Shown here: positions 1 through 4,675 of the stretch, one piece after another
Numbering within the stretch: position 1 is the first letter of the stretch
Layout of the letters: the number at the start of each line of letters is the position of its first letter
Source of the DNA: a virus
Taxonomy: Duplodnaviria; Heunggongvirae; Uroviricota; Caudoviricetes
Strand: one strand, 5' to 3'
IMG/VR virus record: IMGVR_UViG_2663763286_000001
Coordinates: 1-4,675 of that record
DNA length: 4,675 nt
Position numbers and translations under genes: made by a program
The notes under the pieces: generated by a model
Told to the model about the DNA's origin: nothing
Databases searched by the model: none
The model's input: only the letters and a program-made list of their open reading frames with translations

Positions 1-161
1 TAACGTGGGTGGACTGGTATAACAATCGACGATTGCTGGAAAGGCTGGGCCATATTCCTCCGGCAGAAGCAGAAAAAGCTTATTATGCTTCCATCGGAAA
101 TAATGATCTGGCAGCCTGAGTTCACAGATAAAATACTCTCCAGGAAACCCGGGGCGGTTCA
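1..161 (+). mobile_element. IS3-family insertion sequence (IS629/IS1203-like), right end; element continues beyond the window start
   Basis: Transposase reading frame ends at 119, followed by a terminal repeat 122..161 whose reverse complement reads TGAACCGCCCCGGGTTTCCTGGAGAG..., matching from memory the IS629/IS3411-type terminal inverted repeat. The element ends ...GGTTCA (CA-3'), as IS3-family ends do. The left end is outside the window, so the repeat pair cannot be confirmed. Confidence 0.6.
3..119 (+). CDS. Transposase OrfB C-terminal fragment (rve/DDE integrase-core type), 5'-truncated by the window edge
   Basis: Frame 3 translates to TWVDWYNNRRLLERLGHIPPAEAEKAYYASIGNNDLAA*. The YNxRR...LG...PAE pattern is typical of the C-terminus of rve-domain transposases, and a terminal inverted repeat follows directly. 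Confidence 0.55.
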   Translation, partial: TWVDWYNNRRLLERLGHIPPAEAEKAYYASIGNNDLAA

Positions 162-198
162 AATAAATGCCACCGCTATTGCAACTCCTACAGCGGTG
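162..198 (-). terminator. Putative intrinsic terminator downstream of the DUF551 gene
   Basis: Inverted repeat CACCGCT (171..177) / AGCGGTG (192..198) with a 14-nt loop; on the minus-strand RNA it is followed by GCAUUUAUUUG. The loop is long and the U-tract is interrupted, so this is weak. The IS end abuts it at 161. Confidence 0.3.
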
Positions 199-217
199 AA
201 TGCTTCAGGCCAATTCA

Positions 218-721
218 TCACTTCACCTCCTGCGGCGGTTCCGGTAGCGGCATCCAGTGGGTTACCTCTTTGAGATACAGGTCTTCGCCATCACCGTCAT
301 CCCAAGTGGGATTGCCATCATTAAACCAGTCGCCATATACGCCGACCTGAGTGTTGGGGATGTTTGGCGGGTAGTTGTTTTTAAAGTCAGCCGCTAACAC
401 ATAGCATTGTCGCTCTCCCATTTCTGGCATTTGCTCACTACAGCTTATCCAACCATCCGGAGTTACCGGAACTGGCGGCGCGGCATATAGTGGTTTAGGT
501 GATATCTCCGCACGTTTTGCGTATGCTTCAACTGTGTCAGGATTAAACAGGATTATGTTTTCGCCGCATTCCCACGCTATTGGTTTTGCTTCCAGCGATG
601 CCAGAGCAATTCGTGCCAGTTCTTCCGCTTCTTCTGCTGGCAGTACAACGTTGCTACCAGGTCCGTATGTTTCGCGCCACTGCTTGATTGTCAGTAGTCG
701 CTCTTTGGTTATAGTGGTCAT
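218..721 (-). CDS. Phage DUF551-domain protein (167 aa)
   Basis: Intact ORF ending in a double stop (TGATGA). The C-terminal half (PDGWISCSEQMPE...GVYGDWFNDGNPTWDDGDGE...THWMPLPEPP) fits my recollection of DUF551 proteins of lambdoid prophages. Its ATG overlaps the upstream stop as ATGA. Confidence 0.8.
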   Translation of the reverse strand: MTTITKERLLTIKQWRETYGPGSNVVLPAEEAEELARIALASLEAKPIAWECGENIILFNPDTVEAYAKRAEISPKPLYAAPPVPVTPDGWISCSEQMPEMGERQCYVLAADFKNNYPPNIPNTQVGVYGDWFNDGNPTWDDGDGEDLYLKEVTHWMPLPEPPQEVK

Positions 722-927
722 TTGTTAACACTCAAAACTTTATGCCCGGGCGCAAAAGCACGTGTTTTGTCTTTGCTTATTCGCCAGCCATCCTTACGCG
801 CCTCTTTTGCACAACCAGCCCATGACGTACCGATATACTCTCCGAAGTCTGGCACTTGATATACACCTTCCGTACACTGGCGGCAGTCACAATAGAGATG
901 CATGGTGTAACTTGCGGCAATAGCCAT
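718..927 (-). CDS. Small Cys-containing hypothetical protein (69 aa; MAIAASYTMHLYCDCRQCTEG...)
   Basis: ATG at 927 is preceded by AAGGAGAG with a 4-nt spacer. Cys at positions 13, 15, 18 and 39 (CxCxxC...C). Stop overlaps the DUF551 start (ATGA). The 93-aa version in the track is an upstream extension with no ribosome-binding site that would overlap the neighbouring gene. Confidence 0.65.
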   Translation of the reverse strand: MAIAASYTMHLYCDCRQCTEGVYQVPDFGEYIGTSWAGCAKEARKDGWRISKDKTRAFAPGHKVLSVNK

Positions 928-928
928 A

Positions 929-1117
929 TCACTCTCCTTTAGTACGCAAGTGGTTTTTCCAGCGGTTTTGCGCCGCGCTGGGCTTTTTGCAAAAACCACA
1001 ATCCATCATCCCGTAATGTTTCATTAACCCCATCCGTCGGTTGCTGAGTCTCACCCACTGCCAGACGCCAGGAGCGTTTCTACGAACTAACAGAATCTTT
1101 GCTTTACGGTTTTTCAT
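929..1117 (-). CDS. Small basic hypothetical protein with a CxxC motif (62 aa; MKNRKAKILLVRR...)
   Basis: ATG at 1117 is preceded by CAGGAGAG with a 7-nt spacer. Its stop lies 1 nt before the next gene's ATG. The frame stays open upstream to 1276 (115-aa version adding a second CxxC), but that extension has no start codon with usable Shine-Dalgarno spacing. Confidence 0.6.
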   Translation of the reverse strand: MKNRKAKILLVRRNAPGVWQWVRLSNRRMGLMKHYGMMDCGFCKKPSAAQNRWKNHLRTKGE

Positions 1118-1269
1118 CGTTTTGCTCTCCTGCGTCTCTTTGCTGCTCGTCGTGCCGCTGCAATACCGGTATGGCGGCGCTTTGGTGTCGGGATGATGTT
1201 CTTTGCAATTAGCGCAGAAGCCCAAAAACGAGTCGGATACGGTAACAAGCCGAGACATGCCACACGCAT
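1114..1269 (-). CDS. Possible Arg-rich 51-aa ORF (MRVACLGLLPYPTRFW...RRAAKRRRRAKR), alternative frame to the extension of the 929..1117 gene
   Basis: Best ribosome-binding site in the window (AGGAGGTGA, 6-nt spacer, ATG). Start overlaps the upstream stop (TAATG) and stop overlaps the downstream start (ATGA). The low-complexity Arg/Ala-rich C-terminus and rare Arg codons argue against it being a real protein. Confidence 0.3.
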   Translation of the reverse strand: MRVACLGLLPYPTRFWASALIAKNIIPTPKRRHTGIAAARRAAKRRRRAKR

Positions 1270-1718
1270 TACTCACCTCCTTTGATGCGAATGCCAGCGG
1301 CGCGTAATGCGTGTTCTAGGTCAATCAGGTAAAGCCAACTGCCATTTTCTTTAGGTATCATGACTTGTCGCTCATCTGCATTTATCGGGTGTCCATATCG
1401 AAGGTCGTAGAGAGTCGGTAATTGAACTTCCCGCGCTTCCAGTTCAGCAATACGCTTGCACCCATCAGAGATAACTCCCTCGTAATACTCGCGCTGCTCG
1501 TTGAGTTTTGATTTTGTCTCCTCAAGCTCAACGCGCAGCTTCCCTACCGTTAGCGCAATATCCTCGTTCTCCTGGTCGCGGCGGTAGAGGCTACAATAGC
1601 TGCTGAAGCATGCACTTGTTGGATATTCACCAACAATGCCGCGACAAAAATCATCTTCTTCACTTGTCAGCTCCTTTGCGAATCTGTTCCGCCCATTCTT
1701 CAAGGGATTTCTCCGCAT
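1269..1718 (-). CDS. Hypothetical phage protein (about 144-161 aa depending on start; ...WLYLIDLEHALRAAGIRIKGGE)
   Basis: Long minus-strand ORF. The only canonical in-frame start codons with meaningful length lie inside the upstream gene: ATG at 1754, ATG at 1718 (GGTGA only 2 nt upstream), TTG at 1703 (GGAGA with a 6-nt spacer). The reported start is provisional. Possibly Ea22-like by position; no motif recognised. Confidence 0.6.
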   Translation of the reverse strand: MRRNPLKNGRNRFAKELTSEEDDFCRGIVGEYPTSACFSSYCSLYRRDQENEDIALTVGKLRVELEETKSKLNEQREYYEGVISDGCKRIAELEAREVQLPTLYDLRYGHPINADERQVMIPKENGSWLYLIDLEHALRAAGIRIKGGE

Positions 1719-2274
1719 ATTCACCGGACAGGCCATCAATCGGGTACGGTTCATTAGCCAACTCTTCTTTCGCTGACAGAATCATGCGCGTAACGTCGAA
1801 AACTTCACGCAAAGACTTATTGATAAATCCGTGATTGAACGCAGCAGCAAGACGGCTGGCGGTATAGTTAATACCCTCGTTGCGTGCTTCCGCACGAATT
1901 TCAGCCAGAAAAGCATCGGTAGCTGGAGTTTCGCTGTGGTGTAGGGCATCGTTGATAATCATTGCAGCAACTCCGGCCTGCCCTGCATCCGTGACCGACA
2001 CATGATCAAGAGTTACAGCTATTGCGTGTTTCAGCCCGGCGTTCTCCGCCGCCAGCGCTGAAAACTTCTCGTGTGCCAACTTAACAGCCGAATCAGCCTG
2101 CTTAATTGACTCAATCGCTTTCTGCTGGTCTTCGGACAGAGCCGAAATCTTGGCCTCCGCTTCAGCAAATTTACGCACAAGATATTCAGCGTTTGTTTCG
2201 TTAACCTTTAAATCACATGGGATGCATTTACCTTTCAGAAATCCATCCATCTCAATTAGTGTCATTTGTTTCAT
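1660..2274 (-). CDS. Hypothetical mildly acidic, Ala/Glu-rich phage protein (204 aa from [12 protein letters not shown]...)
   Basis: Long ORF whose ATG at 2274 overlaps the upstream stop (ATGA). Composition suggests helical/coiled-coil regions (inference). Alternative starts are GTG at 2292 and ATG at 2265. Confidence 0.7.
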
Positions 2275-2435
2275 TTCTTCCCACTCCGCCACATCGCATT
2301 CAGATATTTGTTATCATTAACAGAGCAGAAACTCTTTCTCTTAAGCAATTCCTCTCTCGATGGCATTGGCTTTACGCGTTGGCGAATAATCATTTCTGCC
2401 GGAAGAATGCCGGGATTGTATGCAAGTCCTCTCAT
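2271..2435 (-). CDS. Small hypothetical protein (54 aa; [34 protein letters not shown]...)
   Basis: ATG at 2435 is preceded by TGAGGAA with a 6-nt spacer, where TGA is the upstream gene's stop. Its own stop overlaps the next ATG (ATGA). The track's 65-aa version from 2468 has no Shine-Dalgarno sequence and overlaps the upstream gene. Confidence 0.5.
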
Positions 2436-2445
2436 GGTAAATTCC

Positions 2446-2742
2446 TCAGTTATTACTGATAGCGCCATAGCGTGAGCGGTAATTACGCAGGCGCGGGTCG
2501 ATATATTCAGGGAATTTGTCTATTGTCGCTTTTCGCAACGGTCTCATTGCTGTTTCGTTTGTTCGGTCCTTCTCCTGTTTTAGCGCGAGTTGTATATCGC
2601 GTCGGTACATCCGTTCTGCTTTTGTTTCTGGTGTCAGAGCAAGAAACGCGTCGAAATTGTTTTTGATATTTCCCAGCACCTCCGCCTTGGAGCTACCGGA
2701 GCAGTTGCGCGGGTCATCCGCACCATACAGAGGCGCTGGCAT
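2446..2742 (-). CDS. Hypothetical phage protein (98 aa; [51 protein letters not shown]...)
   Basis: ORF beginning 23 nt downstream of the DUF669 stop, with a weak AAGG about 9-10 nt upstream. Same strand and tight spacing as its neighbours. No recognisable motif. Confidence 0.65.
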
Positions 2743-2765
2743 AATGGGAGCCTTATTTTCAGTAA

Positions 2766-3353
2766 TCAGAAAGGAGGGTAATCGTTCTGGCTGTAACCAT
2801 AATCATCTGCATGATTATGGCTTACGTTTTTAGAGCGATTGTCTTTATCTTTGAGGCTGGCAACCATGTTGGCGATAGTTTCTGGTTGCTTGCCTTCTGC
2901 CTTTTCTTTAAGGGTTTGACCTGTTTGTGCAATAAACGGGATGCGTATTTCCATCTGGTAGCTGTCTGCGCCAGTCTTTTTGTTTGTGGTTAATACTTTC
3001 TGGAGCACTAACCCGATTTTCTTTCCATGAAATTCAGGTGCAACAAATTTACTGGCGGAAACCATATGTTGCGTTAATTGTCCAATCCCGGCACACCCCA
3101 TCATGGCGTGAACGACATTTGCGCCAAATTTGTTTTCCGTGCCGTCATTTTTCTGAACACAGACGCTAAGATACTGGATTTTACGTCCGTCGTCGGATTC
3201 TCCAGAAAACTCAATAAATTTGGCTCCTTTTTCTGATTGCTTGAGTTCTGCTTCAGTAATGGTAATTATGTAAGCGCCAGTTTCGTTAATAAAACCACCT
3301 TGCCCTGCGGTCAGTGCTGCTTCTTCGTTATAAGTAAAAATTACGTTGCTCAT
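2766..3353 (-). CDS. DUF669-like phage protein (195 aa), the usual partner of Sak4-type recombinases; possible ssDNA-binding role
   Basis: Start overlaps the Sak4 stop (ATGA), with AAGGA upstream. Size, position directly after a Sak4-like ATPase, and N-terminal sequence (MSNVIFTYNEEAALTAGQGGFINETGAYIITITEAEL...) fit my recollection of DUF669. The domain assignment is not verified. Confidence 0.7.
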   Translation of the reverse strand: MSNVIFTYNEEAALTAGQGGFINETGAYIITITEAELKQSEKGAKFIEFSGESDDGRKIQYLSVCVQKNDGTENKFGANVVHAMMGCAGIGQLTQHMVSASKFVAPEFHGKKIGLVLQKVLTTNKKTGADSYQMEIRIPFIAQTGQTLKEKAEGKQPETIANMVASLKDKDNRSKNVSHNHADDYGYSQNDYPPF

Positions 3354-4030
3354 GCGGCGTTTTCCTTAATTTGATGAACATTATTGATGCCGTAGTAATC
3401 ACAAACAGTGGCATCGACGAAAGAGAGATCGTTATCAATCTCATTGGAATCAAACATTCCCATTGGGGATTTAACAGTGTCTGCACCGTTGTTTTTCGTG
3501 GTGAAAAAGAACTGGTCATCGCGGGTAAGAGTGCGAAGAACTATAGTAAACATGCCTTCGACAGTGATTTTCTCGTCCAGCATTTTGCCGATAGTCTTCA
3601 TTTTCACGCGCCCCATAGGGGTTTCTTCGGTGTGCGCAAGAAAATAGACTCTCAGGTCATCAGGCGCATCCTGTGCAGCCTTAATGACCTCCCATGCGTG
3701 GCGGCCTATCTCAGTAAATTTATCAAACGATTTTTCTTCTGAGCGGCGCATAAACTCATTGCTCATCACATACTGGAAGTCATCAACAATAACGATTCTT
3801 TTCCCGTATTCGTGAGCACGCTTAATTACGGCAACTATTACGCCCCATTTGTCAGTGGTAACTACGGTTCCTTTTTTTGCTCTGGCATCCCATGCAAGCC
3901 AGTCTTTTGATTTAAATGGTAGCGGCTTGCCTATTGGTTTTATAAGTATTGCTTCCTCTGGATTGATATTTCTCATGCTGGTTGATTTTCCGGTGCCAGA
4001 CTCACCGAGTATTAATATCGCAGTTCCCAT
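3350..4030 (-). CDS. Sak4-like core-only RecA-family ATPase (AAA_24-type), 226 aa; phage recombination/ssDNA-annealing module
   Basis: Walker A motif GESGTGKST at residues 9-17 and Walker B-like RIVIVDD. The roughly 220-aa size is typical of phage Sak4. GGTGA lies 3 nt upstream of the ATG. It sits where lambda carries bet/exo. Confidence 0.85.
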   Translation of the reverse strand: MGTAILILGESGTGKSTSMRNINPEEAILIKPIGKPLPFKSKDWLAWDARAKKGTVVTTDKWGVIVAVIKRAHEYGKRIVIVDDFQYVMSNEFMRRSEEKSFDKFTEIGRHAWEVIKAAQDAPDDLRVYFLAHTEETPMGRVKMKTIGKMLDEKITVEGMFTIVLRTLTRDDQFFFTTKNNGADTVKSPMGMFDSNEIDNDLSFVDATVCDYYGINNVHQIKENAA

Positions 4031-4038
4031 AATTCACC

Positions 4039-4227
4039 TCAGAATGGTAATTCGGATGGGGAGGAAAGAAATTCGCGCTCATTCATGCGCTCTCTTTGTG
4101 CCAGCCATAAGCAAAGTTGTTTCTTTGATTTATCTCCCGCTTTACGCCAGTAACGAGCCTCAGCAATGTGATACTCTCTTTTTAATCGACTTAACTCTGG
4201 AGTTTTCGCCAGTTCTACCGGGATCAT
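4039..4227 (-). CDS. Hypothetical small protein in the gam position (62 aa from MIPVELAKTPELSRLKREYHIAEARYWRK...; 66 aa if started at 4239)
   Basis: ATG at 4227 overlaps the kil stop (ATGA) and is preceded by GGAGG with a 5-nt spacer. The alternative ATG at 4239 lies inside kil and has no Shine-Dalgarno sequence. The protein is unlike lambda Gam as I recall it. Confidence 0.6.
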   Translation of the reverse strand: MIPVELAKTPELSRLKREYHIAEARYWRKAGDKSKKQLCLWLAQRERMNEREFLSSPSELPF

Positions 4228-4337
4228 TTTGACCTCCATTTTCTGTAGGCTTCGACGGCCTCACGAAACATCTTTTCATCGCCAATAAAAGTGGCGATAG
4301 TGAATTTAGTCTGGATAGCCATAAGTGTTTTATCCAT
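4224..4337 (-). CDS. kil: Kil, host cell-division (FtsZ) inhibitor homolog, 37 aa
   Basis: Translation MDKTLMAIQTKFTIATFIGDEKMFREAVEAYRKWRSK is near-identical over about 33 residues to lambda Kil as I recall it (MDQTLMAIQTKFTIATFIGDEKMFREAVDAYKKW...). AGGAG lies 9 nt upstream. The start overlaps the cIII stop by 8 nt, as in lambda. Confidence 0.85.
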   Translation of the reverse strand: MDKTLMAIQTKFTIATFIGDEKMFREAVEAYRKWRSK

Positions 4338-4470
4338 TTTTGGGAACTCCTGGCTGATTAAGTACGTCGATGAGTCGCTTCCATCCGTCACGTAATTTAC
4401 GGGTGATTCGTTCAAGTAAAGATTCGGAAGGGCAGCCAGCAACAGGCCACCCTGCAATGGCATATTGCAT
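4330..4470 (-). CDS. cIII: CIII, FtsH (HflB) protease inhibitor that stabilises CII, 46 aa
   Basis: Translation MQYAIAGWPVAGCPSESLLERITRKLRDGWKRLIDVLNQPGVPKNG matches lambda CIII residues 1-46 with one substitution (I35V), from memory. The ribosome-binding region TAAATAAGGAGCACACCATG matches the lambda cIII leader. The track's longer ORF is an upstream extension that runs through the terminator hairpins. Confidence 0.9.
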   Translation of the reverse strand: MQYAIAGWPVAGCPSESLLERITRKLRDGWKRLIDVLNQPGVPKNG

Positions 4471-4495
4471 GGTGTGCTCCTTATTTATACATAAC
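4471..4495 (-). promoter_or_regulatory. cIII translation-initiation leader (Shine-Dalgarno AGGAG plus upstream AU-rich tract)
   Basis: Minus-strand sequence UUCGUUAUGUAUAAAUAAGGAGCACACC-AUG is essentially the lambda cIII leader. In lambda this region is known to be subject to RNase III and alternative-structure control; applying that here is by homology. Confidence 0.5.
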
Positions 4496-4517
4496 GAAAA
4501 ACGCCTCGAGTGAAGCG
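4496..4517 (-). terminator. Intrinsic terminator-like hairpin plus U5 just upstream of cIII (tL1-like position)
   Basis: Minus-strand RNA CGCUUC-ACUC-GAGGCG (6-bp stem including one G-U pair, 4-nt loop) followed by UUUUUCG. Confidence 0.5.
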
Positions 4518-4530
4518 TTATTGGTATGCA

Positions 4531-4559
4531 TATAAAAAGGCCCTCACGCACTGGAGGGC
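4531..4559 (-). terminator. Second intrinsic terminator-like hairpin plus U-tract, in tandem with the first
   Basis: Minus-strand RNA GCCCUC-CAGUGCGU-GAGGGC (6-bp GC-rich stem, 8-nt loop) followed by CUUUUUAUAU. Confidence 0.5.
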
Positions 4560-4621
4560 AAAGAAGATTTCCAATAATCAGAACAAGTCGGCTCCTGTTT
4601 AGTTACGAGCGACATTGCTCC

Positions 4622-4649
4622 GTGTATTCACTCGTTGGAATGAATACAC
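4622..4649. repeat. Perfect 9-bp inverted repeat GTGTATTCA-(10 nt)-TGAATACAC
   Basis: Seen directly in the sequence. There is no adjacent T-tract on either strand, so it is not a canonical terminator. It may lie within the 3' end of an upstream minus-strand gene that is cut off by the window edge. Confidence 0.4.
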
Positions 4650-4675
4650 AGTGCTTATTCGTACTAATAAAATAC

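Follow-up and report, generated by a model that had tools for sequence, protein, structure and literature searches.

The window, by which we mean the whole 4,675-nt stretch of DNA that was analysed, joins the right-hand end of an insertion sequence (IS) to a lambdoid early-left (pL) operon, whose long ORFs, between 218 and about 4,470, are all on the minus strand. Its features are as follows:

1..161, plus strand: right-hand 161 nt of a 1,310-bp IS629/IS1203-group (IS3-family) element, 100% identical to complete copies
3..119, plus strand: last 38 codons of the IS transposase (…VDWYNNRRLLERLGHIPPAEAEKAYYASIGNNDLAA and stop, stop codon 117-119), its 5' part lying beyond the window start
136..161, no strand: right terminal inverted repeat (IRR) of the IS, ending ...GGGGCGGTTCA, from the comparison of IRL and IRR in complete copies
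161..162, no strand: IS/prophage junction, from the homology break against IS-free genomes and the empty site of the IS-free strain L019
162..164, no strand: AAT (or AATA, should the duplication be 4 bp long), predicted to be the right-hand copy of a 3-bp target-site duplication, as suggested by the 3-4 bp duplications of the IS group
159..218, minus strand: truncated small ORF (MNWPEAFTAVGVAIAVAFI and stop), 19 of 27 codons, with an ATG that overlaps the DUF551 stop (TGATG)
171..198, no strand: inverted repeat CACCGCUGU/AUAGCGGUG within codons 7-16 of the small ORF
218..721, minus strand: DUF551 gene, 167 aa, last annotated gene of the arm in the window (Pfam PF04448, E=3e-20; stop codon 218-220)
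722..4675, minus strand: rest of the lambdoid pL-operon arm, 100% identical to L019
In the pL operon, minus strand: DUF2737, a 203-aa ORF, an Ead/Ea22 remnant and 65/69-aa ORFs
2446-2742, minus strand: Abc2 anti-RecBCD
2766-3353, minus strand: DUF669-type protein
3350-4030, minus strand: AAA ATPase
In the pL operon, minus strand: a 62-aa ORF
In the pL operon, minus strand: kil, from the Lambda_Kil gene call in identical loci
In the pL operon, minus strand: cIII, from the Lambda_CIII gene call in identical loci and the lambda cIII thermoregulator at 4425-4483 (Rfam, 88.5 bits)

Positions 1-161 are identical to the final 161 nt of many complete 1,310-bp IS copies in STEC genomes, which PGAP annotates as 'IS3 family transposase, programmed frameshift'. 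In these complete copies, the first 13-14 nt of IRL and IRR are the same and an imperfect match extends to about 26 nt; the termini are the TG...CA of IS3/IS629 elements, with full copies beginning TGAACCGCCCCGG and the window's copy ending ...GGGGCGGTTCA at 161. Their full-length transposase products match HTH_Tnp_1, rve and rve_3, so that length, orfA-orfB arrangement, frameshift and DDE domain are those of the IS3 family in the complete copies, the window's own copy being visible for its last 161 nt only. A copy in strain 2013C-4974 (L051, 452-1761) starts with TGAACCGCCCCGG, ends with CCGGGGCGGTTCA, is flanked by the 3-bp duplication GAT and is annotated by PGAP as an IS3-family transposase with a programmed frameshift and pseudoknot; another copy of the group (L052) is flanked by CTAC. 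Duplications of 3-4 bp have been described for IS629 (PMC3271280).

The L051 copy shares 97.2% identity with an O157:H7 copy named IS1203 by PGAP and 95.7% with the copy in E110019, and positions 1-161 of the window show 6 and 4 mismatches to these two, respectively. Three IS629 subtypes with a spread of 4-5% have been published (PMC3271280), and the divergence of the window's variant (…ASIGNNDLAA) from the IS1203 (2.8%) and E110019 (4.3%) copies falls within that spread. Depositors have labelled contig-end fragments identical to the window's variant 'transposase for IS629'. We assign positions 1-161 to the end of an IS629/IS1203-group, IS3-family element, a variant that by sequence match is also found in O26 and O157 STEC. 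Read from full copies, the resemblance to IS629/IS1203/IS3411 of EHEC/STEC and Shigella covers the 1,310-bp length, the TG...CA termini, the two overlapping ORFs with a programmed frameshift (annotated by PGAP in L051, L002 and L052) and the 3-4 bp duplications. An earlier, sequence-only reading of this DNA had proposed an IS3-family element from its terminal repeat, and both the repeat and the 161 nt as a whole match complete copies annotated as such.

The position of the IS end is equally well defined. Seven IS-free finished E. coli genomes align to window 162-721 with 99.8% identity, and their homology breaks exactly at 162; in the E110019 chromosome this IS occupies another site, with the same ...CCCGGGGCGGTTCA end and divergence directly after it. 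Together with the complete IS copies, these genomes establish the end at 161 that had been read from the terminal repeat. The DUF551 stop had been placed about 57 bp away, and the spacing to the stop codon at 218-220 is indeed 56 nt (162-217). Two further elements of that reading held: the transposase gene is convergent with the prophage pL operon, and the operon still carries cIII and kil, as the Rfam thermoregulator and the gene calls in identical loci show.

The comparison with IS-free homologous prophages that this reading had called for became possible through the window's exact ATPase, which, like the 69-aa ORF, occurs verbatim on only about 50-70 contigs, and which led to two IS-free loci, L018 and L019. 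The L019 arm (GCA_005400765.1, BIED01000140.1) lies at mlrA and has 0 mismatches in 4,514 nt to window 162-4675; it differs in having an IS-free site, which reads ...gcgaatacag|AATAAATGCC, and an intact 27-codon ORF across it. L018 matches window 162-4529 perfectly, after which identity drops to 95.9%. The last 146 nt of the window accordingly lie past a mosaic boundary at 4530, in a module type common to other lambdoid prophages. The Stx2a phages LC6160xx match from window position 1, but carry the IS at an unrelated position and share only the 2030-4529 module. As a separate observation, L019 has an IS of the same group elsewhere: at the end of the contig, the right end of that IS lies 185 bp upstream of N.

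In both L018 and L019, the arm reads DUF551, an 84-nt gap, DUF4222, a 44-aa ORF, xis (DUF1233), int and mlrA (yehV). Numbered on L019, the junction falls at 6379|6380, DUF4222 at 6411-6653, xis at 6810-7064 and int at 7098-8384; everything past the junction, from the 27-codon ORF to mlrA and including xis and int, lies within 2 kb. DUF4222, the 44-aa ORF, xis, int and mlrA follow the DUF551 gene in 10 of 10 genomes that encode the identical DUF551 protein, and phage BP-4795 has the same gene order beyond DUF551. The isogenic L018 and L019 arms keep xis, int and the host junction. The expectation that xis/int would be found directly at this end of the operon was wrong in one respect: the 27-codon ORF, DUF4222 and the 44-aa ORF intervene, and xis begins 431 bp past the junction.

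The 84-nt gap between DUF551 and DUF4222 corresponds to a 27-codon ORF (MNWPEAFTAVGVAIAVAFILYSLFRWG), intact in the IS-free loci L001 and L019. In its intact form it has a GGAGG upstream of its ATG and ends in TAA, followed after 4 nt by the ATG of DUF4222. In the window, the stop of the cut ORF is a TGA (159-161), the complement of the terminal TCA of the IS, in frame after codon 19. As read from the empty site, the target of the IS is this ORF, 431 bp upstream of xis, and neither xis nor int. The truncated peptide would lack the C-terminal eight residues (LYSLFRWG) and with them the conserved RWG.

Several lines of evidence indicate that this ORF is coding. A tblastn search with the 27-aa peptide gave full-length matches in 94 of 96 phage records, at identities from 100% down to about 46%. 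Among ten phage and prophage homologues examined in detail, with amino-acid identities of 48-100%, nine have exactly 27 codons. In all ten, the start ATG shares bases with the stop codon of the preceding gene, whatever that gene is (ATGA or TGATG), and a GGAGG or GAAGG is usually found 8-12 nt ahead of it. The peptides share the motif MxWP[ED]A...G...RW[GR], or more narrowly M[NTS]WP[ED]A...G...RW[GR], and pN/pS relative to the window allele is 0.27-0.79 (divergent comparisons). Frame and length, start context and synonymous bias are those of a genuine small protein-coding gene, with one pseudogene among the homologues, the phiSTEC1589 copy, where codon 3 carries a nonsense change (TGG->TAG). 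DNA of the small ORF, essentially full length, is present in 1,560 of 5,426 finished E. coli genomes (29%).

None of the 13 records inspected annotates the small ORF (among them L001, BP-4795, 933W, ArgO145, Av-05, WGPS2, PhiR12_1, 666R9, phiSTEC1589, 18-1-2, L078 and L079), and the gene callers behind L018 and L019 likewise leave it uncalled. The 27-aa peptide has no significant match to Pfam, NCBIfam or PHROG families, and its peptide strings are absent from the literature searched. It has a hydrophobic core (mean Kyte-Doolittle 2.0-2.3, residues 6-24) with an acidic N-terminal and a basic C-terminal side. In being small, hydrophobic, single-pass and located among prophage accessory genes, it resembles Hok-type toxins and other membrane peptides of less than 50 aa, and in 933W and strain 503440 it lies directly upstream of a hok locus. 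It differs from the Hok-type toxins in having no evident antisense RNA or other toxin-antitoxin feature, and in its apparent translational coupling to the upstream gene, with no separate regulation. We consider it fairly likely that the ORF is a genuine, widely conserved and never-annotated phage membrane-peptide gene, translationally coupled to the gene that closes the accessory block (often DUF551) and present in about 29% of finished E. coli genomes as well as in lytic Vequintavirinae phages (Av-05, 18-1-2); the window would then hold a natural allele truncated C-terminally to 19 aa. This peptide gene family, a by-product of the analysis, is the only item absent from the databases and literature searched; it is mildly new and of some annotation value.

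The coding assignment bears directly on the inverted repeat at 171-198, which the sequence-only reading had taken for a putative terminator hairpin close to the junction. The repeat itself exists, 9 nt from the junction: CACCGCUGU and AUAGCGGUG form 9 pairs, including one G-U, around a 10-nt loop, at -13.5 kcal/mol. A functional intrinsic terminator, or a structured insertion target, would mark the end of the early-left operon at this point and give a reason for the IS to have inserted beside it; besides the stability and position of the stem, the moderately T-rich sequence downstream in the IS-free form (GCATTTATTCTGTATTCGCTTTTCC) speaks for such a role. The remaining observations do not. The tail of the hairpin (GCAUUUAUUC...) reads GCAUUUAUUCUGUAUUCG where the IS is absent and GCAUUUAUUUGAACC in the window, with no U-run, and a consensus terminator scan leaves the hairpin uncalled in both the window and the IS-free locus. 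The 76-nt hairpin region folds no better than shuffled sequences (z-score 0.21), no match for the hairpin was found in Rfam, and perfect 7-bp stems with loops of 3-14 nt number 10 in the window, versus 3.3 +/- 2.1 in shuffles. The repeat lies inside the conserved 27-codon ORF, and DUF4222, xis and int follow downstream on the same strand and in the same transcription unit.

Comparison among homologues separates the structure from the peptide. The window-type structure has a calculated energy of -11.9 kcal/mol in the window and -9.6 kcal/mol in BP-4795, where two synonymous changes already weaken it, and ranges from -3.3 to +12.5 kcal/mol in eight others. The hairpin is thus lost in 8 of 10 homologues, all eight of which keep the 27-codon frame, seven of them intact. 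Since divergent homologues keep the peptide but lose the structure, and since the U-tract is missing, we regard the hairpin as incidental, a by-product of coding ...T-A-V...A-V... with ACCGCUGU and AUAGCGGU. IS629 sites are moreover reported to have highly diverged flanks (Rump et al., PMC3271280). A terminator or target role for the hairpin is therefore very unlikely, and what stands of the earlier claim is the repeat and its proximity to the junction.

The left-hand limit of the window has its own explanation. At least ten contigs of GCA_000948825.1 start at the same IS offset as the window, with the 38-aa partial transposase at 3..119; in the index this product appears in 55 blocks, and the ten places among the matches listed all come from that assembly. 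Almost certainly, the window is a complete contig of a short-read assembly, broken off inside a multicopy IS. The other end of the window behaves in a comparable way, its last 146 nt lying in the further mosaic module described above. Because a repeat ends the contig, nothing about deletion follows from the lack of xis/int in the window: a start inside a multicopy IS is an assembly horizon, and 'missing' neighbours beyond it are not readable as deletions without long reads. Contigs with the window's exact ATPase fall into two size classes, 2-5 kb in 20 index blocks and 0.2-1 Mb in 20 others, a pattern that suggests, without proving it, that IS-bearing and IS-free lineages are both well sampled.

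A contig of this kind raises the question of whether the junction is real. An assembly chimera, absent from the source genome, might be suspected in a short contig that ends in a repeat, the more so as the junction occurs in no other public sequence searched. The exact junction (26-35 nt across 161/162) had no match in GTDB representative genomes, IMG/VR or JGI metagenomes; a megablast of window 1-800 against finished E. coli genomes returned no record with this junction; and no database record was found for the junction-spanning 62-aa ORF (85-273) or for the 203-aa and 210-aa window ORFs. Searches for the left-junction contig through contig-end OrfA fragments of the E110019 variant (P0046, P0052) or of the correct variant (P0085, P0078) recovered only unrelated contigs, and the 93-aa window ORF, followed as another lead to the left junction, pointed to a different prophage. 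The form of the break, however, is that of a real insertion: it coincides exactly with the last nucleotide of the IS inverted repeat, as in transposition and unlike a k-mer mis-join. Extending a unique flank into a repeat is what De Bruijn assemblers normally do, and the window's break matches this behaviour. The recurrence of the exact ATPase on 2-5 kb contigs further suggests a recurrent, real break in a lineage. We consider a chimera extremely improbable.

The reading that best accounts for these observations is a simple insertion of an IS629 copy into a lambdoid prophage that occupies mlrA (yehV), in the arm next to its integration genes. The IS hit the unannotated 27-codon ORF, which fills the DUF551-DUF4222 gap, is apparently coupled to DUF551 in translation and encodes a putative single-pass hydrophobic peptide. 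DUF4222, the 44-aa ORF, xis, int and attL-mlrA would then probably still be present beyond the 1.3-kb IS, with a 3-bp AAT duplication at the target. Such an insertion predicts that the left end of the IS adjoins ...GCGAATACAG(AAT), and that ...CCAGCGGAAAAGCGAATACAGAAT is joined to TGAACCGCCCCGGAAATCC.

The alternative is that the IS marks the edge of a loss. DUF4222, xis, int and attL could have been removed by an adjacent deletion, by a deletion that IEE promotes or by recombination of one IS copy with another, leaving a truncated, non-excisable remnant, much as the sequence-only reading had supposed. There are precedents for this: in L003, a relative with the same DUF551-to-int arm, this IS, without target duplication, stands in place of the missing cro through gam. 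Only 21 of 47 O157 IS629 sites have a clean target duplication, leaving 26 of 47 without one (PMC3271280). IS629 accounts for many genomic deletions, and IEE-dependent adjacent deletions vary in size between a few nucleotides and over 40 kb (PMC9943667); the source genome, moreover, appears very IS-rich, given the many occurrences of the partial transposase in one assembly. The window itself bears no sign of a deletion, as isogenic sequence simply continues at the right junction, and the absence of xis/int is fully explained by the contig end in a repeat. The insertion also looks recent, because no difference from the empty-site strain has accumulated in 4.5 kb. Finally, two other insertions of the IS group lie within 1 kb of the site, and in these xis/int or the remainder has been kept. 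We consider a deletion less likely than a simple insertion, though a substantial possibility.

These neighbouring insertions show what simple insertion into this arm looks like. In O157:H7 F7349, xisR of the homologous mlrA prophage is interrupted by an IS of the same group, which is flanked by a clean CTAC duplication, and int is retained; FRIK804 and others appear, from the same match pattern, to have the same xisR insertion; in E110019 the IS is located at the 3' end of DUF4222, with both xis and int retained. The three insertions of the IS group in this arm share their orientation, although three of three is not significant (p=0.25).

In the preferred reading of a simple insertion, 1.3 kb of IS, antisense to the operon, would lie between pL and the genes DUF4222, xis and int. 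The pL transcript is the only source of Xis in lambda, and N is classically able to suppress IS polarity. Because Xis comes only from that transcript, the insertion should be polar on excision, barring N read-through: we infer that pL-driven Xis/Int expression would fall or cease if RNA polymerase modified by N does not traverse the IS. The consequences could lie anywhere between no effect and a prophage locked in mlrA ('IS entrapment').

The closest documented parallel is the xisR::IS1203 insertion of O157 strains (F7349/FRIK804), which shares with the present one the IS group, the type of arm and the orientation (convergent with pL), at sites within about 0.6 kb of each other. It differs in that the IS there interrupts xis itself, whereas here it lies in the 27-codon ORF upstream. 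Any effect on excision in the window's prophage would accordingly be exerted through transcriptional polarity and not through gene disruption, because the IS is upstream of xis. The insertion of IS629 into the excisionase gene of O157 prophages has been described together with the idea of 'IS entrapment' (Shaaban et al. 2016, PMC5359411), 62% of O157 IS629 copies are located in prophages (PMC3271280), and the documented prophage insertions of IS629 include xis and stx.

Against this background, the window adds an ordinary insertion allele, new as such, although IS and prophage type are both known and the phenomenon is already documented. As an IS finding it is of low importance, because the concentration of IS629 in EHEC prophages, insertions into excision genes and prophage trapping have already been published (PMC5359411, PMC3271280). 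For the host, the relevance lies in the integration site: prophage insertion at mlrA limits curli and biofilm formation (PMC3874044, PMC5931665). If the IS does block pL-driven expression of xis/int, it would tend to fix the mlrA-prophage phenotype and to retain the prophage cargo.

Three independent insertions of IS629/IS1203-group elements lie within about 1 kb of one another in the int-proximal arm of mlrA-integrated prophages, and in all three the transposase gene converges with pL:

L052 1352-2661 (O157:H7 F7349), element in xisR, flanked by a CTAC duplication
L002 3850-5159 (E110019), element at the 3' end of the DUF4222 gene
Window 1-161, element in the small ORF between the DUF551 and DUF4222 genes

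This clustering, which with n = 3 is not significant, may mark a hot spot in this region or may reflect selection that favours entrapment.

The small ORF interrupted in the window is unannotated and has 27 codons when intact; in every case its start codon overlaps the stop codon of the gene before it. Its copies were located as follows:

Window 159-218, minus strand, form cut by the IS
L019 6323-6406, intact form in the strain with the empty site
L001 5974-6057, minus strand, intact form
L014 2501-2584, further uninterrupted copy
L015-L017 (L015 being 933W) 1501-1584, further uninterrupted copies
L063-L067 901-984, further uninterrupted copies

The predicted product is a hydrophobic peptide with the motif M[NTS]WP[ED]A..G..RW[GR], which matches no family in Pfam, NCBIfam or PHROG and had no match in the literature searched. 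The ORF is carried by 1,560 of the 5,426 finished E. coli genomes and by the Stx phages 933W, BP-4795 and ArgO145, as well as by the lytic Vequintavirinae phages Av-05 and 18-1-2.

Its downstream neighbourhood was compared in three regions:

L015 1501-1950 (933W)
L079 601-1050
L066 901-1350

In both 933W and E. coli 503440, a hok/sok-type toxin locus (hokW, hokD) lies about 150-210 nt downstream of the ORF. The phiSTEC1589 copy of the ORF is a pseudogene, with codon 3 changed from TGG to TAG; about 210 nt downstream, a 52-aa CDS annotated as "tail fiber protein" occupies the place that the hok gene holds in 933W and E. coli 503440.

Elsewhere in the window, the match of the Ead/Ea22-like ORF (1269-1754, minus strand) to Pfam PF13935 is confined to the C-terminal 54 positions of the family. 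Its frame overlaps the upstream gene by some 94 nt, and no in-frame start codon follows the stop codon of that gene. The ORF, called in L019 as a gene of 144 aa but not called in L018, another IS-free strain, is probably a recombination remnant. Further along, a full-length match to the Rfam family Lambda_thermo, the cIII thermoregulator (4425-4483, minus strand; 88.5 bits, E = 2e-21), confirms the presence of cIII together with its RNA switch. A mosaic boundary follows at 4529/4530, up to which L018 is 100% identical to the window and past which identity is 95.9%. The window ends at 4675, 146 nt into the second module, a position consistent with a contig break at sequence common to other prophages of the same genome.

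The probable source genome, GCA_000948825.1 (contigs L020-L029), is rich in IS copies, with 55 index blocks listing the partial transposase product. Its copies lie in or beside the following loci, the gene names being our interpretation of Pfam context and not annotations:

tynA
A dipeptide-permease-type (PTR2/MFS) gene
A plasmid-like replication/partition region
A truncated integrase flanking a polyamine-type ABC transporter
At least one other prophage arm (L024, adjoining Ead/Ea22 and DUF551 genes)

The empty-site strain carries another copy of this IS group (L019 1-196; 98.8% identical to window 1-161), with its orientation relative to the operon reversed. The right end of this copy coincides with the contig end, 185 bp upstream of the N gene, and the copy may separate N from pL. 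In the relative L003, whose arm from DUF551 to int is the same, the IS (5330-6639) sits between cII and bet without a target duplication, and the genes cro, cI, N, cIII, kil and gam are absent. L003 is an example of an IS-flanked deletion within this prophage family.

Follow-up and report, generated by a model that had tools for sequence, protein, structure and literature searches.

The block of genes at positions 718–2742 of the window (the whole stretch of 4,675 nucleotides that was analyzed) was read as the accessory genes of a lambdoid E. coli prophage, situated at the promoter-distal end of its early-left (PL) operon. The organization follows the P22 abc/ea plan and not the lambda exo-xis plan, and we give this reading a probability of roughly 80%. 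The block is an ordinary, already catalogued accessory end of that operon: its lead gene, abc2, encodes a textbook anti-RecBCD factor, and the rest is the usual P22-type "ea" cargo, seen in a great many prophages of E. coli and Salmonella as well as in many records of Stx-converting phages. The best explanation of the block is an account of its organization more than of its activity.

The location of the block was established by comparison with the prophage L211, which matches nearly all of the window (Table 1) and has the gene order cIII-kil-Sak4-SSB-abc2-DUF2737-204aa-62aa-69aa-DUF551-DUF4222-DUF1233-int. In that prophage the DUF551 gene is followed by a DUF4222 gene, a gene of the DUF1233 family (PF06806), which occupies the slot annotated as excisionase in related prophages, and then the integrase gene. 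At the other end of the window a cIII thermoregulator was identified at 4425–4483 (Rfam). The DUF551 protein that borders the block downstream matched PF04448 (Pfam, E = 3e-20), and its N- and C-terminal parts aligned to P22 EaA (BLASTP). No exonuclease gene was found in the recombination module upstream of the block, or in the whole window, using the ORF list and PHROG.

When the coordinates were re-read, the ORFs of 98, 54, 204, 149/161, 51, 62 and 69 aa were all found where the original prediction had placed them, tightly packed on the minus strand. All ORFs in the block lie on that strand and are separated by gaps of 1–10 nt or overlap as ATGA, each gene starting at the previous stop or a few bases past it, with its ribosome-binding site (RBS) embedded in the "K-G-(G)-E-stop" end of the preceding gene. 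No promoter-like or terminator-like sites were seen on the minus strand within 718–2742. This layout suggests that the block would be transcribed from PL under N antitermination, along with cIII, kil and the Sak4/SSB genes, and that its genes would be translated by coupling.

Table 1. Features of the window and of the gene block, with the evidence or remark for each.
Feature	Coordinates	Strand	Evidence or remark
Stretch 100% identical to L211 (E. coli prophage adjoining mlrA, from a public assembly)	162–4675		Sequence match
DUF551 protein, 167 aa, P22 EaA-like	218–721	−	Downstream border of block
69-aa protein (93 aa from GTG)	718–927	−	Invariant YCDCxxC motif, conserved GWRISxD...APGHK tail
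62-aa basic protein, pI 11.6	929–1117	−	phrog_1380, E = 5e-40
51-aa ORF, very basic, pI 12	1114–1269	−	phrog_13831, E = 1e-27
Chimeric Ea22-derived ORF, 161 aa (149 aa from third ATG)	1269–1754 (149 aa: 1269–1718)	−	BLASTP, Pfam, locus comparison
Deleted-gene remnant, 37-aa ORF	1550–1663	−	Translation and comparison with L002 4718–5128
EaE-like protein, 204 aa (210 aa from GTG)	1660–2274	−	BLASTP, PHROG
DUF2737 gene, 54 aa (65 aa from upstream ATG)	2271–2435	−	Equivalent of P22 orf56 and HK97 gp38
abc2, anti-RecBCD protein 2, 98 aa	2446–2742	−	Pfam, PHROG, PDB, BLASTP
Recombination module upstream of abc2	2766–4030	−	PHROG
DUF669-type ssDNA-binding protein (SSB)	2766–3353	−	phrog_743 single-strand DNA-binding protein, E = 9e-67
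Sak4-like ATPase	3350–4030	−	phrog_2872 Sak4-like, E = 6e-108

The original prediction held that no ORF of the block could be assigned to a characterized family, and this did not stand: named families account for four of the seven, namely Abc2, DUF2737/Orf56, EaE and Ea22. On the strength of its sequence, the 98-aa protein is orthologous to P22 Abc2, whose structure has been solved. Its residues 1–98 aligned to profile positions 1–97 of PF11043 (122 bits against a cut-off of 25, E = 1.2e-35) and to P22 Abc2 in PDB entries 8b1t and 8b1u (E = 2.7e-32), it matched phrog_656 "abc2 anti-RecBCD" (E = 2e-44), and its identity to P22 Abc2 was 62% (BLASTP). Pro68, the residue that engages PpiB, is present in both proteins. 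The structures of the P22 Abc2–RecBCD complex (8b1t, 8b1u) were reported in eLife in 2022, and the mechanism of Abc2 comprises binding of RecC, recruitment of PpiB and an altered response of RecBCD to Chi; phages that encode Abc2 lack an exonuclease (PMC9836394). Sak4-like and SSB genes directly upstream, with no exonuclease, are the context expected of Abc2. By analogy with the P22 protein, at this level of identity, the window Abc2 would bind RecC and recruit host PpiB via Pro68, leaving RecBCD blind to Chi and retained as a 5' resection engine, and RecBCD held in this way may both protect the phage DNA ends and supply the exonuclease for a Sak4/SSB module that has none of its own. The suggestion that this is a non-essential-type accessory region was supported, and in abc2 it does carry an anti-defence gene. 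The block does have the recombination genes on one side and the DUF551 gene on the other, as had been proposed, but abc2 is functionally part of the recombination module and should be counted with Sak4 and SSB in annotation.

The 204-aa protein was assigned to the EaE family based on its matches to P22 EaE (37% identity over 135 aa, BLASTP E = 9e-22) and phrog_614 (E = 2e-91). Some of its relatives are named "ead/Ea22-like" in RefSeq, whereas the homology that can be demonstrated is to P22 EaE, and no Pfam model, PF13935 (Ead/Ea22-like) included, matched it at E ≤ 0.1. The protein consists of an N-terminal region and coiled coil, a variable central cassette (about residues 81–114) and a conserved C-terminal domain (115–204), and its start overlaps the stop of the DUF2737 gene as ATGA. 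At least 8000 database clusters match the family. In the family alignment the C-terminal domain is near-invariant and the central cassettes are unrelated: 42 loci alone yielded a dozen or more of them, each set between near-invariant flanks. An AlphaFold model built with 24 homologues was all-helical and unusable (pLDDT 45), and a PDB sequence search returned chance matches only. We propose that both the EaE-like and the Ea22-like proteins form coiled-coil oligomers with exchangeable modules, and that the conserved coiled-coil DNA of their genes may serve as the crossover point at which the modules are swapped.

Six or seven genes had been counted in the block, and while all of the ORFs are present, the 149/161-aa ORF downstream of the 204-aa gene is, as judged from its sequence, a recombination remnant and not an intact gene, because it is chimeric. 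Its residues 1–58 are an out-of-frame reading across the 3' end of the 204-aa gene and a remnant gene, residues 56–110 are the lambda Ea22 coiled coil (85% identity to lambda Ea22 residues 51–105, BLASTP) and residues 111–161 are a variant C-terminal domain. PF13935 aligned to it over profile positions 86–139 only. Ea22 has a three-part mosaic architecture and a pro-lysogenic role (PMC10834534, PMC7093339); the complete architecture, with N-terminal segment, coiled coil, C-terminal domain and genuine start, was not found in this ORF. The junction, read by eye, falls at about 1575–1583, in a short stretch common to both parental sequences, and an identical junction is present in three other loci (L083, L212 and L213), where it is joined to a different Ea22 C-terminal half. 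All three candidate ATGs lack a good RBS, gene callers either omit the ORF or place its start at differing codons, neither the 161-aa nor the 149-aa product was on record in an exact-sequence look-up in the collection, and a PDB sequence search with the 161-aa protein gave chance matches only. Several assemblies have this reading frame uninterrupted, and translation beginning at a weak or non-canonical start could still give a product.

The remnant itself consists of the first 30 codons of a 136-aa gene (NZ_CP024056 has an intact copy), followed by 7 out-of-frame codons and a stop. Its GTG start overlaps the stop of the 204-aa gene and is preceded, at 7 nt, by a strong AAGGAG RBS. The 30 codons encode a hydrophobic, signal-peptide-like stretch, as judged by eye. 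A single module-swap event would account for the loss of both ea22 and the neighbouring 136-aa gene.

Coding status was tested by counting variable sites at codon positions 1/2/3 in the homologous DNA of the fetched loci. These counts were 37/38/65 for abc2 and 21/16/36 for the DUF2737 gene; among the three ORFs at the downstream end the evidence was clear for the 69-aa gene (11/7/36) and weaker for the 62-aa ORF (21/18/33) and the 51-aa ORF (5/6/12). All three have an RBS and match only PHROG families of unknown function. The 69-aa protein is an orphan CxCxxC protein with a predicted Cys3-His zinc site. The 62-aa protein is annotated as hypothetical in RefSeq. Its family comprises 60 clusters, with only Escherichia or Salmonella among the source names shown, and the members have invariant MKNRKAK and QNRWK ends around an unalignable hypervariable middle that is read in another frame in two variants. 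Together with the DUF2737 protein, the products of these ORFs would be small, mostly basic, non-essential early proteins without assignable activity.

The DUF2737 gene starts 10 nt past the abc2 stop, behind a GAGGA RBS, and its product is firmly identified (PF10930, 100.7 bits against a cut-off of 25, E = 4e-29; 72% identity to P22 Orf56, BLASTP). Its position raises the alternative that the protein is a dedicated cofactor of Abc2, the pair forming a two-gene anti-RecBCD unit. DUF2737 is present in 78 of 80 Abc2-anchored viral loci, the spacing of about 10 nt is kept in 81 of the 98 loci with both genes, and the two genes stay together alongside Erf, Rad52-like and Sak4 recombinases alike. 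Against this, a recognisable Abc2 lies upstream in only 5 of 34 loci with more distant DUF2737 homologues, a 93-aa gene separates the two in 14 loci, and the RecBCD–Abc2 complex was purified and studied with no other phage protein mentioned (PMC9836394). The linkage may also be mere co-inheritance of one mosaic segment, and we consider a dedicated cofactor unlikely. An obligate pairing, also entertained, was downgraded because most distant DUF2737 homologues lack Abc2. The linkage of the two genes is close but not universal. A profile search of genome contigs with a smaller DUF2737 alignment recovered 6 loci only, and the literature on DUF2737 amounts to one incidental mention. A second alternative is that the 51-aa ORF, and possibly the 62-aa ORF, are not genes but frames that happen to be open in the conserved DNA linking mosaic modules. 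Consistent with this, no gene is called for the 51-aa ORF in the RefSeq-annotated L001 or in L211, its region is open in a second frame too, the middle of the 62-aa ORF can be replaced entirely and shows what look like compensated frameshifts, and the third-position excess of both ORFs is only modest. Conversely, each of the two matches a PHROG family (E < 1e-27) and has a good RBS and coupled start/stop overlaps; for the 51-aa ORF, these are a strong AAGGAGG inside the Ea22 "KGGE" end and a stop that overlaps the ATG of the 62-aa gene. In addition, the common indel of the 51-aa ORF is in frame, a 21-nt insertion being found in 17 of 18 distinct relatives, and a 58-aa relative is annotated in another locus (L004) as WP_001261534.1. 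We regard the linker explanation as doubtful, although it keeps some weight, and the 51-aa ORF is probably translated. A structured RNA in the "intergenic" stretch 1118–1268 was rejected, as there was no Rfam match and a small coding ORF fits better with the RBS, the in-frame indel and the distribution of variable sites over codon positions.

It had further been suggested that the block is the best place in the window for an undescribed function, and nothing was found that points to a new domain or system. Such a function, whether anti-defence, triggering of defence or host takeover, might still reside in the 51-, 62- or 69-aa genes, DUF2737 or the variable cassette of the EaE-like protein, given that these genes sit in an accessory region adjoining the known counter-defence gene abc2. 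In a phage accessory-gene screen, abc2-adjacent genes such as P22 abc1 triggered abortive-infection loci (bioRxiv 10.1101/2023.04.06.535777). The unrelated cassettes of the EaE family and the unalignable middle of the 62-aa family are both compatible with diversifying selection, and an invariant Cys cluster marks the 69-aa protein, for which no fold match was found. However, no PADLOC-DB defence family matched any of the 8 proteins at E ≤ 0.01, Pfam and NCBIfam gave no match for the unassigned genes (NCBIfam no meaningful match for any ORF in the block), a structure search also gave none, and the families are narrow ones that abound in ordinary prophages. Mosaic recombination, well known in lambdoid phages, explains the variability of the cassettes equally well, and we hold an undescribed function of this kind to be improbable. 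More speculative still, and to our minds distinctly improbable, is the idea of an arms race with the immunity of the host or of a prophage, in which the specificity modules would be the 69-aa YCDCxxC protein or the hypervariable cassettes found in the EaE-like and 62-aa proteins; these could inhibit defence systems, trigger them or serve as decoys. If so, an undescribed family of counter-defence proteins would be lodged in a common prophage slot.

Our preferred reading of the block as the accessory end of a P22-type early-left operon bears mainly on annotation. The "149-aa gene" is better recorded as a recombination scar, and the only genuinely uncharacterized members are DUF2737 and the 51-, 62- and 69-aa ORFs. 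Not every ORF proved homologous to a characterized exo-xis protein, these last three being left without such homology. The small genes of the block are extremely common in the prophages of pathogenic E. coli. It would be useful to have a phenotype for any one of them; none is predicted here.

Among known systems, the window Abc2 most closely resembles P22 Abc2, with which it shares a full-length alignment (E = 3e-32), conserved 12-residue N-terminal and 10-residue C-terminal segments and Pro68. The 38% of residues that differ are mostly within 13–66, the part modelled in complex with RecC, and the window protein is paired with Sak4 rather than Erf, making its cooperation with Sak4 putative. 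With the Ead/Ea22-like family (PF13935), including the Ea22 variants V1–V3 of Stx phages (PMC10834534), the block shares the mosaic three-part design, the common coiled coil and the exchangeable C-terminal domain, whereas the window copy is without the Ea22 N-terminal region and start codon and the EaE-like protein gives no match to the Pfam model.

The equivalence to the lambda exo-xis region (orf60a, orf63, orf61, ea22, ea8.5) that was originally proposed stands for position, as the block fills the slot between the recombination genes and xis/int in the L211 gene order, but not for content, which is of the P22 type. One ORF bears the lambda Ea22 coiled coil, but its match to lambda Ea22 stops within that coil and its C-terminal domain has no solved-structure match. 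Lambda Ea8.5, Orf60a, Orf61 and Orf63 showed no similarity to any ORF of the block by BLASTP (nothing below E = 0.005 except Ea22; the 51-aa ORF gave a short chance-level match to Ea8.5 at E = 0.005). The window also handles RecBCD by Abc2 and not Gam, and is without Exo. Compared with the P22 abc-ea region (erf, abc1, abc2, orf56, eaE, eaF, eaD, eaI, eaA and others), the window has Sak4 and a DUF669-type SSB instead of Erf, is without abc1, arf, eaF, eaI, eaG and eaC and carries a truncated ea22-type gene, while P22 is without the 51-, 62- and 69-aa genes. The two regions nevertheless share the order abc2-orf56-eaE with a 10-nt gap between abc2 and orf56, identities of 62% (Abc2), 72% (Orf56) and 37% (EaE), and, further downstream, a coiled-coil gene of the Ea22/EaD type and an EaA/DUF551 gene.

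The seven ORFs form a continuous minus-strand run whose coordinates agree with those of the original prediction, which had also correctly placed the block between the recombination genes (Sak4/SSB) and the DUF551 gene. The layout is operon-like: adjacent block genes are joined by an ATGA overlap or separated by 1-10 nt, and in several cases the upstream gene terminates with Lys-Gly-(Gly)-Glu-stop, whose codons (AAAGGAG...) also provide the ribosome-binding site for the gene that follows. A search of the minus strand inside the block identified neither promoter-like nor terminator-like sites, and a match to the lambda cIII thermoregulator RNA (Rfam RF01804, 88.5 bits, E=2e-21) established that the operon is PL and which way it runs. 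Based on the coupled layout, the result of the search for internal sites and the presence of the cIII element on the same strand, the block is the distal part of the early-left (PL) operon. PL would transcribe it along with cIII, kil and the recombination genes, and its translation would be by coupling. The K-G-(G)-E-stop ending is present in Ea22-type genes and the 62-aa gene (window 1269-1275 and 929-935, and the equivalent ends in related loci), and this conserved joint may ease the swapping-in of unrelated downstream genes.

Coordinates of the block ORFs, their borders and associated features in the window
Feature	Position	Strand	Remark
cIII thermoregulator RNA (RF01804)	4425-4483	-	Rfam
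Sak4-like ATPase	3350-4030	-	upstream border; Pfam/PHROG
DUF669-type ssDNA-binding protein	2766-3353	-	upstream border; Pfam/PHROG
98-aa ORF, Abc2	2446-2742	-	
54-aa ORF, DUF2737	2271-2435	-	
204-aa ORF, EaE-like	1660-2274	-	
149- or 161-aa ORF, Ea22-derived	1269-1718/1754	-	length set by ATG chosen
37-aa remnant ORF	1550-1663	-	
51-aa ORF	1114-1269	-	
62-aa ORF	929-1117	-	
69-aa ORF	718-927	-	
DUF551 gene	218-721	-	downstream border; Pfam/PHROG
IS3-family transposase C-terminus	9-119	+	

No record in the searched collections of complete E. coli genomes and phage records covered 80% of the window, a result of the strong mosaicism of the region. Looking up the exact sequence of the 204-aa protein led to E. 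coli draft assemblies, one of which (L211, GCA_026423355.1) contains window 162-4675 at 100% identity. The gene order in that assembly is cIII, kil, a 62-aa gene, Sak4, SSB, abc2, DUF2737, the 204-aa gene, an uncalled gap, the 62-aa gene, the 69-aa gene, DUF551, DUF4222, a 44-aa gene, a DUF1233-family gene and the integrase, followed by the host gene mlrA. Window 1-161, which is missing from L211, is the terminal stretch of an IS3-family element situated ~57 nt past the DUF551 stop. Since DUF551 continues into the DUF4222, DUF1233-family and integrase genes where the element is absent, the IS here parts the early-left operon from xis/int.

The original prediction that no ORF could be assigned to a characterized family was not borne out, as four were placed in named families: Abc2 (PF11043), DUF2737 (PF10930), EaE-like and Ea22-derived. 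The 98-aa ORF is Abc2 (P22 anti-RecBCD protein 2), based on a full-length Pfam match (122 bits, E=1e-35) and a match to phrog_656 "abc2 anti-RecBCD". It aligns over its whole length with the solved P22 protein (PDB 8b1t/8b1u; E=3e-32, 62% identity) and keeps Pro68, which in P22 Abc2 is lodged in the active site of PpiB, the host isomerase that it recruits. Abc2 here would act as in P22 (PMC9836394). That structural study also noted that phages encoding Abc2 have no exonuclease of their own, and this is true of the Sak4/SSB module here. The partner of Abc2 in this prophage is Sak4, whereas published work deals with Erf. The recombination module (2766-4030, minus strand) has neither an exonuclease nor Gam. 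Two comparison loci with an identical 204-aa gene, L212 and L213, have a Rad52-like recombinase and a classical SSB.

The 54-aa ORF is a DUF2737 protein (E=4e-29) with 72% identity to P22 Orf56. DUF2737 was present in 78 of 80 viral contigs anchored on Abc2, the gap between the two genes was ~10 nt in 81 of the 98 loci having both, and the linkage was kept with Erf, Rad52-like or Sak4 recombinases alike. The family is small (50 representatives among 1.84 billion proteins), and a recognisable Abc2 was upstream in only 5 of 34 loci with distant members. In 14 closer loci (L016, L023, L038, L046, L057-L059, L088, L136, L157, L160 and L165 among them) a 93-aa gene, whose family sequence is MKLNI.LGKYVITGTKHDL...GYYSKFEHLVKELC..., lies between abc2 and DUF2737. 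Given that distant DUF2737 genes are mostly without Abc2 and that the 93-aa gene can intervene, the pairing looks like linkage inside a mosaic segment and does not prove a shared function. The 93-aa gene also adjoins distant DUF2737 homologues upstream where Abc2 is absent (L193, L196, L198, L199, L201, L204 and L206), and may be the more constant DUF2737 partner. The EaE-like gene overlaps the DUF2737 end as ATGA in 48 loci, and of 80 loci anchored on the 69-aa gene, 46 also have the 62-aa gene, but the seven ORFs do not travel together as a unit.

The 204-aa protein has 37% identity to P22 EaE over 135 residues (E=9e-22); a Pfam search with it gave no match, at least 8000 database clusters match it, and its AlphaFold model (pLDDT 45) was too poor for use. 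In a 24-member alignment the N-terminal region and coiled coil are conserved and the C-terminal domain (residues 115-204) is near-invariant, while the central cassette is replaced by unrelated sequence. At least 12 unrelated cassettes of 28-94 residues were counted among 42 fetched loci (L002-L161). This variety may reflect diversifying selection, or it may be plain shuffling of modules between conserved flanks.

The 149/161-aa ORF is a chimera. Its residues 56-110 have 85% identity to lambda Ea22 residues 51-105, the coiled coil, and the match to the Pfam Ead_Ea22 model is restricted to the last third of the model. Residues 1-58 do not belong to Ea22: they result from an out-of-frame reading of both the 204-aa gene 3' end and the first 30 codons of another gene, which is intact in NZ_CP024056 and encodes 136 aa with a hydrophobic N-terminus. 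The joint, read by eye, is at ~1575-1583 in a short stretch common to both parental sequences. The same joint with a different Ea22 C-terminal half was found in the comparison loci L083, L212 and L213, which indicates that the deletion predates this prophage; the conserved RRDQENEDIALTVGKLRVELE segment was later used as a crossover point. All three ATGs lack a good ribosome-binding site, gene callers omit the ORF or choose differing non-ATG starts, and exact-sequence look-up of the 161-aa and 149-aa products returned no record. We regard the ORF as a pseudogene, with a product from a weak start being possible. In lambda and Stx phages, Ea22 proteins form coiled-coil tetramers whose C-terminal domains vary, and they promote lysogeny (PMC7093339, PMC10834534); since the copy here is truncated, it has probably lost this activity. 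The remnant of the 136-aa gene retains a strong AAGGAG ribosome-binding site and a GTG start and ends after 37 codons, and this stump probably still gives rise to a short hydrophobic peptide. By eye only, its hydrophobic N-terminus is signal-peptide-like.

Among the three remaining ORFs, the 69-aa ORF is clearly a gene, with variable sites at codon positions 1/2/3 of 11/7/36 and a strong ribosome-binding site ahead of it. Its family comprises 47 clusters, with Escherichia, Salmonella, Shigella, Kosakonia and Pantoea as sources among the matches listed; the invariant Y-C-D-C-x-x-C and conserved tail GWRISxDxxRxFAPGHK suggest a predicted Cys3-His metal site. The 62-aa ORF (21/18/33) has invariant ends (MKNRKAK... 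and ...QNRWKNH), and in its family the first 10 and last 18 residues are almost invariant and the middle is unalignable between members. In the database variants P0100 and P0105 the middle is in an alternative frame before returning in frame, and the alignments suggest that what matters is either the ends alone or the act of translating through the ORF. The 51-aa ORF (5/6/12) encodes a very basic product (pI 12); its ribosome-binding site is the best of the block, and its stop overlaps the next ATG. Most of its relatives carry 21 additional nucleotides inserted in frame, and RefSeq annotates one relative of 58 aa; there was no gene call at its position in L001, another comparison locus, or in L211. 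It is probably translated, on thin evidence. These small proteins appear to be without assignable activity.

Pfam or PHROG already has a family for every block ORF, and the DNA has an identical counterpart among public sequences. Phage accessory genes were screened in a published study that treated the abc2 neighbourhood as an accessory region, with Abc2 as a control (bioRxiv 10.1101/2023.04.06.535777). PADLOC defence models gave no match to the block ORFs, and there is a small residual chance of a counter-defence role for the 69-aa protein or the variable cassettes. The proposed equivalence to the lambda exo-xis region holds for position and not for gene content, as BLASTP found no likeness to lambda Ea8.5, Orf60a, Orf61 or Orf63 in any block ORF. 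The closest known arrangement is instead the P22 abc-ea region, which has the abc2-orf56-eaE order in common with the block and whose EaA the DUF551 protein resembles.

Follow-up and report, generated by a model that had tools for sequence, protein, structure and literature searches.

The interval under study, within a window of 4,675 nucleotides of viral DNA, belongs to a lambdoid prophage of the Stx type and lies downstream of ea22, in the variable part of the early-left (pL, 'exo-xis') arm. The exo-xis region comprises a conserved block from orf60a to ea22 that is followed by a variable gene set (PMC8614690). All genes of the run are encoded on the minus strand, and their products include a Sak4-like ATPase, an SSB-like DUF669 protein, the anti-RecBCD protein Abc2, a DUF2737 protein, a member of PHROG 614 and an Ead/Ea22-like protein. 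The lambdoid pL-operon context was confirmed by a match of the cIII thermoregulator (Rfam Lambda_thermo; 88.5 bits, E = 2e-21) at 4425-4483 on the minus strand. At the other end, the 3′ end of an IS3-family transposase gene was found at 9-119 (plus strand) within 1-217; the terminal repeat of this element ends near 165, and the prophage arm is cut there. The recombination module (2446-4030, minus strand) is formed here by the Sak4-like ATPase, the SSB-like DUF669 protein and Abc2, where 933W and Stx2-86 have Exo/Bet/Gam; one downstream small-gene block is thus combined with different recombination modules.

Directly downstream of the Ead/Ea22-like gene lie three small genes on the minus strand: an Arg-rich gene of 51 aa (1114-1269; Shine-Dalgarno (SD) sequence AAGGAGG at 1276-1282), a gene of 62 aa (929-1117; AGGAG at 1127-1131, 9-nt spacer) and a gene of 69 aa (718-927; AAGGAG at 934-939, 6-nt spacer). 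The preliminary description had listed the latter two as a coupled pair with good SD sequences, and both ORFs are indeed present on the minus strand with a single nucleotide (928) between the stop of one and the start of the next, the AGGAG of the 62-aa ORF and the AAGGAG of the 69-aa ORF being read directly from the sequence. It had overlooked the third coupled gene immediately upstream, and it had put the pair at the distal end of the operon, whereas a DUF551-domain gene (218-721, minus strand; Pfam PF04448, E = 3e-20) follows the 69-aa gene with an ATGA overlap and is itself followed by a remnant ORF cut by the IS. This remnant, which starts at 216 on the minus strand, consists of 19 codons, is small and hydrophobic (MNWPEAFTAVGVAIAVAFI) and has its stop codon supplied by the IS end. 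In intact relatives such as 933W, several further genes are located between this point and xis/int.

The four stop/start junctions of the run are TAATG (1267-1271), ATGA (1114-1117), TGAtATG (925-931) and ATGA (718-721); each is thus an overlap or a gap of at most 1 nt, with the SD sequence inside the upstream gene. Because the SD sequence of the next gene sits in their final codons, several genes here end in K-G-E or G-G-E. The ATG of the 51-aa gene overlaps the TAA of the Ead/Ea22-like gene, and its TGA overlaps the ATG of the 62-aa gene. No terminator-like site was found inside the gene run, and promoter-like or terminator-like sites within 1-1800 were no commoner than chance: the single promoter-like site is on the opposite strand and the single terminator-like site lies within the IS end. 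The run would be transcribed from pL as part of the early-left operon, with termination-reinitiation at each junction carrying translation from the Ead/Ea22-like gene through the 51-, 62- and 69-aa genes to the DUF551 gene.

The Ead/Ea22-like gene (1269-1754, minus strand; Pfam PF13935, E = 2.7e-10, match in the C-terminal part) is the usual left neighbour of the Arg-rich gene, and the junction between them is kept across loci. Its protein ends in AAGIRIKGGE, in the codons that carry the SD sequence of the Arg-rich gene. The profile match is confined to residues 59-106, and the ORF overlaps the upstream PHROG 614 ORF (1660-2292) by 95 nt; the true start of the Ead/Ea22-like ORF, or a mosaic joint, lies somewhere within 1580-1754. 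A 37-aa ORF (1550-1663) begins at the stop of the PHROG 614 gene.

Around the small genes, 601 nt are 96% identical to 933W, VT2-Sakai and Stx2-86, where they are located between ea22 and xis. Among 5,426 complete Escherichia coli genomes, 903 carry window positions 700-1300, with 345 of the 1,141 matching places being on plasmids. The 69-aa cassette was further found in the genomes of phages RCS47 (115 kb) and D6 (91 kb), which we take to be P1-like phage-plasmids. From the plasmid matches and these two phages, the module therefore moves between lambdoid prophages and phage-plasmids. The cassette is absent from Φ24B, the phage of the exo-xis experiments.

The 51-aa Arg-rich protein (MRVACLGLLPYPTRFW...KRRHTGIAAARRAAKRRRRAKR; pI 12.0) consists of a hydrophobic N-terminal part followed by KRRHTGIAAARRAAKRRRRAKR. 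The gene was left uncalled by PGAP, as an empty gap, and is absent from the 933W record. Nevertheless, its frame is open in divergent variants and the peptide is kept, with AAARRAA, for example, being preserved through four synonymous changes; pN/pS is 0.36 in its own frame versus 1.64 and 0.88 in the other two. Of the distinct sequences, 26 start with ATG and 9 with GTG, the length among relatives is 51-58 aa, and 73 protein clusters were predicted. A conserved and selected Arg-rich frame makes three coupled small genes here, not two. Frameshifted Arg-rich variants ending in GEQNDEKP (P0311-P0313) occur in many genomes, P0313 alone on 95 contigs, and frameshifted variants of the 62-aa ORF (P0100 and P0105) in a few; neither gene is therefore indispensable.

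At four related loci (L122, L167, L172 and L176), a GC-rich hairpin closed by a GAAA loop (GCCGCCC-GAAA-GGGCGGT) takes the place of the Arg-rich gene, ~60 nt upstream of the start of the gene of the MKNRKAK family, to which the 62-aa gene belongs. After the hairpin comes a 13-aa mini-ORF, MAELIGEQNDEKP (22 aa when an upstream start is used), whose stop is the +2-frame TAA inside this MKNRKAK gene.

Gene calls for the 62- and 69-aa ORFs differ among reference records. In E. coli genomes, PGAP calls exactly the 62- and 69-aa genes (WP_000797281.1 and WP_000951706.1, both 'hypothetical protein'). The 933W record lists L0068, a 95-aa form of the 69-aa gene extended upstream to a GTG, and lacks the 62-aa gene; RefSeq Stx2-86 conversely extends the 62-aa gene to 155 aa, as gp46, and lacks the 69-aa gene. 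The conflict was settled by comparison of about 240 related loci. A long in-frame gene (115 aa here; 155 aa as Stx2-86 gp46 or PHROG 12350) of which the 62-aa ORF is just the C-terminal part would accommodate the frame being open from 1276 in the window, the RefSeq annotation of the 155-aa protein in Stx2-86 and the match to PHROG 12350 (E = 9e-82). However, where relatives carry a 21-nt insertion, this frame is closed (...CKATCPDG, then stop) ahead of the 62-aa start, while start and SD sequence are invariant in every context, even where the upstream sequence is quite different. Upstream of the 62-aa ATG, substitutions outside the Arg-rich frame are mostly non-synonymous, and the pN/pS values of 0.88 and 1.64 thus leave the extension frame without a coding signal. 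As PGAP also prefers the 62-aa form over those of 115 or 155 aa, the long gene is very improbable. The same holds for a start of the 69-aa gene at GTG 999 (93 aa here, 95 aa in L0068), inside the 3′ part of the 62-aa gene: no stop interrupts the frame from that GTG onwards and the 933W GenBank record carries the long form, yet distant members of the family start at M-I/A-x-x-G/S-Y without any extension, a well-spaced AAGGAG precedes the ATG at 927, and PGAP picks 69 aa. Moreover, a mosaic boundary coincides with that ATG, so the GTG 'extension' is part of a different module. This alternative start is therefore hardly credible.

The 62-aa protein belongs to PHROG 1380 (E = 4.5e-40; residues 1-62 versus 1-62 of the 62-position profile), a family unannotated for function, and is here referred to as type A of the 'MKNRKAK' family. 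The family, which comes in several types between 58 and 64 aa long, was found almost exclusively in temperate enterobacterial phages within the annotated phage collection. Its kept parts are MKNRKAK-x-L at the basic N terminus, the central motif [LIV]SN[RH][RK] and, at the likewise basic C terminus, K[PR][ST]A[AS]QNR[WR]K. Two alternative tails exist: NHLRTKGE and a stop followed by one base and an ATG, or KKGYAVR and a stop overlapping a further MKNRKAK gene. A 58-aa paralog often stands in tandem before the 62-aa gene with an ATGA overlap, and homologue chimeras were also seen, namely fusions to DUF4014 (P0082 and P0104) and a tandem duplication (P0108).

Basic character had been ascribed to both small proteins; this describes the 62-aa protein well (pI 11.6, net charge ~ +14), and the 69-aa protein hardly (pI 8.8). 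Likewise, the placing of Cys and His was correct in both (C13, C15, C18 and C39 in the 69-aa protein; CxxC at 40-43 with H34 and H56 in the 62-aa protein), while conservation of the cysteines among homologues holds for the 69-aa family, with a revised ligand set, and fails for the 62-aa family. C40, C43 and H34 are replaced in most MKNRKAK types, and H56 is kept only within one C-terminal type. The match of the 62-aa protein to Pfam PF12171 (zf-C2H2_jaz) reached 13.4 bits against a cut-off of 22.6 (E = 0.09), and no zinc-finger Pfam match was found in the five other MKNRKAK types tested. Its AlphaFold2 model is poor (pLDDT 63) and shows a small variable sheet flanked on either side by basic helices. 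Zinc binding by the 62-aa protein was thus rejected, because its Cys and His residues are unconserved, the zinc-finger match is subthreshold and the model is poor.

The 69-aa protein represents PHROG 926 (E = 5.5e-36; residues 1-68 versus 1-68 of the 69-position profile), which is likewise unannotated for function and consists of 398 cluster representatives from temperate and virulent enterobacterial phages. The gene has a pN/pS of 0.19 in frame versus 1.44 and 0.73 in the other frames; judged by substitution patterns, each of the three small ORFs is under purifying selection in its own frame. In the family alignment of 73 members, C13 is kept in 73 of 73, position 18 is Cys or His in 66 (C in 63, H in 3) and position 62 is His or Cys in 70 (H in 56, C in 14). 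The fourth ligand position is a near-exclusive swap, with only C15 in 50 members, only C59 in 20, both in 3 and neither in 0. C39 is a Cys in merely 37 of the 73. Family conservation thus gives good support to a four-ligand metal site formed here by C13 (889-891), C15 (883-885), C18 (874-876) and H62 (742-744), all on the minus strand. The zinc site envisaged earlier stands in its conserved Cys/His set but not in its membership, as C39 is excluded and H62 takes its place. The 69-aa protein is probably a zinc-binding mini-protein.

Its predicted fold is ββαββ, in which zinc would staple the β1-β2 knuckle of the mini-domain to the C-terminal tail. The model is moderately confident, and statements on fold are soft for this reason and because the 62-aa model is poor. 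No solved structure was matched by the ββαββ model in the fold search. Two marginal candidates were raised in the PDB sequence and profile searches: fibronectin type II repeats of MMP-2/9 ('GTSW.gC..EgR.DGwR', E 0.2-0.8) and a plant ZF-HD homeodomain (E 0.02); both were judged chance, because the predicted fold is unlike either. The fibronectin-like stretch is YIGTSWAGCAKEARKDGWR (residues 31-49; window 781-837), a weak and probably fortuitous resemblance, and a 697-aa protein of fibronectin type II-like repeats (P0140) also scored in the profile search.

Across the related loci, at least ten unrelated genes were found behind the MKNRKAK ORF in other phages, almost without exception at GGAGAGTGAT directly followed by ATG. 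Among 135 distinct contexts after the ORF, the next gene is the 69-aa gene in ~40 (behind an ORF of the 62- or 63-aa type), the gene of a 171-aa protein in 26 and a tandem MKNRKAK gene joined by an ATGA overlap in 47, and at least eight other unrelated ORFs were also seen. The recurrent slot junction, which ends in AAAGGAGAGTGAT and continues with the ATG, is nearly always identical. In the window, the 3′ junction AAGGAGAGTGATATG (925-939, minus strand) contains the SD sequence within the last codons (K-G-E), the TGA at 929-931, the spacer at 928 and the cargo ATG at 925-927; a swappable slot has its left boundary here. When the window was compared with a locus that has the 171-aa gene in the slot (L025), homology ran over 1283-923 and resumed over 721-587. 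The 69-aa gene is thus a discrete mosaic cassette whose limits coincide with its start and stop codons. Unrelated genes thus alternate between a left flank, the MKNRKAK gene, and a conserved right flank, the DUF551 gene, as in an accessory region.

At the 5′ junction (ATGAAAAACCGTAA; 1104-1117, minus strand), the start codon (1115-1117) is accompanied by a TGA in the +1 frame (1114-1116) and a TAA in the +2 frame (1104-1106), so upstream genes entering in either alternative frame terminate at most 12 nt from the MKNRKAK start. The +2-frame TAA is fixed because Arg4 is invariably CGT (76 of 76 distinct sequences), while other Arg codons vary. Both stops are in use: among 113 distinct upstream contexts, an ORF of at least 40 aa ends at the TGA in 92, and Ead/Ea22-like ORFs of 155-219 aa end at the +2 TAA in 12. 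The Arg-rich and MKNRKAK genes constitute a conserved block ahead of the swappable slot. The block was also seen twice in one phage, ~1 kb apart and with different cargo each (L025, 724-2706; L034, 1655-2189).

From codon invariance and the comparison of contexts, we infer a dual role of the MKNRKAK gene ends, which would encode protein and at the same time serve as a standard translation-coupling and recombination joint for any cargo gene. In a bolder form of this idea, the Arg-rich and MKNRKAK genes would together constitute a dedicated 'docking module' in lambdoid and P1-like phages, with gene ends as universal joints: given stops in both alternative frames at the 5′ end, and an SD sequence and stop before the cargo ATG, cargo could be swapped by homologous recombination and translated at once. 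The module would then provide an integrase-free, integron-like platform for accessory cassettes (possibly counter-defence) of which the 69-aa gene is one; we consider this rather doubtful.

Taken as a whole, the locus is best explained as three coupled, selected early accessory genes, with the 69-aa gene being a zinc-type cassette in a shuffled slot behind the Arg-rich/MKNRKAK block (probability roughly 0.6). The structural and evolutionary statements within it, on gene structure, selection, ligand pattern and cassette boundaries, are held with high confidence. Weighed against it was the proposal that the coupled 62- and 69-aa genes encode two zinc-binding regulators working as a pair, in analogy to lambda Ea8.5. 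The two genes are adjacent, 1 nt apart and each with an SD sequence, they follow one another in those ~40 of the 135 contexts, and the 69-aa protein does carry a conserved metal-ligand set. However, the candidate ligands of the 62-aa protein (C40, C43 and H34) are not conserved, and neither protein is related to Ea8.5. In addition, 69-aa family members are stand-alone proteins that are widespread without an MKNRKAK neighbour, including in virulent phages; around distant members no constant neighbour was found, with DnaB, NinB, methyltransferase, xis/int and dCMP deaminase (in PhaxI) among those seen. With at least ten unrelated genes taking the place behind the 62-aa ORF elsewhere, the two are no conserved pair and adjoin through gene shuffling, which renders concerted action as regulators quite improbable.

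A different challenge to the three-gene reading is that the 62- and 51-aa ORFs are incidental and that the DNA is a non-coding recombination linker or a structured RNA. It would account for the extreme ends of the 62-aa ORF being far better conserved than its middle, for the position of the block at mosaic joints, and for the existence of frameshifted variants of both ORFs; the constant CGT of Arg4 is likewise what constraint at the nucleotide level would produce. Yet invariant residues of the 62-aa family are encoded by differing codons (R55 by CGC, AGG or AGA; also S28, R30, R31 and L9), dN/dS between its types is 0.15-0.8 and mostly 0.2-0.5, and the contrast in pN/pS between the Arg-rich frame and the two others is that of a coding sequence. 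Moreover, no Rfam match was found within 700-1300, and the RNA folds no more stably than shuffled sequence (z = -1.0 and +0.6). A linker or structured RNA is thus unlikely, and the reading as three selected accessory genes is retained.

As for function, scans with Pfam, NCBIfam and PADLOC returned nothing above threshold for the three small proteins and the 73 members of the 69-aa family. The 69-aa protein would play an early accessory role in which it binds a protein of the host or of a competitor. Protein binding is the most likely activity for it, albeit a tentative one, and was put forward because the protein is merely mildly basic and sits in an accessory hotspot; such hotspots hold counter-defence and host-modifying genes (bioRxiv 10.1101/2023.04.06.535777). 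The 51- and 62-aa proteins, at a pI of about 12, would bind nucleic acid, which is their most likely activity and is suggested with similar caution.

Several known systems resemble parts of this locus. Lambda Ea8.5, whose gene lies between ea22 and xis in the pL operon, is a small early protein that binds zinc (PMC8614690) and has a hybrid homeodomain/zinc-finger fold (PDB 2M7A). The analogy that had been drawn with it stands for position only, as the small genes lie directly downstream of the Ead/Ea22-like gene here, in 933W and in Stx2-86, like ea8.5 in lambda. A non-essential accessory status of the small genes here would be a further likeness. Homology is not seen, with hhalign probabilities of 1.0% for the 69-aa family and 0.2% for the 62-aa family, and the fold differs: no Ea8.5 entry (2M7A) was among the fold-search matches listed, and the hybrid homeodomain/zinc-finger fold was not encountered. 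Lambda Orf73, a TraR/DksA-type C4 zinc finger of the exo-xis region, is likewise a small zinc-binding protein from the same operon of Stx phages (PMC8614690, PMC9239242). In contrast to it, the 69-aa protein has the ligand spacing CxCxxC...H and a β-rich predicted fold, and none of the 73 members of its family matches the Pfam zinc-finger or TraR/DksA models. Protein G B1 and protein L type ββαββ domains are also among the nearest systems.

With regard to gene arrangement, short conserved sequences before variable genes are found in T4-type PeSLs, mobile promoter/stem-loop cassettes that supply both homology for shuffling and an expression signal, and in class 1 integrons the short leader ORF at attI drives cassette translation. 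Unlike in these two, the conserved unit here is a protein-coding gene under purifying selection, with no promoter hairpin or integrase-dependent site; unlike attI, the MKNRKAK unit has no recombinase associated with it. Phage accessory regions (Silas et al., bioRxiv 10.1101/2023.04.06.535777) likewise have unrelated small genes taking turns between flanks that stay conserved, the difference being that the left flank here is a small conserved gene that supplies the SD sequence and stop for the cargo. None of the three proteins appears in the available portion of the supplementary files of the Silas et al. screens (bioRxiv 10.1101/2023.04.06.535777). Similarly, the accessible part of the literature, including supplements of the Sakai RIBOseq study and of two accessory-gene screens, makes no mention of them.

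The families are already known as unnamed PHROGs and RefSeq entries, and are small early accessory proteins of temperate phages. The locus is ordinary phage accessory 'dark matter' with a neat junction architecture, and no new kind of system is indicated. In the reference Stx-phage genomes, the calls of 933W L0068 and Stx2-86 gp46 are corrected by the analysis, and the 51-aa gene, conserved but overlooked by PGAP, is added. A mini-protein family that more than 400 sequenced phages carry, temperate as well as virulent, receives a precise ligand assignment (C13/C15/C18/H62) together with the C15-to-C59 swap. Finally, the small-gene block and its swappable slot offer a nucleotide-resolution view of how the variable part of the exo-xis region is shuffled yet still expressed in Shiga-toxin phages.

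Follow-up and report, generated by a model that had tools for sequence, protein, structure and literature searches.

With a probability of about 0.92, the region 1114-1276 of the window (the whole 4,675-nt stretch of Caudoviricetes DNA analyzed here) contains one real gene, a 51-codon open reading frame. The overlapping off-frame extension of the next gene appears to be accidental, and the 62-aa product of that next gene would start at ATG 1117. We refer to the frame of the 51-codon gene as frame A, to that of the extension as frame B, and to the remaining one as frame C. The sequence agrees with the earlier note in that two frames are stop-free across 1117..1276. The note offered two alternatives for this region, a small, highly basic peptide or a roughly 110-aa protein with two CxxC motifs, and it named beforehand the comparison expected to decide between them, the substitution pattern of each frame among homologs. 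In that comparison, only frame A appears to be under purifying selection, which makes the case an ordinary annotation question. The peptide alternative is the one that stands, as its frame is intact in every homolog retrieved, with its start kept and its indels in frame.

The features of the region are collected in Table 1. All genes of the window are on the minus strand. The product of the 51-codon gene is MRVACLGLLPYPTRFWASALIAKNIIPTPKRRHTGIAAARRAAKRRRRAKR. As the earlier note had observed, this gene is preceded by the best Shine-Dalgarno sequence of the window. The sequence AAGGAGGTGA is located within the last codons (KGGE-stop) of the upstream Ea22-like ORF; its end lies 3 nt from ATG 1269, and its GGAGG core 6 nt. 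The next anti-SD complement in the window has 9 nt (231..223). The Shine-Dalgarno sequence is kept across homologs with small variation. Coupling at both ends, also proposed earlier, can be read directly from the sequence as the TAATG and ATGA overlaps, the former changing to TAGTG in relatives with a GTG start. We propose that the 51-codon gene would be translated from its own strong Shine-Dalgarno sequence and would be coupled through TAATG to the Ea22-like ORF upstream and through ATGA to the 62-codon MKNRKAK... gene downstream. The ATGA overlap is best read as translational coupling of the 51- and 62-codon genes, and the junction ..CGATGAAAA at this overlap is found in 114 of the 118 homologs. 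The frame-A start codon is ATG in 85 of these homologs and GTG in 33. Because frame A contains a TGA two codons upstream, this ATG or GTG is the earliest possible start in the frame. The AGGAG upstream of the 62-codon gene probably serves as the Shine-Dalgarno sequence of ATG 1117.

Table 1. Features identified in and around the region 1114-1276 of the window.
Feature	Position	Strand	Remarks
Frame-A ORF, 51 codons, encoding a 51-aa basic protein	1269..1114	-	ATG 1269..1267, stop TGA 1116..1114
Shine-Dalgarno sequence of the 51-codon gene, AAGGAGGTGA	1282..1273	-	10 nt complementary to the anti-SD, the longest such stretch of the window
TAATG overlap, Ea22-like ORF stop TAA / 51-codon gene start	1271..1267	-	
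ATGA overlap, 51-codon gene stop / 62-codon gene start ATG 1117	1117..1114	-	
62-aa basic protein MKNRKAK... (PHROG 1380)	1117..929	-	start ATG 1117
AGGAG, SD-like, for the 62-codon gene	1131..1127	-	9 nt before ATG 1117; from AGG AGA, two Arg codons in the basic tail
21-bp deletion junction	1200..1201	-	between frame-A codons K23 and N24; from the alignment of 40 alleles
Frame-B "N-terminal extension" (VSNACGMSRLVTVSDSFLGFCANCKEHH...)	1118..1276	-	probably non-coding off-frame, open by accident

Relatives of the region were retrieved with a frame-neutral 23-nt DNA pattern, avoiding the bias of a frame-A protein query, and 118 usable viral contigs were obtained. All 118 have an intact frame A. 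In 105 of them (89%), an in-frame TGA interrupts frame B, which is open only in the other 13, all carrying a 21-bp deletion. The first locus set gave a frame-B TGA in 86 of 92 loci, with no internal stop in frame A in any of the 92. One allele (L092) has frame B reopened by a TGA-to-TGG change, corresponding to a D-to-G replacement in frame A. Protein-level conservation of frame A persists despite strongly diverged DNA, and divergent relatives retain the pattern LLPY..RF....L...PHV.MA..IIP..KR.TGIAAARRAAK.RRRAKR. Frameshifted alleles of the small gene are known, one of them on 95 contigs; the gene therefore appears to be dispensable in some resident prophages. No locus was confirmed when GTDB species representatives were scanned with the 58-aa protein. 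The lytic Vequintavirinae phage Av-05 (locus L090, 601-800) carries a homolog of the small gene at 70% DNA identity, located after a gene ending ...LRKGGE-stop. Relative to frame A, this homolog falls into two different frames, through a frameshift or a sequencing error, and was excluded from the substitution counts; P0075 is an intact relative of the Av-05-type protein.

For the substitution pattern, 40 distinct alleles were aligned, and changes were counted along a minimum spanning tree. In these counts, which come from closely related, recombining sequences of a family of low diversity (14 clusters at 50% identity) and are not fully independent, frame A has 86 synonymous and 66 non-synonymous changes (dN/dS ~0.30), an excess of synonymous changes with p=2e-13. 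No synonymous excess is seen in frame B (24 synonymous, 126 non-synonymous, dN/dS ~1.7, p=0.995) or in frame C (30 synonymous, 118 non-synonymous, dN/dS ~1.35, p=0.95). When the two most divergent alleles are left out, the ratios are 0.26, 2.55, and 1.36 for frames A, B, and C, respectively. The alignment of the 40 alleles contains six gaps with lengths of 3, 15, or 21 nt, all multiples of three. These patterns indicate purifying selection on frame A, and none is visible in frame B upstream of 1117. For the 62-codon gene, 31 alleles give a dN/dS of ~0.34 (p=1e-6) in its own frame and ~1.2 in the remaining two. The contrast between the two genes thus suggests that frame B is constrained downstream of ATG 1117 and unconstrained upstream of it.

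The apparent extension can be traced to the deletion. Most homologs span 212 nt, compared with 191 nt in this window, a difference of 21 nt, and the 21-bp deletion is common to this window and to the 933W/VT2-Sakai-type Stx phages. In frame A, the deleted 21 nt encode PHVLMAD, and in frame B they include a TGA (...CPDG-stop). Frame B is open into the 62-codon gene because the deletion removed the only stop of this +2 frame, and the frame opened in this way would mimic an N-terminal extension of the 62-aa protein. In the longer homologs, the frame-A protein has 56-58 aa, so that the 51 aa of the window correspond to a 7-codon deletion variant. Complete E. coli genomes contain 152 records at 95-99% identity, which, among the matches listed, have the length of the query (the short form), and 406 further records at 80-95% identity, where the full-length matches listed are ~21 nt longer. 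The 7-residue segment is kept in all of the more divergent relatives (L091, L092, P0055-P0060, P0074). The long form would therefore be ancestral and the deletion of the window derived.

The opposite reading, namely that the true product is a 109-115-aa two-CxxC protein initiated at GTG 1276 or ATG 1258 and that the 51-codon ORF is spurious, appears extremely improbable. Frame B is indeed open in this window, being stop-free for 115 codons from GTG 1276 (929..1276, minus strand), and orf8 of the original VT2-Sakai record, with 155 aa, uses this frame. The double openness at 1114-1276 is statistically unremarkable, as shuffling the codon order of ORF A leaves the +2 frame open in 9% of cases, and every one of the other window genes tested has an off-frame stop-free run of 30-63 codons, reaching at least 43 in eight of the nine. 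The 115-aa product also matches PHROG 12350 (155 aa) at 9e-82; however, this match shows only that the same annotation choice was made elsewhere. The TGA found in frame B of 105 of the 118 homologs and its dN/dS of ~1.7 argue against this reading, and so does the fate of its motifs. In the divergent relatives L091 and L092, the place of FCANC is taken by VVINSYS and SLNSYAA. DCGFC, the second CxxC, is absent from the MKNRKAK paralogs and carried only by the window-type paralog. Neither motif thus appears to be conserved, and the label "CxxC protein" does not describe a family feature. Among Pfam zinc-finger and zinc-ribbon profiles, none matched at threshold, the single hit, zf-C2H2_jaz (E=0.09), reaching 13.4 bits against a cutoff of 22.6. 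The possible frame-B starts are limited, as noted earlier, to a GTG within the Shine-Dalgarno sequence or an ATG 17 nt past it. GTG 1276 abuts GGAG with zero spacing, and ATG 1258..1256, 17 nt past GGAGG, lies 11 nt beyond the well-placed ATG 1269. In addition, every tandem paralog begins with the conserved N-terminus MKNRKAK. The two-CxxC alternative of the earlier note is therefore not retained.

It has also to be considered that both products are made in the 933W/VT2-Sakai-type deletion lineage, the 51-aa protein together with an extended form of the 62-aa protein. Such young overprinting is very unlikely. The corresponding mechanism, low-level initiation at ATG 1258 after the 21-bp deletion, yielding a 109-aa extended form alongside the 51-aa protein, has only a very slight probability; if true, it would be a case of very young overprinting that arose from one deletion. 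The variant with the deletion is frequent (the 152 E. coli records and 13 of 118 viral contigs mentioned above) and keeps frame B open, and the unrelated allele L092 is also open in this frame through its TGA-to-TGG change. However, ~9% of codon shuffles are open over this length by chance, and no usable start signal is present in frame B. The two substitutions that distinguish the window from the 933W type are both non-synonymous in frame B, and no constraint is visible. The 933W type carries an extra ATG six codons before 1117, which is absent from the window. As for dual coding in general, frame B is not open across homologs, has no synonymous excess, and lacks a plausible start of its own. 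It is similarly very improbable that neither frame is translated and that the 150 nt are a non-coding spacer or RNA element, kept as a recombination boundary of phage modules. PGAP leaves a gap here in the short variant, and the flanking junctions are conserved across different Ea22 variants, as mosaic boundaries would be. A spacer would not account for a synonymous excess specific to frame A, for indels that are all in frame, for a start codon maintained through the switch between ATG and GTG, or for a frame-A protein that is conserved where the DNA has diverged. No Rfam family matched the region 1114-1276.

The preferred reading, a single 51-codon gene followed by a 62-codon gene from ATG 1117, is consistent with the arrangement downstream. 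The 62-aa protein matches the PHROG 1380 profile over its full length (1-62 of 62, E=4.5e-40). In many relatives, ORF A is followed by one or two tandem MKNRKAK paralogs, each starting exactly at the ATGA overlap. These paralogs have 58-63 aa and are all very basic, and their copy number varies between phages (loci L010, L014, L046, and L066, about 774-1144). The junction sequence ...CGATGAAAAACCGTAAAGC is repeated at every paralog boundary. The tandem region has the appearance of a recombination hotspot, with unequal or modular exchange.

The 51-aa protein matches PHROG 13831 with E=1.1e-27, its residues 1-51 aligning to profile positions 1-58 of 58. PHROG 13831, represented by WP_001261587.1 (58 aa, "hypothetical protein"), shares with it the start, the stop, and the position between the Ea22-like and MKNRKAK genes, and the window copy differs in lacking the seven internal residues PHVLMAD. 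The assignment to this family follows from the full-length profile match, the synteny with shared gene boundaries, and the purifying selection described above. PHROGs mirrors the split among annotations (13831, 1380, and 12350), and a PHROG match therefore cannot decide the frame. The 155-aa product of PHROG 12350 and VT2-Sakai orf8 fuses frame B with the 62-aa gene, and only its C-terminal 62 residues, equivalent to PHROG 1380, correspond to a supported gene. PHROG 12350 appears to be built on over-extended ORF annotations in deletion-variant genomes. In the VT2-Sakai record, orf8 (locus L005, 295-762) also overlaps ea22, fusing part of that gene as well. On near-identical DNA, PGAP annotates the 62-aa gene only and leaves a 151-nt gap; in the longer homologs, PGAP does annotate the 58-aa form (WP_001261587.1). 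The annotation of phage Min27 has a 68-aa ORF09. Two deposited phage records, one of them produced with PHANOTATE, annotate proteins of 51 and 62 aa.

Judged by its gene content, the locus belongs to the early-left (exo-xis-type) region, transcribed from pL, of a lambdoid prophage of the Stx-phage-like type. The PGAP annotation of the closest E. coli prophage lists CIII, Kil, an AAA ATPase, a phage anti-RecBCD protein, a DUF2737 protein, two Ea22-like proteins, and hypothetical proteins of 62 and 69 aa; the cIII, kil, AAA ATPase, anti-RecBCD, and Ea22-like genes share one strand. The Rfam family Lambda_thermo (the cIII thermoregulator) matches 4425-4483 on the minus strand with 88.5 bits. This match overlaps the start of a cIII homolog (MQYAIAGWPVAGCPSESLLERITRKLRDGWKRL...) at 4330-4470, and two terminator-like hairpins (4559-4540 and 4519-4500) lie just upstream on the same strand, in a tL1-like position. 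The lambdoid exo-xis ORFs (orf60a, orf61, orf63, orf73, ea8.5, and ea22; PMC8614690) resemble the 51-codon gene in their operon position, within the variable block that follows ea22, small size, overlapping stop and start codons, and accessory character. However, the 51-aa protein has no sequence similarity to any characterized exo-xis protein, and the 51-codon ORF is not described in the papers on these proteins, including the above review (PMC8614690).

Several neighboring features were observed. Similarity of the upstream Ea22-like ORF (1754..1269, minus strand) to Ea22 relatives begins only at RRDQENEDIAL. The initial ~57 codons show no such relationship and overlap with the Ea22-like ORF that comes before (2274..1660, minus strand). 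The ORF looks like a truncated or mosaic copy, and in strain E2855 the corresponding ORF is a partial pseudogene in the PGAP annotation. Another frame of this Ea22-like region contains a 37-codon ORF (1663..1550) with GTGA coupling and an AAGGAG Shine-Dalgarno sequence. At the other end of the window, positions 1-170 include the 3' end of an IS3-family transposase ORF at 9-119 (plus strand) and an apparent repeat ending near 170, which looks like the IS terminal repeat. The insertion appears to cut a 19-codon ORF (218..159, minus strand; MNWPEAFTAVGVAIAVAFI followed by a stop), with the stop apparently supplied by the IS end. This short ORF is TGATG-coupled to a DUF551 gene and has the second-best Shine-Dalgarno sequence of the window, AGGAGGTGA (231-223).

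The 51-aa protein has a pI of 12.0, with 15 Arg and Lys residues and zero acidic residues. AlphaFold2, run with an alignment of 30 sequences, predicts helices at residues 11-25 and 33-50, with a mean pLDDT of 70 and a pTM of 0.28. The block-mean pLDDT for residues 41-50, within the Arg-rich helix, is 84, compared with the overall value of 70. The second of these predicted helices is made up of the Arg-rich tail HTGIAAARRAAKRRRRAKR, which is conserved. When 1.84 billion representatives were searched with a profile, only 14 clusters at 50% identity were obtained. At 90% identity there are 73 clusters, and all names given by the sources are from E. coli or E. albertii, with proteins described as "hypothetical" or "uncharacterised". 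The family of the PHROG 13831 type thus appears restricted to Escherichia phages, with a usual length of 56-58 aa. Remote relatives have differing N-terminal halves and a common tail, R-H-T-G-[IV]-A-A-A-[RK]-R-A-A-K-K-R-R-R. Since this tail is common to remote relatives, it would be a specific motif and not mere low complexity. The earlier description of a low-complexity Arg/Ala/Lys-rich peptide is accordingly right about the basic composition, but it does not fit the conserved N-terminal half and the specific tail motif. The remote relatives that share the tail only are P0075-P0079, one of which (locus L215, 2501-2668) is encoded in a Mu-like prophage, immediately behind an Amidase_3 endolysin. 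This neighbor was considered as a functional clue and rejected, as the match covers only the tail. Searches of Pfam, NCBIfam, PADLOC, and PDB sequences gave no match to the small protein, and two small-ORF surveys list neither the peptide nor its DNA in their supplements.

Arginine-rich-motif (ARM) peptides, such as that of lambda N, which is produced from the same early operon, contain a short Arg/Ala/Lys-rich helical segment. The 51-aa protein has no homology to them; the likeness is compositional only, and the helix is a predicted one. Our best guess, drawn from the composition and a model of moderate confidence, is that the small protein may be a nucleic-acid-binding accessory protein of the early operon.

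The same 150 nt have been annotated in four incompatible ways (a PGAP gap, the 155-aa orf8, the 68-aa ORF09, and the 51- plus 62-aa pair), of which the last alone is supported. RefSeq records of 933W-type prophages are accordingly without a small gene. No new mechanism is involved; the result would add one more conserved small basic protein to the exo-xis/early-left region of Stx phages.

Follow-up and report, generated by a model that had tools for sequence, protein, structure and literature searches.

The window analysed here is a stretch of 4,675 nt of viral DNA (IMG/VR record IMGVR_UViG_2663763286_000001), and all genes in the part of it that is considered below lie on the minus strand, in the order kil, hkaM, sak4, ssb, abc2, DUF2737 and a gene resembling EaE/Oad2. 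The window covers the recombination genes in the early-left (PL) operon of a lambdoid prophage of the HK620 type, a segment whose closest matches lie in Stx1a phages. The features of the segment, in minus-strand order, are as follows.

3350..4030, minus strand: Sak4 single-strand annealing ATPase (phrog_2872, E 6.1e-108; 99% identity to HK620 hkaL).
2766..3353, minus strand: SSB of the HK620 HkaK type (SSB-2), partner of Sak4 (phrog_743, E 8.7e-67; 98% identity to HK620 hkaK).
2768-2766, minus strand: TGA stop codon of this ssb-like gene, read from the sequence.
2743..2765, minus strand: 23-nt ssb/abc2 spacer, ttactgaaaataaggctcccatt, with a weak AAGG Shine-Dalgarno sequence, likewise read from the sequence.
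2446..2742, minus strand: 98-aa ORF, abc2 homologue, minority allele, with ATG at 2742 and TGA at 2448-2446 (PF11043, phrog_656, PDB 8b1t_A).
2436..2450, minus strand: aacTGAGGAatttaccATG, comprising the abc2 stop codon, the GAGGA Shine-Dalgarno sequence of the 54-aa gene and the 10-nt spacer (ggaatttacc).
2271..2435, minus strand: 54-aa ORF, DUF2737 gene by its profile matches, with ATG at 2435 and TGA at 2273-2271 (PF10930, phrog_1117).
2271..2274, minus strand: ATGA stop/start overlap of the 54-aa gene with the EaE/Oad2-like gene, from the sequence.
1660..2274, minus strand: EaE/Oad2-like gene directly downstream of the 54-aa gene (phrog_614, E 6.3e-93; 47% identity over 146 aa to HK446 gp27, Oad2).

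The arrangement of the two small ORFs is as the initial annotation had described it: the 98-aa ORF (2742-2446) and the 54-aa ORF (2435-2271) follow the recombination module with spacers of 23 and 10 nt, respectively, and the stop codon of the first forms part of the Shine-Dalgarno sequence of the second, the GA of GAGGA being common to the latter and to the TGA of abc2. The GAGGA is found 7 nt ahead of the ATG of the 54-aa gene (cTGAGGAatttaccATG). The same 23-nt gap lies between hkaK and hkaJ of HK620, the same 10-nt gap follows abc2 in both P22 and HK620, and a 4-nt overlap like that in the window is present in HK620 hkaI/hkaH and HK446 gp28/gp27; the ATGA overlap is absent from the initial annotation. 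The mechanical list of ORFs gives the second ORF a length of 65 aa, from an ATG at 2468, for which no Shine-Dalgarno sequence could be read from the DNA. In this longer version the matches to Pfam and PHROG start only at residue 12, which is to say at ATG 2435, and a start at MRGLAYNP is annotated in P22 and HK620; for these three reasons 54 aa is the right length. Both small ORFs are real genes and not chance ORFs, as indicated by full-length family matches, hundreds of homologues and the dN/dS values given below.

The module shares with that of HK620, hkaM-hkaL(sak4)-hkaK(ssb)-hkaJ(abc2)-hkaI, its genes, their order and the 23-nt and 10-nt spacers. DNA identity between the two is 97-100% over hkaM, sak4 and ssb, and after an interruption within abc2 it resumes at the same level at the 3′ end of that gene, and extends through the DUF2737 gene as far as the opening codons of the gene that follows; the gene downstream of hkaI in HK620 departs from that of the window after its first ~36 codons. 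Sak4 of HK620 and its SSB have been characterised (Hutinet et al., PMC5928155), in a study that found hkaK, labelled abc1 by position, to be really an SSB and that left hkaI out of consideration. In the same study, HK620 abc2 gave no stimulation of Sak4 oligonucleotide recombineering, a result that constitutes weak evidence because the oligonucleotide assay needs no end resection (PMC5928155). Homologues of Abc1, Arf and Erf were not found in the window, tblastn with Abc1 against it returned no match at E<=10, and the number of Chi sites in it was zero, compared with 0.1 expected, a count that carries no information. Of 5426 complete E. coli genomes, 1376 (about a quarter), many of them carriers of Shiga-toxin phages, have DNA that megablast matches to the abc2-DUF2737 pair. 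The gene pair is already known, being annotated in RefSeq, where the 98-aa gene bears the PGAP/RefSeq name "phage anti-RecBCD protein" and the 54-aa gene the name "DUF2737 family protein", and the HK620 module having been described in 2001 and again in 2018.

The initial annotation recognised no similarity to anything in either ORF, which is incorrect for the 98-aa ORF, and proposed for both, by position, an abc-type accessory role, which holds for the first ORF. The 98-aa ORF is matched by PF11043 (Bacteriophage P22, anti-RecBCD protein 2) with E 1.2e-35 and a score of 122 bits (cut-off 25), over residues 1-98 of 98 and profile positions 1-97 of 97, and by phrog_656 ("abc2 anti-RecBCD") with E 1.9e-44. 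A search of the PDB likewise led to the P22 Abc2 structure (8B1T/8B1U; chain 8b1t_A, E 2.7e-32), and in BLASTP the ORF aligns with P22 Abc2 end to end at 62% identity (E 2e-43) with a single 1-residue gap. The N-terminal 12-residue and C-terminal 17-residue stretches of P22 Abc2 are kept, as is the proline of the PpiB site (TAMRP68LRKAT in the window, TAIRP68FRKAT in P22), and the median dN/dS of abc2 is 0.20. These matches identify the 98-aa ORF, with high confidence, as an Abc2 homologue. P22 Abc2 is similarly encoded in the PL operon, right after an annealing-protein module that lacks an exonuclease, although there it follows Erf and Abc1, whereas the Abc2 of the window follows Sak4 and SSB. 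The active site of host PpiB is occupied by Pro68 of the P22 protein, and RecBCD modified by Abc2 retains DNA unwinding and cutting (Wilkinson et al., PMC9836394) but loses its response to Chi (PMC9836394, citing earlier work by Murphy). It has been proposed that the modified RecBCD then serves the phage recombinase (PMC9836394).

The interruption in similarity to HK620 falls on abc2 codons ~15-80, where nucleotide identity is only 50-80% as against 97-100% in the rest of the module. Divergence of the protein is greatest in residues 18-66, which correspond to the helices that contact RecC in P22 Abc2. In the divergent centre, dS relative to HK620 is ~2.5 and dN/dS is 0.19, and positive selection was rejected as its cause since dS is saturated and dN/dS so low; the centre is, by these substitution rates, an old alternative allele and not a fast-evolving patch. 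It is common to Stx1a and Stx2a phages and shares ~86% identity with Salmonella phages ST104 and SE1. Because the RecC-contacting region is the part that has diverged most, the target specificity of this allele could differ from that of P22 Abc2.

The 54-aa ORF belongs to another family. It is matched by PF10930 (DUF2737) with E 7.7e-29 and 99.8 bits against a cut-off of 25, over positions 1-52 of the 53 in the profile, and by phrog_1117 with E 2.3e-37 over positions 1-54 of 54. With 72% identity to P22 ORF56 and 94% to HK620 hkaI, it is, on the strength of these alignments, a DUF2737 member equivalent to P22 ORF56, and it corresponds over its full length to the DUF2737 proteins HK620 hkaI, HK97 gp38 and HK446 gp28 as well. 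ORF56 and hkaI occupy the same place after abc2 as the ORF of the window, and nothing notable differs. The family core P-x-P-S-R-E-E-L-L-x-R-N-S-F-x-S-V-N-x-N-K-Y-L is present in the 54-aa ORF and is kept down to ~45% identity, while the N-terminus varies across the family; in 23 diverse members residues R33, S35, F36 and L45 are invariant and P23, S38 and N42 reach 90% conservation or more. The proteins of many E. coli prophages are 94-100% identical. Across 136 unique coding sequences, DUF2737 has a median dN/dS of 0.22 at substantial dS, and the gene therefore encodes a protein under selection and is more than a conserved DNA linker. The family is small and narrow: a HMMER scan of 1.84 billion representatives gave 50 clusters at 50% identity, one of which, a P0150 repeat protein, is spurious while all others are DUF2737-like, and its members come from Guernseyvirinae and from prophages of enterobacteria. 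A separate scan with one genome per species yielded 8 loci, 2 of them in Bacteroidota assemblies that look like contamination.

The 54-aa protein (6.3 kDa) is strongly basic, with a pI of 10.4 and 12 K+R against 4 D+E. Its AlphaFold2 model has low confidence (pLDDT 68, pTM 0.26) and shows two short helices in a mostly disordered chain, consistent with folding upon binding to a partner. The remote homology and structure search proposed in the initial annotation, which for the 98-aa ORF led to P22 Abc2, gave no PDB or fold match for this ORF: phmmer of the protein against the PDB found nothing, the 23-member family profile reached a best E of 0.7 in the same database, and Foldseek with the AlphaFold2 model (pLDDT 68) returned no PDB structure. 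The same profile matches the C-terminus of P22 gp4 at chance level (E 1-2), and searches of NCBIfam and PADLOC with the protein gave no match. In the searchable literature DUF2737 is named once, in passing, in a phage-genome paper, PF10930 appears nowhere, and the supplements of an accessory-gene screen preprint contain neither the name DUF2737 nor its motif.

Several kinds of small protein to which the 54-aa ORF might have been assigned by its position or size can be set aside. In P22 the order is erf, abc1, abc2, ORF56, eae, with abc1 before abc2 and ORF56 after it, and since the 54-aa ORF equals the gene that P22 itself carries after abc2, it is not an abc1 analogue, contrary to the abc-type role that had been proposed for it by position. 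Abc1 was also rejected on similarity, for the ORF matches only PF10930 and phrog_1117 and contains no HTH domain, while P22 Abc1 matches Sigma70_r4_2 and phrog_323 (helix-turn-helix protein); what the two have in common is their small size and their location close to abc2 within a recombination module, and nothing more. RecBCD inhibitors that mimic DNA, of the lambda Gam or T7 gp5.9 type, are small and highly acidic, and the 54-aa protein, being strongly basic with its pI of 10.4, is therefore not one of them. The lambda exo-xis genes orf60a (DUF1317), orf63 (DUF1382) and orf61 are likewise small, lie directly after the recombination module of the PL operon and are non-essential (PMC3824215), but they were rejected as homologues because Pfam gives PF10930 only, and DUF2737, unlike them, also occurs in virulent phages.

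The neighbourhoods of DUF2737 were compared at ~180 loci obtained from IMG/VR with four diverse DUF2737 queries, together with reference phages, and neighbouring genes were classed with purpose-built HMMs. The sample is biased to relatives of the four queries and holds a few duplicate contigs, and so the counts are indicative only. Abc2 lies upstream of DUF2737, within Erf or Sak4 modules, at 119 of 179 loci, in ~20 of which a DUF5405 gene intervenes between the two. DUF2737 occurs without Abc2 at the other ~60/179, ~38 of which have the order RecT, Gp157, an Abc1-like HTH gene and then DUF2737. An EaE/Oad2-like gene is directly downstream of DUF2737 at 127 loci, and homologues of lambda Exo, Bet and Gam were found at none of the ~190 DUF2737 loci from outside the window that were searched. 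In 15% of locus pairs, DUF2737 genes at least 94% identical are combined with Abc2 alleles less than 70% identical, and mosaic junctions therefore fall between the two genes. In temperate phages nearly every sampled locus has DUF2737 at the far edge of an Erf, Sak4 or RecT module, and a recombination-linked role is thus conceivable. In the virulent Guernseyvirinae (Kagunavirus fEg-Eco06 and Jerseyvirus EnJE6), DUF2737 is one of a group of small genes that separate the lysis cassette from the terminase, a context unrelated to recombination modules and of the kind that the initial annotation had named as refuting its proposal. In fEg-Eco06, for which the whole genome was read, the neighbours include NinH and a T7 Gp2-like RNA polymerase inhibitor, and >30 kb lie between the cluster and the genes for polymerase, PD-(D/E)XK nuclease and DUF2815. 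Taken together, the ~60/179 loci without Abc2, the mixing of alleles and the virulent-phage copies far from recombination genes indicate that DUF2737 probably does not rely on Abc2 for its action. The 54-aa protein may yet have a part in recombination or act against a nuclease, but position is all that speaks for this.

A further comparison is provided by HK446, in which the order is gp33, Erf, gp31, Abc2 (gp30), gp29 (DUF5405), gp28 (DUF2737) and gp27. HK446 gp33 triggers the P2 OLD abortive-infection nuclease, and gp27, a P22 EaE relative named Oad2, inhibits OLD and is sufficient alone (preprint 10.64898/2026.07.10.737580). The 54-aa gene of the window is correspondingly placed between a predicted RecBCD hijacker, Abc2, and a relative of an anti-defence gene.

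It is probable that the locus is an HK620-type module in which the first small ORF is Abc2 and the second, DUF2737, is a separate host-directed effector that does not depend on Abc2. By homology with the P22 protein, the Abc2 of the window would bind host RecBCD at its RecC subunit and host PpiB by way of Pro68; for this particular allele we infer RecC binding by analogy. RecBCD would be left an active helicase-nuclease, blind to Chi, and would then supply resected DNA to Sak4 and its SSB, a source suggested by the absence of an exonuclease from the module itself. The DUF2737 peptide would be translated right after abc2 from the same transcript and would fold onto a conserved enterobacterial target without need of Abc2. 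That the peptide is such a small effector, co-expressed with abc2 and directed at the host, is proposed with low to moderate confidence, its activity being deduced from the family and its contexts.

Among the other explanations of the 54-aa gene, joint action of both small ORFs on RecBCD in the manner of P22 abc1/abc2, with the 54-aa protein as an Abc2 cofactor or a second nuclease modulator, would accord with the tight abc2/DUF2737 gap conserved at 10 nt in the window, P22 and HK620, with the presence of Abc2 just upstream at 119/179 loci, and with the position of DUF2737 at the end of three non-homologous types of annealing module but never of lambda Exo/Bet/Gam. P22 recombination is, moreover, known to depend on poorly understood helpers (PMC9836394). 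We nevertheless regard joint action as unlikely, as ~60 of the 179 loci have no Abc2, mosaic junctions separate the two genes, homologues in virulent phages have no adjacent recombination gene, and the synteny among lambdoid phages is largely inherited gene order; the protein itself is not Abc1, and its basic character is not that of a DNA mimic such as Gam or gp5.9. A somewhat better, though still doubtful, case can be made for an anti-defence factor within a counter-defence hotspot, which might, for example, silence a guard system triggered by tampering with RecBCD. DUF2737 lies between Abc2 and the EaE/Oad2-like gene, overlaps the latter by ATGA and has a parallel in gp28 and gp27 (Oad2) of HK446; it is found in temperate and virulent phages alike, and a small peptide under purifying selection, likely to fold only when bound, would suit such a function. 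Oad2 alone, however, is enough against OLD (preprint 10.64898/2026.07.10.737580), DUF2737 is reported by no screen in the literature searched, and 94-100% identity among many E. coli prophages is unusual for a gene engaged in an arms race.

The place of DUF2737 as the first small gene past the recombination module is also that of lambda orf60a, and in both lambda and Stx phages lysogenisation and induction are influenced by exo-xis genes (PMC3824215, PMC6213356), so that a developmental modulator of the orf60a, orf61 and orf63 type, biasing the lysis-lysogeny decision or prophage induction, was considered; it is improbable given the lack of homology to orf60a (DUF1317), orf63 or orf61 and the conservation of DUF2737 in Guernseyvirinae, strictly virulent phages for which no choice between lysis and lysogeny exists. 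Hardly any weight is given to the idea that the 54-codon frame is no functional gene but either a conserved DNA junction (linker) at which mosaic recombination takes place or a terminator region. Otherwise different phages do share a highly conserved stretch of DNA that begins at the 3′ end of abc2, runs through DUF2737 and takes in the first ~36 codons of the following gene, and in HK620 the annotation places a tL3 terminator within hkaI. Against this, dN/dS is 0.22 at substantial dS, the protein motif persists at 45-55% identity when DNA similarity is gone, the gene has a good Shine-Dalgarno sequence, and a search of the minus strand at 2271-2435 gave no hairpin resembling a terminator.

The preferred reading, of Abc2 followed by a separate host-directed effector, leaves room for a more specific proposal, which is speculative and which we think would more probably prove wrong than right by a wide measure. 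DUF2737 might be an unrecognised small effector common to recombination modules without an exonuclease and to virulent Guernseyvirinae, acting either as a new kind of modulator, basic and no DNA mimic, whose object is RecBCD or a different host enzyme that processes DNA ends, or as a suppressor of guards that sense tampering with RecBCD, and forming a trio with Abc2 and the Oad2-like gene.

As a discovery the gene pair matters little, both genes being already annotated and described. The locus illustrates that inference from position in lambdoid operons is half reliable: abc2 is rightly identified in this way, while the second gene would be mislabelled as abc1-like, the same kind of error as in the original HK620 annotation, in which the SSB gene was labelled abc1. 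DUF2737 is among the commonest uncharacterised small genes of enterobacterial prophages; it is under clear purifying selection, and it has as its neighbours a hijacker of RecBCD on one side and, on the other, a gene related to an anti-defence gene described only recently.

Relative to phage HK620, abc2 in the window differs only in its centre, across codons ~15-80 (2500-2700, minus strand), and the DNA on either side retains 97-100% identity; the centre is a replacement by an old divergent allele. In P22 Abc2, the counterpart of this segment comprises the RecC-contacting helices. Two main Abc2 alleles were found among the sampled loci, together with hybrids such as that at locus L035.

The neighbourhood of DUF2737 varies in other loci. 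A DUF5405/phrog_154 gene of 93-107 aa (MKLNIDLGKYVITGTKHDL...), labelled "replication initiation protein" in some records, is often inserted between abc2 (or an abc1-like gene) and DUF2737, whose start it overlaps by 4 nt; such insertions occur at loci L035, L042, L063, L066-L068, and L073, and in HK446 as gp29 (L185, 4194-4484). RecT-type modules of the mEpX1 type (L034, L036, L038, L039, L045, and L069) instead carry RecT, followed by Sipho_Gp157 (named "Mu Gam-like end protection" by PHROGs), a 104-aa HTH protein that shares a PHROG with P22 Abc1, and then DUF2737; neither Abc2 nor a recognizable exonuclease was found in these six modules.

In some prophages, in-frame deletions have fused the DUF2737 frame to an upstream gene, either Erf or a different one (locus L059, 5545-6168; proteins P0121, P0122, and P0124), with the junction running via the overlapping MALSVMTEEF reading frame. 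These fusions are likely to be decay products of defective prophages. DUF2737-like genes were also detected in two Bacteroidota assemblies, Chryseobacterium sp. (L192) and Taishania pollutisoli (L193), where contamination or mis-binning seems likely because DUF2737 is otherwise enterobacterial in range. When the alignment of DUF2737 members (A2) was used as a profile against the PDB, the core aligned weakly (E 1-2) with the C-terminal part of gp4, a tail accessory protein of P22; this likeness is probably due to chance.

The other features of the window considered here are as follows.
9-119, plus strand: short ORF (MDWYNNRRLLERLGHIPPAEAEKAYYASIGNNDLAA) resembling the C-terminus of IS3-family transposases
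218-721, minus strand: DUF551 gene
1660-2274, minus strand: EaE-family gene (phrog_614)
4039-4239, minus strand: HkaM-like ORF, 66 aa (phrog_1723)
4224-4463, minus strand: kil
4500-4559, minus strand: pair of coding-strand hairpins resembling terminators, immediately upstream of kil

The IS3-like ORF adjoins the DUF551 gene, which suggests that an insertion sequence interrupts the prophage left arm. HK620 has annotated tL2-type terminators in the position of the two hairpins, which may be their counterparts.

The HkaM-like ORF, which shares 97% identity with HK620 HkaM, immediately precedes sak4, a position occupied in HK75 and HK446 by gp33 (phrog_2123), which is reported to be an OLD trigger and possible RecBCD manipulator (preprint 10.64898/2026.07.10.737580). 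No similarity between the ORF and gp33 was found by BLASTP; tblastn and phmmer gave weak matches (~35%). Downstream of DUF2737, whose stop codon is overlapped by the start of the EaE-family gene (as ATGA), the encoded protein is strongly conserved between phages from residue 1 to ~36 and variable in the remainder. It shares 47% identity across 146 aa with HK446 gp27 (Oad2), a reported inhibitor of the P2 OLD abortive-infection nuclease (2026 preprint 10.64898/2026.07.10.737580).
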